64,000 bases of DNA from a virus, in the IMG/VR virus record IMGVR_UViG_3300046660_000403, positions 12,832-76,831 of that record; one strand, given 5' to 3'. The first letter of the stretch is position 1. The number at the start of each line of letters is the position of its first letter. Below are positions 1 to 64,000 of the stretch, one piece after another. The position numbers and the translations under genes are program-made. The notes beneath the pieces are model-generated. The model saw only the letters and a program-made list of their open reading frames with translations. It did no database searches and was not told the origin of the DNA.

Positions 1-2
1 TG

Positions 3-332
3 TCTGCCGCCGCCAATATCCAGGCTCTGTGGAAGGCCTACCCGGAACACACGGCGATCATCGTAGAGGGCGTCAAGCGGTTCAAGGAAGGCGCCGATCA
101 AAATGGCCTGAAGGCCTGGGTGGTTCAGCAGATTTCTAGGCTGGACACTGAGAAGAAAGATGTGAGTAATCGCATCATTCCAAATTCTTCCGGCAATACT
201 GCATACGTTACAATAGTGAAGAAGCGCGATATTACTATTCGCTTGGCAGACCGCAATTTGGATCTGGAAGCGCATCGCGACAAAATAGAATCGTTCCTGC
301 GGACGTTAATTCAGCAGGAGAAAAATAGTTAA
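3..332 (+). CDS. 3' end of a gene entering from outside the window; probable ParB-family partition protein C-terminus
   Basis: Frame is open from position 3 to TAA at 330-332; lies directly upstream of a palindromic site, a terminator and rep. ParB call is positional only. Confidence 0.45.
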   Translation, partial: SAAANIQALWKAYPEHTAIIVEGVKRFKEGADQNGLKAWVVQQISRLDTEKKDVSNRIIPNSSGNTAYVTIVKKRDITIRLADRNLDLEAHRDKIESFLRTLIQQEKNS

Positions 333-340
333 TGTTAATA

Positions 341-379
341 AAATCAATGACTTACGGATTATTCAAATTGAATAATCGC
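341..379. repeat. 39-bp direct repeat copy 1: IHF-like box plus palindrome GATTATTCAA-A-TTGAATAATC (parS- or res-like)
   Basis: AATCAATGACTTA fits WATCAANNNNTTR; near-identical copy at 1941-1979. Confidence 0.8.
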
Positions 380-400
380 GTTTTGAACAACTATTAATTG

Positions 401-425
401 AAAACCCGGCCTCGGCTGGGTTTTT
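401..425 (+). terminator. Intrinsic terminator (possibly bidirectional)
   Basis: AAAACCCGGC-CTCG-GCTGGGTTTTT. Confidence 0.75.
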
Positions 426-470
426 GTCATTTCTACTGGGATGAATATGGGCCACTGATACCCACCATAG

Positions 471-558
471 AAAGCAAAACGCCCCGATTTGGCGATCGAG
501 GCGTTTTCAAACAATTAGATGCTGCACCAAGGGGGACGAGAGACCCCGAGGCCTGAGA
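471..558 (-). ncRNA. Counter-transcribed antisense RNA controlling rep (ctRNA/RNA I-like)
   Basis: Minus-strand promoter at 565-593, terminator hairpin at 476-507 with T-tract, located within the rep leader. Confidence 0.7.
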
Positions 559-564
559 AACTTC

Positions 565-593
565 ATCTTAGTCCCCCTTGGTATGGCTGTCAA
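565..593 (-). promoter_or_regulatory. sigma70 promoter for the ctRNA
   Basis: TTGACA-17 nt-TAAGAT on the minus strand. Confidence 0.8.
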
Positions 594-620
594 TAACTTT
601 ACCCCCTCCAGGGGGCAAGG

Positions 621-1814
621 ATGGCTATGCACGTTCCAAAATCGGAAGAGGCTCGCTTCTTCCAGGCAGGGACGGCGCTTAACCGCATTCTGCGGGAGGC
701 GCCTTACCTACCCCGATGCAGCGACGATAAAACGGCGACGCGGGTGAGACCGCGTGAGTACGCGATACGCTACCCGTATATGCAGGTGAATCGCCCGGGC
801 TTTGTGAGCTGGTTGATTTTCGACCTAGACCACACTGACGCTTGGCGCTGGGAGGATGCTGGCTTGCCGGCGCCGAACCTGATCGTGCGCAACCGCAAGA
901 ACGGGCACAGCCATCTTTACTATGCCATTACGCCGGTATGCACGACGGCTGCAGCGCGTGGCGGACCAATTGCCTATATGAAGGCGATCTACGAGGCATT
1001 CGCCGCCAAGCTGTCAGCAGACCCGGAATACCATTCGGGGCCTGTGGCGAAAACCCCAGGCCATCCATGGTGGCTGACGCACGAGCTGCACAGCACCGTA
1101 TACGAACTAGGCGATCTAGCTGACTACGTGGATCTGGTAACGACGAGCCCATGGAGCAAAGGCGTCCAGCTGGATGATGTTGCGCATTCCCGCCACTGCA
1201 CGCTGTTCGAACACCTTCGTCACTATGCCTACTCGATTGTGGGCCGCGAGCGCTCCAGTGGCACCCTCGCCTCTTTCACGCGACTTGTCGATGCGTATGC
1301 GCACAGCAAGAACCAATTCCTGCACCTGGGATTCGCCGCGAATCTGGCGCTGTCATCAGTCCGCGCCACTGTGAAATCGGTCGCTAGGTGGACATGGGAG
1401 CATTACACCGGCTCTCGTCGCGCAAACCGCGGCGTGATGCAGCTTGACGCCGAGCTGCCGCTGGCCGAGCGCCAAAAGCGCGCTGCGACCCGCACGCACC
1501 AAGAGCGCCAATCTGCCACGGAAGCGAAGATCCGCGCCGCATGTCGTTTATTGCAGGCACGTGGCGAGACACTGACTCAAGCAGCTATCGGGCGGGTCGC
1601 TGGCCTGGCCAGGCAGACCATAGCCAAATACAAGCATGTCGTTGCCTCCCCTCCCCCACCGACCATCAGTCTGGTGCCGCCTCCCGCCGCAAACCACGAT
1701 GTTAAGTATGCTGCACATCAGGTAACTGGGGCCTTGTCATTTGTTGAGCCGGGGGCAAAGATCCTACCCTCTTTAGCTGGTATTGCTAGATTGCCGAATA
1801 TTCATGATGGATGA
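621..1814 (+). CDS. repA: Plasmid replication initiator, ColE2-type Replicase/primase + PriCT + HTH
   Basis: LIFDLDH, PAPNLIVRNRKNGHSHLYY, KTPGH, SRHCTLFEHLRHYAY, TVKSVARWTW motifs; C-terminal HTH. Confidence 0.9.
   Translation: MAMHVPKSEEARFFQAGTALNRILREAPYLPRCSDDKTATRVRPREYAIRYPYMQVNRPGFVSWLIFDLDHTDAWRWEDAGLPAPNLIVRNRKNGHSHLYYAITPVCTTAAARGGPIAYMKAIYEAFAAKLSADPEYHSGPVAKTPGHPWWLTHELHSTVYELGDLADYVDLVTTSPWSKGVQLDDVAHSRHCTLFEHLRHYAYSIVGRERSSGTLASFTRLVDAYAHSKNQFLHLGFAANLALSSVRATVKSVARWTWEHYTGSRRANRGVMQLDAELPLAERQKRAATRTHQERQSATEAKIRAACRLLQARGETLTQAAIGRVAGLARQTIAKYKHVVASPPPPTISLVPPPAANHDVKYAAHQVTGALSFVEPGAKILPSLAGIARLPNIHDG
1700..1733 (+). other. Putative ColE2-like replication origin inside the 3' end of rep
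   Basis: ATCAGGTAACTGGGGCC resembles the ColE2 ori core ATCAGATAACAGCGCC. Confidence 0.55.
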
Positions 1815-1940
1815 TTTTATGAGGAACCCCAAGAAACCGCCCCGGCTTCGACAGCGCGATAGCGCTGCTTGATTTGCGAAGCAAATTCGACGGGCGACAA
1901 ACGAAGTGCGTCAGCGGATGTTCCGCCATCACTCCCTTAT

Positions 1941-1979
1941 AAATCAATGACTTACGAGTTATTCAATTTGAATAATCGC
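1941..1979. repeat. 39-bp direct repeat copy 2 (IHF box + palindrome)
   Basis: Exactly 1600 bp from copy 1; overlaps the recombinase stop codon. Confidence 0.8.
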
Positions 1980-3114
1980 CTTCAGTGTGAAGTTTTGCCC
2001 ATGCGTCCTGGGTTTCATTGTGGCGCGCGGCGTCTTCTTTATGTAGGTAACGTCCGGTGGTTTTGATGTGCGTGTGGCGTGCGTTGCGCTGCACGGTGGG
2101 CAGCGGCATCCCGGCGTCAAGCTGGTGCGTGAGCGACGAATGCCGTAACCAGTGCGTGGAAGCTTGCTCGATTCGCCGTGCGAGTTCGGGGTTTCCATCG
2201 GCGTTGGCCAGCGCGGCGGCGTGTTTCATGACGAGCTTGATCGCGCGGGCAACCGTGTAGTGGCTGGCGCGGCGCTGTGGTCCGCGAGAGGCAAGCAATA
2301 GCGGCAACGCTTCATCATGGTGGGGCAGGGCGGTCAAACCGAGGGCTTGCCGGTAGCTCTGATATTCCGCCAGCAGCTGGTCTGTAACGGGCACCTTGCC
2401 CCTCTTCCTCCCCTTCCCGATAACGTGCAGCCACCAGCGGCCATCGCGTTCGCGCGCGATGCTGCGCATGTTCGCCTGCACCAGCTCGTTCAATCGGGCG
2501 GCGGAATGGTAGTAGGCCAGGATGATGAAGCGGGCGCGCGCCTTGCGGATCGCTTCGCCTGGACGATCGGACGGCAGCTGCTCGACGGCCGCCAGCAGCA
2601 ACGGGATGGCGGGGGAGGGCAGGAAGCGCGACACGGCTTCCTCGCCCGACAGCGCCAGGTTGCCCAGCAGCTTTGCCGGGTTGTGCGCCAGGTAGCCCGC
2701 CGCGCGCGCCCAGCCGAATAGGCCTTTAAGGATCACCAGCGCTTGCCGTTGCGACGGCTCGGACAGCGGACCGAGGAAGGGGCGCCAGCGCGGATCGGTG
2801 CGCGGGTACTTCGCCGCCGCTACCCACTGGTCCGCCGGCGCCGGCTGGTTGATGAAGTTGGCGTAGGCCAGCAGGTGTTCATAGTAGACCGTGCGCAGCT
2901 GCAGGCCGTGGCTACCGCACCAGAGCAGGAAGCGGTGGGCTTCCTTGTCGGCGGCGCGGATGGTGCGGGGCGAGAGGTTGGGGCGTTGCAGCCATAGCCG
3001 CACCAGGCGCGCGTCTGTGTCGGCATGCGTGAGCGTACCAGGGGGCAGGGGAGGGCTGGCCAGCGTGGCGGCCGGCTGGAAGCGCGCCGGCGGGCGCGAC
3101 TGATCGTTGTCCAT
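1963..3114 (-). CDS. Tyrosine recombinase (plasmid resolvase-like)
   Basis: ARLNEL (R), GKGRK (K), HWLRHS, RH, TTGRYLH (Y). Confidence 0.92.
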   Translation of the reverse strand: MDNDQSRPPARFQPAATLASPPLPPGTLTHADTDARLVRLWLQRPNLSPRTIRAADKEAHRFLLWCGSHGLQLRTVYYEHLLAYANFINQPAPADQWVAAAKYPRTDPRWRPFLGPLSEPSQRQALVILKGLFGWARAAGYLAHNPAKLLGNLALSGEEAVSRFLPSPAIPLLLAAVEQLPSDRPGEAIRKARARFIILAYYHSAARLNELVQANMRSIARERDGRWWLHVIGKGRKRGKVPVTDQLLAEYQSYRQALGLTALPHHDEALPLLLASRGPQRRASHYTVARAIKLVMKHAAALANADGNPELARRIEQASTHWLRHSSLTHQLDAGMPLPTVQRNARHTHIKTTGRYLHKEDAARHNETQDAWAKLHTEGDYSN

Positions 3115-3126
3115 TGGACGTCCAGG

Positions 3127-3444
3127 CTATTGCAGGCGGGCCGGCGCCTCTTGGAAACTGGCGATACTGGCAAGCGCTGCGGCCTTTTTCTCGGCGGTGA
3201 TCTGCTCGGCCACCGGATCGGCGGCGCCGCCCAGTTCGCGGTGCATGCGGTACCACGCCGAGATCAAGCTGGCCAGGTTGGCCTCGGCGGTCTGCCGGAA
3301 GGCAACCGGGTCGATGCCGGAGGCGGTGCAAATGGCCTCGATGGGCGCCCATTCAAATTCCATATCGCCGCTCTCAAGGTGGCGGCGCAATTTCAGGGCG
3401 GAGAAATCGAGGCCAGCGGGGATGCGCAGTTTCGTGGCGGGCAT
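3127..3444 (-). CDS. Hypothetical protein (105 aa)
   Basis: AGGAG RBS before ATG 3444; globular composition. Confidence 0.75.
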   Translation of the reverse strand: MPATKLRIPAGLDFSALKLRRHLESGDMEFEWAPIEAICTASGIDPVAFRQTAEANLASLISAWYRMHRELGGAADPVAEQITAEKKAAALASIASFQEAPARLQ

Positions 3445-3466
3445 GGCGGCTCCTATGCGCAGTGCG

Positions 3467-3730
3467 CTATTGCGGGTTGGCAGGGGCTTCTGGAGTGCGG
3501 ACGTACTCGATGGCTTGCTCCAGGCGCAGCGCATCGCCGTCGCGCTGTTGGCCGTGCGTGATGCGTTCCCACAGGCGAAAGGCGCTCCACAAGGAATCGG
3601 CGAGCGTATCCGCATGATCCAGCTTGCCCTCGGCGCGATAGCTGCGCACCAGCCCGGCGACGAATTCAATGTGGCCGAGCATGTCGCCGGTGATCTGATT
3701 GTAGGTGAAGGACGGATTGTCGTTGCTCAT
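3467..3730 (-). CDS. Hypothetical helical protein (87 aa)
   Basis: ORF MSNDNPSF..., co-oriented with the downstream gene. Confidence 0.65.
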   Translation of the reverse strand: MSNDNPSFTYNQITGDMLGHIEFVAGLVRSYRAEGKLDHADTLADSLWSAFRLWERITHGQQRDGDALRLEQAIEYVRTPEAPANPQ

Positions 3731-3937
3731 GATGGCCTGGGGATAGATTGGCAATTGGGTAATTCTACGCCGAAAAAGTTGGCAAATGGTGAATGCGTGA
3801 GTACGGTAGTAATCACGCATTCACCTCTGAAAGGAGGTGCTTGCGGTCCCTTCAAATGTTTAATGGTCAACGCCTCTTGATTATTGGAAAATCAATGCCA
3901 TAAAGTATTGACCAACACTCAACCCCCGAGGCCGGCC

Positions 3938-4519
3938 ATGCAAGTAAACCTGAAGCGTCTTCACGGAAATTTCAACGCGGGCTATGCGCTCGATAAACAT
4001 ACCCTGAGCAGCACTCCCATCGGCCACAACGAACAGGGGCACATGCAATTCGACACCAAGCGCCCGCCCGCCGGCGAGGCGCTTTACCAGCTCAAGTACA
4101 ACAACAAGGATTTCGGCCAGGTCGAGCCACTGGCCCAGGCCGTGGTGGAGCATATCGTGCCGTTGCTGCCGAAAATTGCGATGGTCGTCCCGATGCCCCC
4201 CAGCCGGGCGCGCCCGCAGCAGCCCGTCACGGAACTGGCGCGCGCGATTGCGCGCAAACTGAACGTGAAGATGTTCGAACTGCTGCGCAAGGCCCCGAAC
4301 GGGCCGTCGCTGAAGGATTTGCCGACACGCGCGGAGAAGGTGGCCGCGTTGCAAGGCATGATCACGCTCAATCCCGGCATTACCAATGAGGGCCGCTGGA
4401 CCGCCCTGCTGGTCGATGACCTGTTCGACAGCGGCGCCACCGTCGATGCCGCGTGCCACGTGCTGCGCACCTATGAGAAAATAGGCGATATATACGTTGC
4501 TACGATCACTTGGAAATAA
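3938..4519 (+). CDS. ComF-like phosphoribosyltransferase
   Basis: LYQLKY, VVPMPPS, PRPP-binding loop LLVDDLFDSGAT. Confidence 0.88.
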   Translation: MQVNLKRLHGNFNAGYALDKHTLSSTPIGHNEQGHMQFDTKRPPAGEALYQLKYNNKDFGQVEPLAQAVVEHIVPLLPKIAMVVPMPPSRARPQQPVTELARAIARKLNVKMFELLRKAPNGPSLKDLPTRAEKVAALQGMITLNPGITNEGRWTALLVDDLFDSGATVDAACHVLRTYEKIGDIYVATITWK

Positions 4520-4523
4520 TGAA

Positions 4524-5171
4524 ATGACGACCGTTTTTGTCGCGGGCTCCATCACCATCAAGCACCTCGATCTGTTGGTCCAGCAAAAGCTGGTCAACAT
4601 GATGGAACTCGGCCATCACATCATCGTCGGCGATGCCGACGGCGCTGACTCGGCCATCCAGCAGTTTTTGTATGAGGGTGGCGCCGAGAACGTGACGATC
4701 TTCTGCACCGGCGACAAGCCGCGCAACAACCTGGGCAACTGGCCCATCAATGGCATCACGACATACCATCCAAAGGGCACGCGCGCCTACTTCACGGCCA
4801 AGGACGTGGCGATGGCGGAAGCGGCCGATGTCGGCCTGATGATCTGGGATGCCAAGAGTACCGGCACCTTGACCAATGTCATCGAGCTGCTGACCCGCAG
4901 GAAGAACGCGATGGTGTTCATCAACAAGGATAAGGCGTTGCAGAAGGTCGTCACCGTGGATGATCTTGGAGCGCTGGTGGCGCGCATGGCCGAGACCTCG
5001 CGCTTGAAAGCTGACACGAAAATGGGGCTGTTCGACCGCATCGCATCGCTGCGCTCACGGAAGCAGCAGATGGCCATTCTAGAGCGCAAGGCGGGCTCAG
5101 CATCGACGCCCGATGACACTGCCCAGACACTTCCCACGCATGACCTCGACACGCCAGCCGAGGCGCACTGA
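4524..5171 (+). CDS. SLOG-superfamily (DprA/Smf-like Rossmann fold) protein
   Basis: VFVAGS, IIVGDADGAD, KDVAMAEAAD, MIWDAKSTGT motifs. Confidence 0.75.
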   Translation: MTTVFVAGSITIKHLDLLVQQKLVNMMELGHHIIVGDADGADSAIQQFLYEGGAENVTIFCTGDKPRNNLGNWPINGITTYHPKGTRAYFTAKDVAMAEAADVGLMIWDAKSTGTLTNVIELLTRRKNAMVFINKDKALQKVVTVDDLGALVARMAETSRLKADTKMGLFDRIASLRSRKQQMAILERKAGSASTPDDTAQTLPTHDLDTPAEAH

Positions 5172-5223
5172 ATCGTTCGGTCGCCTGGCTTTATCCCACG
5201 TAATCTCATCTCCACGAAAGTCT

Positions 5224-5676
5224 ATGTCCATTTTCCAAAGCATTTTGCAAAGCCACCAAGAAGAGCAGCAAGCGGCGTCACATGCCGCCCAACGTGCCGC
5301 CGAGGAGCGGAAACGTGCCCAAGCCGAGTTCGTCATCCAGTTTGATGCGATGGTGAAGAGCATCATTAATCCCGCTTTTCACAAGTTCGCTAGCGCGGTG
5401 GCGGAGTTCGGCCACGAAGCCCAAGTATATGAAGACGACACATCGACGGACCGGATTGTTTACATCACATTTCTCCCGCATACCGTGCCGACGTCAAGGC
5501 CCCTGGATTTCAAGGTTGTTAGCGATGAAATGCGCCGGTGCCTTACCATCACTAGCAGCACAAAAAGCCATACAAACTACCCCATGGCCAGCGCCATCAG
5601 TCTGCAAGATCTGACGGAAGCGAAGCTGGAGAACTTCCTGGGGCAATGGCTCAAACAGCTCTTGGGCATGAAGTAG
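5224..5676 (+). CDS. Hypothetical protein
   Basis: 150-aa ORF, lower GC. Confidence 0.7.
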   Translation: MSIFQSILQSHQEEQQAASHAAQRAAEERKRAQAEFVIQFDAMVKSIINPAFHKFASAVAEFGHEAQVYEDDTSTDRIVYITFLPHTVPTSRPLDFKVVSDEMRRCLTITSSTKSHTNYPMASAISLQDLTEAKLENFLGQWLKQLLGMK

Positions 5677-5720
5677 TCGATTGGCTCGCAGGCGCGCCGC
5701 ACCTTCATTGACCTGGCGCG

Positions 5721-5756
5721 CTAATTTCCAAGTTTTTTTCAGTACGGACTGAAAAT
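5721..5756 (+). promoter_or_regulatory. Phage-specific promoter motif copy 1
   Basis: CTAATTTCCAAGT; TTCCAA-19-GAAAAT. Confidence 0.6.
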
Positions 5757-5783
5757 GGCCCTCCATTCACCACTGGAGTCACC

Positions 5784-6347
5784 ATGAAAAAGTCCCTCTT
5801 GATACTCGGTATCACCAACGTGCTGCTGTCGTTGTCCGCCTGCAGCGACCCGCACCCGCCGCCGGCGGCAACAGCGCCGGCCACCATCGTTACCTCTGCC
5901 ACGCCCGCCACAGCGGCGCCGATCATCATCAACAACACGCCGGCGCATGGTTCCGGTCTGTCGGATATGCTGGTCGGCGGCGCCATGGGTTATATGCTGG
6001 CCAGCTCGGCCAACAGCACCGCGCCGCGCGCCGCGCCCGACAGCGGGCACACCACCGTCAACAAGACCGTCATCAACAAGACCGTCGTGGTGCAGCAGCT
6101 GGCCGCGCCACCCAGTCCGGGCGCGAAGGCGCCGCCGACTGCGCCACCACCGGCGCCCGCCATGGCCAGCGTAGCGCACCCCGTCAAACCGGACTACACG
6201 ATAAAGACGGCGTATGCGGCGCCGGTGGCCAGCCCGGCCTATCGTGCGGCCGCATCGCCGGTGCGCATCGCCTCCACCTATAGCGCGCCGGCGCGCAGTT
6301 ACGCGGCGCCGCCGTCCTACTCGTCGTTCTCGTCCGCGCGGCGCTGA
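5784..6347 (+). CDS. Pro/Ala-rich lipoprotein
   Basis: MKK-hydrophobic-LSAC lipobox; GGAG RBS. Confidence 0.8.
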   Translation: MKKSLLILGITNVLLSLSACSDPHPPPAATAPATIVTSATPATAAPIIINNTPAHGSGLSDMLVGGAMGYMLASSANSTAPRAAPDSGHTTVNKTVINKTVVVQQLAAPPSPGAKAPPTAPPPAPAMASVAHPVKPDYTIKTAYAAPVASPAYRAAASPVRIASTYSAPARSYAAPPSYSSFSSARR

Positions 6348-6390
6348 TCGTCCACCCAGCCTGGCGCAACCGCGCGCCAGGCTGCCTCGC

Positions 6391-6426
6391 CTAAATTCCA
6401 AGTTTTACTTCAACCGCCAGCACAAT
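6391..6426 (+). promoter_or_regulatory. Phage-specific promoter motif copy 2
   Basis: CTAAATTCCAAGT; TTCCAA-19-CACAAT; preceded by hairpin 6360-6381. Confidence 0.6.
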
Positions 6427-6455
6427 CCGGGCTTCTCTATTCTTTGGAGGTTCCC

Positions 6456-7139
6456 GTGCACGCCTGCTCAACCTACCCCGGCATCGCTGCCGGTATCGCG
6501 CGCCGCGCTGAGGCCGCGATCCGCAACCGACACAAGGATCTTTTTTTATTCCGTAAGCATTTGACGGCCCCGGTTCGCCTGCCCACCAGCTATTGGCTCA
6601 CGCCGAGTATGAGCGATGCCACCCAACAGCGCCCATCCGCGCCTGCCACGCTCGACGCATCCAGGGCGCCGGTGGTACGCGTGGAGATCGCACCGCATCC
6701 GCATGACAGCAATCTGGAGGTGGCGAATCTGCCTGGCGCGCGCGTAGTGGTGCCGCGCGGCTTCCTGCGGCAGGATGATCTGGCCGTGTTCCTCGCCGCC
6801 GGCACCGAGCTGCCGGAATGGCTGCTGCGTGCGCTGGGCCGCTGGGATCCGCTGAGCGGCTATGGCACGCTGCGCGGCCCGGAGCACAACCGCGTGCGCA
6901 TCGAGCGCGTGCGCGGCGTCGTCTCCCACGGCCTGCTGCTTAAGGGGGCGCTATTGCGCGGGGGGCTGGATGGAGAGCCATGCTTTGTGGTGCGCAGCGA
7001 GCGGGAAGGATTCGCTTTATCGAAGGAGTTCCGCGAGGGCGATTACACCGCCGGCTGGCTGGGCATCCCGTACCAGGAGAACCGCGTCGACCTCATTTCC
7101 AAGTTTTTCGCCATGCTCTTGCACACTAGCGACTTCTGA
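6456..7139 (+). CDS. OB-fold protein resembling the N-terminal domain of DRB0094-family RNA ligases; no ligase domain
   Basis: PHPHDSNLEVA, DLAVF, LPEWLL, NRVRIERVRGVVSHGLL, EGDYTAGWLGI; GGAGG RBS + GTG. Confidence 0.65.
   Translation: MHACSTYPGIAAGIARRAEAAIRNRHKDLFLFRKHLTAPVRLPTSYWLTPSMSDATQQRPSAPATLDASRAPVVRVEIAPHPHDSNLEVANLPGARVVVPRGFLRQDDLAVFLAAGTELPEWLLRALGRWDPLSGYGTLRGPEHNRVRIERVRGVVSHGLLLKGALLRGGLDGEPCFVVRSEREGFALSKEFREGDYTAGWLGIPYQENRVDLISKFFAMLLHTSDF
7092..7127 (+). promoter_or_regulatory. Phage-specific promoter motif copy 3
   Basis: CTCATTTCCAAGT; TTCCAA-19-CACACT. Confidence 0.55.
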
Positions 7140-7155
7140 TCCTACGGACCCGCTC

Positions 7156-7668
7156 ATGCACCATTTCATCACCGAACAAGCGCGCGCGTGGTTGCGCGAA
7201 GCCCACCACCAGCCGAATACCATGGCGATGGTGGACCAGATCCATGGCAAGACCTATTTGACCTACGACCACGTGACGCTGGAGCACCAGTCCGGCTGTC
7301 TGCGGGTGGTCTTCTGGTGGGGCGGCACGGTTGTCTCGTACGCGAATATCATCGACGAAAAAACGGGACGCCGCTCCGCCTTGTCCCTCCCAGGTATTCG
7401 CGGCCGCATCCAGATATTCGACGTCGGTGACAATCACCAGGCGCCGCCGCTGCGCACGTGTCAATTTGCGGCGGAAGAGATACCACGCCCACCCACCTGG
7501 CGCGAGCGCGTGCAGGCGTCCCTGCTGCCGCATGCCGCGTATGCAGCCTGCGGTTACGCACTGGTGGCCGCAGTGGTCGGCAGGTTTCCGCCTGTCAGCG
7601 GTGCACTGGCGGTGTTTTCGTTGTTCGCCTTGGCGGCGTCCCTCCTGGGCAAGGTAAGCGCGCCATGA
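7156..7668 (+). CDS. Hypothetical protein with two C-terminal TM segments
   Basis: ORF from MHHFITEQ; hydrophobic C-terminus. Confidence 0.65.
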   Translation: MHHFITEQARAWLREAHHQPNTMAMVDQIHGKTYLTYDHVTLEHQSGCLRVVFWWGGTVVSYANIIDEKTGRRSALSLPGIRGRIQIFDVGDNHQAPPLRTCQFAAEEIPRPPTWRERVQASLLPHAAYAACGYALVAAVVGRFPPVSGALAVFSLFALAASLLGKVSAP

Positions 7669-8042
7669 TCGACCTGGCCATCATCGTGCACGAGATCGCC
7701 GTCGATGGCTTGCCGGCCTGGGATCGCAACTTCAACCTGGCACGGCACCTGCGCGGCCGCGTGGCCTTCCTGTTCAAGGACGCGATCTATGCGGGCGAGC
7801 CGCTGGCTGCCGAGCGCTATCCCGAGATCTACCCGCCCGGCAGCTTGGCGGCGGCATGGCGCGCCACCGGCGCCGGCGCGCCAACTGAACTTTTCTGGGG
7901 CGTGACGCACTGGATCGCGTTGGCGATGCCGCCCGCCGTTCTGGCGAAACTGCGCCCTAAACCGCTGCTTCATCCTGGCCGCCTCGCCAACCTGCCGGCA
8001 CAGGCCATGCCGCGTAATGGCGTGCTAATGGTGGCGCACTGA
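7665..8042 (+). CDS. Hypothetical protein
   Basis: ATGA overlap with the upstream gene; GVTHWIAL phage-type motif. Confidence 0.65.
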   Translation: MIDLAIIVHEIAVDGLPAWDRNFNLARHLRGRVAFLFKDAIYAGEPLAAERYPEIYPPGSLAAAWRATGAGAPTELFWGVTHWIALAMPPAVLAKLRPKPLLHPGRLANLPAQAMPRNGVLMVAH

Positions 8043-8131
8043 TGGTCTGGTTGCGTCAGGCGCGCGTCCGTCTTGCGCAATGGGCGCAGGCAATTATTTT
8101 CGTTGTTCACTTAACCATTGGAGTATTTCGC

Positions 8132-8317
8132 ATGATCGATATCAACAGTATCAAAAAAGAAGCCCAGGCAACCATCGCCAAGGAGCAGGCAGAGAAAGCG
8201 AAGACCGCCCTGGTGGCGGCGCTGCGCAAGCGCGCGGCTGCGGCGCAAGTGGTGCGCAACATCGACGCGGAAATCGCAGATCTGGAAGCGAGCATCGCCG
8301 ATGGCTCGTTTAACTGA
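8132..8317 (+). CDS. Small coiled-coil protein
   Basis: GGAG RBS; MIDINSIKKEAQ. Confidence 0.7.
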   Translation: MIDINSIKKEAQATIAKEQAEKAKTALVAALRKRAAAAQVVRNIDAEIADLEASIADGSFN

Positions 8318-8966
8318 CTGCAGGCCAGTCCTCCAGTCCGAGCCGCTGCCGGTCATCTTCACCGGCTTCTACTCGAACACGCACGAACTGGGCCGCTGGG
8401 GGTGGCGCCTGGCCCTTGATGAAGGCTTCCGCCGGGATGATCCATTTCACCGAGCGCGCAACGCGCTCCTGCACCACGACAAGCTGGGAGTGACGCTGGT
8501 GGGCGACCTGTACGGCGAGGACGATCTGCTGCGTGGGCGGCGTGAATACCATCATCCGTATGGCGGCTCCGGCTATCGTGAGAACGAAGAAAGCTTCCAC
8601 CGCCGCCGGTATGAAGACGGGCCGCGCATCGAGATCCGCTCGGCCGGCAAGGTAGGGCAGATGCCGATCATGATGGCGCCAAGTGGATTGAACGCGCTGA
8701 GCTGGCGCAGCACGGAAAGCACACATACCGACATCGCCCATCCGCGCGAGCTGCACGAGCTGCCCTTGTTCGCCCAGCTGTATCCGGATACCCAAGAGCT
8801 GATTGTGGAACCGCAGAGCGTGCAGGCCTTGCTGGACCAGATCCTTGCCCAGCAGGGGCCGATGCGCAAGGAGATCCGTGCACGCGATGCCCGCCGCGAT
8901 CGCGCGTCCGGTGCCAAGGAGGCGCGCCAGGTGCACGCGCAAATCGTCTCCCTGGCTGCTGCCTAA
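8301..8966 (+). CDS. Hypothetical protein
   Basis: 221-aa ORF overlapping the previous gene. Confidence 0.75.
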   Translation: MARLTDCRPVLQSEPLPVIFTGFYSNTHELGRWGWRLALDEGFRRDDPFHRARNALLHHDKLGVTLVGDLYGEDDLLRGRREYHHPYGGSGYRENEESFHRRRYEDGPRIEIRSAGKVGQMPIMMAPSGLNALSWRSTESTHTDIAHPRELHELPLFAQLYPDTQELIVEPQSVQALLDQILAQQGPMRKEIRARDARRDRASGAKEARQVHAQIVSLAAA

Positions 8967-9378
8967 GTTTCGCCCTCACGGTGCGGGTGGGCCTTGCCGC
9001 CCGCGCGCGCCCCATACACAGATCCCGACGAGAGCAATGAGCTGAGCGCCACCGATCGGGTTCTGCTGCAACACCTGCACCAGCGGCAACGCGGCCACGC
9101 CCAACACAGCGCTGAGTAATTTGTCCATCTATTTCTCCATGTAACGGCTGAACCATTTCAGCCGGCTGGCTCGCGCCATGACGGCCAGTGTCGTGTCACG
9201 ACGGCCGTACACGAAGTATTTTGCATGAGGCGCAATTCGACTTTCCCGCCTGTTTTCCTAAGCGCGAAACCGCCTGGCGCGGCGCATTTCAAGTGGCCCA
9301 TGCCCCCGGATTTAAAGCCGTGCGCCAGCCGATTTAAAGGCATATTTAAACTAAAAATTGAAATTATTTAAAAAGTCT

Positions 9379-9408
9379 TTGACTGCTCTCCTTTGCAAGT
9401 CATAAAAT
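9379..9408 (+). promoter_or_regulatory. sigma70 promoter of the hns operon
   Basis: TTGACT-18-TAAAAT in an AT-rich tract. Confidence 0.7.
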
Positions 9409-9451
9409 TACAACTGTAAGTTGATTTTTCTAAACCACACATGGAGCACAC

Positions 9452-9796
9452 ATGGACCTGAATACCCTGACCACCCCAGAATTGAAACAATTGCGCAAGG
9501 ATGTTGAAGTGGCGCTGATCGCCCGCGAGGCGCTTGACAAGAAAGAGGCCATTGCCAAAGTGCACGCGGTCGCGGCGGAGGTGAATATGCCCGTGGCGGA
9601 ACTGGTGGCCATGCTCGGCGGCAAAGCGAAGAAGGATCGCGCAACGGTGCCCATGAAATATTACAATCCCGCCGACAATTCCCAGCAATGGACCGGGCGC
9701 GGCCGGGCTCCAGTGTGGGCGCAGGCGCTCAAGGATAAGGGCTTGCTCGATACCGCCTTGCCAGCCCGCACCAATGAGCAGGAACCCAAGGCATGA
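9452..9796 (+). CDS. hns: H-NS family nucleoid-associated protein
   Basis: KYYNP..QQWTGRGRAPVW DNA-binding motif; N-terminal coiled coil. Confidence 0.9.
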   Translation: MDLNTLTTPELKQLRKDVEVALIAREALDKKEAIAKVHAVAAEVNMPVAELVAMLGGKAKKDRATVPMKYYNPADNSQQWTGRGRAPVWAQALKDKGLLDTALPARTNEQEPKA

Positions 9797-10878
9797 GCAT
9801 GACAATCGGGCGCATCGAGCGCACCGGCCGCATCGCGTTTAGTGATGCAAGCCTTAATGTGTGGGAGGAAGGAATTTCCGCAGCCCGCGCCGTGGGCGGT
9901 TATCAGGGCGCAAAGGACTGGGAACGCCAGTTTAAGCGCGACGTGTTCGCGCGCATCATGCAGACGCTTAATCGGCTGGGCTGGACTTGCGTCATTCCGC
10001 CAGACAAAATCGAACAATATGGCATGGACTTCGCCAGTAACCGGCGCTATTGCCGTAAGGGCGATCTGCAGGCGGATCTGGAGATCACTGGACGCTGCAT
10101 TAATTTCAACATGTTCCAGAACGTGAATGCGCCGGACCGTCCAGACCATGACGGACGCTACCAGAGCAACAAGGAGCGGCACATGCCCTATCCGATGCGC
10201 TTGGAAATGGAGCGCACGCGCCGCCGGATCCGCACCTATCTGCTCAATGTCTTCACTGGTTATGAGTTCAAGCCTTCCGACCCAGTGCTGGGCTTCAACG
10301 GCTTCACGGCGCTTGAATATGCCGCCCACGACCGCCGCACCAGCGGGCATTATGTCGCTGAGCTGGACCGCGCCCGATTCAGCAATGGGAACGAAGGCTT
10401 TTCGGCCGATGGCCACCCACTGGAGAATGGCACCCGAGTCTATGCAAGGGACCATTACGGTCGCATCATCTGCGGCGCGGCGTTCTACAGCCTGGGTGGA
10501 AACTGGAAAATAATCACCGGCCGCTACGACGTGTCCAACGTCTGGCACACCGATATCTGGGTGCGCTGCCCCGGCGATCCGCGCGTAAAGCGCAATGCCG
10601 ACCAGCGCCGCAAGCGCCTGGAAGGCGAAATGAGCAAGGCCATTGCGGCGATGAAATTCGAGCGTGCGGCCGTGTTGCGTGACATCCTGTTCCCTGGCAA
10701 TCCGGACGTGTTCACCATTTTTAATACCGAGCATCAGCTGTATCACCGCCCTGGCTGTCGCGGTTACACGACCGACCTGGCGCAAGCGGGTAAGTTCACG
10801 GCGGACGAGGTGCGCGGCTGGGATTGTGCGCCCAACAAGGTCATTCAGCTTGTTGAAGGAGCGCCCGCGCATGGATAA
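9793..10878 (+). CDS. Phage protein with a UVR-like coiled-coil motif
   Basis: LEGEMSKAIAAMKFERAAVLRD; C-terminal GYTTDLAQAGKF. Confidence 0.75.
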   Translation: MSMTIGRIERTGRIAFSDASLNVWEEGISAARAVGGYQGAKDWERQFKRDVFARIMQTLNRLGWTCVIPPDKIEQYGMDFASNRRYCRKGDLQADLEITGRCINFNMFQNVNAPDRPDHDGRYQSNKERHMPYPMRLEMERTRRRIRTYLLNVFTGYEFKPSDPVLGFNGFTALEYAAHDRRTSGHYVAELDRARFSNGNEGFSADGHPLENGTRVYARDHYGRIICGAAFYSLGGNWKIITGRYDVSNVWHTDIWVRCPGDPRVKRNADQRRKRLEGEMSKAIAAMKFERAAVLRDILFPGNPDVFTIFNTEHQLYHRPGCRGYTTDLAQAGKFTADEVRGWDCAPNKVIQLVEGAPAHG

Positions 10879-11572
10879 GGACACGGCGCTGCGGCGCATC
10901 CGCAAATGCCTGGCGCTGTCGGCATCGAACGAGCCGGAAGAGGCCGCCGCTGCGATGCGCCAAGCGCAGAAGCTCATGGAGCAGTTCAACATCGAACACC
11001 CGGAGTTGCAGGCGTCCACCGCATCGCATCAATGGGTCAAAAGCCGCGCCAAGGCACGGCCGCCCCTCTATGAGGTGCACATGGCCAACGTACTGGCCAA
11101 GGGCTTTGGTTGCGACCTGATTTTTAGCCAGGAGTGGCTGAGCGCCGATCTGCACGGGGGCTACAATTTCATTGGTGTTGCGCCGGCGCCGGAGATCGCC
11201 AGCTACACCTTCACGGTGCTGCGGCGCAAGCTGTTGCAGGCGCGCGCCGATTACACGGCCATCGCCTTGAAGCGCTACCGCAAGAACAAAGTGGCAGCCG
11301 CCGATGCGTTTTGCACTGGCTGGGCGGTGTCGGCGTGCGGCAAGGTGCTGCCAGCGGCGCCTGTGCCCGAGCAGGTGCGGGCGATTGCCGCCTATCGCGC
11401 ACGTGAATTTGGCGCGACCAGCGTCACCAAGGGAAACGACAGGGCGGTTGCCGTCAAGTCGCTTCCAGACCATCACAAGATGCGGGGCTACATCGCTGGC
11501 GATAAGGTCACGGTGCAGCCGGGCGTGGGTGGCGCGGCCGCCCCAGCACAGCTCGGCTTCACTGGATTGTAA
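10871..11572 (+). CDS. DUF2786-domain protein
   Basis: RIRKCLALSAS-NEPEEAAAAMRQAQKLMEQFNI. Confidence 0.85.
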   Translation: MDKDTALRRIRKCLALSASNEPEEAAAAMRQAQKLMEQFNIEHPELQASTASHQWVKSRAKARPPLYEVHMANVLAKGFGCDLIFSQEWLSADLHGGYNFIGVAPAPEIASYTFTVLRRKLLQARADYTAIALKRYRKNKVAAADAFCTGWAVSACGKVLPAAPVPEQVRAIAAYRAREFGATSVTKGNDRAVAVKSLPDHHKMRGYIAGDKVTVQPGVGGAAAPAQLGFTGL

Positions 11573-11706
11573 GCCTGGACGAACCGCGCTGACGTTCCAT
11601 CGACGCCAGAAATATGCAATGCTACACTGACAATAGAATCCGCTTCGGCGGGTAACCCGGCGCTCGCGCCCCGCATCTGGCCGGTTGCCAGGATAGGATA
11701 GCAACC

Positions 11707-12144
11707 ATGGAATCACCCTTCGTTACGCACCGCGACAAGGTACTGGGACACTACAGCACTGCTAAATGGCTCCGCAAGCTCGTGCTGGCCATGTGGAATG
11801 GCCATGATTACCCGGTTGGCTTGTCGCCGCTTGCTGGCCTGGATGAGAATCACGCAAAGGCCGCTGCCGATATGATGTTGTCCTACAGTCGGCGCGGCGA
11901 GGGGGATCTGGCGTTTATGGCGCTGGCAGAAGAATGCTTGGCCCGGCAAGATGCCGAGTTGGCTGCGGCCGGGCGCGCCAAGGAGCTGGAACGGTGGATG
12001 GCGGAGACCGAGAGGTGCGCACGGTCGCTCGGCCTGCCCCGTGGTATCACGGATGATCGCTATAACTGGTTCGAGGAACGCTTCGGTGCGGGAATGGGGC
12101 CTGACGCGGCCGCGCATGAGGCCAAGACCGCCAATTTGCAATGA
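11707..12144 (+). CDS. Hypothetical protein, paralog-like to the next gene
   Basis: LVLAMWNGHDYPVGLSPLAGLD. Confidence 0.75.
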   Translation: MESPFVTHRDKVLGHYSTAKWLRKLVLAMWNGHDYPVGLSPLAGLDENHAKAAADMMLSYSRRGEGDLAFMALAEECLARQDAELAAAGRAKELERWMAETERCARSLGLPRGITDDRYNWFEERFGAGMGPDAAAHEAKTANLQ

Positions 12145-12179
12145 CCAATCAGATACGGACGAATTAGGAGAAAGCACTA

Positions 12180-12599
12180 ATGGACCACAAACCAAGCCCG
12201 CTACGCCAGCCTGACCCCGAAGCGCAAGCGCGTGCGCGCACGCACATGCTCCTGCGCCGCCAAGTCATCGAGGCGCGTGATGCGATGCTGCCGCAAGTGA
12301 GGGCCGAAGGCGTTGCGGCGCTACAGCGGCTCCTTCCGATCGCCCGGAGCGACACGGGGCAGTCATCCGTCGTCGCCCGGTTCCTGCTGAACCTGTACAA
12401 CGGCGAGCGCTTCCCGTTCGATATGACCGATCTGCGCCGGCTGGACTACGAGGTGTTCGACGATTGCATGGCTGTGTTGAAAATGGATTTCCAGCCCTTG
12501 ATGGAAGTACACCGCTACTTCGAGAACGGCGGCGCCATTTGGGAAGCGCTGGCCAGCGATTGGGGCTTCACGGATTACGCCGGGAAGACCTGGCGCTAA
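12180..12599 (+). CDS. Conserved mobile-element protein (SDTGQS..FLLNLYNG..FD..DL..LD family)
   Basis: Motif recognised; AGGAG RBS. Confidence 0.8.
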   Translation: MDHKPSPLRQPDPEAQARARTHMLLRRQVIEARDAMLPQVRAEGVAALQRLLPIARSDTGQSSVVARFLLNLYNGERFPFDMTDLRRLDYEVFDDCMAVLKMDFQPLMEVHRYFENGGAIWEALASDWGFTDYAGKTWR

Positions 12600-12615
12600 C
12601 TGCACGCCATTGACG

Positions 12616-12644
12616 AAAAAGCCCCGGACAATCCGGGGCTTTTT
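12616..12644. terminator. Bidirectional terminator between converging operons
   Basis: AAAAAGCCCCGGA-CAA-TCCGGGGCTTTTT. Confidence 0.92.
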
Positions 12645-12656
12645 GCGTTTCAGGGC

Positions 12657-15600
12657 TTAGCCGCGTGTTTCGGCCAGTTCGCGGCTGACCGTCGCCTTGA
12701 GCGCCACCGGCGCGCTCTTCTGGGTCCGGTTCGCCGCGTCCTGGCGCATCGACCGCACCCGTTTCAGCACGCCCGGCATGCTGACCTTGACGGGCGCCTC
12801 CGGGTTCTTCGCGTTCCAGTCGTCGCGCCAGTCACGCGCGGCCTGCACCATGCCCGCATCGTTCTGGGCGATGCCCTGCGCCCAGTGCTCGGCGATTTCC
12901 GCCTGGCGCATGCGCGTCTGCGCCAGCATGTTGAGCGCTTGCCCCTTGGCATCCTGAATATCGGCCGTGCTGTTGGGCTGGAAGCCGATGATCTTCATGA
13001 TGCCCTCGGTGGTGCTGGTGTCGTTGACGCGGTAGCCGCGGGCGTCGTTGTAGCTGCCGCTGGCCAGCATGTCGGCGCCCTTGATGACGTTGCGCACGGA
13101 CGCCGGCGACACATCGAGCGCCGCGCCGGCGATATCGCCACCGAGCAGCTTGCCAGCGCCGGAGAACGCGCGCGCCGCCAAGTCACCAGCCGGGCCTGCC
13201 AGCTCGCCCAGATCGCGCGTGTAGCTCTCCTTCTTCTGCAACAGGCCGGTACCGGGAATCAGGTTACCCATGCCGAAGCGGCCGGCCACGTCCACCGGCA
13301 TGCCTGGCAGGCTCGAAATGCCCTTCAAGGCAAAGTCGGCGCCGCCTTGGCCCAGCACGTTCGTCAGGAAGGCCTGCTTGGCGCGCTTGGTGGCGAAGTT
13401 GTAACCCAGGCGTTGCATAATGCCGTCCAGCGCATCCTCCAGATCCTGCTCGAACGGCAGGCCGTCGGCGCCGGACATCAGGAACAGCACGGCCACCATG
13501 TACAGCGCGGCGCGGCGACCGGCCGCACGCTCCTTGGAGCCTGGTTCGCCAGCCATGGCCATGCGCGTGAGCAGCTCCAGATAGCCGATCGAATACTGCT
13601 TGAACGTCAGCAGCAGCGAACCGATGGTGCCACGCGCCCAGCGCGGCTTGTTGCCTGAGTTGTAGGTGCCCTGCGTTTGCGAAACCGCCTCCTGGGCGAA
13701 CTTGGCCGGGTTGCCCATGCCCTGCGCGATGGCAGTGCGGTAGGCCGCGATGAAGGTGATGCGGCGGTTGGCCAACTCGGCCATGGCGAACAGCTTGCCC
13801 CAGCCCAGCGAGACCTTGGCCATGGCGTTGTTCAGGTGCGCGCGGGTGTTCCCGGCCAGCGTGCCGTCGCCGGTACGCAGCGAGCCCTTGCCCGACGCCT
13901 GCGCCTGCAGGTAATGCACCTCCTGTGGCGCCACGATGCCCTCGTCCTCGGCCCACTTGAGCGCCGCGTCCAGATCCGCATCGCCAGTGCTGTCCTTACC
14001 GGCCAGTTTCACCGCGTCGGCCAGCGCCTTACCGGCCTTGGCCAAGCCGCCCCACTGGCTCAGGTACGGCAGCGTCATGGTGAAGGGCTGCGTCAGGTTG
14101 ACCATGGCTGATGCGACCGAACCGCCCAGGAACTGCGCGAACATCAGCCCGCCCAGTTGGTGGCCGCCGCCCTCCGGGTTGCGGATGTGCTCGCGCAGCT
14201 GCATGGCCGCGTCCGTCAGTTCCCCCTCCTGCTTGGGGATGGCGGTGACGGCCTCGTCGATCTCGCCCAGGTGGGCGTTGCCGGCGGTCAGGCGGGCATT
14301 GCTGTAGATGAAACCGGCCAGCACGCGCCCCGCATCCTCCGAGAAACCGGCGATGCCCTTGCGCTGGATCATGCGCTTCATGGCGCTGCGGTTGTTCTTG
14401 GCCAGCTTCAGATACGCCTGGTAGACTTCGGTGCTGGCGGCATCGGCCTGGCTGTCCAGGCCCACCATGGAGCCGAACAGTTCGATCGTCTCGGGCGATA
14501 CGCCGGCGAACAGTTTATAGGCGTCCTCCGACACCGTGCCCTGTGTCACCAGGGCGCCGGCGTGCGCCTCGCGCATGTCGCGCGCCATCTTCGCGGCCTC
14601 GTGCTGCGACTCGAACATGCCGAAATACACCTGTTCTTCGCCGTCCTGCACGTAGACCGTGTACTTGCCGAAGCGCGACAGCGGCGCGTAGCCGCGATCC
14701 ATCAAGCCTTGTCCCTTGTCGGCCAGGTTCATGATCTGGCTGGCCGTGTCGAGGTGCATGTCGGTCTGCTCCGGATGCAGCTTGGCCAGCGCGATGAAGT
14801 GGTCGCGCAGCAGGTTCGCCGCCTGTGCCAGGCTTGGCTCGGCCACGGCCTGCTCTTGCAGGCTCTTGGCGTCCTTGCCGCCCAGTTTCACCATTTCGCT
14901 GATGGTAAGATTGGTCAGGCTCTTGTCGAGCGCGGCGCGGAACTCGCGGTACAGCGCGATCTGCGCATCGGAGAGGCTGAACTTGTCGCGCAGCTCGGCA
15001 TCGCTCCACACCACGCCTCCCTGCAGCTGCGTGGCCGTGTAGCGACTGTTGATGCTCGCATCGTAGATGCCCAATGGGCTGGCCAGCCACGCCTGGTGCT
15101 GCTGGTGGTCGATGATGCCCTTGGCCAGCAGGATGCGCGCCTTGTCGGCAGTGCTCATCTGCTCGGCCTGCGCCTCCAGATCGGCCATGCTGATCGGCGC
15201 GCCGTTGGCATCGCGCGCCCAGCTCAGCGTGCCCTCGAAGATCGGCGCGGCGATCGCCTTGCTGTCCTCGGCGGTCAACGGCTTCTTGCGGTTCTTGCCG
15301 ATGATGTCGGCGATGTTCTCCAGCTTGGGCAGCAGCGTGGGGGCCATGTCGGCCGCCACCACCGCATAGCGCGACACGTCGCCCAGGAAGCGCTGCACAG
15401 CCTCGTAGACCGGTGCGAAAATCGGGCGGCGCTTGGCCAGGTTGTCCATGGTGCCCAGCGTCTTGTGCCACCAGTTGAGCTTGCCGGAGCTGTTGAACAG
15501 ATCGCCCAGGCGGTAGCCGGCCGGCAGGCGCAGATCCTCGATGCTGTTGGCCGCGCCCGCCAGGCGCTCGCCCAGGCCGGTGCGGCTGTATGCGGCCGCA

Positions 15601-18600
15601 TCACCCGCCTCGTTGACCAGCGTATGCACGGTCGGGCTATGGGCGAGGAAGTCCGTGCCCCACGTCGCGCCGTTCACGCGCGCGGTCTGGGCGTCAGCCG
15701 AAACCACGTCCGTGATCACGCCCGCCTCCACCCACGGCGCGAACGCGTCAACGTCGGCGCCTTCGGGCAGCGCCAGGAAGCGGTGTCCGCCGCTGCCGGT
15801 CTCGCGCACCATGCGGCGCAGCACGCCCTTGCCCTTGGCCAAGCCGCGTTTGCTGGTGTCGGTCAGCGCGCCCATCGGCACGTCCACCAGCAGCTGTACG
15901 GCGCCGTGAATGTCGGTCAGCACCAGCGCCGCGTGCCCGGCCGGGATTTGCAAAGCCTTGGCCAGCTGCGCCACATAGCCCGGTCCCTTGATGGCCACGC
16001 CCAGCAGTTGGTGCTCCAGCTCGGGCGCGCCGGTGAAATCGACGCCGTTCAATTCCGGCGCGGCCACCAGATCATGCGCGCCGGCGGCGTCGATGATGGC
16101 GTATTCATTGTGATCGATGACGACGTGCCCGCGCATGCCGGATACGGCAGCGGCGGTGCCGGTGGTCAGGTCGACGTCAGCGTCGGATGGCGTGGCGCGG
16201 CCCGACGGGTGGTTATGCAGCAGGTAGTAGCCATCGGCGCCGAAGCGGGCCTTGTCGGCCGCCACTTGCGCGTTCAGGTTGTTCGGCGTGCCCACCGATG
16301 CCGGCAGGCGCGAGGTGTAGCCGGCCTCGCCGACGATCTGGTCGCCAGCGGTGTAGAGCACGCGGAAGGTCTCGAAACGGGGATCGCGGTAAACCTGCGC
16401 CAGGGCGGCCAGGTCGGCCGGCGTGTGGACTACTTGCCCGACAAGCTCGTTGGGCTGTCCGGCAACGAACCCGGCGAGCAACCGGCTACCGAGTACGGTA
16501 GCTGCGCCTCGACCAGCTGGATTGCCTTCGCCGATACGATCAACGCCGAGCCGTCGGGAAAGTGCTTCGACGGCAGCGCGTCCGGTTCGCAGTTGGGCGT
16601 CGGTACTGCCTGGGCGGGTGTCGGTGTGTTCATAGGCGTCATTATAACCGGACGGTCCGGGCTCATGCAGCGTGCGCGGGGCGCTGCCCTGCCCTTGCGC
16701 CGCGGCGTGCTCGGCCCAGGTATCGACCAAGATGGCGCGCACCGCTTCCACGTCGCGCACCAGGTTGGCGGCGTCCCAGCGCGACCCGCGCAGCGCGCCG
16801 ATCAGCTTGGCCGCCACTTCCATGAATTTATAGGCCACCTGGCGGAACAGGGAACGGTCGGCCTTGGCCAGGTCGGACCAGAACACCGGTTCGAGCCACA
16901 TGGCGCCGTTGATGTCGGCGATCACCTCGGCCTCGGCCTGCTCCATGGGCACGTCCTGCAAGCCGGCGGCGACGTACTCGCGCAGCTGGCGATCGGCCAC
17001 CACGCCATCCTTCAGGTGGGCGCGGATGCGCTCGCGCAGCTTGGCCCCGAGTGCCGGGTTCGATTGCTCCAGGGCGTGCAGCGTCTCGTGGCCGGCGATG
17101 GCCAGCACGGGATTGTGCAGGCTTTCCGCCAGGTAGGCGGTGCCGCGATAGGCCACACCCTCGAAGTCGCCATTGGCGGAGACGAAATTGACGTCGATGC
17201 CCAGCGCCTTGCCGGCCTGGCGCGCCAGCGCGAAGCCGGCATTGGGCGCCGTGCGCAGCGCGCGCACCGGCGCCATGCCTTCCTTGGCCAGCACGCGGTT
17301 CAGCTGTTCGGTGGTCTTCTTCGCTGCCAGCAGCTCGGCGCCGGTCAGCACCAGGGGCGCCGCGGTGCCCGCGTCATGTCCGGCAGGAACGGGCGGCAGG
17401 AAGGCGCGCGCCTCATCGCGGAAGTATTCGGCGTCGCGGCTGTACAGCACGCCCGCCAGCGGCGTGCTTACACGTTGTAAGAGCCGGTCTGCAACGTGAT
17501 CCAGTACGTCTCGCCCGCCGTCGCGTCCTTCTTCGCGTAAAACGGCTGCGACAAGTGCCGCTCTCTTAAGATCAGACACCCCAATCGGAGGCGTATACGC
17601 TCCTCGGTGGGATGGAAAGAGTGCGTCATAAGCCCGGCGAAGCGATCCTGCAGCAGCTGCAAAATCCGCGTCTGTGAAAGGTACTGCATCCACTCGTGCG
17701 AGCTGCCCTTCTGCTTCATCAGGGCCAGCAGCGCCTCGTCCGGCAGTGCTTCGATCTCCTCCTGATCCCAGTCCATCCGCATCAGCTTGTTCTCCTGCAG
17801 CGGATTGGTCAGCCAATAGTGCGCCGGAAGATGCCCGAACGGGTGCGGCGTCGCGTTCAAAGCGGGCACGGGAGAAGTTGTAATGGACATCGGCGATCTC
17901 AGGGAAGACATGCAGGATGTTAGTGTAGGACGAAAGCAGCAGCTCGCGCAAGTTGTGCGCGTCGTCACCGGTGCGCCAGGCGACCGGGCGCACCGGCACG
18001 CCGGTGGCCGTTTGGATCGCTTCCACCTGGCGCGCGTGCGGCGCCAGGTGGGCGGTGGTGCCGTGGCGCAGCGCCGACGAGATCATCTGCTCGGTGCGGC
18101 GGTACAGCGCCTTGTCGGACAGCCCTTGCGGGTCGCCGATGAATACCTGCTTCGTGTTGTGCGCGAAAGTGGCCACCGCCTGGTAGACCTGGGCGCCCAG
18201 CTTGCCCTCCTTCCAGTTGGAGATATCGAGCCAGACTTCCTTGTTCTTGTTGTTTTTGTACACCCAGGCCAGCTCGCCGTCGGGAGACGTAATCTGCCAG
18301 ACGCGGTCCACCGGCGTGGCGGCGTCCTCTTCCTCACCCTGGCTGTAGAACTCGTCCACGGTCATGCTCGGCCCCACTTCGGCCAGCACACCGGCCAGCG
18401 TCTTGGCTTCGCTACCAGGCAGGCGGAATGCGTCGTCATCGCTGGCCAGCTGCGAGAAGATATTGACCAGCTGATCGTCCGTGTCGATGCGCGCACGGCT
18501 GAATTGCGCCTCCGCCGGCGCCTGGCGCATGTAGCTGCCGTCCGCGCGGCGCAGCGGGTTGCTGCGCGCGACAATGGCGCGGGCGGGCGTGGAGGGGCCG

Positions 18601-21600
18601 CTCGACAGTTCGCGGATCACGGTTTCCAGACGCGCGTGCTTGGCATCCAGCTCGCCCTGCTGGGCGAACGGGCCACCCTGGCGCGCGCGCAGATCCGGCA
18701 GCGAAGCCTCGGCGGCGGCCAGGCGGCGCGTAAAGTTGCCGATCGCCGAGGTCAGTCCGGATGGGTTGAGCGTCTTTTCCAGATCCTCCACGGCCGTGCG
18801 CATGGCCGACGTGGTGTACTCCGGGTTTTCGCGCCAATTGGTGTCACCGGTGGCCAGCGTGGAGCCATCCCAGCGCAGCACCGCCAGCGAGGTCCAGTAG
18901 CCGGCATTGCTGTCGTGCTCCATGGTCGCCTGCAGCGGCAAGCCGCGGAACTGGCCGATATCGACCGTTTTCGCCGCGTTCTCGCCCAGTTCGCCCGATA
19001 CCTCGGCGGCAATCTCGGCGATGGCGCGCGCGGCGTCGGTGCGCGCGCCGAGATCCTGCCCGTTCACCGTCATGTGGAACGGCTGCTGGTCACCCAGGGC
19101 CGCACCCACGGCCGCCATGGCGCCATCGAGCGAGGCCAGGCGGCGGCCGTTGACCTTGACCGATACCTTGGCCTTGTCGTCGCCACCCTGCTGGGCGGTG
19201 ACGGCTTCCATCACGGCGCGGCGCGCGGCGGCGCCGTCGTTGAAGTGCTCGCCCTCCACGCTCACGCTGCGCGCCGACACGGCCTGCTCCTGGGCCGACA
19301 GGCCCGCGTGCACGTCGGCCAGGTCGGATTCAGCCATCTTGATGCGCGCCGGCAGTTTGGCGACGCTGCTTTCGGCGTCCTCGATCTGGCTGGTGATGCC
19401 CCACTGTTTGCGGGCGTGCTGACGCTTGAGCAGCTCCAGCTTGTCGATTTCCGAGACCAGCTTGACGCGCTCCAGCAGCAGCGGGTCGCCGGAAGCCAGC
19501 GCGGCCAGTTCGGCCATGCTGACCGATTCCTCGTCCTCGAAGTCCATCGAGAACGCGCCGTCGTACTTGCGGATGGCGTTGATGGTTTTCAGCTTGGACG
19601 AGTTCAAGGCCCACATCTTCGCGTCGATGGTGCGCTCGGTCGCGTAGGCCAGGATTTCCAGCTCGAAGGCGTCGATGCCGTACTTGGCCAGCAGCTTGTT
19701 GCCCTGGCGGACGCCGCGGCCTTCACGCTGCTCGATGTCGGACGGCTTCCACGTCACGTCGGCGTGGTGGACGGCCACGATGCGCTGCTGCACGTTGGTG
19801 CCGGCGCCCATGCGTGGCGTCGAGCCGAGCAACACGCGCACGGTGCCGTCGTTGACGGCATCGAACAGCGCTTGCTTCTGGGCGTCGGTGTTCGCCTCCT
19901 GAACGAAGCGGATCTCGGCTGCCGGGATGCCGCGCGCAATCAGATTGTCCTTGATCTGCTGGTAGGCATTCCAGCCGCCGGCCTGGGCATTGCGCAGTTC
20001 CTCCATTTCGTTCGGGTCGAAGCGCTCCAGCTTCTCGCCGGCGGCGCGCATGGCGCCCTCGTTCTGGTCCTTCAAGGCCTGGCGCTGCGCGGCCAGCAGC
20101 GCGTCGTACTCTTTGAGCACGGCGTCGTCGCCCTTGGCCTTGGGCACGGAGCGGTCGAGGAAAATGAGCTGCGTACCGCGATCGGCATGCCACTTGTCGT
20201 AGATGCGCTTGACGTTGTCAGCGATCACGTCCAGCTTGCCGCCCTCTTCGCGGCTGGTGGAATGCGGGTTGGCCGCGCGCACGTCCAGCGAGACCTTGCG
20301 GGCGCGGTCCATCAGGCGCAGGCGCGCCTTGTTGCGCTCGTACGGGTCCACGATGTTCGGCAGGCCGTCGAAGCCTTCCAGCACCTCATCGAGCAAGTTG
20401 ATCTGCGCCTTGGTTGGCGCCATCACCACCGATTGGCGGTCACCGCCAGCTACGCGCGGGATCGGAAAGGCCTCGCCGCCGTTGTCCTCGGCATAGGCGC
20501 GCTTGATATCGTCGTTGTCCACGGAGTCGGTGAACGAGTAGTACAGGTCCATCAGCGAGCGCATGTTCGACCACGTGCGGCCCAGGCGATTGACCTCCTT
20601 CAGGCGGCCGGTCTCGGTCGGCTCCCAGCCGGCGTCGGTGCTGACGAACTGGGCGCGCCAGGCGTCGAAGTGCTCCAGGCCCAGCTCCTTGAGTTCGTCG
20701 GCGGCCAGGTAGCGCATCATGTTGTACATTTCCACGGCCGAATTGGAGATCGGCGTGCCGGTCAGGAACGTGACGGTGCCGGTTGGCGACTCGCGCAGCA
20801 CGCGCACCTTGTTGTACAGGTCGAAGGCCTTTTGCGAGCCGGTCTTGTTGCCCATGCCCTTCACGCCGGTCAGGCGCGAGCTGTAGAACAGGTTTTTGAA
20901 TTCGTGCGCCTCATCCACCGTCAAGTCATCGATGCCCATCTGCTCGAACGTCAGCAGGCGGTCCTTGTTCTTGTCGCCCTTGACCTTCTCCATGCGCGCG
21001 GTCAGCTTGTCCACCAGGCGCTCGGCCTCCTTCACGCCGAACGGCTTGCGGAAACCGGCTTGGCCGCTGTCCTCGGCCTCCTCTTCGGCCTCGGCCACGG
21101 CCGCGACGGCCGCGTCGAGTTCCTGCTGCAGGAAGCGCTCCTCGGTTTCGGGCGCGATGCCGATGAAGCCGAACGACGAGTGCGGCAGGATCACGATGTC
21201 ATAGTCGCCGGTGGCGATCTTGGCGAACAGCTGGCGGCGGCGGCTCTTTTCAAAGTCCTTCTTGCCGGCCGCCAGCACCTTGGCGGCCGGGTATAGGCGG
21301 TACACGTCGGAGGTGAACTGCTCCACCATATGATTCGGCACCACCATCGTCGGCTTCTTCGACAGGCCCATGCGGCGCCGTTCCATCGCCCGCGCGATCG
21401 CCGTGTAGGTCTTGCCAGCCCCGACCGTATGGTCGACCAGCATGAAACGCTCGCTGATGCCGCGCCAGATCGTGTTCTTCTGGTGGCGGCGCATGGCGAT
21501 CACGGCGTCCGGCACTTTCCCGGGCAGGAACAGGTGCGAGCCATCGTGCTGGCGCATCACGCGGGTGTTGAACTTCTCGTTGAAGATCTCCACCAGCTGG

Positions 21601-24600
21601 TTGCGGCGCGCGCCATCCTTGTACACCCAGTCGGAAAACTCGGTGCTGATCGCCTTGGCCTTGAGCAGCGCCAGGGCGGTTTTCTCCTGGTCCACGTGCG
21701 CGCCGCCGTCCTTGTCGTAGTACACCACCTTGATCGCGCTGTTGTTGAGCAGCGCGGCGATCAGCTCGACGGAGGTGTAGCCGGGCGAGCCCCACTCTTC
21801 CTCGCTGGCGCGGTTGGTCGCAGCGCCGGTGACGCTGTAGCTGTTGGTGACGGCGGAATACGCCACGCGCGCGATGGCGGTGCCGGCGATGTGCTGCACG
21901 AAGTCGGCGTACACCGACGGCGGCACCCACGACGAGCCCAGCAAGGCGGTCACATTTTCGGCGCCCCACGGCTCGGGCTGCACTTCTTCCAGGGCGTTGA
22001 TGTTCTGCACCAGGCGTGCGGCGCGCGCGGCGTTGAGCTTGCGCTTGACCTGTCCGGACAGGTAGCTGTTGCGGGTCTCCCACAGGCCCGACTCAGGATC
22101 CTTGAACAGCAGCGGCTTGTCGGCCGCCGCCAGTTCCGCCTCGACGGCGGCCACGTCCTTGCCCAGCAGGGCGGCAATGCGCTCCAGATCCACGCGGCCG
22201 GCTTCGGCCATGTTGATGGCCACCGCGTCGGCCAGGGAGTCGGCCGTGGTTGGTGCCTCGTACGGCACGATCACGCGTTTCGACAGGATCGGCGCCGGCT
22301 CGGCGGCCGCCGGGCGCACCTTCTCGCCGATGCGCGCGGCGCGCGCGGCCGTGATCGCTGGACGGTAGCCCGATTCGAGCGCCTGCACCAGCGCGCCGTC
22401 CGGCATGTTCGTCACCAGGGACGAGTTGGCCGGTTCGGAGACCAGGCCGTGCTCTTTCACGAATGCCTGGTAGGCCGCCGCCAGACTGGCGCGGTTGGCC
22501 TCGATCGCGGCCGTCTTGGCGTCCTCCGCCTCCAGCGACAGCTGCTCCTTGAGCAGATCGCGCAGCGCGACGAGCTGGCGCAGGCGCTCGTAGCGGGTTT
22601 TCCCCAGTAGCATGGCCGATGGAATATCCGCCTCGCTGGTGAACACCTTGCGGTCGTACACGTTCAGGTTGGTGGTTTTGCCGTTCTTGACCTGTTTGAC
22701 CGGCTTGCCGTGCTCGTCCATCTGCGCCTCGATGGTGTACCACTTGCCGTCGCGGTCCATATATAACGCGTCGGACCAGGGCGATTCCGGCGCCAGGATG
22801 CGGCGCGTCAGTTCAAAGGCGCCTTCGGGCGTCTCGCGCTCAACGACTTGGTGCAGTACGCCGCCGGCCTCCAGCTTGATCGAGCCGTTTTCGTGGCCGG
22901 CCAGGGCGATGCGCAGCGCATCGCTCATGTCCTTGTGGCGCGCGATGGCCGCGCTGATGCCGTCCGGCGTCTGCGTCATGACCGACTGGGGCAGGTGCTT
23001 GATGGCGCCGGCCAAGCGTTGCGCCAGGCTGTCCGGATCGTCCAGGCGCACCGTGATGTCGTTTCCATAGGCCATACTGCCCGAGCGCTCCAGCACGCCC
23101 ATGACCATATGCGGGTGCTTGGCGAAATAGGTGTTCACGCGCATCGTGTCGCCGCCCAGCGGGTCGGCCAGCTCGGTGGTCTGCACCCATTCAGGCACTT
23201 GCGCGGCGAGCGCCTGGCGCTCGTCCTCGGCTTGGCGGCTGGTTTCCGGCTTCTGGGCCGCCGCGGCGAATGCCGCCTCCATGGTCGCTTCCTCGGCTGG
23301 CGTGAGGCGCTGCAGGAATACCATATCGGTGACCACGGAGGTGCGCGCGTTTTCCTTGAATGCCGTGTCCGGCAGGCGGATGGCGCCCAGCAGGCGCGCC
23401 TTCTTGGCCAGTTGCACGCGCGAGGATTTATCCAGCTTGTCCAGCAGGTAGCGCGAGACCACCTGCACCTGCAGGCCGCCCGGCTTCAATGCGTCCAGCG
23501 AGGCCAGGAAGAACTGGTTGTGGATCGAATGGCCGTTGATCTCGGGCTTGAACTGGAAGCGCAGCGACTGGTCGCCGAATGGCGGATTGCCGATCGCCAG
23601 GTCGAATGCGCCATCGGCCAGCGGCACGCTCTGGAAGCCGCTGTTGAGCACGGTTTCGTTCGGGTACAGCAGCGCGGCGATGCGCGCGGTCAGGTTGTCG
23701 TACTCGACGCCGATGAACTTGGTGCGTGCGCCTACGTCTTCCGGCATCAGGCCGATGAAGTTGCCGGCACCCATGGACGACTCCAGCGCCATGCCGCCCT
23801 GATAGCCCAGGCGGCGCGCGGCGGCCCACATGCTTTGCACGACAGTTTGCGATGTGTAATGCGAGTCCAGCGTGGAGCGGCGCGCCAGCGCGTACTCTTT
23901 CGGGCTCAGCAGCTCGGCCAGGTCGGCGCCGCGCTGGCGCCATGCGTCCTTGAACTGGCCCGTTTCAGGCGACGGGAAGGCGTTGGCCAAGCCGCCCCAG
24001 CCCACGTAACGGGCCATGATGGCCTGTTCCTGGGGCGTGGCGTGGCGATTTTCGGCCTCGACCGCGCGCATGGTGCGGATCGCGGACAGGTTGTCGTTGA
24101 ATTTCTGGACTTCGCCGCCCTGCCCCAGGCGCACGTCGTCGGTGATGTGGAAATTGAAGGCGGGCACCGATGGCGCCGCCGCAGGGGCGATCGCGCTTAC
24201 GTCGGATTCGGCTCGCGCATCTTGTCCTGGTACGCGTTCTCCATCTCGGCCAGCTCCTGGGCTTCCCAGTCCGTCTCTGGCGCTGGTTCCGCCGTCAGCA
24301 GGATATACCGGCTCAAGGCCACTTCTTCCGCTTCGTGCTGCTGATACCCGCTTTGCTGCAGGTTGGCGATCAGCCGATGCGCCGCCACTGCGGCCGCCTC
24401 CGTCGCTTCGCTCCACTCGCCCTGCGCTTTCAGCACTTCCGTCTTGTGCGGCAGCCAGGTCTCCCAGTGATGGCGCGCCTTCGCCGCCAGCGTTGCTATG
24501 TCCATGATCTTCCTTCTCTTTCGTATTGGGGGTCAGTGTATCGGATTTTTCGCGCGATGCAACATCGGCAACGATGCCGTGCAGCTTGGCGGCCAGCTGG

Positions 24601-27600
24601 CCAGCGCTCATGGCCGGGTCTTGCCACAGGTTTTGGCCCGTGCGGGATGGGTTGCCCGGCTCGGTGACGCGCGCCACGACGGCCACGCCGCTGGCGGTGA
24701 TGGGCAGCATCGGGCCGCGGACGGCGCTGCCGCTCACGTCGATATGGATGCCCTTGCCCAGGCTCTCGTTGACCATGGACAGCGTGACCTCGCCCGACAC
24801 GGCCGGACCTGCCTCATTGACGGAAACAGCCTTGCCGGGCTTGCCGTTGCGCTGGGGGCCAGGGGCATAGCCCTGCGAAGCCAGCACGCCGGCCACGTCT
24901 TTCAAGTAACGCTGACCATCGGACAGGAAGGCGGCTTTGACGCCGCCGGCAGGCAGATCGCCACCGCGCTCGACCGGGAATTCGTCGGTGTGCTCGTAAC
25001 CGTCGATGAATTCCACTCCGTAATCGCCGCGCAGCGTGGCCTCGCCGAGCGCCGCTTTGCCCTTCTTCGGCGATTTCGCGGCGCTCGGTGCAGCCGCAGC
25101 TGATGCTGCCGGGCCCGGGTCGGCTTTCGCGACTGCTTGCAAATTGTCGCGCAGGGCAGCGACTTCTTTCTTGTATTCCTTGTTGCCTTCGTTGAACAGT
25201 TTGACGATGCGCACAGTGTCGGCTGCCAGATGCGCCAGCGGCGCCAGGTCGGGATGGGTGCGGCGCATGGCCTCTGCCAGGTCGAACAGGGCATTTTCGG
25301 CGTGCGCCACCTGCTCCCAGGTCGTGATGCTCCCCAGGCTGGCCAGCACTTGCGCGGCCGTATTGCCGTGCTGGGCGGCCGCCGGGGCGGCGGGCGCTTT
25401 TTCCTGCACTGGCGTGGCGGCGCTCTCCAGCGAGCGGGCGGCGATCTCCTTGCCGATCTTGGCCACGCGCGGGCTGTCGGCCAACAGCGTTTTTGCCTCC
25501 AGCAGCTCGGCATCGCTCATGTCTTTGACGGTGCGGCGGTTGAGCGCCTGTCGGCGCGGGGCTGGCGCGGGTTCGGCTTGGCTGGCGTCCTGCGGCACGC
25601 TGTCCGCTGGAGCATGGGCAGGGCGAGCTGTGTCAGCTTCACGCGGGGTAGCGTCAGCGACGGCGCCGCTCGTCTGGTCAGTGTCCGTCGTCGTGGCCGG
25701 GCTGCTCTGTGCTTGGCTCGGCACGGAACTCGCCTTCATATGTGCCGCGCGGACCACGCCGTACTGGGAGCCGACCGGGAAGCGCTTGCGCGTCTGCCCA
25801 TTCGCCAGCCAGTCTTTGAAGCCGTTAACGTTGGTCTCGATGATAGTGTCGCCACCGCTCCAACCTGGCGCATAGTTGCCATGGTAGGCAGCGCTGGCCG
25901 CGTCGAGCGAGTCGAAGCCCAGCATGACCTTGTGCTCATCGAACTTGCGACTGTCCGGATGCACCTGATTGACCACGAATACCTTGTCGCTGTCCGGCTG
26001 CGGTCCGATGAACGTGTCGATATGGTCCTTGTCGGCGCCCACCGTGCCGCGGATATAGCCATAGTGGTGCGCCATGGTGTTTTCCCATGGCGTGCCGTCC
26101 TTGTCCTCGCCCTTGCGGGTCGATCCGGCTGGATTTTCAATCGACAGGTCCATGCCGTGCAGGCGCACGCGGCCCAGCTTGTAGTTGCTGGCCTCCTTTT
26201 GCGCCTGGGTAGGCTCGGGCAATGCGTTGTGCGGCGAAGTGGCAGCCTCGTGGGCCGCCAGGTCCAGAGCGTTTGGGATCGCCTCGGATTCGGGCACGGT
26301 GTTCGCAGCTGGCGCGACGATAGGTTCGTTTTCCGGGGCTTTTTCCCGTGAAACCGCATCATTTTCCCGCGAAACTGCATTATTTTGACCATTTTCCGCA
26401 ACAACGGGCGCATTCTGCTGCCCCAGGGCGGCGATGGCCGCCGTGTAGTGCGCCTTTTGTGCGGTGCTCAGTCGGAAGATTTTCGACGAGCCGGGCTTGT
26501 GCAGCACGGTGCCATTGGCCGTTTTCAGGCGCATGCCGGAGGCGATCGCGGCATCGACGGCGGCCGTATTGGTGCCGGCCGGCGCGGGCACCGCCTGCTT
26601 GCGCTCGGGGACCGCATCGACCAGCTCATTGGGCAGGCTGGGCACGGGTTCGGCGGCGGCCGCGAACTCGGCGTGGTCCTCGTCGGTCACTTCGGGATTG
26701 ACGTAGCCACCGCGCTTGAGCGCGGCCTGGAAGGCGGCAGGCTTGTTGGCCACGGCCGGGTCGGCAATGATCTGCTCGCGCAGCGCTGCGCGGTTTGCCT
26801 GCGCGCGCTGTTGGCGCTCATGTTCGACAATGGCGTTGGTGGTGGCGATCTGCTCCTGTTCGCGCTGGGCGGCGGCTTCGCGCGCCTGGCGCGCATCCTC
26901 GTCCAGCAAGGCCTGGATCTGCGCTTCCTCCTGCGCGCTGCGGGACTTGGCCGCCGCGGCGATGGCTGGAGCGGTCTTGGCGTCGTGCGCCGCCTGCTCC
27001 TGGGCCAGCAAGGCCTGGTACTCGGCCTGCTGGTCCTGCGGAATGGCCACGCGCGCAGCGCGCGCCTGTTTGAGTGCGTCGTATTCGGATTTTTCCTCGG
27101 CGGTGAGTGGGCGGCCATCCACGGCAGGCACCTTCACCTTGTTGCCGGTGGCATCTAGCGCCGATTGTGCCAGCTGGCCACGGCCGATGGCCACCAGCTG
27201 GTCCATGCGCGCGTCGATCTCGCGCAGGGACGGCAGCGCGTCGCCAGCTGCCGGAGCTGCAGGCGCGGGAGTGCCTTGCGGCGCCGTGGCGTTGGCGGTG
27301 GCTGCGGCCGCCGTGGCGGCTGCGGCGGCTTGGCCTGCATTGGCGGCCTGCGACAGCGGACCGGAATTGGGCAGGACAACGGGGGATGGCGGTGCTGCGT
27401 CGTGGCGCTGGGCGCCGCCCAGGCCTGCGCCCATGACACCGCCCGTCACCAGGCCGGTACCGGCGGCGTTGGCCACGCCTTTCATGCGGTCCTGCTCGCC
27501 TTGGGCGATGTTGGTGAAATACTGTTCCTGCGCCGACTGCGGCATTTCTTCCAGCACGCCCTCGCTCAGGAACTCCTTGCCCACGCGCGTGGCCAGCTTG

Positions 27601-28475
27601 CCGCGCACGCCTGCCGAGTGCGCGCCGGTGGCGATCGAGGTGGCCGAGTCGCCCAACAGTTTGCCGGCGCCCAGGCCGATCGCGGCGGTTCCCACGCCAG
27701 CCGCCAGCGAGGGCAGCGCATAATCGCTGTACTCGCGCCCGGCTGCCTGCGCGTCGTCGGCGATCTGACCAGCGCTTTGCGCACCTTCGGTGGCCGCGCC
27801 CAGCGCCACCAGCTTACCGCCGGCAGCTTCCACCGCCGCACTGGCGGCTTGCCCGCCTGCCTTGGTGGCCAGCGCCGCCTTGGTGGCCTGCGCTGCGCCG
27901 CGTCCGGCGGCCAGCTCGGCGGCGCTTGCCGCCGCCCCTTCTGCCGTTGCCAGCGCCGCCTTGGTGGCCACGCCGCGCGCCACAGCGCCGGTCACGCCCA
28001 TGCCGGCGAGCATGCCAGGCGCGGACTGCGCCACGCTGCCCAGAATGCTGCGCGGGTTCTGTACCGATGCCACTACGGAGTCGGTAAAGCCGTCGGCGTT
28101 CGCCACCTTGTCATCGGACGCCTTCTGGCTGTCGCTCAGGTACTCGCCCAGGATCTCATTGGTGCGTTTCGGATCGTAGCCCAGTGCACGCGCGCCCTTG
28201 CCCACCAGCCCGCCGGTGGCCAAGCTGCCCAGACCGACAATCGACGAGCCCACATCAACCACGCCCTGCGCGGCCTTGATGCCCACGTCGCCGACGGTGC
28301 GCAGCACACCGGCCTGTTGCGGGGCGGGCTGCGGCGCCTGGTAGCCCAGCTTGGCCTCCAGCGCGGCCTTGTCCATGGTCGGGTAGTACAGCTGGTGCAG
28401 TGCATCGACGAAACTTGCGTCATCGAGGCCGGCCAGGTTGGGGAGATTCTTGCGTGCTTCGGCTAAACCAGACAT
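12657..28475 (-). CDS. 5272-aa large polyvalent / DarB-like virion ejection protein: inorganic pyrophosphatase-like, N6-adenine methyltransferase, SNF2 helicase, GNAT-like, RadC/JAB and PLxRFG domains
   Basis: YGYIRGTVGADKDHID (~26050); ESSMGAGNF and NPPF (~23770, ~23580); GAGKT and DEAH (~21410, ~20905); HNHPSG..PSDAD (~16200); PLSRFG (~14670). Confidence 0.92.
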   Translation of the reverse strand: MSGLAEARKNLPNLAGLDDASFVDALHQLYYPTMDKAALEAKLGYQAPQPAPQQAGVLRTVGDVGIKAAQGVVDVGSSIVGLGSLATGGLVGKGARALGYDPKRTNEILGEYLSDSQKASDDKVANADGFTDSVVASVQNPRSILGSVAQSAPGMLAGMGVTGAVARGVATKAALATAEGAAASAAELAAGRGAAQATKAALATKAGGQAASAAVEAAGGKLVALGAATEGAQSAGQIADDAQAAGREYSDYALPSLAAGVGTAAIGLGAGKLLGDSATSIATGAHSAGVRGKLATRVGKEFLSEGVLEEMPQSAQEQYFTNIAQGEQDRMKGVANAAGTGLVTGGVMGAGLGGAQRHDAAPPSPVVLPNSGPLSQAANAGQAAAAATAAAATANATAPQGTPAPAAPAAGDALPSLREIDARMDQLVAIGRGQLAQSALDATGNKVKVPAVDGRPLTAEEKSEYDALKQARAARVAIPQDQQAEYQALLAQEQAAHDAKTAPAIAAAAKSRSAQEEAQIQALLDEDARQAREAAAQREQEQIATTNAIVEHERQQRAQANRAALREQIIADPAVANKPAAFQAALKRGGYVNPEVTDEDHAEFAAAAEPVPSLPNELVDAVPERKQAVPAPAGTNTAAVDAAIASGMRLKTANGTVLHKPGSSKIFRLSTAQKAHYTAAIAALGQQNAPVVAENGQNNAVSRENDAVSREKAPENEPIVAPAANTVPESEAIPNALDLAAHEAATSPHNALPEPTQAQKEASNYKLGRVRLHGMDLSIENPAGSTRKGEDKDGTPWENTMAHHYGYIRGTVGADKDHIDTFIGPQPDSDKVFVVNQVHPDSRKFDEHKVMLGFDSLDAASAAYHGNYAPGWSGGDTIIETNVNGFKDWLANGQTRKRFPVGSQYGVVRAAHMKASSVPSQAQSSPATTTDTDQTSGAVADATPREADTARPAHAPADSVPQDASQAEPAPAPRRQALNRRTVKDMSDAELLEAKTLLADSPRVAKIGKEIAARSLESAATPVQEKAPAAPAAAQHGNTAAQVLASLGSITTWEQVAHAENALFDLAEAMRRTHPDLAPLAHLAADTVRIVKLFNEGNKEYKKEVAALRDNLQAVAKADPGPAASAAAAPSAAKSPKKGKAALGEATLRGDYGVEFIDGYEHTDEFPVERGGDLPAGGVKAAFLSDGQRYLKDVAGVLASQGYAPGPQRNGKPGKAVSVNEAGPAVSGEVTLSMVNESLGKGIHIDVSGSAVRGPMLPITASGVAVVARVTEPGNPSRTGQNLWQDPAMSAGQLAAKLHGIVADVASREKSDTLTPNTKEKEDHGHSNAGGEGAPSLGDLAAAQDGSAESAGRVERSDGGGRSGGASADRQPAAKRVSAARSGRSGLEPVYPADGGTSARDGLGSPGAGRDGERVPGQDARAESDVSAIAPAAAPSVPAFNFHITDDVRLGQGGEVQKFNDNLSAIRTMRAVEAENRHATPQEQAIMARYVGWGGLANAFPSPETGQFKDAWRQRGADLAELLSPKEYALARRSTLDSHYTSQTVVQSMWAAARRLGYQGGMALESSMGAGNFIGLMPEDVGARTKFIGVEYDNLTARIAALLYPNETVLNSGFQSVPLADGAFDLAIGNPPFGDQSLRFQFKPEINGHSIHNQFFLASLDALKPGGLQVQVVSRYLLDKLDKSSRVQLAKKARLLGAIRLPDTAFKENARTSVVTDMVFLQRLTPAEEATMEAAFAAAAQKPETSRQAEDERQALAAQVPEWVQTTELADPLGGDTMRVNTYFAKHPHMVMGVLERSGSMAYGNDITVRLDDPDSLAQRLAGAIKHLPQSVMTQTPDGISAAIARHKDMSDALRIALAGHENGSIKLEAGGVLHQVVERETPEGAFELTRRILAPESPWSDALYMDRDGKWYTIEAQMDEHGKPVKQVKNGKTTNLNVYDRKVFTSEADIPSAMLLGKTRYERLRQLVALRDLLKEQLSLEAEDAKTAAIEANRASLAAAYQAFVKEHGLVSEPANSSLVTNMPDGALVQALESGYRPAITAARAARIGEKVRPAAAEPAPILSKRVIVPYEAPTTADSLADAVAINMAEAGRVDLERIAALLGKDVAAVEAELAAADKPLLFKDPESGLWETRNSYLSGQVKRKLNAARAARLVQNINALEEVQPEPWGAENVTALLGSSWVPPSVYADFVQHIAGTAIARVAYSAVTNSYSVTGAATNRASEEEWGSPGYTSVELIAALLNNSAIKVVYYDKDGGAHVDQEKTALALLKAKAISTEFSDWVYKDGARRNQLVEIFNEKFNTRVMRQHDGSHLFLPGKVPDAVIAMRRHQKNTIWRGISERFMLVDHTVGAGKTYTAIARAMERRRMGLSKKPTMVVPNHMVEQFTSDVYRLYPAAKVLAAGKKDFEKSRRRQLFAKIATGDYDIVILPHSSFGFIGIAPETEERFLQQELDAAVAAVAEAEEEAEDSGQAGFRKPFGVKEAERLVDKLTARMEKVKGDKNKDRLLTFEQMGIDDLTVDEAHEFKNLFYSSRLTGVKGMGNKTGSQKAFDLYNKVRVLRESPTGTVTFLTGTPISNSAVEMYNMMRYLAADELKELGLEHFDAWRAQFVSTDAGWEPTETGRLKEVNRLGRTWSNMRSLMDLYYSFTDSVDNDDIKRAYAEDNGGEAFPIPRVAGGDRQSVVMAPTKAQINLLDEVLEGFDGLPNIVDPYERNKARLRLMDRARKVSLDVRAANPHSTSREEGGKLDVIADNVKRIYDKWHADRGTQLIFLDRSVPKAKGDDAVLKEYDALLAAQRQALKDQNEGAMRAAGEKLERFDPNEMEELRNAQAGGWNAYQQIKDNLIARGIPAAEIRFVQEANTDAQKQALFDAVNDGTVRVLLGSTPRMGAGTNVQQRIVAVHHADVTWKPSDIEQREGRGVRQGNKLLAKYGIDAFELEILAYATERTIDAKMWALNSSKLKTINAIRKYDGAFSMDFEDEESVSMAELAALASGDPLLLERVKLVSEIDKLELLKRQHARKQWGITSQIEDAESSVAKLPARIKMAESDLADVHAGLSAQEQAVSARSVSVEGEHFNDGAAARRAVMEAVTAQQGGDDKAKVSVKVNGRRLASLDGAMAAVGAALGDQQPFHMTVNGQDLGARTDAARAIAEIAAEVSGELGENAAKTVDIGQFRGLPLQATMEHDSNAGYWTSLAVLRWDGSTLATGDTNWRENPEYTTSAMRTAVEDLEKTLNPSGLTSAIGNFTRRLAAAEASLPDLRARQGGPFAQQGELDAKHARLETVIRELSSGPSTPARAIVARSNPLRRADGSYMRQAPAEAQFSRARIDTDDQLVNIFSQLASDDDAFRLPGSEAKTLAGVLAEVGPSMTVDEFYSQGEEEDAATPVDRVWQITSPDGELAWVYKNNKNKEVWLDISNWKEGKLGAQVYQAVATFAHNTKQVFIGDPQGLSDKALYRRTEQMISSALRHGTTAHLAPHARQVEAIQTATGVPVRPVAWRTGDDAHNLRELLLSSYTNILHVFPEIADVHYNFSRARFERDAAPVRASSGALLADQSAAGEQADADGLGSGGDRSTAGRGAAGPDEAEGQLARVDAVPFTDADFAAAAGSLRRAYDALFPSHRGAYTPPIGVSDLKRAALVAAVLREEGRDGGRDVLDHVADRLLQRVSTPLAGVLYSRDAEYFRDEARAFLPPVPAGHDAGTAAPLVLTGAELLAAKKTTEQLNRVLAKEGMAPVRALRTAPNAGFALARQAGKALGIDVNFVSANGDFEGVAYRGTAYLAESLHNPVLAIAGHETLHALEQSNPALGAKLRERIRAHLKDGVVADRQLREYVAAGLQDVPMEQAEAEVIADINGAMWLEPVFWSDLAKADRSLFRQVAYKFMEVAAKLIGALRGSRWDAANLVRDVEAVRAILVDTWAEHAAAQGQGSAPRTLHEPGPSGYNDAYEHTDTRPGSTDAQLRTGRAAVEALSRRLGVDRIGEGNPAGRGAATVLGSRLLAGFVAGQPNELVGQVVHTPADLAALAQVYRDPRFETFRVLYTAGDQIVGEAGYTSRLPASVGTPNNLNAQVAADKARFGADGYYLLHNHPSGRATPSDADVDLTTGTAAAVSGMRGHVVIDHNEYAIIDAAGAHDLVAAPELNGVDFTGAPELEHQLLGVAIKGPGYVAQLAKALQIPAGHAALVLTDIHGAVQLLVDVPMGALTDTSKRGLAKGKGVLRRMVRETGSGGHRFLALPEGADVDAFAPWVEAGVITDVVSADAQTARVNGATWGTDFLAHSPTVHTLVNEAGDAAAYSRTGLGERLAGAANSIEDLRLPAGYRLGDLFNSSGKLNWWHKTLGTMDNLAKRRPIFAPVYEAVQRFLGDVSRYAVVAADMAPTLLPKLENIADIIGKNRKKPLTAEDSKAIAAPIFEGTLSWARDANGAPISMADLEAQAEQMSTADKARILLAKGIIDHQQHQAWLASPLGIYDASINSRYTATQLQGGVVWSDAELRDKFSLSDAQIALYREFRAALDKSLTNLTISEMVKLGGKDAKSLQEQAVAEPSLAQAANLLRDHFIALAKLHPEQTDMHLDTASQIMNLADKGQGLMDRGYAPLSRFGKYTVYVQDGEEQVYFGMFESQHEAAKMARDMREAHAGALVTQGTVSEDAYKLFAGVSPETIELFGSMVGLDSQADAASTEVYQAYLKLAKNNRSAMKRMIQRKGIAGFSEDAGRVLAGFIYSNARLTAGNAHLGEIDEAVTAIPKQEGELTDAAMQLREHIRNPEGGGHQLGGLMFAQFLGGSVASAMVNLTQPFTMTLPYLSQWGGLAKAGKALADAVKLAGKDSTGDADLDAALKWAEDEGIVAPQEVHYLQAQASGKGSLRTGDGTLAGNTRAHLNNAMAKVSLGWGKLFAMAELANRRITFIAAYRTAIAQGMGNPAKFAQEAVSQTQGTYNSGNKPRWARGTIGSLLLTFKQYSIGYLELLTRMAMAGEPGSKERAAGRRAALYMVAVLFLMSGADGLPFEQDLEDALDGIMQRLGYNFATKRAKQAFLTNVLGQGGADFALKGISSLPGMPVDVAGRFGMGNLIPGTGLLQKKESYTRDLGELAGPAGDLAARAFSGAGKLLGGDIAGAALDVSPASVRNVIKGADMLASGSYNDARGYRVNDTSTTEGIMKIIGFQPNSTADIQDAKGQALNMLAQTRMRQAEIAEHWAQGIAQNDAGMVQAARDWRDDWNAKNPEAPVKVSMPGVLKRVRSMRQDAANRTQKSAPVALKATVSRELAETRG
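16430..16633 (-). CDS. Candidate nested +1-frame leaderless gene (67 aa) inside the polyvalent gene
   Basis: TATAAT (16641-16646) 7 nt before the ATG; local codon bias changes. Confidence 0.5.
   Translation of the reverse strand: MNTPTPAQAVPTPNCEPDALPSKHFPDGSALIVSAKAIQLVEAQLPYSVAGCSPGSLPDSPTSLSGK
17468..17782 (-). CDS. Nested +1-frame gene (104 aa; alternative start 17911) inside the polyvalent gene
   Basis: AGGAG RBS; TTGCGC-18-TACACT promoter at 17922-17951; globular composition. Confidence 0.65.
   Translation of the reverse strand: MRMDWDQEEIEALPDEALLALMKQKGSSHEWMQYLSQTRILQLLQDRFAGLMTHSFHPTEERIRLRLGCLILRERHLSQPFYAKKDATAGETYWITLQTGSYNV
24197..24505 (-). CDS. Nested +1-frame gene (102 aa, helical, TnpV/DUF1896-reminiscent) inside the polyvalent gene
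   Basis: AAGGAAG RBS; TTGCAT-16-TACACT promoter at 24535-24562; protein-like composition. Confidence 0.75.
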   Translation of the reverse strand: MDIATLAAKARHHWETWLPHKTEVLKAQGEWSEATEAAAVAAHRLIANLQQSGYQQHEAEEVALSRYILLTAEPAPETDWEAQELAEMENAYQDKMREPNPT

Positions 28476-28501
28476 TGCGTTCCTTATATATAGGGGAGGT
28501 G

Positions 28502-30286
28502 TTACAGGCCAACCGCGGCGCGCACGGCGTCCTGGCGATTGCCGGTGGAGGCGATCAGGGCATTGGCGGTGTCGCGCGCGCTCTCCATCTGCTTCTGGTA
28601 GGTGGCGGTGGCGGCGGCGTCACCCGACTGCGCCACGGCGGCGTAGACCTTCATGGCGTCCTTGAGCGCCTGCGCGGCGTTCTCGATACCGCGCGCCTTG
28701 TCCAGCGTCAGGCTGTTCAACGCCGTATCGCTGGTCAGGCCAAGTGCCTGTGCAACAGGACTGGCTGCGGGTACTGGCGCGGCTTGCACGCCACCGGGCG
28801 CCTGCAGGCTGACTGCCGGACGCGCCGGCGCGGCTGCTGGAAGCACCGACGGCGCCGGTTCGGAAGGAGCGGCAACGGGATTGGGCACCCGCTGCACGCC
28901 AGGTGCGGGAGCGGGCGCACCGGCACCGCCATTAATATTGGCCGGATCGGCGGCAGCCGGACCGCGCTTGCCGGGGCGCAGCAGGTCGGCCACCTGCTGG
29001 TTCAGCACCGCCGAGCGCACCATCATCTGCTTGCCGCCGGGCGAATCGGGCTGCCAGGATCCTTCGGCTTGCGCTTTGTTGAGCGCCTGGCCGATCTGGT
29101 CCTGTTCCTTGAGCAGGCTGTTCAGCTGTGCGCGGCTTGCCGCTGGCAGGGCGTCCACGCCGAGAATGTTGGCCTTCTGGTCGACCGTCAACGGCGCGCC
29201 CAGTGCTTTTTCCTTGGCGGCAATCTGCCCAAACGGCGTGGTGGCATCGAATTGCTGCTGCTGCAGGCGCAGGTGCTGGGCTTGCAGGGCGCGGCCGGCG
29301 GCCGCATCGCGCGCGGCCTGATCACGCGCAGCCTTATTGTCTTCGCGCACACCGGCATAGTGCTCGCGCTGCATGGAGGTCTGGGTGGCGCGGTCCAGGT
29401 GGGCCAACTTGGTATTCAAGTCCATCATCTGGTACTGGGCCTTGGTGGCGTCGATCGTCACGCGCGAACCGTCCCCATTGGCCAGCGTGACGAAATGGGT
29501 AGGTACGTCTTCGCCGTTGATCTTCGTCGTACCCTGCGTGCCGCTGACCACCTTGGCGCCCTGATTTTTCCCGATGCGATTGAACGCCGCCACGCCGCCC
29601 TCGTAGTCGCCGCTGGCGAAGGCCGACAGCGCCTCATGCACGCCCTCGTTACGGGCGTTGGTGATAAACGACATTTGCTGGGCGTAGTCCTGCGGCGTGA
29701 GGTCGCTGCGCGCGGCCTTGCGGCGCAGCAGCTCGGCCTGCCGCTCCAGCACGTCGTTGAAGTTGCGGGGCTGCGGCAATCCGGCTGGCCCGCGCAGCTC
29801 CTGCACTTTTGCCGCGACTTCCGGGGCCAATTTTGGCGAATTGGGATCCGGCTGCGGTACGCCAGCGGCATCGGTCAGCTTGAAGGGCGCCTTGCCTGCC
29901 ATGGGATCGGCTGCGGCGGCACTTCCCGGTTCGCCCATCAAGGAAGTGGGAACGGCATTGGCCTTGTCGATTTCGGCTTGCATCTTGCCCTGCTCGACCA
30001 TTTGCTCGGCCTGCGATTTTTCTGCCTGGCCCGAATCTGCGGCCGCATCAACCTGCCGGGCGGCGAACTGCGCATCGACCGCGGCGGCATCGGCCTTGTC
30101 GGCCGCCTTGACGCGATCCTGCTCCTGCCAGTCTTTGCGCTGACGGCCGCGTGTTTCCTCGGCAAAGGCGCCATCCTGCTCGGCGCGCTGCGCGGCCTTC
30201 TGACGGCGCTCGTCGTCGCCCAGGCGGCGCTGCTCATCGGTAAATCCTTGGTAGCCTGCTGCGGCTCCGGCTAAACTGAAATTCAT
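28502..30286 (-). CDS. Internal virion / DNA ejection protein
   Basis: Gln/Ala-rich helical; AAGGA RBS; located before the giant protein. Confidence 0.7.
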   Translation of the reverse strand: MNFSLAGAAAGYQGFTDEQRRLGDDERRQKAAQRAEQDGAFAEETRGRQRKDWQEQDRVKAADKADAAAVDAQFAARQVDAAADSGQAEKSQAEQMVEQGKMQAEIDKANAVPTSLMGEPGSAAAADPMAGKAPFKLTDAAGVPQPDPNSPKLAPEVAAKVQELRGPAGLPQPRNFNDVLERQAELLRRKAARSDLTPQDYAQQMSFITNARNEGVHEALSAFASGDYEGGVAAFNRIGKNQGAKVVSGTQGTTKINGEDVPTHFVTLANGDGSRVTIDATKAQYQMMDLNTKLAHLDRATQTSMQREHYAGVREDNKAARDQAARDAAAGRALQAQHLRLQQQQFDATTPFGQIAAKEKALGAPLTVDQKANILGVDALPAASRAQLNSLLKEQDQIGQALNKAQAEGSWQPDSPGGKQMMVRSAVLNQQVADLLRPGKRGPAAADPANINGGAGAPAPAPGVQRVPNPVAAPSEPAPSVLPAAAPARPAVSLQAPGGVQAAPVPAASPVAQALGLTSDTALNSLTLDKARGIENAAQALKDAMKVYAAVAQSGDAAATATYQKQMESARDTANALIASTGNRQDAVRAAVGL

Positions 30287-30300
30287 GTGCTGTTCCTTTA

Positions 30301-31008
30301 TCAGACTGGGCCGTAGGCGGCGCCCATCGATCCCCAATCCATATTTGCCGGAGCTTGCGGGACGCTTGCCAGCTGCCCGCCCGATCCACCACCGGCGCCA
30401 AAGTTCATTTTGCTCAAGCCGTTGACTACGCCGCTAAACAAGGCGCCCGCTCCGGCACCCTCTTGGCCTGCGCGCAGCGCCGCGCTTTGCGCCTGGGCAT
30501 TGGCGCCGGCCGCCGCGCTGGCGAGGCCGGCGGCGGCACTGGAGGCCATGCCCTTCCCCATCGCCACGGCATCCTGCTTCTTGGCATAAGCCATGTCCTT
30601 GACCTGCTGGCGGGCCTTGTTCTGCTCCGTTGCACCAAGCGCGGCGCCCTTTAGCTCCATCGTCGCGGCGGCTGCCTGCGCCGCCGGGCTGGACGGGTCC
30701 AGGCCTGGCGTACGGGACAGGCGTTCGCGCGCCAGGCCCAGCTGGGTCGATACCGACGACTGCGCCGCGCTGGCCGCATTCTGGTAGGCTTCCGGGCTGT
30801 CGGCGTTCTGAGCATCCTTGATGAACTGGTGTTCCAGCGGACGGTAATACTGTTTGTAATCGTCGTACTGGTCGGTGGCGATCTCGCCCTGATAGGCGTT
30901 TTGATCGGCAGCGCGATCGGCGGCGGCCGCGGCGGCTTTCTGCCCTTTGCTGGCGACGACGCCACCGATGACAGCCGAACCGATCACTGCGGTTGCAATG
31001 CCTGACAT
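30301..31008 (-). CDS. Internal virion / ejection (pilot) protein
   Basis: Hydrophobic Gly/Ala N-terminus; Ala-rich. Confidence 0.7.
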   Translation of the reverse strand: MSGIATAVIGSAVIGGVVASKGQKAAAAAADRAADQNAYQGEIATDQYDDYKQYYRPLEHQFIKDAQNADSPEAYQNAASAAQSSVSTQLGLARERLSRTPGLDPSSPAAQAAAATMELKGAALGATEQNKARQQVKDMAYAKKQDAVAMGKGMASSAAAGLASAAAGANAQAQSAALRAGQEGAGAGALFSGVVNGLSKMNFGAGGGSGGQLASVPQAPANMDWGSMGAAYGPV

Positions 31009-31010
31009 GT

Positions 31011-31931
31011 TTAGTTCCCTTCGTTGATGCGGCGGGCTTCGGCCACCGATTGCCGGTAATCCACCGTGATTTCCTCGCCGTCCCGACCTCCCATGCAGCC
31101 GGAGATCGGTCGCAGCGCGATCAGGTGAATGTTTCCTTGGTCGTCGCCTGCCATGCGCGCATTGGGTTGTTTTGCGTGATTGGTGTAGCGCCCTGCCGGC
31201 GTGCGTAGACCGTTGATGCGGGCCGGCGCGATGTGCTCGCCCTGGGCGATATCGGCCGTGGCGAACAGCCCGCGGCCTTCGATGGGTGACGCGCCCACTT
31301 TGATCCGACAGCTGATGTCATGCGGCATTTCGCACTGGTCTGCCTCGTTGACCGATTGCGCGTGCACCGTGTCGGCGCTGATACCCAGTTCCGACAGCGC
31401 AGCCATGAAATCGTTGCGGTCCGGCTGATGGCGCAGTTCGGCGTGCGCCAGGGCCGCATCGGCATGGGTCAGCCAGCCGTCGCTCTTGCTTAAAAAGTGG
31501 GCTTCGAGTTTGCCAATATCGGTTTCGTTGGTGGCGTAGGCGTTGATCCATACCACGTCTTCGTGCACATAGCCGATCTTGCGGCCCGGCTTACCTATGA
31601 AGAACATCGGTGCGCGCAGCTCTTGCTGCGTACCGTCATCGAGCAGTACCGTGACACGGCCCTGCAGGAAGATATTGACGTGCTCGAAGTTCTGGATATG
31701 GCCGATAGCTAGGATGCCGGCTGGCATCCGCACTTCGCGGAAGTAGATGCCAGGGCCGAAACGGTGATGAACCGGGCATGGCGCTTGTGGGTAGGCCAGC
31801 ATGGCCTGTTCGGCGTCCCCTACGACGGCCTCGGTGATGGCTGCGCCGGACAGTAGCTCCATCACAGCCGCAGTTGGTAACGTCTGCGATGCGGTGGCAT
31901 CCACGTCGGATTTGATGATTGTCTGCTGCAT
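31011..31931 (-). CDS. Cupin-like + SET-domain (lysine methyltransferase) fusion protein
   Basis: HRFGPGIYFREVRMPAG cupin; SPIEGRGLFA, RYTNHAKQPNA, GEEITVDY SET motifs. Confidence 0.85.
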   Translation of the reverse strand: MQQTIIKSDVDATASQTLPTAAVMELLSGAAITEAVVGDAEQAMLAYPQAPCPVHHRFGPGIYFREVRMPAGILAIGHIQNFEHVNIFLQGRVTVLLDDGTQQELRAPMFFIGKPGRKIGYVHEDVVWINAYATNETDIGKLEAHFLSKSDGWLTHADAALAHAELRHQPDRNDFMAALSELGISADTVHAQSVNEADQCEMPHDISCRIKVGASPIEGRGLFATADIAQGEHIAPARINGLRTPAGRYTNHAKQPNARMAGDDQGNIHLIALRPISGCMGGRDGEEITVDYRQSVAEARRINEGN

Positions 31932-31959
31932 AGCCCGCCCTCCTAGTTACGATGCGGCG

Positions 31960-31995
31960 ATTCTATGAGCGGTTGTTCAAATACTTGGAATTTAG
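31960..31995 (-). promoter_or_regulatory. Phage-specific promoter motif copy 4
   Basis: CTAAATTCCAAGT; TTCCAA-19-TAGAAT. Confidence 0.65.
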
Positions 31996-32186
31996 CCTGT
32001 GTCGCTCTCCCCTGTTACGTCCCCTTTGGGGAATTGCGCCTTGATAGCGGCAACGGCCGCGATGTACCTGTCCATCTTCGAGCTGTCGCCTTGTGACTGC
32101 CAGTAGATGGCGTCCGCCAGGTCGGCAACGGGAGGGTATGCGTCACGGCGTAGTTTTGCCACGTCCTCGGTGTGCGTGATTTTCAA
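31992..32186 (-). CDS. Small tail-associated protein
   Basis: RRDAYPPVADLADAIY..IKAQFPK motif typical of tail-fibre neighbours. Confidence 0.75.
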   Translation of the reverse strand: MKITHTEDVAKLRRDAYPPVADLADAIYWQSQGDSSKMDRYIAAVAAIKAQFPKGDVTGESDTG

Positions 32187-32530
32187 ATGACCACCTCAAA
32201 GTCGGCATCCAGGCACGGGAAGGCGATTACCTTGATCTGGTAGACGCCGGGATAGGTGAAGTCCAGCTCGGCCGTGGTATCGGCGCACAGGTAGGACTTC
32301 CCATTGATGACGATCTCGCACGGGACCGGCAGCTGCTGCAGCAGATTTTCCGTCCGACTGGCCGGGTTGACCGGCCGTTGACATGCCTGGCCATCCTTGA
32401 CGTACTGCGTGTCGCCATCGATCTCGCCGACAAACACGTTGGCACCCTGTAGCTCTATCATTGATTCGGGAACCGCCCCTACAGACAATACTTTCCCTGA
32501 TTCAGGGTCATATCTGGTAAAACTTTTCAT
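32183..32530 (-). CDS. Tail-associated hypothetical protein
   Basis: AGGAG RBS; overlap-coupled. Confidence 0.7.
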   Translation of the reverse strand: MKSFTRYDPESGKVLSVGAVPESMIELQGANVFVGEIDGDTQYVKDGQACQRPVNPASRTENLLQQLPVPCEIVINGKSYLCADTTAELDFTYPGVYQIKVIAFPCLDADFEVVI

Positions 32531-34728
32531 CGCATCACTCCTAAGATTGTCATAGACCAATTGCCAATAGTCCAAGGATCTTCATGCCAATCGTTGCCCG
32601 CCAACAGAGCAAATGTATAGGTGCCGGACCCGACGCTCACCACAGCCGAGGCGACGTGCGAGGTGTGGTGATCGGTGATGTTACTGTCGCTCTGGTCAAG
32701 CACGATCGAGCCGTTCATCGAAATCTGCATTCGACTATTAGAGCCACTACCCTGCTGCAGCGACTGCCAAGTCAACAGGATATCCACCGACGTTGGTTGA
32801 GGATAGGTGACGGTTACGGACGCTCCCGAAACCGGCACACCGACCGCCCCCGGCAAAATATTTGAGGCGCCACCGTATCCGCTCACCGATGCCGGCACCG
32901 TGACGGAGTTTTTTCCGATCTTGAGCGTGTCCACCTCGGCATCCCCGATCATGGCCTTTTTGATCTGCGCAATGCCGATGTTCGCCGTGGTGGCAAACAG
33001 CTCATTGAGAAAAACGCCCGGCGGATGAACGTAACCGTTCGCATCGGTCCAGTAGTCGGTTTGGACGATGAACGGCACCTTGGCGGGAGGGGCACCGGAG
33101 CCTGACGCATCGCCCGGCGCGGCGATCCAGAAACTGTCGGCGCGCACGCCGAACGAATAGGTGGGGCCGTTCGGCGAACTGGATCCCGCGATGCCGAAAC
33201 CGGCTTGACGGAAGCCGGTGGCGGCCCCGCCGGCGTCGAGCTGCACCAGCCACTTGGCCTCCACCTTGCCACTGCGGTCCACCAGCGCATCGGTGGTCTG
33301 CTTGATCGTGGCAGACGAGATCAGATTGCCGTTGCCGTCCTTCATGGCGGCCTGCACCTGCTCGAACTTGCTGGCCGCCGCGCCGGCGGTATTGACCGTG
33401 ACAGATTGGCCACCCTGGATCAGGCCGGCATTGCCGCCAATCGCCGCCCAGACTGTGGATATCGCGCTCACCAGTGCGTTGTCTTGGCTCAGGCGGACGG
33501 TCTTTTCAGTATCGACCAAGCCAGCTGCCGCCGCCGCGCGCGCATCGGAGGCGTCCACCCAGGCGGTGCCGGACCAGCGGCGGGCCTTGTTGTTGTCCGA
33601 ACTGTCATACCAGACATCGCCAGGTAGTGGGCTGGCCTCTTTGGGCGCGACCGCGGGTTTGGCCGGTGCGCCAGTCGTCGCCGGTACATAGGCGCTGCCG
33701 GGAACCGCTGCCACCGGCGACGGCGGCGTGCTGGAAAAGAAGGTCCGATTCTTGGTACCCAGCGCCGCATACACCTGCTGGTCCTGCTGGGCCAGCGCCG
33801 TGAAGTTGGTCAGGTTGATGGCGCGGTCATCGGCGATCATAGCGTCCGAATAGGGCAGTTGCGTGTCCGGATCGATGACGGCTGCGTAGAGCGCATTGAG
33901 CGCACTGGCGACGGCCGAGCGTGCAGTTGCCTCCAAGGAGAGGCGGTTCACGTAGTCCGCGCGCGATGCCGCCAGTCCGGTTTGCGGGTCGTTGACCGCG
34001 GCCTGCAGCAGTTCGGTCATGTCACCTACCGCCTTGCGGAGAGTGGCCTCGATGTTGATCAGCTTCACGTAATCGGCGCGCGAGGCTGCCAGGCCGGTCT
34101 GCGGGTCGTTGAATGCCGCTGTCAGCCCTGCCAGCTTGGATGCGTTGGCCGACTTGGAATCCACGCTGACGTTGTTGATGTCCAAAATGGCGGCGCTGGC
34201 CAGCGGTAGCGCGCCCGATGCGTCGTACAGGGTTTGCTTGATGGCGCGCGTCTGTTTGATGCTGCCGTCGAACAGCGCCGCCACGTCGGTGACGCCGTTG
34301 CCAAGATCGCTATTCTCCTTGTCGAACTCCGCCAGCGCCTTGCTGGCGGCGGCCAGCAGCTTGATTTTGGTTTCCTCCACCTTCCCCAGCGGCGCGTCGA
34401 GTAATGCCAGGCGGCGGCCCAGATCCTTGAACAGCTTGGATTCGAGCACTTGCGCTTGCAGGTTGGCGACGATCTGACCGACGTCATCGCGTCGGATGCC
34501 GGCGTCCGCGCCAGTGGCGCCACCTTGACCAGCAGCGCCGCCGCCTGCCCGGCCGCTCACCAAGCCAGCTTCCCGTGCAGTGATGAACCGTTCATCGCCG
34601 GTACCGGCCTGGCCGTTGCGCACGTGATGGCTATCGACCAGCGCGCGCAACACGTCGCGGGTATTCGGGTCGCTGATGGCATCGAGCGCCGCCAGCGGAA
34701 TGCCTGGAACGGCTTTTTTTACTTCCAT
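32527..34728 (-). CDS. Tail fibre/tip protein (DUF1983-like region)
   Basis: GDVWYDSSDNNK, FGVRADSFWIA, PFIVQ, AQIKKAMIGDAEVDTLKI. Confidence 0.75.
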   Translation of the reverse strand: MEVKKAVPGIPLAALDAISDPNTRDVLRALVDSHHVRNGQAGTGDERFITAREAGLVSGRAGGGAAGQGGATGADAGIRRDDVGQIVANLQAQVLESKLFKDLGRRLALLDAPLGKVEETKIKLLAAASKALAEFDKENSDLGNGVTDVAALFDGSIKQTRAIKQTLYDASGALPLASAAILDINNVSVDSKSANASKLAGLTAAFNDPQTGLAASRADYVKLINIEATLRKAVGDMTELLQAAVNDPQTGLAASRADYVNRLSLEATARSAVASALNALYAAVIDPDTQLPYSDAMIADDRAINLTNFTALAQQDQQVYAALGTKNRTFFSSTPPSPVAAVPGSAYVPATTGAPAKPAVAPKEASPLPGDVWYDSSDNNKARRWSGTAWVDASDARAAAAAGLVDTEKTVRLSQDNALVSAISTVWAAIGGNAGLIQGGQSVTVNTAGAAASKFEQVQAAMKDGNGNLISSATIKQTTDALVDRSGKVEAKWLVQLDAGGAATGFRQAGFGIAGSSSPNGPTYSFGVRADSFWIAAPGDASGSGAPPAKVPFIVQTDYWTDANGYVHPPGVFLNELFATTANIGIAQIKKAMIGDAEVDTLKIGKNSVTVPASVSGYGGASNILPGAVGVPVSGASVTVTYPQPTSVDILLTWQSLQQGSGSNSRMQISMNGSIVLDQSDSNITDHHTSHVASAVVSVGSGTYTFALLAGNDWHEDPWTIGNWSMTILGVMR

Positions 34729-36719
34729 TACATTTTCTCCAATTCTCGCATCGTGGTGGCCAACAGCAGCTTTTTGAAGCGGCCGGTGCCTTCCACGCGG
34801 ATTTGCCAGTCTTCCTCGGTGTCGCCGTCGGGGAGTCGGAACACGCTTTCGCCGGTGATGGCGGGCTCGACCCAGCGCAGCGTGCCCCCGGCGTAGAAGC
34901 GCACTGTCCAGCTGCCACTGCACTTGGCCTTGGCCACGCCGAAGCTCACCGACCTGGCCTGGTTGATCTCACGCGAGGTCCATCCCGCAGTCGCTTCGGC
35001 GCCGCCGGCGAACTGCAGCAGGGCGCTGCCGTTGACCAGATAGCACTGGTCCGACAGTGGCGAGGTGAAGGAGCATGCAGCGACGAGGTCGGGCAGCTCG
35101 GTCATGGCGCCGCCCGCTTCGTCCAGCGACAGCATGAAGGGGACGAATTTGCGCGCCGACGAGTACACGATCAGGCGCCCGTCCCATAGGGCAAAGCGCA
35201 TGGTGTCGAGGCCGGTGGCGTACTTGTCCTTCCATACCTGCCGGGTGAAGTAGCGGCCCGAAAAGTCGGCCACTGGCTGTAGCCCGCTGATGGCGATCAA
35301 ACCGTCGTTGCTGGCGTAGACGACCATGCCGCCGGCCGTGGCCATGGACCACTTGGACACGCCGGCCTGCTCAATGTTGATGTTGGAGGCCGTCATGGTG
35401 TCCGGGGTGATGCCAGCAATGGCGAATGGCTTGCCGGTGGTCGTGACCAGGGCGCCCGAGCCGATCGGGATGGCGCCGACGATGTTGTTATCCCCGAATG
35501 GCTGTTCGTACTGTGGCGGCCAGGACCAGGGGCGGTAGGCGTCGGAAAAGCACAGCTTATTGCCCTTCCAGGCCATCAAGATGCCGTTGGGCAGCGCGAT
35601 CAATCCAACCAGCAGAGGATCTGGCGGGTAGCTGTTGAGCGAGACCAGTGTCTCGTTGAGGGAGTCGGCCGGGGTTTTGTCCTGCAGGATGAAGCTGCCC
35701 GGATTCTGCCCCAGCACCTGCACCGCGCCGGTATAGAAATAGTCGTCGCCGGCCTGGCTATCGGCGGTGCGGTAAATGCGGATCTCCTTGATCGGTGCGT
35801 AGTCCGCCGCGGGGGGATCGAGTTCCACCACCACGTCGGCGTGTAGCGCGCTGTTCAGGGTGAGCGTCGCGGCCGGGCTGGGCGGCCCTTCCTCGCCGTA
35901 GGTGTTCACCAATGTATACGCATAAGTGCGCGCGACCAGCGCCACCTCGCTGGCGGTGGGCGCCAGGTCGATGGTGTAGGCGCCGGCGTTGCCGGTCTTG
36001 GTGCTGGAGAGGGTCCAGCCGGTCTCGCCTTGCAGATAGGAGTTGGCGGTATACACGTCCAGCAGGACGCTGCCGTCCGTGTTCTTGGCCTTCAGGCGCA
36101 CCACGGGCACCGCTTGCGTCGGCGTTTCGTCCGGTTTGGGTTCGGACGATTGGCCGGAATCGGGATCCACCGTCGGCGGGGTGTACTTGATCGCCGGGGG
36201 CGTGTAGGTCCACTGGGCAAGTGGCGTCAGCACGGTCAGCGCGATCGCCTGTTCCTGGTACTTCGTGCCGTTGTACTCGTAGTGGAAGGTGGCCGTGAGC
36301 GTGGCATCGGACAAGGGGCTGAGCGCTGAAATGCTCAGCTTGGGCGCCTTTGTCGGGCGCGGCACGCCCACGCGGTAGCTGGCGGCCGGCGCGCCGCCGC
36401 CGGCGCCCATTCCCGATCGGGTGGTCACGCGGAAGTCCGTGGGCGTGGTGTAGTACAGGCGGTCGTATGGATCCACTGCCTGCGGCGAGCGCACCGCGTT
36501 CACGTCTTCCGGCCACGAATAGAACGTCAGCCCGTTATCCGTGTAGACACTGGCCGCCGTGTTGGCCAGATTCTTGATGAACAGGTCGCTGCGCGTCGGG
36601 CGCAGCTCGCCGTAAGCGAAGTCGCAGTTGGTCGCTTCGGTCGCGTGGGACGGTGGCAGCAGCGCGGCCGGGATGCGCGGAATCAGCCCGTCGAAGCGGT
36701 CGAGTATAAGGCCTGCCAT
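34728..36719 (-). CDS. Tail nozzle/stabilisation protein
   Basis: TYAYTLVNTYGEEGPPS, IRIYRT, FSDAYRPWSWP; beta-rich. Confidence 0.75.
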   Translation of the reverse strand: MAGLILDRFDGLIPRIPAALLPPSHATEATNCDFAYGELRPTRSDLFIKNLANTAASVYTDNGLTFYSWPEDVNAVRSPQAVDPYDRLYYTTPTDFRVTTRSGMGAGGGAPAASYRVGVPRPTKAPKLSISALSPLSDATLTATFHYEYNGTKYQEQAIALTVLTPLAQWTYTPPAIKYTPPTVDPDSGQSSEPKPDETPTQAVPVVRLKAKNTDGSVLLDVYTANSYLQGETGWTLSSTKTGNAGAYTIDLAPTASEVALVARTYAYTLVNTYGEEGPPSPAATLTLNSALHADVVVELDPPAADYAPIKEIRIYRTADSQAGDDYFYTGAVQVLGQNPGSFILQDKTPADSLNETLVSLNSYPPDPLLVGLIALPNGILMAWKGNKLCFSDAYRPWSWPPQYEQPFGDNNIVGAIPIGSGALVTTTGKPFAIAGITPDTMTASNINIEQAGVSKWSMATAGGMVVYASNDGLIAISGLQPVADFSGRYFTRQVWKDKYATGLDTMRFALWDGRLIVYSSARKFVPFMLSLDEAGGAMTELPDLVAACSFTSPLSDQCYLVNGSALLQFAGGAEATAGWTSREINQARSVSFGVAKAKCSGSWTVRFYAGGTLRWVEPAITGESVFRLPDGDTEEDWQIRVEGTGRFKKLLLATTMRELEKM

Positions 36720-37252
36720 TATTCGTTCCCGTTGATGATGCCTTGCAGGCGTTGATAGTTCTCCCTCAAGCCGAGGGCTTTTTCGCGCCAGGCTCGGCAA
36801 CTGATGGCGTTGTGGGCGTCGGCCGAGGCGACGTCAGCGAGCGAAACGGCGGCGGGTTCTCGGTCAGTGTCGGCGGGAGGTCCGGTAGGCGAACCTTCCC
36901 AGGCGGCGTCGTACAGGCGCACGAAGCCAGCATTAACGCCAAACACAAGGGTGTCAGCAGGCGTAACCAGTACCGGGATTTGTTTTTCAATTTCAGCTCC
37001 TTGAACATAGACCGTCTGAACGCGGTCGCGGTATTTTGTCTCTGTTTGGACAACAACTTGGATTTCTTTCTGGGCCAGCGCGGTACCCGCGGCCGCCTGG
37101 GCTACGAGGTAATCCGTGTGCACCTGCCCGGCGATGCGCTCGCCGCGCAGCTGACCAAACAGGAACAGGCAGGCGCCAGCGGCAGCGAGCACGAGGCAGC
37201 GCGCCCACAGCGGCAGCACCGCCGAGAGCAGCATGACGAACCGCGCTTTCAT
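36719..37252 (-). CDS. i-spanin (Rz-like)
   Basis: N-terminal TM, follows the endolysin, GFVRLYDAA. Confidence 0.8.
   Translation of the reverse strand: MKARFVMLLSAVLPLWARCLVLAAAGACLFLFGQLRGERIAGQVHTDYLVAQAAAGTALAQKEIQVVVQTETKYRDRVQTVYVQGAEIEKQIPVLVTPADTLVFGVNAGFVRLYDAAWEGSPTGPPADTDREPAAVSLADVASADAHNAISCRAWREKALGLRENYQRLQGIINGNE
36766..37008 (-). CDS. o-spanin (Rz1-like), embedded lipoprotein
   Basis: LCLALMLASC lipobox, Pro-rich, +1 frame within the i-spanin. Confidence 0.75.
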   Translation of the reverse strand: MFKELKLKNKSRYWLRLLTPLCLALMLASCACTTPPGKVRLPDLPPTLTENPPPFRSLTSPRPTPTTPSVAEPGAKKPSA

Positions 37253-37779
37253 GCCAGCACCCGGATGGCGACATTGAACAGCGCCAGGCGGGCGGCCAGC
37301 CCGTTGATGCCGCCGTTGACGCCTCGCGTAACCGCCACTTGATCCCCGCTGTCGGCCAGTTGGTTCAGCCCGTGCGTCGACCAGAACCAGCCGGCGCTGC
37401 GGCACGCGCCTTCCGGCGTCGTCAGCCACGCCACAATGCCATCCAGCGGCAGGCCGAAGTAGGCGGCGCATGCGCGGTGATTGGCCGCTCCCGTCACCTG
37501 CAGCAGGCCGTGGCCTTTCCAGCGCTGGCCGTCGCCATCGGCTTCCGGCGTATTGCCCAGGCGCGCAGCGAGCTGCCCGGTGTCGTATGCCTGGCCGCTG
37601 GCCAGCTCCACGGTGTACGCCAGTGATCCTGATTCATGCCCCACCTGGGCGATGAACGCGGCTTGCCGCACTGGCGTGTTGATGTTGAATTCCGCCATGG
37701 TGGCGTTGAGCCATGGCAGGTACTTGGCCGCATGCGGCCGCGAGTATGGCAGCATGCGGATCAGTTGGTCGAGCGTCAT
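37249..37779 (-). CDS. Endolysin, glycoside hydrolase family 19
   Basis: AAFIAQVGHESG, KGHGLLQVTG, SAGWFW, VNGGINGL. Confidence 0.92.
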   Translation of the reverse strand: MTLDQLIRMLPYSRPHAAKYLPWLNATMAEFNINTPVRQAAFIAQVGHESGSLAYTVELASGQAYDTGQLAARLGNTPEADGDGQRWKGHGLLQVTGAANHRACAAYFGLPLDGIVAWLTTPEGACRSAGWFWSTHGLNQLADSGDQVAVTRGVNGGINGLAARLALFNVAIRVLA

Positions 37780-38204
37780 GCCTGTCCCTTCACTTGCTTG
37801 GCCAGTTCGCGGAAGTCGGCGGCCAACTCGCCGATATCCTTGTTCTTGCGCTTATCCAGCCAGCGTACGATGGCGCCCACTACCCACCATGCCGGCAGGC
37901 CCGCGGCCACCATCAGCGGGGCCGCGACGAACAGGAAGGCCTGCGCGGGGTCGGTGCCGTACATCAGCGCGGTTTCGCGGGCGCCGGTGAACAGACTAGG
38001 CCAGGCCGAGTGCATCACGCTTACCAGCGCCGGGCCGCAGATCGCGGACGACAGGATCGTGGAGCCGATGCGCACGGCCGCTTCCTTGGGGCTGTTCGGC
38101 CACAGGAACATGAAACCCAAGGCGGTGGCGGCGCTGCCGGTGATGACCGGCACGCCGAACAGTTTGATGAGGGCGCCGGTAGCGGCGGTGGTTCCTGCTT
38201 CCAT
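37776..38204 (-). CDS. Putative holin
   Basis: About 3 TM segments, basic C-terminus, directly upstream of the endolysin. Confidence 0.8.
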   Translation of the reverse strand: MEAGTTAATGALIKLFGVPVITGSAATALGFMFLWPNSPKEAAVRIGSTILSSAICGPALVSVMHSAWPSLFTGARETALMYGTDPAQAFLFVAAPLMVAAGLPAWWVVGAIVRWLDKRKNKDIGELAADFRELAKQVKGQA

Positions 38205-38213
38205 GAATGCTCC

Positions 38214-38239
38214 AAAAAGAAAAACCCGCCGAAGCGGGT
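38214..38239 (-). terminator. Intrinsic terminator upstream of the lysis cassette
   Basis: ACCCGC-TTCG-GCGGGT-TTTTCTTTT. Confidence 0.8.
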
Positions 38240-38249
38240 CAAGGGGGGA

Positions 38250-38555
38250 TTAGGTGCCAGCCGCTCTGCGGCAGTGGTCTTTGTCGATGTGGTCCAGTAG
38301 TCGGCATAGCCGGCAGCCCCAGCGCTTTCCTTTTAATCGGGCGCGATTGGCGCGGCTGCTGATGGTTTCGTCTTCGCTGCCGCCGGTTGCGGCATTGGCG
38401 AGCTGGTCATAGGATATTGCCTGGCGCCAGGCGCGATCATGGTTGAAGATGATCGCACGCAGCATCAGGGCGGAAGAAAGCGCCGATGCCGCGACACAGA
38501 CGGGCCACAACAAAAGCAAAACGGCAAAACGTTTGAGCCAAGTAAATGCGATCAA
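38250..38555 (-). CDS. Conserved phage membrane protein (DQL.N..GG..DETISSR family)
   Basis: AAGGAG RBS + TTG start; motif. Confidence 0.75.
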   Translation of the reverse strand: MIAFTWLKRFAVLLLLWPVCVAASALSSALMLRAIIFNHDRAWRQAISYDQLANAATGGSEDETISSRANRARLKGKRWGCRLCRLLDHIDKDHCRRAAGT

Positions 38556-38565
38556 GCCATACTCC

Positions 38566-39048
38566 TTACATGCTGCTGCTCCAACTGAGTACAGCGGAAA
38601 TGTTATATACCGTAACGGTGTGCCCCCCGGTGTCGGACACGGTGCATTGGAGAATGCAAGTGCCACTACCGCCGGAGTTTCTGCCCACGTTCTTTTGCAC
38701 CGTGCAAGACTGTGAGGTCGTGTTGCTCACGGTTGCTGACATATTGTTGGAATTGACAGCCCACGAGTAGGTGTACGACCCGGTGCCGCCAACTGGTGTT
38801 ACCGAAGGGAAGCAGGTGACGTAGCCGCCACTACCAGACGTATCCATGTCAGCCGATGCGTTGTTGCCCCACGCTGAGAACGAACTTTTGCCGTAGAAAT
38901 CGGAAACCGCAATGTAATTCCCTGAGCCAGGGCGGCCGGCAAGGGTACGCATTGTGGCATGGTCGAGCCAGATATTTTGCCCGCCTGAGAAGCCAGCCTC
39001 CACCTCGATATCCCACATGCCAATCGCGCCGGATGATGGCAGGCTCAC
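38566..39048 (-). CDS. Adhesin-like receptor-binding tip protein
   Basis: N-terminal LPSSGAI..RTLAG..SDFYGKS attachment-type motif + Ig-like C-terminus. Confidence 0.65.
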   Translation of the reverse strand: MSLPSSGAIGMWDIEVEAGFSGGQNIWLDHATMRTLAGRPGSGNYIAVSDFYGKSSFSAWGNNASADMDTSGSGGYVTCFPSVTPVGGTGSYTYSWAVNSNNMSATVSNTTSQSCTVQKNVGRNSGGSGTCILQCTVSDTGGHTVTVYNISAVLSWSSSM

Positions 39049-39704
39049 GGCAGACTCCTTGCAATCACTGCTACGTCAGCCATGACCGTGCCGAACTCAC
39101 TTTGCGCGTCTTCTGCGGTGGCGGCGTTATACACCTTGTATTTGTACATGCGCTGGATGCCAAGGCTCTTGATGGCGTCCCGCAGCGCATTGGCTTGCGA
39201 CAGCACCAGCTCCGCGCATGTTGGGTAGGATATGCCCGTAGTGTCTGCGAACGCAGTCAGCCACGGCGTCGGATCGGACGTGTAGTCGGACGCCTTGTAC
39301 TCCAGCGCGGCTTTCTCACGCTCCTCGTATTCCATTTGGAAGCGCGTGTATAGGCTGTAGACCCGCGCAATGTTGGCGTCGATCTGCGCCATGAGCGTCG
39401 CCTTTACCTGATCCAGCGACGGTGGCGGCGGCGGTGACGGCGCGACATACACTGGAGTCTGCTGGGCTAACTTGGCTAAAAGCATACTGTCCATCTGCTC
39501 AATGACACCCTGATCCTTTGCGATGTTGAGGCACATGGCTTGCAGCGCATCATCCGAAGGGATTGGGACGCCGCCGCCGTCGCCTTGAACATGACGGCTT
39601 GCGGTATTGCCCTTGAAGTCCGTTGCGGTGAGGTCAAAATCCACTTTGACCATGACGCCATCTTCCACTTCGGGCGCTACATTGGTGATTTCGTATGTGT
39701 TCAT
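39045..39704 (-). CDS. Tail fibre assembly-type protein
   Basis: Position; EYEEREKAALEY motif. Confidence 0.6.
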   Translation of the reverse strand: MNTYEITNVAPEVEDGVMVKVDFDLTATDFKGNTASRHVQGDGGGVPIPSDDALQAMCLNIAKDQGVIEQMDSMLLAKLAQQTPVYVAPSPPPPPSLDQVKATLMAQIDANIARVYSLYTRFQMEYEEREKAALEYKASDYTSDPTPWLTAFADTTGISYPTCAELVLSQANALRDAIKSLGIQRMYKYKVYNAATAEDAQSEFGTVMADVAVIARSLP

Positions 39705-42700
39705 TACAGCCCCACCTTTTCCATCAAAATATCAATGAGCTTCGCTTGCTTGTTCACTTGGGCGCGCAGCAGCAGCACCTCCTGCGAGAGCTGAATCGTC
39801 GCCACAACCGCCGCCGCGCCGTAGTTGACCGCGAGGTAGCCATCGGCTTGCTGCGACACGGCAAACGGCAGCACTTTTTGCGCGCCCTGAGCGGAAACGC
39901 CAACTTGAGTTTGCCCGCCGTCGATGCGGTCATACACGCCATGCTTTACCTGCGCCCACTCTGCGATGAACGTGGGTTGCAGGCTGCGCCAGTTGGTTTT
40001 CAGCCGCTCGTCAGAGTAGGCGACGACGTTGCCAGCGGCCGTGAGGTTTCCTGACATATCGAGCTGGAGCCTGTTGGCGGCAGCGGAATAACCGCCGATA
40101 CGGAACACGTTGTCAGGGTCAAGCCCGATATTGACGGCGTATTGACCTGAGCGAACGAAGGTCATGCCAGCAGCCCCTCCATCATTGGCTAGTGCTTGAA
40201 GGCAGTAATCATTCTGCGATCCGGTGTACGTGTTATTGCCCTTGTTCATGCGGAACTGTTGAAAGCCATCCCAAAGCTGGTTGTTACCCAGCAAGGCAAT
40301 TGTTCCCCATCCAGTCCATGAGTTCCCGCCATTTACATCGAAGTTACCAAAGCGGATTTTCAGGTTGGCGCCGCCATTGGTAGGCGAGTACGGCACGTAC
40401 ATCTGGAGGGAGCCGCCGCCGCCGCTATACGTTTTCATCGTCATGACCGAGCCATAGGCCGGGTAGCCATCTGCCCCTTGGACAAAGCTCGACTGAATAC
40501 CGAGCGGGTAGGAGGCGGGCAACGTCGCAGCGTTCCAGGCATAGTTAGCCAGCGCCGAAGCCAGCGGCGCAGACCCCGACACGCCAGTCACATTGATAGG
40601 CCAGAAATCGCCGAAGTTGGTCCCATCAATCTGCACACCTATAGTGGAAGATTTCCATCCGATGTACACCTTGTTGGTGCCTTGTCCGGTTCCCCCACCT
40701 TGCTGAACAGGTGTATAGCCGAGTGAGGCTTGTTTCGTCGCTAGGCCAGCATCAACGTAGGCCGTGCTGGCGGCAGATGTGGTGTTGTTGCCTTGGGCCT
40801 TGGTCGCCACCGTCACATTGCCAGCAGCAGTAAGGTCAAGCGCTGCGGCTAAGACAGACAAAGTACCCTGACCTGGAGTACCTGATCCACCAGAGGCACC
40901 TATACGAACGTCATAATCGCTACCTGCTGTGGATGAGTGAAAGTCAATGAAAGGAGAACCAGAAACACCCTGGGTTCCTAATTCAAGCGCTCCACCATTC
41001 ATATTAACAATGCCCGTGAATGTAGGGCTGGCGGTGGGAGCCTTCAACGCGATAGCTGTCTGTTGCGGCGTGCTGACGGGCTTGTTCACGTCACTGGTGT
41101 TATCGACGTTGCCCAGCCCGACATCGGCCTTTGCGCCTGACGTGGCGACGGCGGCAAGGCCAAGATTCGTCGCGGCGTTGGCCTTCTGGCCTGCGGTCAA
41201 GCCCTGCGTTGCCACGTCCACGCGCAGCCGATTGCCCAGCGAGGTCGCGGTGGTCGTTGCAAAATTCGCGTCGTTGCCCAGCGCGGCGGCAAACTCGTTC
41301 AGCGTGTCCAGCGCTGCCGGGGCTGAGCCAAGAATGTCTGCTTTACCCTGCGCGACCGCAGCCGTCACAAATGCCGTGTTTGCGGCCAGCGACGTATTGT
41401 TGCCAGCGGCGACGTTCGGCACGTTGACCGTACCGGTGAAGGTAGGACCGGCCAAATCAGCTTTCAGCCCAATGGCAGTGGCCTGCGGGCCGCTCACTGG
41501 TTTGTTTGCATCGCTGACGTTGTCCACGTTGCCCAGGCCTACGTCGCCTTTACTTAGCGCGATGTTTGCCGTGCCGTCAAAAGCGATGCCGTTGATGGTG
41601 CGCGCAGTTGCGAGTTTGGTGGCCGTGGATGCATTGCCAGTCACGTTGCCGGCAGCGTCGATATTGAGTGCGATGATTTTGGCAAGAACGCCACTGGCGG
41701 GAATGCCATTGCCGACCAACACCTGCGTGATCGCGCCGGCCGCGCCCCGGTAGTTCATGTACAACTGACCGCCCGTAAATCCATTCGCCAGCGTCATCTC
41801 GTTCGTGTTGTCGACGTTTTTGTAGCCCGTCAGATTGCCCGCGAAGTTCGACGCGGTGGCAGTGCCGGTGAAAGTCGGGCTGGATTTATCAGCTTTCAGC
41901 GACGCGATCGCGTCGGCGTAGGCGGTCGTAGCCAGCTGAGTGCTATTGGTTCCCGGTGCGGCAGTTGCCGAGGTGACCGCACCAGCATGGTTGATCACCA
42001 ACGCACCATTACCCAACGTGACGTTGCCATTTGCCGGATTGACATACATCGGGCGCAGCGTGTTGTACGTACCGTCGGCGTCGTTGTTATTGGTCAGCAT
42101 CAGGTACAGATTCACGCCATCGTTACGCCAGAAGGAGGCGTAACCGCTTGCATCTGCGGCAGGCTTCATCCGGTAGCCGTTAAAGCTCGTGGATACGAAG
42201 CCCGGTGCCGTCGCGGTGCCGGTGAAGGTCGGACTGGCTTTATCAGCTTTCAACGCAATCGCGGTAGCTTGCGGAGCGCTGACGGGTTTGTTCGCATCCG
42301 GCGTGTTGTCAACGTTGCCCAGGCCAACGTCCGACTTGGCGCCGGAGGTGGCCACAGCCGCCAGTGCCGGCTTGTTTTTGATGTAACCCTTGTTGGCCGT
42401 GTCGGTGACGGTCCAGTCGGCTTGAACCTGCTGCTGGGTAGCTTGTTGCGCGCTCGTGGCGGCCGCATCGGCGGAACTTTGGGCGGCGGTGGCGGAGGAC
42501 GCGGCAGCGTTCTTGCTTGCCAGGGCATTCGCTTCACTGGTAGATGCTGCCGTCGCCTTGGTCGTCGCCGTCGTGGCACTGGCTGCCGCGTTGGTTTCGG
42601 AAGTGACAGCATTGTTTCTGCTGGTCAGGGCCGCCGCGGCGCTGGCAGTCGCGCTGGTTTCCGATGTGGCCGCGTTCGTGGCTTTTGTCGTTGCGGTAGC

Positions 42701-44107
42701 GGCGCTGGTTGCCGCGCTAGTAGCGCTGGCTGCAGCGTTGGTCTCGGACGTAGCGGCATTGGTGGCCTTGGTCGTTGCCGTGGTGGCACTGGCCGCCGCA
42801 GCGGTCGCGCTAGCGGCTGCCGCAGTTGCGCTGGCAGCGGCATTCGTTTCGGACGTAGCTGCGTTTGTTGCCTTGGTCGTCGCTGTCGTTGCGCTTGCCG
42901 CAGCATTGGTCTCGGACGTGGCAGCATTCGTCGCCTTGGTCGTCGCGGTGGTTGCGCTGCCGGCGGCAGCGGTCGCGCTGGTGGTAGCATTCGTGGCGCT
43001 GGTCGCGGCGGCGGTAGCGGAGCCAGAAGCGGCGGTAGCGGAGCCTGTAGCAGTAGTAGCCGAGGACGCGGCGCTGGTAGCGAATCCAGAAGAAGAGGTT
43101 GCCGACGCGGCGGCGCCAGTTGCCGACGCGGCGGCATCAGTGGCGTATTTCTTCGCACTATAGCCCTGCCCCACCACAACTTCGGCAGCGGTCTTCGTCG
43201 CCCAGTCCTGCGCGAGAGTCTTGGAGGTTGACGCATTGGTTTCGCTCGTCGCCGCGTTGGTGGCCGAGGTTGCGGCCGCATTTTTGCTTGCCAGCGCGTT
43301 GGTCTCGCTGGTAGCGGCATTGGTAGCCGACGTCGCGGCCGCATTCTTACTTGAGAGGGCGTTAATTTCGCTGGTGCCGGCTGCATTCTTGCTGGCCAGC
43401 GCGCTCGTGGCGCTGATCGCAGCATTGGTAGCGCTGGTGGACGCGTCGCTGGCGTATTTCTTCGCCCCGTAGCCCTGGCCGGCGACAACTTCCGCTGAGG
43501 TCTTGGTTGCCCAATCCTGCGCTGCCGTTTTGGAACTCGCGGCGTTCGCTTCGCTGGTCGCTGCATTACTTTCCGATGTCGCGGCAGCGTCCTTTGAAGC
43601 CAGCGCGATCGCTGCCGCAGAGGTGGCAGTGCTTACTTGGGCGTAGGTGGTGGCGAGCGTATCGGCTGCGAACTGGGCCGAATCAGCCGCGGCTGTCGCG
43701 CTCTGTGCCGCTTGCGCGGCCTGTTCCTGTGCTTCGATGGATGCTTGTACCGCGCGATCGACGGCGATCTGTCCATCGGTCTTGCCGGGGAAAGGTGGCA
43801 AGTTGGCGATTTCCTGCAAGGTACAGTTGCCGTTGGGGACCGTCGCCTGGACCTTGACCGATTTTCCCGTGGACGGGTTGGTGATCTTGATCTCATAGTA
43901 GCTCTCGGTCGCACCAAGGGCATTTGGCCACAGGTGCAGAATAGCTTTGCCCTGACTGTCGGCGATTTCCGACACGGTTTTCGGCAGGATATAGCCATCA
44001 GCTGAGTCGATGTCGGCGAAGGACAGCTTGGCGCTGATCTGCGCGCCGCTGATTGGCAGGCCATCGGGATCGCTTGCCACGCACGTGAGCTGTACGGTAT
44101 GTACCAA
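39704..44107 (-). CDS. Long tail fibre with C-terminal intramolecular chaperone (peptidase S74)
   Basis: Ala/Thr/Ser heptad repeats, GLGNVDN repeats, LDTLNEFAAALGND, SDERLKTN..GVSAQ..VNY. Confidence 0.9.
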   Translation of the reverse strand: MVHTVQLTCVASDPDGLPISGAQISAKLSFADIDSADGYILPKTVSEIADSQGKAILHLWPNALGATESYYEIKITNPSTGKSVKVQATVPNGNCTLQEIANLPPFPGKTDGQIAVDRAVQASIEAQEQAAQAAQSATAAADSAQFAADTLATTYAQVSTATSAAAIALASKDAAATSESNAATSEANAASSKTAAQDWATKTSAEVVAGQGYGAKKYASDASTSATNAAISATSALASKNAAGTSEINALSSKNAAATSATNAATSETNALASKNAAATSATNAATSETNASTSKTLAQDWATKTAAEVVVGQGYSAKKYATDAAASATGAAASATSSSGFATSAASSATTATGSATAASGSATAAATSATNATTSATAAAGSATTATTKATNAATSETNAAASATTATTKATNAATSETNAAASATAAAASATAAAASATTATTKATNAATSETNAAASATSAATSAATATTKATNAATSETSATASAAAALTSRNNAVTSETNAAASATTATTKATAASTSEANALASKNAAASSATAAQSSADAAATSAQQATQQQVQADWTVTDTANKGYIKNKPALAAVATSGAKSDVGLGNVDNTPDANKPVSAPQATAIALKADKASPTFTGTATAPGFVSTSFNGYRMKPAADASGYASFWRNDGVNLYLMLTNNNDADGTYNTLRPMYVNPANGNVTLGNGALVINHAGAVTSATAAPGTNSTQLATTAYADAIASLKADKSSPTFTGTATASNFAGNLTGYKNVDNTNEMTLANGFTGGQLYMNYRGAAGAITQVLVGNGIPASGVLAKIIALNIDAAGNVTGNASTATKLATARTINGIAFDGTANIALSKGDVGLGNVDNVSDANKPVSGPQATAIGLKADLAGPTFTGTVNVPNVAAGNNTSLAANTAFVTAAVAQGKADILGSAPAALDTLNEFAAALGNDANFATTTATSLGNRLRVDVATQGLTAGQKANAATNLGLAAVATSGAKADVGLGNVDNTSDVNKPVSTPQQTAIALKAPTASPTFTGIVNMNGGALELGTQGVSGSPFIDFHSSTAGSDYDVRIGASGGSGTPGQGTLSVLAAALDLTAAGNVTVATKAQGNNTTSAASTAYVDAGLATKQASLGYTPVQQGGGTGQGTNKVYIGWKSSTIGVQIDGTNFGDFWPINVTGVSGSAPLASALANYAWNAATLPASYPLGIQSSFVQGADGYPAYGSVMTMKTYSGGGGSLQMYVPYSPTNGGANLKIRFGNFDVNGGNSWTGWGTIALLGNNQLWDGFQQFRMNKGNNTYTGSQNDYCLQALANDGGAAGMTFVRSGQYAVNIGLDPDNVFRIGGYSAAANRLQLDMSGNLTAAGNVVAYSDERLKTNWRSLQPTFIAEWAQVKHGVYDRIDGGQTQVGVSAQGAQKVLPFAVSQQADGYLAVNYGAAAVVATIQLSQEVLLLRAQVNKQAKLIDILMEKVGL

Positions 44108-44170
44108 TTAAGACCTCATTGTGTTGAATAGGTGATGCCGTGGCAGGATGGCTGCCGGCGGAGTGGGCGC

Positions 44171-44830
44171 TTAGCGGGTGGCAAGCGTGGAATTGCTGCG
44201 GGCGCCTGTGCGTGGACTGTTGCCCGCTTCGACGCGCACCTGGCCGCCCAGGGCGTTGTCGAACGCCGTGAAATGCATGGCCGCCCGGGTAGGGTCAGCG
44301 GTGTATTCGCTGTCTTTGCTATAGGCTCGACCCATGATGAAGTCGAGCAGCACCGGCTCGTAGATATCGTCCAGCGTGATCGTGCCGTTCAGCGCGGCGT
44401 CGGCCGGCGCAACGCAATAGACCAGTTCGATAGAGCCCTTGCCGGTGTTCGGGGGGTAGACGTAGTAGTTCTTCAGATCCCGGTCGTTGTGGCAGTAATG
44501 CTGTACCTTGTCGTTGGCGGACGCGGTGTGCCAGGTGGGCATCTGGGAGTCGAGAATGGCGCGCTCGACAATGGTGATGACGGCGCCCGACTCGTTGCGC
44601 ACCACGTCGAGCAGCTGCACGCCGTCGGGCGGGATGGACTGCTTGGTCCCTGCTACCAGGGCGACGTTGATGTTCTTGACCGATGCGTTCGGCTTGCGCA
44701 AGACGATGGCGCGCTGGCCGTCGTTGAACCAGTTCAGTAGCTCGCTCAACGTCCAGCGGCGATTGCTCTGGTCCTGCAACATGGTCGCGGCGCGACGTAG
44801 AATCGCATCGACGGTAATGGTCGCTGCCAT
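44171..44830 (-). CDS. Head-tail adaptor-like virion protein
   Basis: RWTLSELLNWFNDGQR, YVYPP, RAYSKDSE. Confidence 0.75.
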   Translation of the reverse strand: MAATITVDAILRRAATMLQDQSNRRWTLSELLNWFNDGQRAIVLRKPNASVKNINVALVAGTKQSIPPDGVQLLDVVRNESGAVITIVERAILDSQMPTWHTASANDKVQHYCHNDRDLKNYYVYPPNTGKGSIELVYCVAPADAALNGTITLDDIYEPVLLDFIMGRAYSKDSEYTADPTRAAMHFTAFDNALGGQVRVEAGNSPRTGARSNSTLATR

Positions 44831-44872
44831 GGGACTCCTTGAATGGAAATGCGCAGGCCGCCGGGGCCTGCG

Positions 44873-45502
44873 TTACGCGAATCGACGTGGTCGTACGCGG
44901 GACTCGCCGCTACCGAACGACATATCCGCCCGGATGCGCGCCTCGGATCGGGTCGCGTTGTACTGCGCCGTGTAGACGGCCGCATCGCGTGGATTGGAAA
45001 ATGGTTGGCCGGGGATCAGCATCAACCGTCCGACGACACCCAGGCCGATCTGGTAGCCGTAGTCATTGAGCAGAATGTCTGCAATGATCTTGGCGTTCAG
45101 CATCGGCTTGGTGGCCACCAGTAGATTGATCGCCTTCGATTCCGTGCTGATGGGCGCGAAGTCGAAGGTGATCAGGTTGTCCGCCGACTGGCGGTAGCTG
45201 GTCGGCGTGCCAGGGTGGGCCGTCATCGACGCGCCGCTGTAATCGCCGGTTTTCACGCAAGGCAGCTCGCGGCCCTGGTAGGTTGCTTCCAGCACCAGCG
45301 TGAGGTCGGTGCCGTTCGGTAGGTCCAGTTCGTACTCGGCCTGCCCTTGGATAGCATCCATCGCATCAAGCCGCTCCTGCACAATGGGCGCATGGCCGCA
45401 GAAGTCGCGGCAAATGCCCAGGATGTGCTGTTCAGCCAGGGGGACCGAGCAACCAGTCACATACGGCAGTACGTACGGATAAAAGGCCGCGATGCTGGCC
45501 AT
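44873..45502 (-). CDS. Adaptor/tail tubular protein
   Basis: PYVTGCSVPLA..CRDFC; LMLIPGQPFSNP. Confidence 0.7.
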   Translation of the reverse strand: MASIAAFYPYVLPYVTGCSVPLAEQHILGICRDFCGHAPIVQERLDAMDAIQGQAEYELDLPNGTDLTLVLEATYQGRELPCVKTGDYSGASMTAHPGTPTSYRQSADNLITFDFAPISTESKAINLLVATKPMLNAKIIADILLNDYGYQIGLGVVGRLMLIPGQPFSNPRDAAVYTAQYNATRSEARIRADMSFGSGESRVRPRRFA

Positions 45503-45505
45503 GGC

Positions 45506-45874
45506 TTATTGCGCCTTGGCCGACTTGATAGGCTTGGCGGTGTAGTTGAAGCGCTGCACCTGACGCTCCACGGTCTTGCCGCCCACGTCCTCGTAGCGGG
45601 TCATGGTGGCGTTGTCCAGCACTTCGATCGCCTCGACCGGCAGTTCGACGGGCACGCCACGCGGAATATTGAAGCCATGACCGTTGATGGCCAGGAAGAC
45701 GGCGTGGCTGCCCAGCTCGCCCTCGGCGGCCGCGATGGTCACCTGCATGCGTTCGCCGGACATGTGGCCGTCGTCGCGCACGTGAACCTTGGTCACTTTT
45801 GGGGCCACGACTACCGGCGCCTCGTCGTCGATGCTGGTACTGGTGATGTCTTTGTTGGTGGTATCTTTAGCCAT
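45506..45874 (-). CDS. Virion-associated protein
   Basis: AINGHGFNIPRGVPVELP..EVLDNA; AGGAG RBS. Confidence 0.75.
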   Translation of the reverse strand: MAKDTTNKDITSTSIDDEAPVVVAPKVTKVHVRDDGHMSGERMQVTIAAAEGELGSHAVFLAINGHGFNIPRGVPVELPVEAIEVLDNATMTRYEDVGGKTVERQVQRFNYTAKPIKSAKAQ

Positions 45875-45901
45875 GATGATGTTCTCCTGCGCATTCGGCG
45901 C

Positions 45902-45932
45902 AAATGACAACGCCCACCGAAGTGGGCGCTGT
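45902..45932 (-). terminator. Terminator-like hairpin after the capsid gene
   Basis: CGCCCAC-TTCG-GTGGGCG. Confidence 0.7.
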
Positions 45933-45951
45933 GCTGGTTGATTAGTTGGGG

Positions 45952-46953
45952 TTAGGCGGTGACGGCGAACTCGCCGCGGCACATGAATTGGTCATTCAGG
46001 ATGACCGCGCCTTGCATGGCCTTCCATGCCACGCGGCCGCGCTGGGCCAGCGGGTCGGAGTCCGATGGCTTCGGATTGACCACCATCGGCGTCAGCGCGT
46101 ACATGCCTTTCAGCGCCACGATGGCGTAGGCGTTGGCCGCGATGAACAGGGCTGGGTACACGTCCGCAGCGGCGCCGCTGGTCGACGTCATGGTGCCTTT
46201 CACGCCGCCGGCATCCGGGAATGGGGTGAAGATGGTGGACGACAGGTAGCGTACGTCTTCGACCTTGCCGATTTCGTTTTCGTACGGCGTCATCGAACCG
46301 TAGCGTTCCACCGGCACGAAGCAGCTCTTGCCGGCGGCATCGAGCATGTTGCGCACGTCCGATTCCATGTCCGGGTGGATCAGACCGATATAGGCCTTGC
46401 CGACGGCCTCGGTACCGAAAGCCGGGGTGGACTTGACCACCTTGGTGATCTGCTCGGCGTTCTGGCGTTTCAGCGCCTTGACGATCTTGCGCTGACCAGC
46501 CAGGCTGATCGGGGTGTTGACGGCCGCGCGGGTGGCGCCGTTACCGTACACCACGTTGGTGCCGGCGCGCAGGATGCCGTAGCGCATGCGCTCGATCATC
46601 TGGGCAGCCTGCTCGCCCAGCAGATCGATCGCCTCGTTCAGGACGTTGTCCTCGTGGGTATCCAGCACCACGTCGCTGATGGTGATCATCGAGCCGTACT
46701 GGGTCAGAGTGACCGGCACGTCAATGGACGCCATGGTCAGCGAACCCGGGGTGACGCCCTCGGTCAGCGCGGAAGGCGTGGTATCCAGCGCGGTGTACTT
46801 ACGGAACACCATGGTTTTGGAGTTGTTGGCCGGCAGCTGCTTGGCCTGGCCGAACTTCTCCAGGCACAGGAACGGGATGGCGCGTTTGATCAGTTCTTTT
46901 TCTGCGTACGCGGCGGTGCGCGGCGAGATATCGCCGTAATTGGTGTTTGCCAT
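45952..46953 (-). CDS. Major capsid protein, N4-gp56 family
   Basis: YGDISPRTAAY, LTEGVTP, EIGKVEDVRY, SDPLAQRG..WK. Confidence 0.92.
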   Translation of the reverse strand: MANTNYGDISPRTAAYAEKELIKRAIPFLCLEKFGQAKQLPANNSKTMVFRKYTALDTTPSALTEGVTPGSLTMASIDVPVTLTQYGSMITISDVVLDTHEDNVLNEAIDLLGEQAAQMIERMRYGILRAGTNVVYGNGATRAAVNTPISLAGQRKIVKALKRQNAEQITKVVKSTPAFGTEAVGKAYIGLIHPDMESDVRNMLDAAGKSCFVPVERYGSMTPYENEIGKVEDVRYLSSTIFTPFPDAGGVKGTMTSTSGAAADVYPALFIAANAYAIVALKGMYALTPMVVNPKPSDSDPLAQRGRVAWKAMQGAVILNDQFMCRGEFAVTA

Positions 46954-47105
46954 TGAAGTTTCCTAATAAAGAAGAGAGGAACAGCCGGACCGGACGCGCG
47001 CGGCCATACCGGCCTGCTGCCGGCCGATGGCCGTGGTTTGAGATCTGTTGATAAGCCAACAGCAACGCTCGCCAGTGGGACCGCACTGGCACGGGTACTG
47101 CTGGA

Positions 47106-47984
47106 TTAGTGCTCGTTCCACGAATCCTCGAAGCTGCCGCCGGCGGCCTGCTTGGGCGGCAGGCGCAGGCCGCTGGAGCGCACGCCCTCGGCGGCGTCCA
47201 TGGCGTGCTGGTCGGCGCCATCATTGGCGCCACCGTCGCCGGCATCGGCCGACTGCTTGAACTTGGTCAGCATGTCGATGATTTCCTGGGCGGAGCCGGA
47301 GGCCACCACGCGGTCGATTTCGGCCTGTTCGGCGGGCGCTTGCGCTGCCTTGTAGGACATGAATTCCGGGGAGGCGATCACCTCCTGGAAGTCGGCGTGC
47401 GCGGTTTTGATGGCCTTGAAGTGTTCTTGCTGGCCCTGGTTGTTCAGGTGCTCAATGACCGACTGCACGGTTTCCTGTACGCCGGACAGGCCTGCGCCTA
47501 CGTGTTTCTTGCATACCTGCTCGATGAACTTCTCCAGCAGCACGACGAATTCCGGGCCGAAGTCTTCAGCCAGCGCTTTGGCCGGGTCGGCGGCCTCGGC
47601 TTCCTCGTTGTCGCCGCCGCCGCCATCGGCATTTCCGCCAGGCGCGGTAGAGGTCTGTTTTTCGTCCGCGTTGGTGGTCTGGGTTTCAGCCGCGCGCGCG
47701 TCCAGCTCCTTCTGCTGCTGTTTGAGCTTGTCTTCCCATTCGCGCAGGCGTTGCTCTTCGGCGGCGGCCTTGTCCGCGCCTGGTGCGGCCGCTTGCGCGT
47801 CGGCATCGGTGCCACCCGCGGCATCACCGCCTGCACCGCCAGCGTCGGGAGCATCAGCCTTGTCAGGCGCCAGGCCGAACGCCTCGTCTTCGGTCTGTTC
47901 CGGCTTTGTCACATCGTCCGCATTGAACTGCGCCGCGAAGTCGGCATTGTCTTGGTCTTGCTGTTGCTGATTGGTTTTTGCCAT
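47106..47984 (-). CDS. Scaffolding protein
   Basis: Acidic, helical; between portal and capsid; AGGAG RBS. Confidence 0.75.
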   Translation of the reverse strand: MAKTNQQQQDQDNADFAAQFNADDVTKPEQTEDEAFGLAPDKADAPDAGGAGGDAAGGTDADAQAAAPGADKAAAEEQRLREWEDKLKQQQKELDARAAETQTTNADEKQTSTAPGGNADGGGGDNEEAEAADPAKALAEDFGPEFVVLLEKFIEQVCKKHVGAGLSGVQETVQSVIEHLNNQGQQEHFKAIKTAHADFQEVIASPEFMSYKAAQAPAEQAEIDRVVASGSAQEIIDMLTKFKQSADAGDGGANDGADQHAMDAAEGVRSSGLRLPPKQAAGGSFEDSWNEH

Positions 47985-48018
47985 GGTGGCTCTCCTGTGG
48001 GGTGCCGAAACATCGGCG

Positions 48019-48043
48019 AAAAAAAACCCGCTGATGGCGGGTT
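48019..48043 (-). terminator. Intrinsic terminator
   Basis: AACCCGC..GCGGG-TTTTTTTT. Confidence 0.75.
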
Positions 48044-48057
48044 GATGGGGGAATGGA

Positions 48058-48303
48058 TCAGGCTTTCGGGGAGGCGTGATCGCCGGGATCGACAATCGAA
48101 CGGCGCAAAGCCATGAGCTGCGCCAGGGCGCCCTGCTTGCGTTGCAGGTTCGCCGGATCCACGAATGCCAGGTCGGCCAGCGTGTCCTCGATCAGGGCGT
48201 CCAGCAGGCGCACCAGCTGGCGCACCGAGTCGCTACCGCGAAATAGCAGCAGCTCGCTCAACTCTTGGATGATCGCGCCACGGCGCGCTTCGTCGGTCTT
48301 CAT
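48058..48303 (-). CDS. Small head-assembly protein
   Basis: 81-aa helical protein after the portal. Confidence 0.7.
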   Translation of the reverse strand: MKTDEARRGAIIQELSELLLFRGSDSVRQLVRLLDALIEDTLADLAFVDPANLQRKQGALAQLMALRRSIVDPGDHASPKA

Positions 48304-48306
48304 CGG

Positions 48307-50571
48307 TCAGCCCTCAATCCGGGCGGTCTCGATGCCGGCGTGCTCGCCCAGCTGCTCGCCCACTTGCGCCCCGACAGTGCCGCCCTGGGGATCCCGGCCC
48401 GCCTGATCCTCACCCTGTGGCGGCGCCATGGCCATGTCTTGGCCGCTTGGCGTGCCTTGGTCCGGGGTCTGGTCCACAAAGCCAGCCGATTTGAGGATGG
48501 CATCGCCGGCCGGCGCGACTTGCGGCCGCTCGGTGGCAACGCCGCCCGCCTGCATACCGGCGTACGCCGCGTCCACATTGGTTTTGGTGCTGATGGCGCG
48601 CAGTCGGGACGTATCGGCTTGGATGCGGGCAATTTCCGCTTGCTCCTTGGCCACTTCCAGCTGCTCGCGCTGCAGGGCAAGTTGCTGCATCTGTTGCTGC
48701 AACGCCGCCTGCTGCTTGGCCGCGCCGTCGTCCTGCTCGTCCAACACTTCCTCCTCGGACTTGACCACGCTGACCAGATCGTGCGCCTCGGCGCGTTGGC
48801 GCAGCAGCTCCGCGCGCTTGATGTACGGCGCGTCCATCGGGTTGGCGGTGGTGTTGGCGAAGCCGTCCAATTGCTGGGCGCGGATCTCCTTGGCCATCAG
48901 GGAGGCGGTGCCGCGTGCCTTGATGTCGAAGTCGCCCTTGCACGAGTCGTCGGGGTTGAACTGCATATTCCAGCGGTACAGCGCTTCGATGAAGGTGCGG
49001 GTGACGCCCTCGTCGTAGTTGGTGATCAGATCCTTCATCACGATGGAGGCGTTGGCCATCAGCATCGACATGCCCGACGCGGTGCCCGCAGCGCCGCTGG
49101 TGGCGTTCTCGCCCTGCATGTAGCGCGGGATGGCGGTCACGTCGTCGGCGTTCTCCTTGAACATGTTGACGATCGGGAACAGCTCTTCCAGGCCCGTGTT
49201 GATGCTGATGACACGGATCGCCGGCGCGCCGGGCTCGTTGCCATTGCGGCGCCAGATCTTGAAGGGATACATTTCGTCGGCCTTCTCGCTCGGCGACAGC
49301 AGGTCCATGTTCGCTTCGATTTGCGGCCCGGCGGTGATGGCCGCGTGGTCGAGCACCATGCGCGTGCCCGCGTTGATCATGGTCTGGTCGTCGCGCATGA
49401 TGGACGGGAAGCCATCGCCGAAGATGGACGTTTCATCCTTGTCGGCGTAGTACAGGTGGTATGGCCACGTCACGCCCTGGACGGGCTGCAGGACGATCTT
49501 GATTACTTCCCCCGTGGGCAGCAGCCATACGTTGCTGAAGAAGGTCTCATGCATCCGGTCTTCCGGCACGTTCACGCCGGCCGACGCCAGCAGCTCGCCG
49601 TCCACATAGCCCCAGCGCTCCAGCACCTCGTATTGGCCGTCGTCCTTGATGTTGGTCGCGGTGCGGCCGCCAATGTCGCGGATGTCGTTGTCAAACGAAC
49701 GGTTCTTGCGCAGGCCCTTCGGGTTGGCCAGGATGTGGGCGCGGATGGCATCGCCCTTGAACGATCGGTTGGATGCCAGGTTGCCCAGCTGCGCGCGCGA
49801 CAGCAGGTGTACTTCAAAGATGTAGCGGCAGTGCTCTAGCTCCGTGGCGGACATGTCCGGGTAGAAGCGCCACAGTGGCACCCAGTCCACGAACGGCACG
49901 ACATACGACTGGGTCTTGATCACCCATTTTCCGTGCTCGCGCACGTACTTCTGGCGGGTCTTACGCTCCACCAGGGGCGCTTTCAGCACGCCGGTGCCGT
50001 ACAGGTGGCCGGAATGCAGGACGTGGCGCGCGATGGTCTTGTAGCGGGATTCGGCCAGCTGGTCGTCCATCACCTGCGTCATGCGCTTGGCGGCGTCATC
50101 GACCAGTTTCTTGCAGGCGGCCTCGATCTCCTTCTGGTTGGGCGAACGTTGCAGCGCCTCGGAGAGCTGCTTGCTGATTTCGCCCTTGGTTTCCCGGTCC
50201 AGCGACGGCGCCGGCGATGGCTCTGCGGTCCAGTTGCGGTCGGAATTGGTCGGGAACAGCAGATCGGCCACGCGCGCATCAACCGTCTTTACCTTGACAC
50301 GCGTGGCGCGGACGAAGGCCTTGGAGCGGTTTTTGCCGATGGCGGCCAACACTTCGGGCTCATATTCGCCGCGATACTGGCGCAAGTCCTTGAGCCAGCG
50401 TTGCTCTGTATCACGGCGCGCTACTTCGGCCTGGCTGAACTCTGACAGCAGAACCGTGCCCAGGGCATCAACCGCGACGTAGGCGCTGTTGTCCTCGCGC
50501 GCCATGCCTTCGGCGGCCGCTGCCTCGTATTCGGCCTGCGCTTGATCCTGTGCAGTCATTGCGTTGTCCAT
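48307..50571 (-). CDS. Portal protein
   Basis: WLKDLRQYRG, LYGTGVLK, FYPDMSA, TASGMSML; position after TerL. Confidence 0.88.
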   Translation of the reverse strand: MDNAMTAQDQAQAEYEAAAAEGMAREDNSAYVAVDALGTVLLSEFSQAEVARRDTEQRWLKDLRQYRGEYEPEVLAAIGKNRSKAFVRATRVKVKTVDARVADLLFPTNSDRNWTAEPSPAPSLDRETKGEISKQLSEALQRSPNQKEIEAACKKLVDDAAKRMTQVMDDQLAESRYKTIARHVLHSGHLYGTGVLKAPLVERKTRQKYVREHGKWVIKTQSYVVPFVDWVPLWRFYPDMSATELEHCRYIFEVHLLSRAQLGNLASNRSFKGDAIRAHILANPKGLRKNRSFDNDIRDIGGRTATNIKDDGQYEVLERWGYVDGELLASAGVNVPEDRMHETFFSNVWLLPTGEVIKIVLQPVQGVTWPYHLYYADKDETSIFGDGFPSIMRDDQTMINAGTRMVLDHAAITAGPQIEANMDLLSPSEKADEMYPFKIWRRNGNEPGAPAIRVISINTGLEELFPIVNMFKENADDVTAIPRYMQGENATSGAAGTASGMSMLMANASIVMKDLITNYDEGVTRTFIEALYRWNMQFNPDDSCKGDFDIKARGTASLMAKEIRAQQLDGFANTTANPMDAPYIKRAELLRQRAEAHDLVSVVKSEEEVLDEQDDGAAKQQAALQQQMQQLALQREQLEVAKEQAEIARIQADTSRLRAISTKTNVDAAYAGMQAGGVATERPQVAPAGDAILKSAGFVDQTPDQGTPSGQDMAMAPPQGEDQAGRDPQGGTVGAQVGEQLGEHAGIETARIEG

Positions 50572-50595
50572 AAAAAAAGCCCGCTCGGGGCGGGC
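50572..50595 (-). terminator. Intrinsic terminator between terL and portal
   Basis: GCCCGC-CCCGA-GCGGGC-TTTTTTT. Confidence 0.75.
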
Positions 50596-50616
50596 CTGGT
50601 GATGTGGTGGGGAGGG

Positions 50617-52149
50617 TCAATACCCGGCGCTGCTAGCGGCCTGGTGTCCTCCTGATGCGCTGCCCCGCTCCTGCTCTTCACGCAGGGCGCGCGGGATGAT
50701 GTTCTCGGCGAACGTCATGGCGATCGCGTCTGCGCCGTCGGGCGAGCGCACGCCGCGTTTCTTCATGTCGTCCTTCGCCTCGATCAGACGGGCGCCGTTC
50801 GATGAGGTCTTGTAGCTGGGCGCCGATGTGTCGGCGATCAGCGCCGCATCATTGGGCAGCCGGTTGGGGGTGTCTTCCAGCCATTCCTTGTAGCGGTACC
50901 AGATCTCGGCGCGCTTGTTGGCGTAGCGCTCGGCATCCTCAGCGCGGGAGGCCGAATTGACGCCGATAACCGGCACGTTCAGCTCCTTGAGCCGGTCCAC
51001 GATGCCGCTGCCGATGCCGATCTTGTCCACGAATATGGCGTCCGGCCGCATCTCGCGCCACATGATGGCCAGCAAGCCGGCCACCTCCATCGGCCCCTTT
51101 TTTTCAAGGTAGTCGATGCGGAAGACGGTCCGCCCGTGACGGAAGGCGATCGCGGTTCGGTCCGGCCCGTATTCGGCTGGGTCGCAGCCGATAACGAAGG
51201 CGCCGGTGCGCTCGCGGTAGCTGCTGTTCACGGCAGCCATCACCGTGGTGGGGTTGATCAGTGGATCGGCCGTCGATGAGCGGAAGGCCAGGGCCGGCGT
51301 GGCCGGGTATTCCTGGTCAAACAGCCATTCGAAGCCCTTGCCGTACAGCGTGACCTTGTTGGCGCGCCAGACCATTTGCGCCATGTCGAGACCGTAGGTC
51401 TCCATGTACTTGACGTCGTCCGTCGACAGCTCGAAGTTGTCGGGGATCTCGGCGCGGTACTCGTCCTGCCAGAACCAGGGCACGAAGATGGCGATGTATT
51501 CGCCGCGCCCCGCTTCCGCGTCCTGCCACATGGTGTGGAACGGGCCGCCGATACCATTGGCGGTCGATTCGATGATGATCTCGGTACCGGGCGCGTCGGA
51601 GATCGCGTTACCCAGGCCCGCCATGTGCAGTACGGCGTTGTCCCAAAACGCAAACTCGGACGCGTGCAGCAGCTGCGCGGTGTTCGAGCGGCCAACGTCC
51701 TTCGAGCCCGCCGTGGCCAGCTTGTAGCCGCCATCGAGCTTGTTGAACACCAGCTCCTTGCTGTTGGTCGCGCTGGTGGACGGCGCGAACACGTTGTGCT
51801 CGTGATAGCGCTTGACCATCTTGAACAGGTTGTCGGTCGCCTTCTGCTCGTGGGCGACGATAAACGCGTTCTTGCCGGGGTTGATGCTGCTGATGCAGTA
51901 ATACCGCGCACCGATATAGGTGGAGGCGCCCTGCTGCCGGCCTTTCAGGATGATGACGCGGACCTTGCCGGTGCGCGCGCGCTGTTCCTCGATCCGGGCA
52001 TGGATATACCGTTGCGCCCGGTTGAACTGCAGCAGCACCTTCTGGCCCTTTTTATCCTGCACGTACATGCAGGTTTCGCAGTGCAGCTCAATATCCTTGG
52101 TGAGCGCCTCGATGGTGCTGTCGATGTCCGACTGGTTAATCGCCGCCAT
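50617..52149 (-). CDS. terL: Terminase large subunit
   Basis: LKGRQQGAST, LHASEFAFW, ESTANG, GCDPA, RSPDGADA. Confidence 0.93.
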   Translation of the reverse strand: MAAINQSDIDSTIEALTKDIELHCETCMYVQDKKGQKVLLQFNRAQRYIHARIEEQRARTGKVRVIILKGRQQGASTYIGARYYCISSINPGKNAFIVAHEQKATDNLFKMVKRYHEHNVFAPSTSATNSKELVFNKLDGGYKLATAGSKDVGRSNTAQLLHASEFAFWDNAVLHMAGLGNAISDAPGTEIIIESTANGIGGPFHTMWQDAEAGRGEYIAIFVPWFWQDEYRAEIPDNFELSTDDVKYMETYGLDMAQMVWRANKVTLYGKGFEWLFDQEYPATPALAFRSSTADPLINPTTVMAAVNSSYRERTGAFVIGCDPAEYGPDRTAIAFRHGRTVFRIDYLEKKGPMEVAGLLAIMWREMRPDAIFVDKIGIGSGIVDRLKELNVPVIGVNSASRAEDAERYANKRAEIWYRYKEWLEDTPNRLPNDAALIADTSAPSYKTSSNGARLIEAKDDMKKRGVRSPDGADAIAMTFAENIIPRALREEQERGSASGGHQAASSAGY

Positions 52150-52774
52150 GCTTTGCTCTCACGCGGCGGATGACGGCCTCGACGCCGGTGTCTACGTCGT
52201 CTTCCTTCTTCTCGTCCAGTCCGAAGGCCTGGCGCTCCATGGCCACCAGATTGCGCAGCGCGTCGGCCAGCGTCTTCATGGTGCTGGCGCGGGAGCCCAG
52301 CGAAATGACCTTGTCGAACAGCTCCAGGCGCTTGGACATGCCCTTGTCGTCCGGGTCGTACAGCGCGGCGGCCAGCTGCTCCAGCAGATCGGGGTTGTCG
52401 GTCTGCTGCTCCAGTTCCTCCAAGAGCTTGAGGGACAGGGCGCGGCTGCGTTGAATGTCGCGCCGGTGGCTCAGGATGATGGTGGACTGGAGGGCCGCGT
52501 TGGCCTCCACAATGTCGCGCTCGCTGGCGGCGGCCTGCGCCGGATCGGCGACGGGGACCACCGATTGCGATACCAGCGACTCGGCTTTCGACCGGATCTT
52601 GCCGCCCAGGTCGCGGCTCACACCCAGTCGGGCGAAGCGCTTATCCATGGCCGCGCGTGACACGCCGTGCTCGGCGGCCATCTGGGCCTTGCTCTTGATG
52701 CCCGCGCGCCAGTCTTTCTCGATCAGTTCCCAGTCTTTGGGCTGACGTGGGGTTCCGGTGTCTTCGGTTGACAT
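52136..52774 (-). CDS. terS: Terminase small subunit
   Basis: DWELIEKDWRAG N-terminal HTH; MERQAFGLD; overlaps terL. Confidence 0.82.
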   Translation of the reverse strand: MSTEDTGTPRQPKDWELIEKDWRAGIKSKAQMAAEHGVSRAAMDKRFARLGVSRDLGGKIRSKAESLVSQSVVPVADPAQAAASERDIVEANAALQSTIILSHRRDIQRSRALSLKLLEELEQQTDNPDLLEQLAAALYDPDDKGMSKRLELFDKVISLGSRASTMKTLADALRNLVAMERQAFGLDEKKEDDVDTGVEAVIRRVRAKHGGD

Positions 52775-52846
52775 ATTGGCTCTCCCTGCATGGGCGTAGC
52801 CGGTGGCGGCCGCCATGCCTGCGCCTGACGGCGTATGGGGCGGCCG

Positions 52847-53164
52847 TCAGCCGGTGCTGCCGGGCAGCGTGTTTTTCAGTTGTTGAAGGACGGACAGCGA
52901 CAGGTCGCGCGCCGGAGCGGGCAGAGACGGGCCGCTAACCGGTGTGACCGCAGGTGGCGGGCTGGCTGTACGGCGCCCGAGTGGTGCGCCGCACTGGCCG
53001 CCGGTGGTGACGTACTCGCGGGCGAACTCGATGTCTTCGAAGTCTTCCGTCAATTGGCTCTCCGCCGCGCGCCAAGGCGCGACCGGATTGCGTGCCTGGT
53101 AGCACGTCGGCTGCTCGTCGTCGGTGTCCTGCCACACCTCTTCGATTGATGGCGTTGTAGGCAT
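52847..53164 (-). CDS. Hypothetical protein
   Basis: GGAG RBS; 105 aa. Confidence 0.55.
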   Translation of the reverse strand: MPTTPSIEEVWQDTDDEQPTCYQARNPVAPWRAAESQLTEDFEDIEFAREYVTTGGQCGAPLGRRTASPPPAVTPVSGPSLPAPARDLSLSVLQQLKNTLPGSTG

Positions 53165-53182
53165 CGGACTCCGGAAATAAGA

Positions 53183-53446
53183 AGGCCCCGTACGCATCGC
53201 TGCGCCGGGGCCAGTGCCCGAAAGATCGGGCACAACGGTGAATGGTTGATAGCGGCGCTGACTGGGCGCACTTGTGCGAGCGAGCGCATGTCCAGGGCGC
53301 CAGGCCCCTCGGCTCATCCGCGCTATCAGGTTTGGCGGCTGGCTGCCCTTCGGCTGACCAGACCATTGAAACGGCCAGTCGCCAAACCTGATAGTGCGGG
53401 TGAGTGGTAAGCGGCAGGCCTTCGCGGCCCGTCCAGATTTACCACC
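53183..53446. ncRNA. Densely structured non-coding tract including a 33-bp inverted repeat
   Basis: Arms 53313-53345 / 53372-53404 plus at least four flanking hairpins. Confidence 0.5.
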
Positions 53447-53466
53447 TGTGTAAAGTCGTTGATTTC

Positions 53467-54006
53467 TCAGCCTTTCGCTGGAAAGCGTTTTCGATAGGAA
53501 GCTAAATACGCACCCTGCGATTCGGACAGTTGCGTGGCATGGTCCAGCACCACCGGCTTGCCGCCGCCATGACTCACCAGGCGCTCGCCGATCCAGTTCG
53601 GCGGGACAAATTTGATGTCTGGGCGGCCCACGCGATGGGCGATCCGCTGCGAATAGCCCACTTCCACGTTTGGGCACACGAAGATCGCATCACGTGGCGC
53701 CTCCAAAATCTGCCGCGTAGTGCGCCCGGTGCCCCGTTCCTTTCGATCTGGTGGTGGCGTCCAGCCCATTTTGATCAAGGCTTCACGGATGCCTTGGTCT
53801 CCGGTGTCGATGATCCGGCGGCTCAGCAGCTCGATCGGGTTGCCCGGGCTATGAAATTCCAGGTCCGCCGCAATGAATTGCGCGTTGAATGAGGTCTTGT
53901 TCTTGTAGCCGAACAGCGAACCGTCGCTCAATTGGGGCTTGGCATGCTGGCTCATAACGTCGGCAAAGGCTGGTGCGCCCTGCCCGTGGCAGTAAGTTTT
54001 CTGCAT
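53467..54006 (-). CDS. Hypothetical protein with a degenerate P-loop domain
   Basis: RGTGRTT and VVLDHA. Confidence 0.6.
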   Translation of the reverse strand: MQKTYCHGQGAPAFADVMSQHAKPQLSDGSLFGYKNKTSFNAQFIAADLEFHSPGNPIELLSRRIIDTGDQGIREALIKMGWTPPPDRKERGTGRTTRQILEAPRDAIFVCPNVEVGYSQRIAHRVGRPDIKFVPPNWIGERLVSHGGGKPVVLDHATQLSESQGAYLASYRKRFPAKG

Positions 54007-54020
54007 GCTCGTACCTTGAA

Positions 54021-54094
54021 TGGAGCGGGTGAAGGGAATCGAACCCTCGTCGTAAGCTTGGAAGGCTTCTGCTCTACCATTGAGCTACACCCGC
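54021..54094 (-). tRNA. tRNA-Gly(TCC)
   Basis: Canonical cloverleaf, loop CTTCCAA, encoded CCA. Confidence 0.95.
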
Positions 54095-54107
54095 GTGGTG
54101 GGGTTGT

Positions 54108-54181
54108 TGGGGTGACCACCGGGGATCGAACCCGAGTCGGCAGCATCACAAGCCGCAGCTTTGCCACTAAGCTATAGCCAC
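54108..54181 (-). tRNA. tRNA-His(GTG)
   Basis: Cloverleaf, loop TTGTGAT, C73, CCA; no encoded G-1. Confidence 0.88.
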
Positions 54182-54263
54182 ACGGCTGGCGGCTGGCTGC
54201 TCCCTTGAGTACGGCCCGTGTGGCCCCCTGTCGGTATGCAACCGCCACCCGTGTGGTTATTAC

Positions 54264-54338
54264 TGGCCGCGAGGGCTGGATTCGAACCAGCGACCTCCGA
54301 ACATAGTCCGGCGCTCTACCAAACTGAGCTACCCAGCG
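54264..54338 (-). tRNA. tRNA-like gene with shortened anticodon arm (identity undetermined)
   Basis: Intact D and T arms and CCA; anticodon arm CCGGA-CTATG-TTCGG is 2 nt short. Confidence 0.7.
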
Positions 54339-54487
54339 GTGGGGTGATGCCCAGTCCTATCTGGAAAGTGGCATCGGGTTTTGTTGGGGCCCCGTGCTAT
54401 TTCAAGCCCCGGATTCGCTGCGCCCGCTTCCTTGCTAAGGCGCGCCATTCGCAAGAGACAGTTTTTCAGACTATCGAATTGAGGCGG

Positions 54488-54520
54488 ATTTTACGGGTGT
54501 TTGTGCGGGTTTAGCCATGA
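54488..54520 (-). promoter_or_regulatory. Probable late/tRNA operon promoter
   Basis: TAAAAT followed by a GC-rich discriminator; poor -35. Confidence 0.5.
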
Positions 54521-54640
54521 CTAAGTTGCGCGGGTTTTCCCGCACAGCCGCGCAGGCCGCATGGATGCTGGAAAGTTGGGCGCTCGGGCTTGTCATTCGG
54601 TATACTTTGCGCACCCCCAGATGTACCCGAAAGACAGTGT

Positions 54641-55858
54641 ATGACCGACCACACCGCACTGGCGCAAGACGGCGCCCTGGGGAGCGCTTGCGCGCTCGAA
54701 CTTTTGCCTAATTTGAAGCAGCTGATGGCTGATGCGAAGATCGCCTTGCCCATGCGCTGCGAGCCGCACAACAACCGCACGATCATCAGTGCCGATCGTA
54801 ATATGTATATCTTCGATGAAGGCCACCTTACCAGCGGGCAGGCCGCCTACATTCGCGCGCTGCTGGATGCTGCGCCGGCCCTGCTGGCTCAGGTTGAGCG
54901 CCAGGCCGTTCAGCTCGATATCGCCCGGGGCAGCATTGAGACCCTGGAAGCAGCGCTCCAGCAGTCGTCCGAGGTCGTCGCTTCGTTGTCTCCTTTGGCG
55001 GCACCGTGCGCAGCGCCGGATGAGCGGGTACCGATTACGCGCATCGATTTGCAAGACGGCTACTGGATCGAGTTTGCGCGCAAGACCAGCGGCGCGAGTG
55101 GATGGTTACTGCGCGACAAAGATGGTAGGTTGTTGAGCGCTCTAAGCGAAGATCGGGTCGAGTTGGTTGACTGCGCGTTGAGTGCAGCTCACGCCGCCTC
55201 AGACCAATCAAGCACCGTACCTGTCCCGACTAGCGTCGACATGGCCCAGATTATGGCGGTGCTCGGGCTGAACTATTTGAAGGAATACGCGCCTGAGCGG
55301 TTGAAGGCGCAGCCGGCAGAATCGCTAGGGGAGCAGGGAACGCCAGCGGCGAAGTGGCGCGCGACTGGTGAGGTTGACCCACATGACGACCGCTACAATT
55401 GCGAGCGGGCCGCACTCGCTATGGGAGACCTGACTGACGATGAACTAGCGAACGAGGCCTTCCTGAACTACGACGTTCGTCCGTCGATTGATGACCTACT
55501 GTCCGGCAAAGCCAAGATGCCAATCGTCTACATGACGGCTGTAAAGGATCGCATTCGTTGGCTGTCCCGTGCGTTAATTGCCGCAACCGCCCCGTCACCT
55601 TTACCCGCTGCCGCCGTTGCGGTGGGCAATGCGGATGCTTTACAGATGCTGGTAGAAGTAAATGACCTGTGCCGAAGCGCGCACGCAATCGCTGAACGTA
55701 TCGCCACTGAGTACAGCCCTATCGCACTCGGGACAACGTTCGGCTCATTCCAGAAGAAATTGCACGAAAGCCTGGCGCGGCAGCATGCATTCATTCTCGC
55801 GCATGGCGGCTATCCGGGTGCTGCCGTTGCCTCAGCACTGGAAGGACTGCAAGCATGA
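54641..55858 (+). CDS. Mosaic phage early protein (Ead/Ea22-like)
   Basis: AAYIRALLDAAPALLAQVER; TATACT at 54601. Confidence 0.7.
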   Translation: MTDHTALAQDGALGSACALELLPNLKQLMADAKIALPMRCEPHNNRTIISADRNMYIFDEGHLTSGQAAYIRALLDAAPALLAQVERQAVQLDIARGSIETLEAALQQSSEVVASLSPLAAPCAAPDERVPITRIDLQDGYWIEFARKTSGASGWLLRDKDGRLLSALSEDRVELVDCALSAAHAASDQSSTVPVPTSVDMAQIMAVLGLNYLKEYAPERLKAQPAESLGEQGTPAAKWRATGEVDPHDDRYNCERAALAMGDLTDDELANEAFLNYDVRPSIDDLLSGKAKMPIVYMTAVKDRIRWLSRALIAATAPSPLPAAAVAVGNADALQMLVEVNDLCRSAHAIAERIATEYSPIALGTTFGSFQKKLHESLARQHAFILAHGGYPGAAVASALEGLQA

Positions 55859-56892
55859 GCGAACACGAACGTGCCCTGCACGAGCAACTGCGCGCGCTGC
55901 GCAACGCCTATGAAAAGGACGCTGCGCCGTACATTAAACGACTGGTCGCGCTGCGGGCTGTAGAACCAGCCGCGCAATGGAGTGCAGACCCAGCACCTGC
56001 CGACGAGCGCACTGCGTTCGACGTTTGGGCGAGCAGCATGGCTGGGCAGTCGCTGGAGTTTGATGTGTGGCGCCAGTTGGCGTTTGCAGCTGGTGCACAG
56101 TGGGCTGCAGGCTGGCAGAAGCAATCCAGTGCGGTGGCGGCTACGGTATGCACGTGCCCTTCCGGCGATGGCTCATTGGGTTGGCCCTGCCCGGCCCGCC
56201 CGCCGGTGTCGAAGGGCGAAGACGCGGAGACACAGAAATTCAACGCTACGCGTCTGCGAAATGTGGTCGCACTCGTCGGGCTGGACAGCGCAGTTCCACA
56301 GGGCGACACGGAATTGCTGGGCTGCATGGGATCAGTCTTGGGCATGGTTGCCAGTGCGCTGAGAAAGCAGCAGGGCGAAGCCAGCGATGCCCGAGAACCT
56401 GCCGCCAACGTAGGGGTTCGCATCGATATGGAAGCTGTGGCCGAAGTCCGGCGCAAACTGGATGGGATGACGGTTTACGGTAAGGATGTCGCCAACGTAG
56501 CCGGTCTGTCGTGCCACCACATTGGTGAACCGAAGCCGATGCCTATGTATGCCGCCCTGTCGATTATGAAGCAAGGGCTGGAAGGTGCGCGACAATCTGC
56601 TGCGGACGCAGGCAATCAGGACGAAAAACCCTTCGGCTGCCCACCCAACCCGGCGGCGTCGAAGCCCAATGTCCCTGAACACAAAGACGGATACGGCTTT
56701 ATCTCTCCGGGAACCATGGCGGCGGACATAGTCTTTCGCCCGCAAGCGGACGGGACCGACGTACTGCGGCTGACCAGCTCGGGCTTCATCTACAAGGGCG
56801 TGGCCATCGCGGACGCTGGTGAGGCCTATGCCGCCTTGATGAAGGTCTTGGGTGGCTATTTTCCGACTTCCAAACCCGGAGCGCACGCATGA
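55855..56892 (+). CDS. Mosaic hypothetical protein
   Basis: ATGA coupling; CTCPSGDGSLGWPCPA module. Confidence 0.7.
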   Translation: MSEHERALHEQLRALRNAYEKDAAPYIKRLVALRAVEPAAQWSADPAPADERTAFDVWASSMAGQSLEFDVWRQLAFAAGAQWAAGWQKQSSAVAATVCTCPSGDGSLGWPCPARPPVSKGEDAETQKFNATRLRNVVALVGLDSAVPQGDTELLGCMGSVLGMVASALRKQQGEASDAREPAANVGVRIDMEAVAEVRRKLDGMTVYGKDVANVAGLSCHHIGEPKPMPMYAALSIMKQGLEGARQSAADAGNQDEKPFGCPPNPAASKPNVPEHKDGYGFISPGTMAADIVFRPQADGTDVLRLTSSGFIYKGVAIADAGEAYAALMKVLGGYFPTSKPGAHA

Positions 56893-57029
56893 GCAGCCAT
56901 CAGATCGAAATCAACCTGCGCGCCAAACTGGCCCAGCGCAATCACCCACGATACAGGGCGGCGATGCGCAACAGCATCCTCTTTACGATTCAATTCCTGC
57001 GCCGCGCGCGGATTGGCGGTGCCGCATGA
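56889..57029 (+). CDS. Small basic protein (46 aa)
   Basis: ATGA coupling at both ends. Confidence 0.6.
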   Translation: MSSHQIEINLRAKLAQRNHPRYRAAMRNSILFTIQFLRRARIGGAA

Positions 57030-57562
57030 GTACCTACAACAACGGCCCCGGCAATGTCCCGCGGCTGCCGAAATGGGTGGTGGACACGCTCATCAACTCC
57101 GCCGGCGTGAGCGACTTCCACCCGAACGGTAGCCAGCTCAACAAGTTGCACGCGCTGGCGCACGGCGTTGCCGAGGAACTGCTGGCGCGCTTGCCTGCGG
57201 AACAAGCAGCCCCATCGCGCGATGGGCGCCTGGACGACATGGCCGCACTGATCCGCCGGCTAGTCCTCGCACTGCGACGATCTGCGCCAGGCAACGCGCT
57301 GTCCGATCAAGCACTGGACTACTTGCACCGTAAAGGGCTGCAGGGTAGTCCACTCCGCCAAGCACGCGGCACTGATGATGATTCGTCAGACGCGGTAGAT
57401 CTGGCATCCCAGCCCGTATTGCTCCTGCTGGACCAGGCGCTTGATGCATTTGAAGCGGCGGCATGTAAGCAGACCTACGATATGCGCGCAGGCGTTGCGG
57501 CGGTGTTGGGACTGGCCGGCCTTCACCCAGTTCGGATGCAGAGCGATATGGAGTCAGCATGA
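57026..57562 (+). CDS. Hypothetical protein
   Basis: QALDYLHRKGLQGSPLR module. Confidence 0.7.
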   Translation: MSTYNNGPGNVPRLPKWVVDTLINSAGVSDFHPNGSQLNKLHALAHGVAEELLARLPAEQAAPSRDGRLDDMAALIRRLVLALRRSAPGNALSDQALDYLHRKGLQGSPLRQARGTDDDSSDAVDLASQPVLLLLDQALDAFEAAACKQTYDMRAGVAAVLGLAGLHPVRMQSDMESA

Positions 57563-57831
57563 GACCTAGTGTTCGAGCGCCCATCAGTATCAGCACGGCG
57601 GTGAGCGTCACCGCCAGCATCACCCTTACGGAAGGCCATCTGCGCGCCCTGAGTGCGATAGCGGGCTATGGCGCCGATGCCTTTCTGCGGGCCTTCTATG
57701 TGAAGTTGGGTACGCACTATGTGAAGCCGTTTGAGCGTGATCTGCGTGAATTGTTCGCCATGATCGACGGAACGGTGCCGCCCGCCTTGTCGGGCATACA
57801 GGCCGCACGAGACGCACTGGGGGTGAAATGA
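57559..57831 (+). CDS. Hypothetical protein
   Basis: LRALSAIAGYGADAFLRAFYVKLG. Confidence 0.72.
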   Translation: MRPSVRAPISISTAVSVTASITLTEGHLRALSAIAGYGADAFLRAFYVKLGTHYVKPFERDLRELFAMIDGTVPPALSGIQAARDALGVK

Positions 57832-58217
57832 CGATGCCCGCTGGAGTGATGAAGGTGAATCGCCAACTGGCCGAGCTGCTGGGCTGGCAAAACGTGGTCG
57901 ACGTCGGCGGCATGCTGCTGGGGCGTCCACCGGAGGGAGCGCCGGACAGCCGTGATCAGGCGCCGGTGCCGAACTGGGCTGGCAGCTGGGCCGAGGCTGG
58001 CCCGCTGGCGATGCGCCTGGGATTCAGGGTCGTGCCCGAATTGGAGTCGTCCTCGATCTGGATCCAATATGAGCGCTTCTACTACGACGAGCGCGACCCT
58101 ATCGACCAGACCGCGCCCTTCGCTATCGCGGTGATGGCCTGCCGCCAGCTCAAGCCGGCGCTCGATCCGTGGCGGCTATTTGATCGCGTCCGGGGCTTGC
58201 CGCCTCGCAGCCGGTAG
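57828..58217 (+). CDS. NinX-like protein
   Basis: NRQLAELLGW..PNWAGSWAEAGPL. Confidence 0.6.
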   Translation: MTMPAGVMKVNRQLAELLGWQNVVDVGGMLLGRPPEGAPDSRDQAPVPNWAGSWAEAGPLAMRLGFRVVPELESSSIWIQYERFYYDERDPIDQTAPFAIAVMACRQLKPALDPWRLFDRVRGLPPRSR

Positions 58218-58253
58218 ATCGGTCGCGCCTACCTTCACTCGAATTCGGGTATG

Positions 58254-58269
58254 CTGTATGTAAATACAG
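58254..58269. promoter_or_regulatory. LexA (SOS) box
   Basis: CTGTATGTAAATACAG. Confidence 0.88.
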
Positions 58270-58286
58270 TATTCATGAGGGTAGCG

Positions 58287-58907
58287 ATGCAGGGCGTAGC
58301 ACAGCGGCGGTATGAGGACGGCGGCAGGCCGGTTGTAAAGTGGCGGCTCGGCCTGACTGGGCGCACCGGCGTGGAAGGTGAGTTCAGCCTGGCATCCGAA
58401 TACCTGCCGGCAGCGCGCGATCACGCCATGATGGCCAGGATCCGATCCGCCGCCGGTGATGAGATCCTGCCGCCGCTGTACCAGGGCGCGGTGACGTACT
58501 GGAAGGACGATGAGGTCCACGTCTCCGGACTGGAGCATGACGCGGCGTTGAATAAATTTTCGGCCCAGAAGTGGGTGGTGGTGGTCCTGCCTCGTCGTGT
58601 TGTTGTCAGGCTCCGATATGATTATGGCCAGCCGCTTGCTAATAGGCGGGCTGATGCGGCTGGATCGGACGGGATAGAAGGCCGGTTCTCCCTGGTTGAA
58701 GAGTCTGCCAAGGAATTGAATGATCGCGTCTTGGTTGCGCGTCTGGTGACCGACAGCGGCATTATCGTGCCGCCCCTGCTGCGCGCCAGTGTCCGAATCA
58801 TCAAAGGTAACCTGCTGAGCGTGACAGGCTTGGAGCACAATGCGGCGCACAACCAGTACACGGCCCAGGCTTGGGCTGGTGAGATTACGGAGGCAATATG
58901 TGTGTGA
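58287..58907 (+). CDS. SOS-regulated protein with a tandem duplicated domain
   Basis: Two repeats of EG.FSL..(I/V)PPL..GLEH.AA.N....Q.W. Confidence 0.75.
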   Translation: MQGVAQRRYEDGGRPVVKWRLGLTGRTGVEGEFSLASEYLPAARDHAMMARIRSAAGDEILPPLYQGAVTYWKDDEVHVSGLEHDAALNKFSAQKWVVVVLPRRVVVRLRYDYGQPLANRRADAAGSDGIEGRFSLVEESAKELNDRVLVARLVTDSGIIVPPLLRASVRIIKGNLLSVTGLEHNAAHNQYTAQAWAGEITEAICV

Positions 58908-59530
58908 ACTATTCGCCAGTCCAGCGGAGTGAGCTGGAACTTTTCCGGGCAGTTCCGACTTTCGATGACGCTTGGCGCGACGATGTGTGGCAGGACTATC
59001 CGGCGCCGATCATCGTCGGTGGCCAACTGGGTGAGCGCCAGGTGATGCTGGCGACCTATGGCATGGTCCCGAAGCGCAAGATCCCCGAAGGCGTCAAGAA
59101 GTACACGACGATGAACGCACGCGCTGAGACCGTCGGGACGTTGCGCACCTACTCGAAGGCGTGGAAGGCTGCGCAACTCTGCCTAGTGCCTCTTCGGCGC
59201 TTCTACGAGCCCAATTGGGAGACCGGCAAGAACATATGGTGGGGAATTGGAATGGCCGACGATGCGCCATTCGCCGTGGCTGGTCTTTGGCGCTCGTGGG
59301 ATGAGCCGGACGGGACTGTTTCACACTCGTTCACCCAGCTGACCGTCAACGCGGATGACCACCCGCTGATGCAGCATTTCCACCGGCCCGGCGCCGAGAA
59401 GCGCTCGCTGGTGATCGTGGCGCCGGCCGACTATGATGACTGGCTGACGTGCAAAGACCCGGAACGCGCCCGGGCCTATCTGAATCTGTATCCTGCGCAC
59501 CTGATGAAGGGCGAGCCTCGGGCGACTTGA
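58898..59530 (+). CDS. SOS response-associated peptidase (SRAP/YedK/HMCES family)
   Basis: N-terminal MC, NARAET, FYEP, AGLW, H..M..FH..EKRS. Confidence 0.92.
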   Translation: MCVNYSPVQRSELELFRAVPTFDDAWRDDVWQDYPAPIIVGGQLGERQVMLATYGMVPKRKIPEGVKKYTTMNARAETVGTLRTYSKAWKAAQLCLVPLRRFYEPNWETGKNIWWGIGMADDAPFAVAGLWRSWDEPDGTVSHSFTQLTVNADDHPLMQHFHRPGAEKRSLVIVAPADYDDWLTCKDPERARAYLNLYPAHLMKGEPRAT

Positions 59531-59542
59531 TCTCGGCGCGAC

Positions 59543-59755
59543 CTACGCAACCAGTAGCTGGCCCGCCGGCACGATGCTGGCCAGCACGTCCTCGATTGAA
59601 CAGCCCGCATGGATTGCCATGCCGCGCGCCTCATCCGCCAGCGCCTCCGCTTCCTCGCTCTCATAGGTCCGGCCGTTGATGCGGTAGCCGCCTGGTTGAT
59701 GCCGCGTGCCCTCGATCAGTTCGATACGCACGCCGGCTTGAATGTCATTTGCCAT
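59543..59755 (-). CDS. Hypothetical protein
   Basis: Coupled within the operon. Confidence 0.6.
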   Translation of the reverse strand: MANDIQAGVRIELIEGTRHQPGGYRINGRTYESEEAEALADEARGMAIHAGCSIEDVLASIVPAGQLLVA

Positions 59756-59948
59756 CTTTTCCGCTCCTGTGTCGTTCGGCGCTCGCCGCCAGCGCCATAC
59801 GCACGCCTTCGCTCACGTTGTCTGGGTTCAAGCGCAGGGCCTCTTCGATGCTTGCCGCGTCCAGATAGAGCAGCTTGCGCTTGCCGCCATCCAGTTTGCG
59901 CGGCGCACCCACCGGATTGGCGGGTACGTCGGTTTTCTTTTTCGTCAT
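59745..59948 (-). CDS. Ribbon-helix-helix-like DNA-binding protein
   Basis: GAPRKL..KRKLLYLD..SIEEALRL..NVSEGVRMAL. Confidence 0.7.
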   Translation of the reverse strand: MTKKKTDVPANPVGAPRKLDGGKRKLLYLDAASIEEALRLNPDNVSEGVRMALAASAERHRSGKDGK

Positions 59949-60208
59949 GGTTGTTCGTCCAGTGGCCACTGCTTGATGATGCGGTCGCCAACGTACTGTA
60001 ATACGGGGTCGCCAGTCTCATGGTGGTACATCACACCGTCAAACTCGAAGGCCAGCGTGAAATAGTGAGTGTCCTCGCCTTGACTGTTATCCGACACCCG
60101 CATGGCATGCGTCGGATAGTTGGGAATGTTTTTCGCTGCGCAACTCGACAGCACGTCCTTTGGATAACCTTCGGCGTCTAGTGGTGCGGATTCGATGTGA
60201 TAACTCAT
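59945..60208 (-). CDS. Hypothetical protein
   Basis: AAGGA RBS. Confidence 0.7.
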   Translation of the reverse strand: MSYHIESAPLDAEGYPKDVLSSCAAKNIPNYPTHAMRVSDNSQGEDTHYFTLAFEFDGVMYHHETGDPVLQYVGDRIIKQWPLDEQP

Positions 60209-60229
60209 GCGTTTGTTTTCCTTTTTCGG

Positions 60230-60658
60230 TTAGGCAGGCATATGCTGCATTGGGGCAGACGGCTCGCTCACGCCCATCGCGGTCAGTACGAGATTGGCCT
60301 GCTCAATGGCGGCGCCAATTTCCTCGCGATATTGCCACAAGAGATCTGCATCGGTTTCGGCAGCGGCACGTTGCTGCAGCAGCGCCAGGTCGCGCATCAC
60401 CGTCAAGGCGTCCACAGCCGGGTGAAAGGTGTTGACCGCCCGGAGGATGAGCGCAGCGTTTGCACGGTCTTGCGGGTACTCAAGCTCGGCTGACTCGTCC
60501 CATACCGCGCTGTTGATCACGGCGACGGTCAGGCCGTGCTTGTCCACGATCACGGTGCTCTCGCCGTGGTCTACTTGGCAGGGCGCCAGGCGCAAGGGCA
60601 ATTCGGAGTGTGGTGCTTCGGGCTGGGGGGAAGTGCCGGCATTGAGAGCATTGTTCAT
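60230..60658 (-). CDS. Hypothetical phage protein
   Basis: ANAALILRAVN motif; AAGGA RBS. Confidence 0.72.
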   Translation of the reverse strand: MNNALNAGTSPQPEAPHSELPLRLAPCQVDHGESTVIVDKHGLTVAVINSAVWDESAELEYPQDRANAALILRAVNTFHPAVDALTVMRDLALLQQRAAAETDADLLWQYREEIGAAIEQANLVLTAMGVSEPSAPMQHMPA

Positions 60659-60702
60659 CTAGGTTCCTTGGTGAGGGGTGCACGACGTGCGCCGATGAAC
60701 GA

Positions 60703-60740
60703 ATTATATATATACCGAATTATTATGTATATACCTAATT
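60703..60740 (-). promoter_or_regulatory. Leftward promoter built from two tandem 19-bp repeats (operator)
   Basis: TATACA-17-TATAAT; ATTATATATATACCGAATT / ATTATGTATATACCTAATT. Confidence 0.7.
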
Positions 60741-60771
60741 GCCGTATTCTTGTGGAGTTGGCGAAATGACA

Positions 60772-61003
60772 GGGGTTGCAGTTTTGGGGTGAAATGTAAC
60801 CTACCCTGTAACCTCGAAAAGTGTAACCACGGGAAGTGCCTCAGACAGGCCCGTTTTTTTGCCATTTCGCCCTGCCCGGCTTTCACGCCATGGCGCCACG
60901 CGCAGCATGTAAGCCATTGATTGATATCGCTTATTCCGACATTCCCCGCGCGCGCCGAGCAGCTGCAGGAAGGTTGCAGCGCCGGTTGCGCAGGGCGGTT
61001 GCA
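60772..61003. other. attP-like recombination site
   Basis: 3x TGTAACC and 3x inverted GGTTGC(A/G) flanking an IHF box; downstream of the integrase. Confidence 0.6.
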
Positions 61004-61095
61004 GCACCGTTTTTCGCCTCAAAATCTGGCCTGAAACCTGCCCAAAACGGGCACCTGTTTTTAATTGCACTGATGATTATGATTTGTGCGCCTCT

Positions 61096-62160
61096 CTAGC
61101 GTGCATGCGGCCTCGCGCGCCGGTGTCCGGCAATTTTCCGCCCGTCCAATCCTGACGCCATGCCGATGCGGTCCTGCGCCTGCGCACCCACCTCCAGATT
61201 CACCTCCAGATAGGCCATGGTGGTGTTGGCGTCCTTGTGGCGCAGCATCGCCTTGATGGTCTGCACCGGCACATGCTCCTCCGACAGCAAGGTGGCGAAC
61301 GTGCCGCGCAGGCGGTGCGGCGTGATCCCCATCAATCCCGTGGTCTTGTTGGCGCGCGCCATGGCCCGCCTGGCGTAGCCCACCGGCAGCTGCTGCCCAT
61401 GCTTGCGCGGCGCGATCAGCCCGGACTTCCGGCGCAGCGGCCGCAGATAGTCTTTCAGCCAGGTCGGCATGCTCACCGCCACCGCCTCCTTTCCCTTGGT
61501 GATGCCCGGCGTATACGTGCCGCGCTCCCAATCGACCCATTCCCAGCGCGCGCCGCCCGCCTCCGATTCGCGCAGGCCCAGCCCGTACATCAGACGCACG
61601 GCGGTTGGCACCGACGAGCCGCGCCGCACGCTGCGGTCGATGGCGGCGAACCATGCGACAGTTTTTTTCAGCGGCAGCGTGTGGCGCACCTTTTTCTGCA
61701 CCGTCAATTGCGGCACCTTCCAGGGCAGCTCGGGGATGATCTTCTGCCGAACGGCCCAGTTCACCAGCAGCTTCATGTAGCGCAGCCAGTGGTTGCCGCT
61801 GCTGCGCGAGCGCCCCGCCAGGTGCGCGTTGCGGGCGCGCTCGATGACTTCTGTGCTCAGCTTCGAGATCGGCATGTCACCCAGCCCGTACAGATGGCGG
61901 CGCGCCAGCAGATCCATGCTGCTTCGGTGCGAGTCGCTGGCCAGCGGCCCGCGCACCTCCTTCCAGCGCGTGATCAGTTGCAGCACGGTCGGTATCGCCT
62001 GCATGCCGTTGGCGCGGGCCTTGGCCTCGGCGTGGGCCTTATTGGCGATCTCCTGTGCGATGCGCTTGTTGGTTTGGCGGGTGGTGCGCTGGGTGCGCAC
62101 GCCGTCGACGCGGAATCGGTAGTGCCAGATCCGGCCTTCGCGGAACAGCTCAGTGGTCAT
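61096..62160 (-). CDS. int: Phage integrase (tyrosine recombinase with arm-binding-type N-terminus)
   Basis: WHYRFRVDG, GLRESE, TKGK, HRLRGT, LRH, TTMAY. Confidence 0.9.
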   Translation of the reverse strand: MTTELFREGRIWHYRFRVDGVRTQRTTRQTNKRIAQEIANKAHAEAKARANGMQAIPTVLQLITRWKEVRGPLASDSHRSSMDLLARRHLYGLGDMPISKLSTEVIERARNAHLAGRSRSSGNHWLRYMKLLVNWAVRQKIIPELPWKVPQLTVQKKVRHTLPLKKTVAWFAAIDRSVRRGSSVPTAVRLMYGLGLRESEAGGARWEWVDWERGTYTPGITKGKEAVAVSMPTWLKDYLRPLRRKSGLIAPRKHGQQLPVGYARRAMARANKTTGLMGITPHRLRGTFATLLSEEHVPVQTIKAMLRHKDANTTMAYLEVNLEVGAQAQDRIGMASGLDGRKIAGHRRARPHAR

Positions 62161-62225
62161 GGTGGAGTCCCAAAGTAAAGGGCCGCAACAGGTGCGGCCG
62201 GAGACGGTCAAGGATGCGGCCCAGC

Positions 62226-62663
62226 TCAGCGGCCGGGGTGGACTGGACGCGGCTGCGTCGTCGGGGGCGTCGGCGGCGGAGCGAACGCGGTCTCGTGCGA
62301 TTTCTTGATGCTGGCGGCGAGGCGGTGTGCCTGGTCGGCGAAGCTCTTGACGTGGTCGTAATAGGTGCGGCGGCCGATGCCCAGCTGGTCGGCGGTGCGC
62401 TTGACGACTTCGCCGTCGCCGACATAGTAGGCCATGAAAGCGCGCGCCTTGACGGTCCACTTTGGCATGTCGGCCAGCGCATGCACCGCCATGTTGAAGT
62501 AGGTCATGTCCGGGTGGTTGCGCGCGTTCGGCTCCGTTCCCGTCTTCGATGCCTGCATGCGGCCCAGCAGGCTGCCGCCCGCCTTTTTCATGTACATGCC
62601 GCGTGTCTGGCACCAGCGCACCCACTCGTGGCAATACTCCGCTACCGGATCCCTCTTTTTCAT
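62226..62663 (-). CDS. Q-like antiterminator / late regulator with C-terminal HTH
   Basis: CHEWVRW..VKRTADQLGIGRRTYYDHV. Confidence 0.6.
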   Translation of the reverse strand: MKKRDPVAEYCHEWVRWCQTRGMYMKKAGGSLLGRMQASKTGTEPNARNHPDMTYFNMAVHALADMPKWTVKARAFMAYYVGDGEVVKRTADQLGIGRRTYYDHVKSFADQAHRLAASIKKSHETAFAPPPTPPTTQPRPVHPGR

Positions 62664-62733
62664 CAGCCGCTCTCCTTGGTCATTTCGCGGCCAGTCTACG
62701 GGCGGTTTCCGGAAAACTTGGATTTTCTGCGCG

Positions 62734-63087
62734 CTACAGCGCCAGGCGCCACGGGAAGGCCGGTGAATAGCCCAGGAACAGCGGCTTGGCGAACAGGTCG
62801 CGGATGCGCGGCGGCACGATCGAGCGCGGCGGCTCGGCCTGGTCCAGCTTTTCCAGATGGAACTGCGCCGGCAGCGACAGGCGGTAGAGGATGCCCTCCC
62901 GCACCAGGCAGCCACGGCTGACCAAGTCGCAGTACAACTCCACCATCTTGGCATGGTCGATCCCCTCGGGCAGTTTGCTCGAGGCGAATTCGCCATGGAC
63001 CTCGGCGCCCTGCCAGATGGTCAACGGTCCCTTCAAGAATGCTTTCAGGATCCGTTCGCCGCGTGAGTTTTTCTCTGGAAATTTCAT
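62734..63087 (-). CDS. Hypothetical protein (winged-helix-like)
   Basis: GAGG RBS; 117 aa. Confidence 0.6.
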   Translation of the reverse strand: MKFPEKNSRGERILKAFLKGPLTIWQGAEVHGEFASSKLPEGIDHAKMVELYCDLVSRGCLVREGILYRLSLPAQFHLEKLDQAEPPRSIVPPRIRDLFAKPLFLGYSPAFPWRLAL

Positions 63088-63130
63088 GATATCGCCCTCG
63101 TGAAGCCGCGCGCTCGGCGCGGCGCGCCTG

Positions 63131-63643
63131 TCAATGAATGCGTTCGGCTGAATAGACGTTGCCGTCGCGCATGCGCTTTTTCAGCTCCGCGTCGGCGTTC
63201 ATCATGTCCATCGGCGTGGCGTGCTCCATTTGCGCATCATGGATCTTGAGCACATTTTCCACCGCCAGCAGGCCGGGACCATCCAGGCGGTAACTGCCGT
63301 GACGTTCGCCGCGCATCTTGGCCTTGAACAGGCCTTCCAGCGCCGGCACGATTTCAGGCGTGCATTCTTCGCCCAGTCCGCCCTCGGCCAGCAGCAGCGC
63401 CATATTCACGGACGCGGCCACGTTGGACCATGCTTCCTCGGTCGCGGTCCCGCTTTTCAGGTCGCCGAACGCCAACCAGTAGGCGGTGGCCAGGTCGGCG
63501 CGGGCCTCCTCCGCGTAAGGCGAGTTGAGCACCACACGATGGCGCGCGCGGTCTTCGATTCGTACCAGCGCCATCAGGCCGCCGCCGGCAGCAGCCGTCT
63601 TCGGGCGGTAGGGTTTGTTGCGGGGTTTCTTGGTCTTGCTCAT
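63131..63643 (-). CDS. Conserved phage early protein
   Basis: KKPRNKPYRPK..G.ATEEAWSNVAASVN..IHDAQME. Confidence 0.75.
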   Translation of the reverse strand: MSKTKKPRNKPYRPKTAAAGGGLMALVRIEDRARHRVVLNSPYAEEARADLATAYWLAFGDLKSGTATEEAWSNVAASVNMALLLAEGGLGEECTPEIVPALEGLFKAKMRGERHGSYRLDGPGLLAVENVLKIHDAQMEHATPMDMMNADAELKKRMRDGNVYSAERIH

Positions 63644-63990
63644 CGTGGTCTTGCTCCTAAAAATTTCTTCATTTCTTCGATGCTTTTCTTGGCCAGCGCC
63701 AGGCGCTCGCCGTTCTGTCGCTGGTATTCCGCCGCCACCAGATCCTTGAGCCGCTGCTCGGCATCGGTTCCCTCGGTCTGGCGCGCCTGCTGGTAGGCTG
63801 TTGCGCGCGCGTGCCTGGGCATGCCCGCCAGCAGCCGTACCTGGCAGCACTCTCGCCGCGCCTGGAAGCGGGGCGAGAGTTCCAGGCACCAGTCACATAG
63901 CGGCGGCATGGGGGGCGGGCAAGGGACTGCGGTACGGCTCGGTGCCGAGCACGCGGCGTATGTCGCCGAGATCCATCCCCGCGATGTCAT
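63640..63990 (-). CDS. Hypothetical Cys-containing protein (start uncertain)
   Basis: CDWC..CC; ATGA coupling to the next gene. Confidence 0.55.
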   Translation of the reverse strand: MTSRGWISATYAACSAPSRTAVPCPPPMPPLCDWCLELSPRFQARRECCQVRLLAGMPRHARATAYQQARQTEGTDAEQRLKDLVAAEYQRQNGERLALAKKSIEEMKKFLGARPR

Positions 63991-64000
63991 GCAGGCGCAG

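Follow-up and report, generated by a model that had tools for sequence, protein, structure and literature searches.

A probable small gene overprinted behind the LPD37 domain of a giant phage polyvalent protein

A giant polyvalent protein gene of a virus very probably encodes a second, small protein in its +1 frame, just past the segment for its LPD37 domain. The gene lies in a window of 64,000 nt, which is the whole stretch of DNA analysed here (positions 12,832 to 76,831 of IMG/VR record IMGVR_UViG_3300046660_000403); the viral record itself is complete, at 76,831 bp with terminal repeats. Whereas the host frame would be read straight through, the ~420 nt past LPD37 would also encode an independent, all-helical protein of 140 aa or, from a downstream start, 104 aa, corresponding to ~90 aa in distant relatives. 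As a whole, we regard a model as probable in which the region is dual-coding and its internally initiated helical product works with LPD37. The features discussed below are collected in Table 1.

Table 1. Features of the giant gene and of the region around its LPD37 domain, in window coordinates
Feature	Position	Strand	Description
Giant polyvalent (DarB-like) protein gene	12657..28475	-	5,272 aa; from the ORF list and translation
LPD37 domain	17841..18461	-	Pfam PF18853, host frame; segment earlier called GNAT-like
Candidate internal promoter	17918..17947	-	TTGCGC (17947-17942), 18 nt, TACACT (17923-17918); within LPD37 coding sequence
Putative nested overlapping gene, +1 frame	17468..17890	-	140 aa plus TAA; start at the clade-conserved ATG 17890
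Alternative internal start	17780..17796	-	AGGAG 17796-17792, 9-nt spacer, ATG 17782-17780; 104-aa form
Host-frame read-through of the overlap	17471..17850	-	Low-complexity Ala/Gly/Asp/Arg-rich linker (translation)
TAA stop of the nested gene	17468..17470	-	Host codons GTA-AGC
Host-frame YSR motif	17436..17444	-	Just past the nested stop

The giant gene and its LPD37 domain

In order, the product of the giant gene carries InPase, N6-adenine methylase, SNF2 helicase and LPD37 domains, an HExxH peptidase motif, RadC/JAB and a PLxRFG ‘tail-700’ C-terminus (Pfam). It matches NCBIfam NF032893 (E 1.7e-186), and its neighbours encode internal virion, DNA ejection and tail fibre proteins. Polyvalent proteins have been defined as single polypeptides of phages or conjugative elements that unite several unrelated effector or enzyme domains in a virion or transfer gene context (Iyer et al. 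2017), and both the domain content and the neighbours of this ORF agree with that definition. Features shared with known polyvalent proteins, including P1 DarB (PMC5512222), are the methylase-helicase dyad, the InPase, RadC, peptidase and LPD domains, and the giant polypeptide placed among virion genes. As a separate observation, the protein contains four [FY]SR sites against 0.9 expected; the FSR at residue 3325 sits just ahead of LPD37 as the counterpart of the YSR past the nested stop, and an [LIF][YF]SR-like motif is found at the latter place in many loci.

Over positions 2-225 of the 243 in its profile, PF18853 matches the LPD37 segment with 231-237 bits (E 1.4e-68 to 2.5e-70), exceeding the gathering score of 27 bits. 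LPD37 is among the 40 unexplained LPD domains of Iyer, Burroughs, Anand, de Souza and Aravind (2017; PMC5512222). AlphaFold2 models it confidently (pLDDT 85, pTM 0.80), with a core of helix-helix, four strands, helix, strand and helix, and the modelled fold ends at ...ARFERD, at about nt 17850. Six residues are invariant (G, G, D, G, R and G) and conserved polar residues are numerous. The linker that follows in the host frame has a predicted pLDDT below 50 at its beginning; when aligned with distant giant proteins, its conservation rises towards the end (VDAVPFTDADF, GVSDLKRA, LLQRV).

Evidence for coding in the +1 frame

A sequence-only reading of this DNA had placed a nested gene directly behind the domain, with 104 aa, or 147 aa from ATG 17911, and with an AGGAG ribosome-binding site. 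Both ORF lengths hold for the TAA at 17470-17468; the 104-aa form starts at ATG 17782, and the AGGAG is found ahead of this codon. ATG 17911 was discarded as a start for lack of conservation in relatives; the clade-conserved start is ATG 17890. This codon is supplied by the less common host codon GAT and is preceded by a poor Shine-Dalgarno (SD) sequence. ATG 17782 is kept in four of six close relatives, is absent from the other two, and lies close to where the shorter distant homologues (median length 91 aa) begin. As for the stop, its host codon GTA accounts for 4.6% of the Val codons in the giant gene, and its position relative to the protein C-terminus is the same in close and in many distant loci.

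That a nested gene follows a discrete domain is borne out by how the region behaves. Over the whole giant gene, host-frame GC at the three codon positions is 0.69/0.48/0.84. In the overlap (~17900-17470), host position 3 goes down from about 0.85 to values of 0.30-0.48; host position 1, equivalent to position 3 of the nested frame, climbs to 0.73-0.88. The identical switch occurs in a Massilia plasmid homologue and is general among GC-rich loci (0.87, 0.44, 0.88 in one instance). Sequence variation follows suit: pairwise differences at host third positions drop from 0.45-0.5 outside the overlap to 0.19-0.30 inside it. Between PEp14 and Pavtok, the most variable overlap position is host position 1 (0.36-0.40, as compared to 0-0.1 in the sequence on either side of the overlap).

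Might the +1 ORF nevertheless be untranslated, with constraint on the host-frame linker or an element at the nucleotide level shaping the region, and with host conservation casting a mere shadow of similarity on the +1 frame? To control for shadowing, HMMs built from only 8 close sequences were run on distant loci. Those for the overlap matched 20 loci with the +1 frame, 7 with the host frame and none with the +2 frame; those for the LPD37 core matched 127 with the host frame, 1 with the virtual +1 frame and 14 with the virtual +2 frame. Shadow matches thus do occur, as the last figure attests, and the alignment with distant giant proteins finds the host frame conserved in the overlap too, so mutual shadowing may account for some of the conservation in +1. 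Yet the +1 frame beats the host frame there. A crude, weakly informative OLGenie-style estimate from 8 close sequences gave an alternative-frame dNN/dNS of 0.91 against 0.92-1.12 in controls, which would suit an untranslated ORF, but dSN alone was clearly lowered (0.61 versus 0.88-0.93). Likewise, long +1 ORFs are common in GC-rich genomes; the nested ORF, however, also stays open at low GC, and it is the longest +1 ORF in 15 of 27 such loci, whose median +1 ORF has about 15 codons. Absence of translation further sits poorly with a host frame that loses its GC3 signature where that of the +1 frame is normal, with the conserved stop position and ATG, and with a predicted fold of a confidence that a junk frame rarely attains (see below). 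We consider this explanation most unlikely.

Alternatively, a programmed +1 ribosomal frameshift at the end of LPD37 could yield a shortened polypeptide with the helical domain at its end, with no independent gene. In the window's clade, the conserved +1 sequence (HPFGHLP...) begins at ~17845, next to where the LPD37 fold ends. The open stretch of the +1 frame ahead of the nested stop is 204 codons long in the window, and the SD at ATG 17890 is weak. All of this would suit a frameshift. Distant loci argue the other way. There, the nested ATG comes a median of 6 codons past a +1-frame stop, and it precedes the end of the LPD37 fold by a median of 34 nt, falling inside the fold in 59 of 70 loci, so that a frameshift at this point would delete the domain's last hairpin. 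An ATG is present near the ORF start in 81 of 101 distant loci (80%, versus 36% expected), 37 of these 81 with an SD-like motif; 8 of the 101 lack ATG, GTG and TTG in that vicinity. In addition, the codon alignment contains no common slippery motif, and gene callers list the nested protein as a separate ORF on short contigs. A frameshift is accordingly given a very small probability.

We therefore favour an embedded gene that is translated. It lies inside another gene, in a different frame that is open across relatives (119 of 135 loci); the GC3 switch, the reduced synonymous change and the 20 versus 7 HMM matches point to selection beyond a host-frame shadow; and AGGAG-ATG 17782, ATG 17890 and the enrichment of ATG suggest a translation start of its own. 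Internal initiation at that start codon, aided by an SD, would produce the protein. The template may be a long late mRNA or a transcript from a weak internal promoter. With regard to the latter, the codons for LLSSYTN (17935-17915) do contain the TACACT previously read as a -10 box. This hexamer and the TTGCGC 18 nt upstream of it are unchanged in 8 diverged relatives, spelled with host codons that are rare (TTG is used for 7.6% of leucines, ACT for 4.3% of threonines), but a scan for consensus promoters and terminators between 17300 and 18300 returned no site at threshold, the TTGCGC-18-TACACT arrangement scoring below it. Another +1 ORF, at 16433-16801, was ruled out as a gene on account of its Pro/Ala/Ser/Arg-rich translation and a GC2 of 0.70.

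A small protein family linked to LPD37

An exhaustive HMMER search returned six small homologues of the nested protein (P0034-P0039; 107-176 aa, 34-66% identity) with a common C-terminus; homologues that share this end reach down to 33% identity. When 135 LPD37 loci were searched in six frames, a first pass gave 57 matches and iteration raised them to 119, placing the nested gene in the +1 frame just past LPD37 in 119 of the 135 loci; the +2 frame gave two matches and the opposite strand gave none. On inspection by eye, a +1 ORF of this kind is visible in most of the other 16 loci. In all 119, the host frame stays open across the nested ORF. In distant loci, the well-conserved stretch is limited to ~45 C-terminal residues.

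The overlap is kept down to about 31% LPD37 identity and the linkage spans many domain architectures; even five stand-alone LPD37 genes, coding for 303-457 aa, retain the nested gene. Occurring past LPD37 in more than 100 other phages and prophages, the nested gene looks old and real rather than a chance open frame. Cultured phages are among its carriers: tblastn with the PEp14 version matched PEp14, Stean and Pavtok, while the window's own nested protein gave no match among cultured phages, and scans for related loci with single proteins returned nothing. The records of the Erwinia phages PEp14, Pavtok and Stean hold one CDS only, leaving the nested gene unannotated.

From 13 sequences, AlphaFold2 predicts an all-helical nested protein with high confidence (pLDDT 88.2, pTM 0.81). 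Foldseek found no match in the PDB (best E 2.3), nor did comparison with BFVD (best E 1.2), and the ESM Atlas yielded nothing usable. In a wide structural comparison (VIA), the best Z was 3.2, scattered ECF sigma-2 domains appearing at Z 2.5-3.2, which we do not trust. All 71 family members lacked matches in Pfam, PHROGs, NCBIfam and PADLOC. The modelled fold is apparently new.

LPD37, its possible partner and known overlapping genes

What might the pair do? The sequence-only reading had proposed an injected GNAT acetyltransferase toxin with the nested protein as its antidote, based on a host-frame segment, VWLDISNWKEG...GDPQGLSDKA (about 18233-18110), that was thought to resemble an acetyl-CoA-binding motif. 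The segment is present, but it belongs to LPD37, and the strict Q/R-x-x-G-x-G/A motif fits the loop SNWKEGKLGAQ in no register; the loop, between a strand and a helix, has the invariant pattern G-x-x-G only. In the model, this loop nonetheless occupies the position of the CoA pyrophosphate site of GNATs, and the helix that follows starts with two conserved Arg.

Structure prediction, which had been suggested as a check, was equivocal. The order of helices and strands in the LPD37 core is consistent with a GNAT, and about 15 GNAT or acetyltransferase chains, GNA1, RimL, NatD, YjdJ, Elp3 and HAT1 among them, occur within the top 50 structural rows (Z 4.6-5.7, model residues about 33-175), the comparison with AfGNA1 reaching Z 5.7 with an rmsd of 4.3 A over 104 aligned residues. 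The top match, however, is a radical SAM methyltransferase (Z 6.2), and every Z value is below the noise guide of about 8. Foldseek against the PDB gave no match below E 0.04, and the few GNATs among its matches had E values of at least 0.14. At the sequence level, Pfam GNAT families did not match at E up to 1, an LPD37 profile had no match in the PDB, and hhalign of a 71-sequence LPD37 profile against nine Acetyltransf_1 proteins, which are genuine GNATs, returned a probability of 0.3%. When the giant homologues were searched with a crude GNAT HMM, no part of them matched as a GNAT domain, despite the JGI label ‘RimI-like’ on one of them (P0009). The modelled central sheet and helices of LPD37 are thus weakly alike to the GNAT superfamily (Pfam clan Acetyltrans), with a glycine loop at the equivalent place, whereas sequence-profile similarity and the strict CoA motif are absent and the structural Z values are in the noise range; its GNAT likeness is a weak fold resemblance. 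Although the strict linkage of the nested gene to LPD37 and its position amid internal virion and ejection genes would suit the toxin-antidote proposal, we hold that proposal in its full form to be improbable.

Strict linkage to one effector domain (119 of 135 loci by HMM), a hallmark of toxin-immunity pairs, suggests that the nested protein is a partner, inhibitor or immunity factor. On this linkage, the chances that it is a functional partner of LPD37 are about even, and a more specific role as an immunity or inhibitor protein is only a tentative suggestion. It might bind the domain and inhibit, guard or complete it. Complex prediction for LPD37 with the nested protein (score 0.08, mark 0.32) speaks neither for nor against this. 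Embedding in the linker would keep LPD37 and its partner as one cassette during polyvalent domain shuffling. One could speculate, with some doubt, that LPD37 and the overprinted protein form an effector-guardian cassette, in which the nested product would be the cognate inhibitor or immunity factor, or else an obligatory subunit. An enzymatic LPD37 effector would then be delivered by the phage along with its DNA, and overprinting in the following linker would hold such pairs within a single ORF.

Small genes within larger ones are familiar from phages, such as Rz1 embedded in Rz of phage lambda, or E in D and B in A of phiX174; in the case of Rz/Rz1, both products are made and the two proteins cooperate. 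With the Rz1-in-Rz type, the present case shares a small gene lying wholly within a larger phage gene, in the +1 frame of the same strand and with a putative start of its own. It differs in that the outer gene is a 15.8-kb multidomain polyvalent gene and the inner one, detected from sequence, occupies an inter-domain linker and is tied to LPD37 across many architectures; its product is predicted to be soluble and helical, rather than a lipoprotein. In polymorphic toxin systems, the toxin gene ends with its stop codon before the immunity gene begins. The likeness to such cassettes is one of gene layout only—a variable effector domain, then always, and at once, a small cognate gene, the pair moving between architectures as a unit—and here the small gene is overprinted inside a continuing ORF. 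The terms ‘overlapping’ and ‘frameshift’ are both absent from the text of PMC5512222, which means that the paper does not report genes hidden inside polyvalent ORFs.

Few phage proteins are as large or as poorly understood as the polyvalent (DarB-like) ones. With the nested gene, more than 100 phage and prophage genomes, those of cultured Erwinia phages included, would gain a previously unannotated protein family whose fold is apparently new, and dual coding in bacterial viruses would have an example of unusual age and spread. For the function of LPD37, the putative partner offers a concrete handle. Standard gene callers suppress overprinted genes, and the inter-domain linkers of giant phage genes are worth screening for more of them. 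If the effector-guardian cassette were true, other polyvalent linkers may likewise hide partner genes, the +1 ORF at 24200-24532 of the same giant gene being one candidate.

The giant gene and its nested frame

The virus record is complete (76,831 bp with direct terminal repeats), and the window DNA was fully present in one run only, a rhizosphere metagenome. Judged by its Pfam and NCBIfam domains, the giant protein is a classic polyvalent protein, comprising InPase, the DarB dyad of N6-adenine methylase and SNF2 helicase, LPD37, an HExxH motif, RadC/JAB and a C-terminal PLxRFG ‘tail-700’. This class was defined, and LPD1-40 were catalogued as domains of unknown function, by Iyer et al. 2017 (PMC5512222). 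Since genes upstream match PHROGs for internal virion, DNA-ejection and tail-fibre proteins, the giant protein is probably packaged and ejected.

Features of the giant gene and of reading frames overlapping it (window positions)
Feature	Position	Strand	Remarks
Giant ORF	12657..28475	-	5,272 aa
Nested start ATG	17890	-	kept in the window's clade; product 140 aa
Second candidate overprinted gene	24200-24532	-	+1 frame, 111 codons stop-to-stop
Third +1 ORF	16433-16801	-	host GC3 dip mild, 0.52-0.60
[FY]SR sites	18503, 17876, 17444, 15590	-	host residues 3325, 3534, 3678, 4296; motif count
Antisense ORF	14157-17480	+	1,107 aa
Antisense ORF	17883-21296	+	1,137 aa

Across the whole giant gene, GC content by codon position is 0.69/0.48/0.84. 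From ~17900 to 17470, GC at host position 3 drops to 0.30-0.48 and that at host position 1, the third position of the nested frame, climbs to 0.73-0.88; here it is the +1 frame that has the usual coding signature. In the host frame, the overlap encodes an Ala/Gly/Asp/Arg-rich string, disordered in AlphaFold2 over the part modelled. A Massilia violaceinigra plasmid encoding a 5,555-aa homologue (77% DNA identity in the nested region) shares the GC switch, the open +1 frame and the stop. Among six, then eight relatives (61-72% protein identity), host third-position differences are 0.45-0.5 in the flanks but only 0.19-0.30 within the overlap. Between the cultured Erwinia phages PEp14 and Pavtok, flank differences lie almost all at host position 3, and host position 1 is the most variable within the overlap (0.36-0.40). 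A crude OLGenie-style count was weakly informative (dSN 0.61 versus 0.88-0.93 in controls; dNN/dNS 0.91). We consider it very likely that the nested overlapping gene is real.

By composition, the second +1 ORF also looks like a real gene: host GC3 is down to 0.34-0.52 over 24605-24126, the +1 frame is coding-like (GC 0.67/0.44/0.79) and the translation resembles an ordinary acidic helical protein. A tblastn search for it in the Massilia plasmid homologue returned no match. The third, Pro/Ala/Ser/Arg-rich with an own-frame GC2 of 0.70 and a mild host GC3 dip, is probably not a gene. Long antisense ORFs are expected from the GC3 of the giant gene and are not evidence of genes. The motif [FY]SR occurs four times in the giant protein versus 0.9 expected, with one copy just before LPD37 and another just after the nested stop, and many loci carry an [LIF][YF]SR-like motif 3′ of the nested stop; these sites may mark the borders of modules or be where the built-in peptidase processes the protein.

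Conservation and start of the nested gene

Through the LPD37 alignment we fetched 55 genome and 80 viral loci. Searching all six frames of these 135 loci with a nested-family HMM gave 57 matches initially and 119 once the search was iterated. Except for two in +2, these all lie in the +1 frame immediately 3′ of LPD37, and the opposite strand gave none; the host frame was uninterrupted across the nested ORF in every one of the 119. Of the 16 remaining loci, most nonetheless have a +1 ORF in which a similar ...VGELLRE...YW... motif is present. The GC3 switch recurs in GC-rich loci, and in low-GC loci, where the median +1 ORF is ~15 codons, no other +1 ORF is longer than the nested one in 15 of 27 cases. 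In a shadow control using HMMs made from eight close sequences only, the overlap found 20 distant loci with the +1 frame, seven with the host frame and none with +2; the nested frame is therefore the better conserved there. For the LPD37 core, the host frame found 127 loci and the virtual +1 frame one.

An ATG lies near the nested ORF start in 81 of 101 distant loci (36% expected), 37 of them with a Shine-Dalgarno-like motif. The geometry of these starts argues against a +1 frameshift joining LPD37 to the nested frame: the ATG precedes the end of the LPD37 fold by a median of 34 nt, so that fusion would remove the last LPD37 hairpin, and the ATG follows a +1-frame stop by a median of six codons. 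In the window's clade, the nested ORF reaches further upstream. Because the extra segment (HPFGHLP...NPL.EN) is conserved and confidently modelled, we favour ATG 17890 as the start there; ATG 17782, preceded by AGGAG and 9 nt, is a possible second start. All sequence features named in the sequence-only reading were found, including the +1 ORF with its TAA at 17470-17468, but the ATG it proposed at 17911 is not conserved.

A consensus scan detected no promoter. TTGCGN and TACACT, the latter previously read as a -10 box, are separated by 18 nt and identical in 8/8 close relatives. Both hexamers use rare host codons (TTG, 7.6% of Leu; ACT, 4.3% of Thr codons), the nested TAA derives from another (GTA, 4.6% of Val codons), and the GAT supplying the nested ATG is less common (25% of Asp codons). 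As candidate promoter and start/stop signals, these patterns are suggestive only.

The nested protein and the LPD37 fold

When the +1 product was searched exhaustively with HMMER against 1.84 billion representatives, six small proteins matched (107-176 aa, 34-66% identity, common C-terminus), originally called on short metagenome contigs. The cluster member P0041, a 241-aa protein called on metagenome contigs of at most 8,452 nt, begins in the LPD37 host frame and switches to the nested one, making it a natural or assembly frameshift variant of a close relative. AlphaFold2, given 13 sequences, predicted a nine-helix domain (pLDDT 88.2, pTM 0.81). Neither the PDB (lowest Foldseek E, 2.3; highest VIA Z, 3.2) nor BFVD contained a convincing match, and no member of the 71-sequence family alignment matched Pfam or PHROGs. 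In distant loci the product has a median length of 91 aa; good conservation across the entire family is confined to the last ~45 residues (RL+ER.SS.PFYA...YW..L..S).

The host segment earlier described as GNAT-like is the LPD37 core (Pfam, E 1e-68 to 1e-70). Its AlphaFold2 model is confident (pLDDT 85, pTM 0.80): helix-helix, four strands, helix, strand, helix, further helices and a hairpin. Foldseek returned nothing below E 0.04. VIA placed ~15 GNAT/acetyltransferase chains in its top 50 (Z 4.6-5.7) beneath a radical SAM enzyme (Z 6.2), values below 8 being common by chance. The strict CoA motif is absent, and hhalign against nine real GNATs gave 0.3%. Both the GNAT identity and the proposed toxin-antidote function are unproven. 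Numerous polar positions of LPD37 are invariant (D, RR, E, SS, T, H, H, Q), which hints at either an enzyme or a tight binding site. P0009, a 5,833-aa homologue, carries a JGI automatic name including ‘ribosomal protein S18 acetylase RimI-like enzyme’; when P0009 was searched with a crude GNAT HMM, no domain of that kind came up.

Linkage to LPD37

The nested gene lies 3′ of LPD37 across many giant-protein architectures and is also carried by stand-alone LPD37 genes (303-457 aa), whose host stop falls 29-191 nt past the nested stop. In two loci from Azoarcus/Zoogloeaceae MAG contigs (L017, L038), an LYSR-like motif past the nested stop is followed by a host-frame stretch similar to an intein/Hint N-terminal block (...GDLQVGDLV..., ...GDIHVGDEV...), and the host protein ends within ~120-145 residues.

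Phages carry other embedded +1 genes, such as Rz1 in Rz; the gene described here differs in being linked to one polyvalent-protein domain. Such an arrangement appears unreported: PEp14, Pavtok and Stean are annotated with a single CDS, and Iyer et al. 2017 (PMC5512222) make no mention of overlapping genes. That the nested protein is a specific antidote seems to us rather unlikely. Given its linkage to LPD37 in giant and stand-alone genes alike, we see about an even chance that it is an LPD37 partner (inhibitor, immunity factor or subunit), which overprinting would keep in cis.
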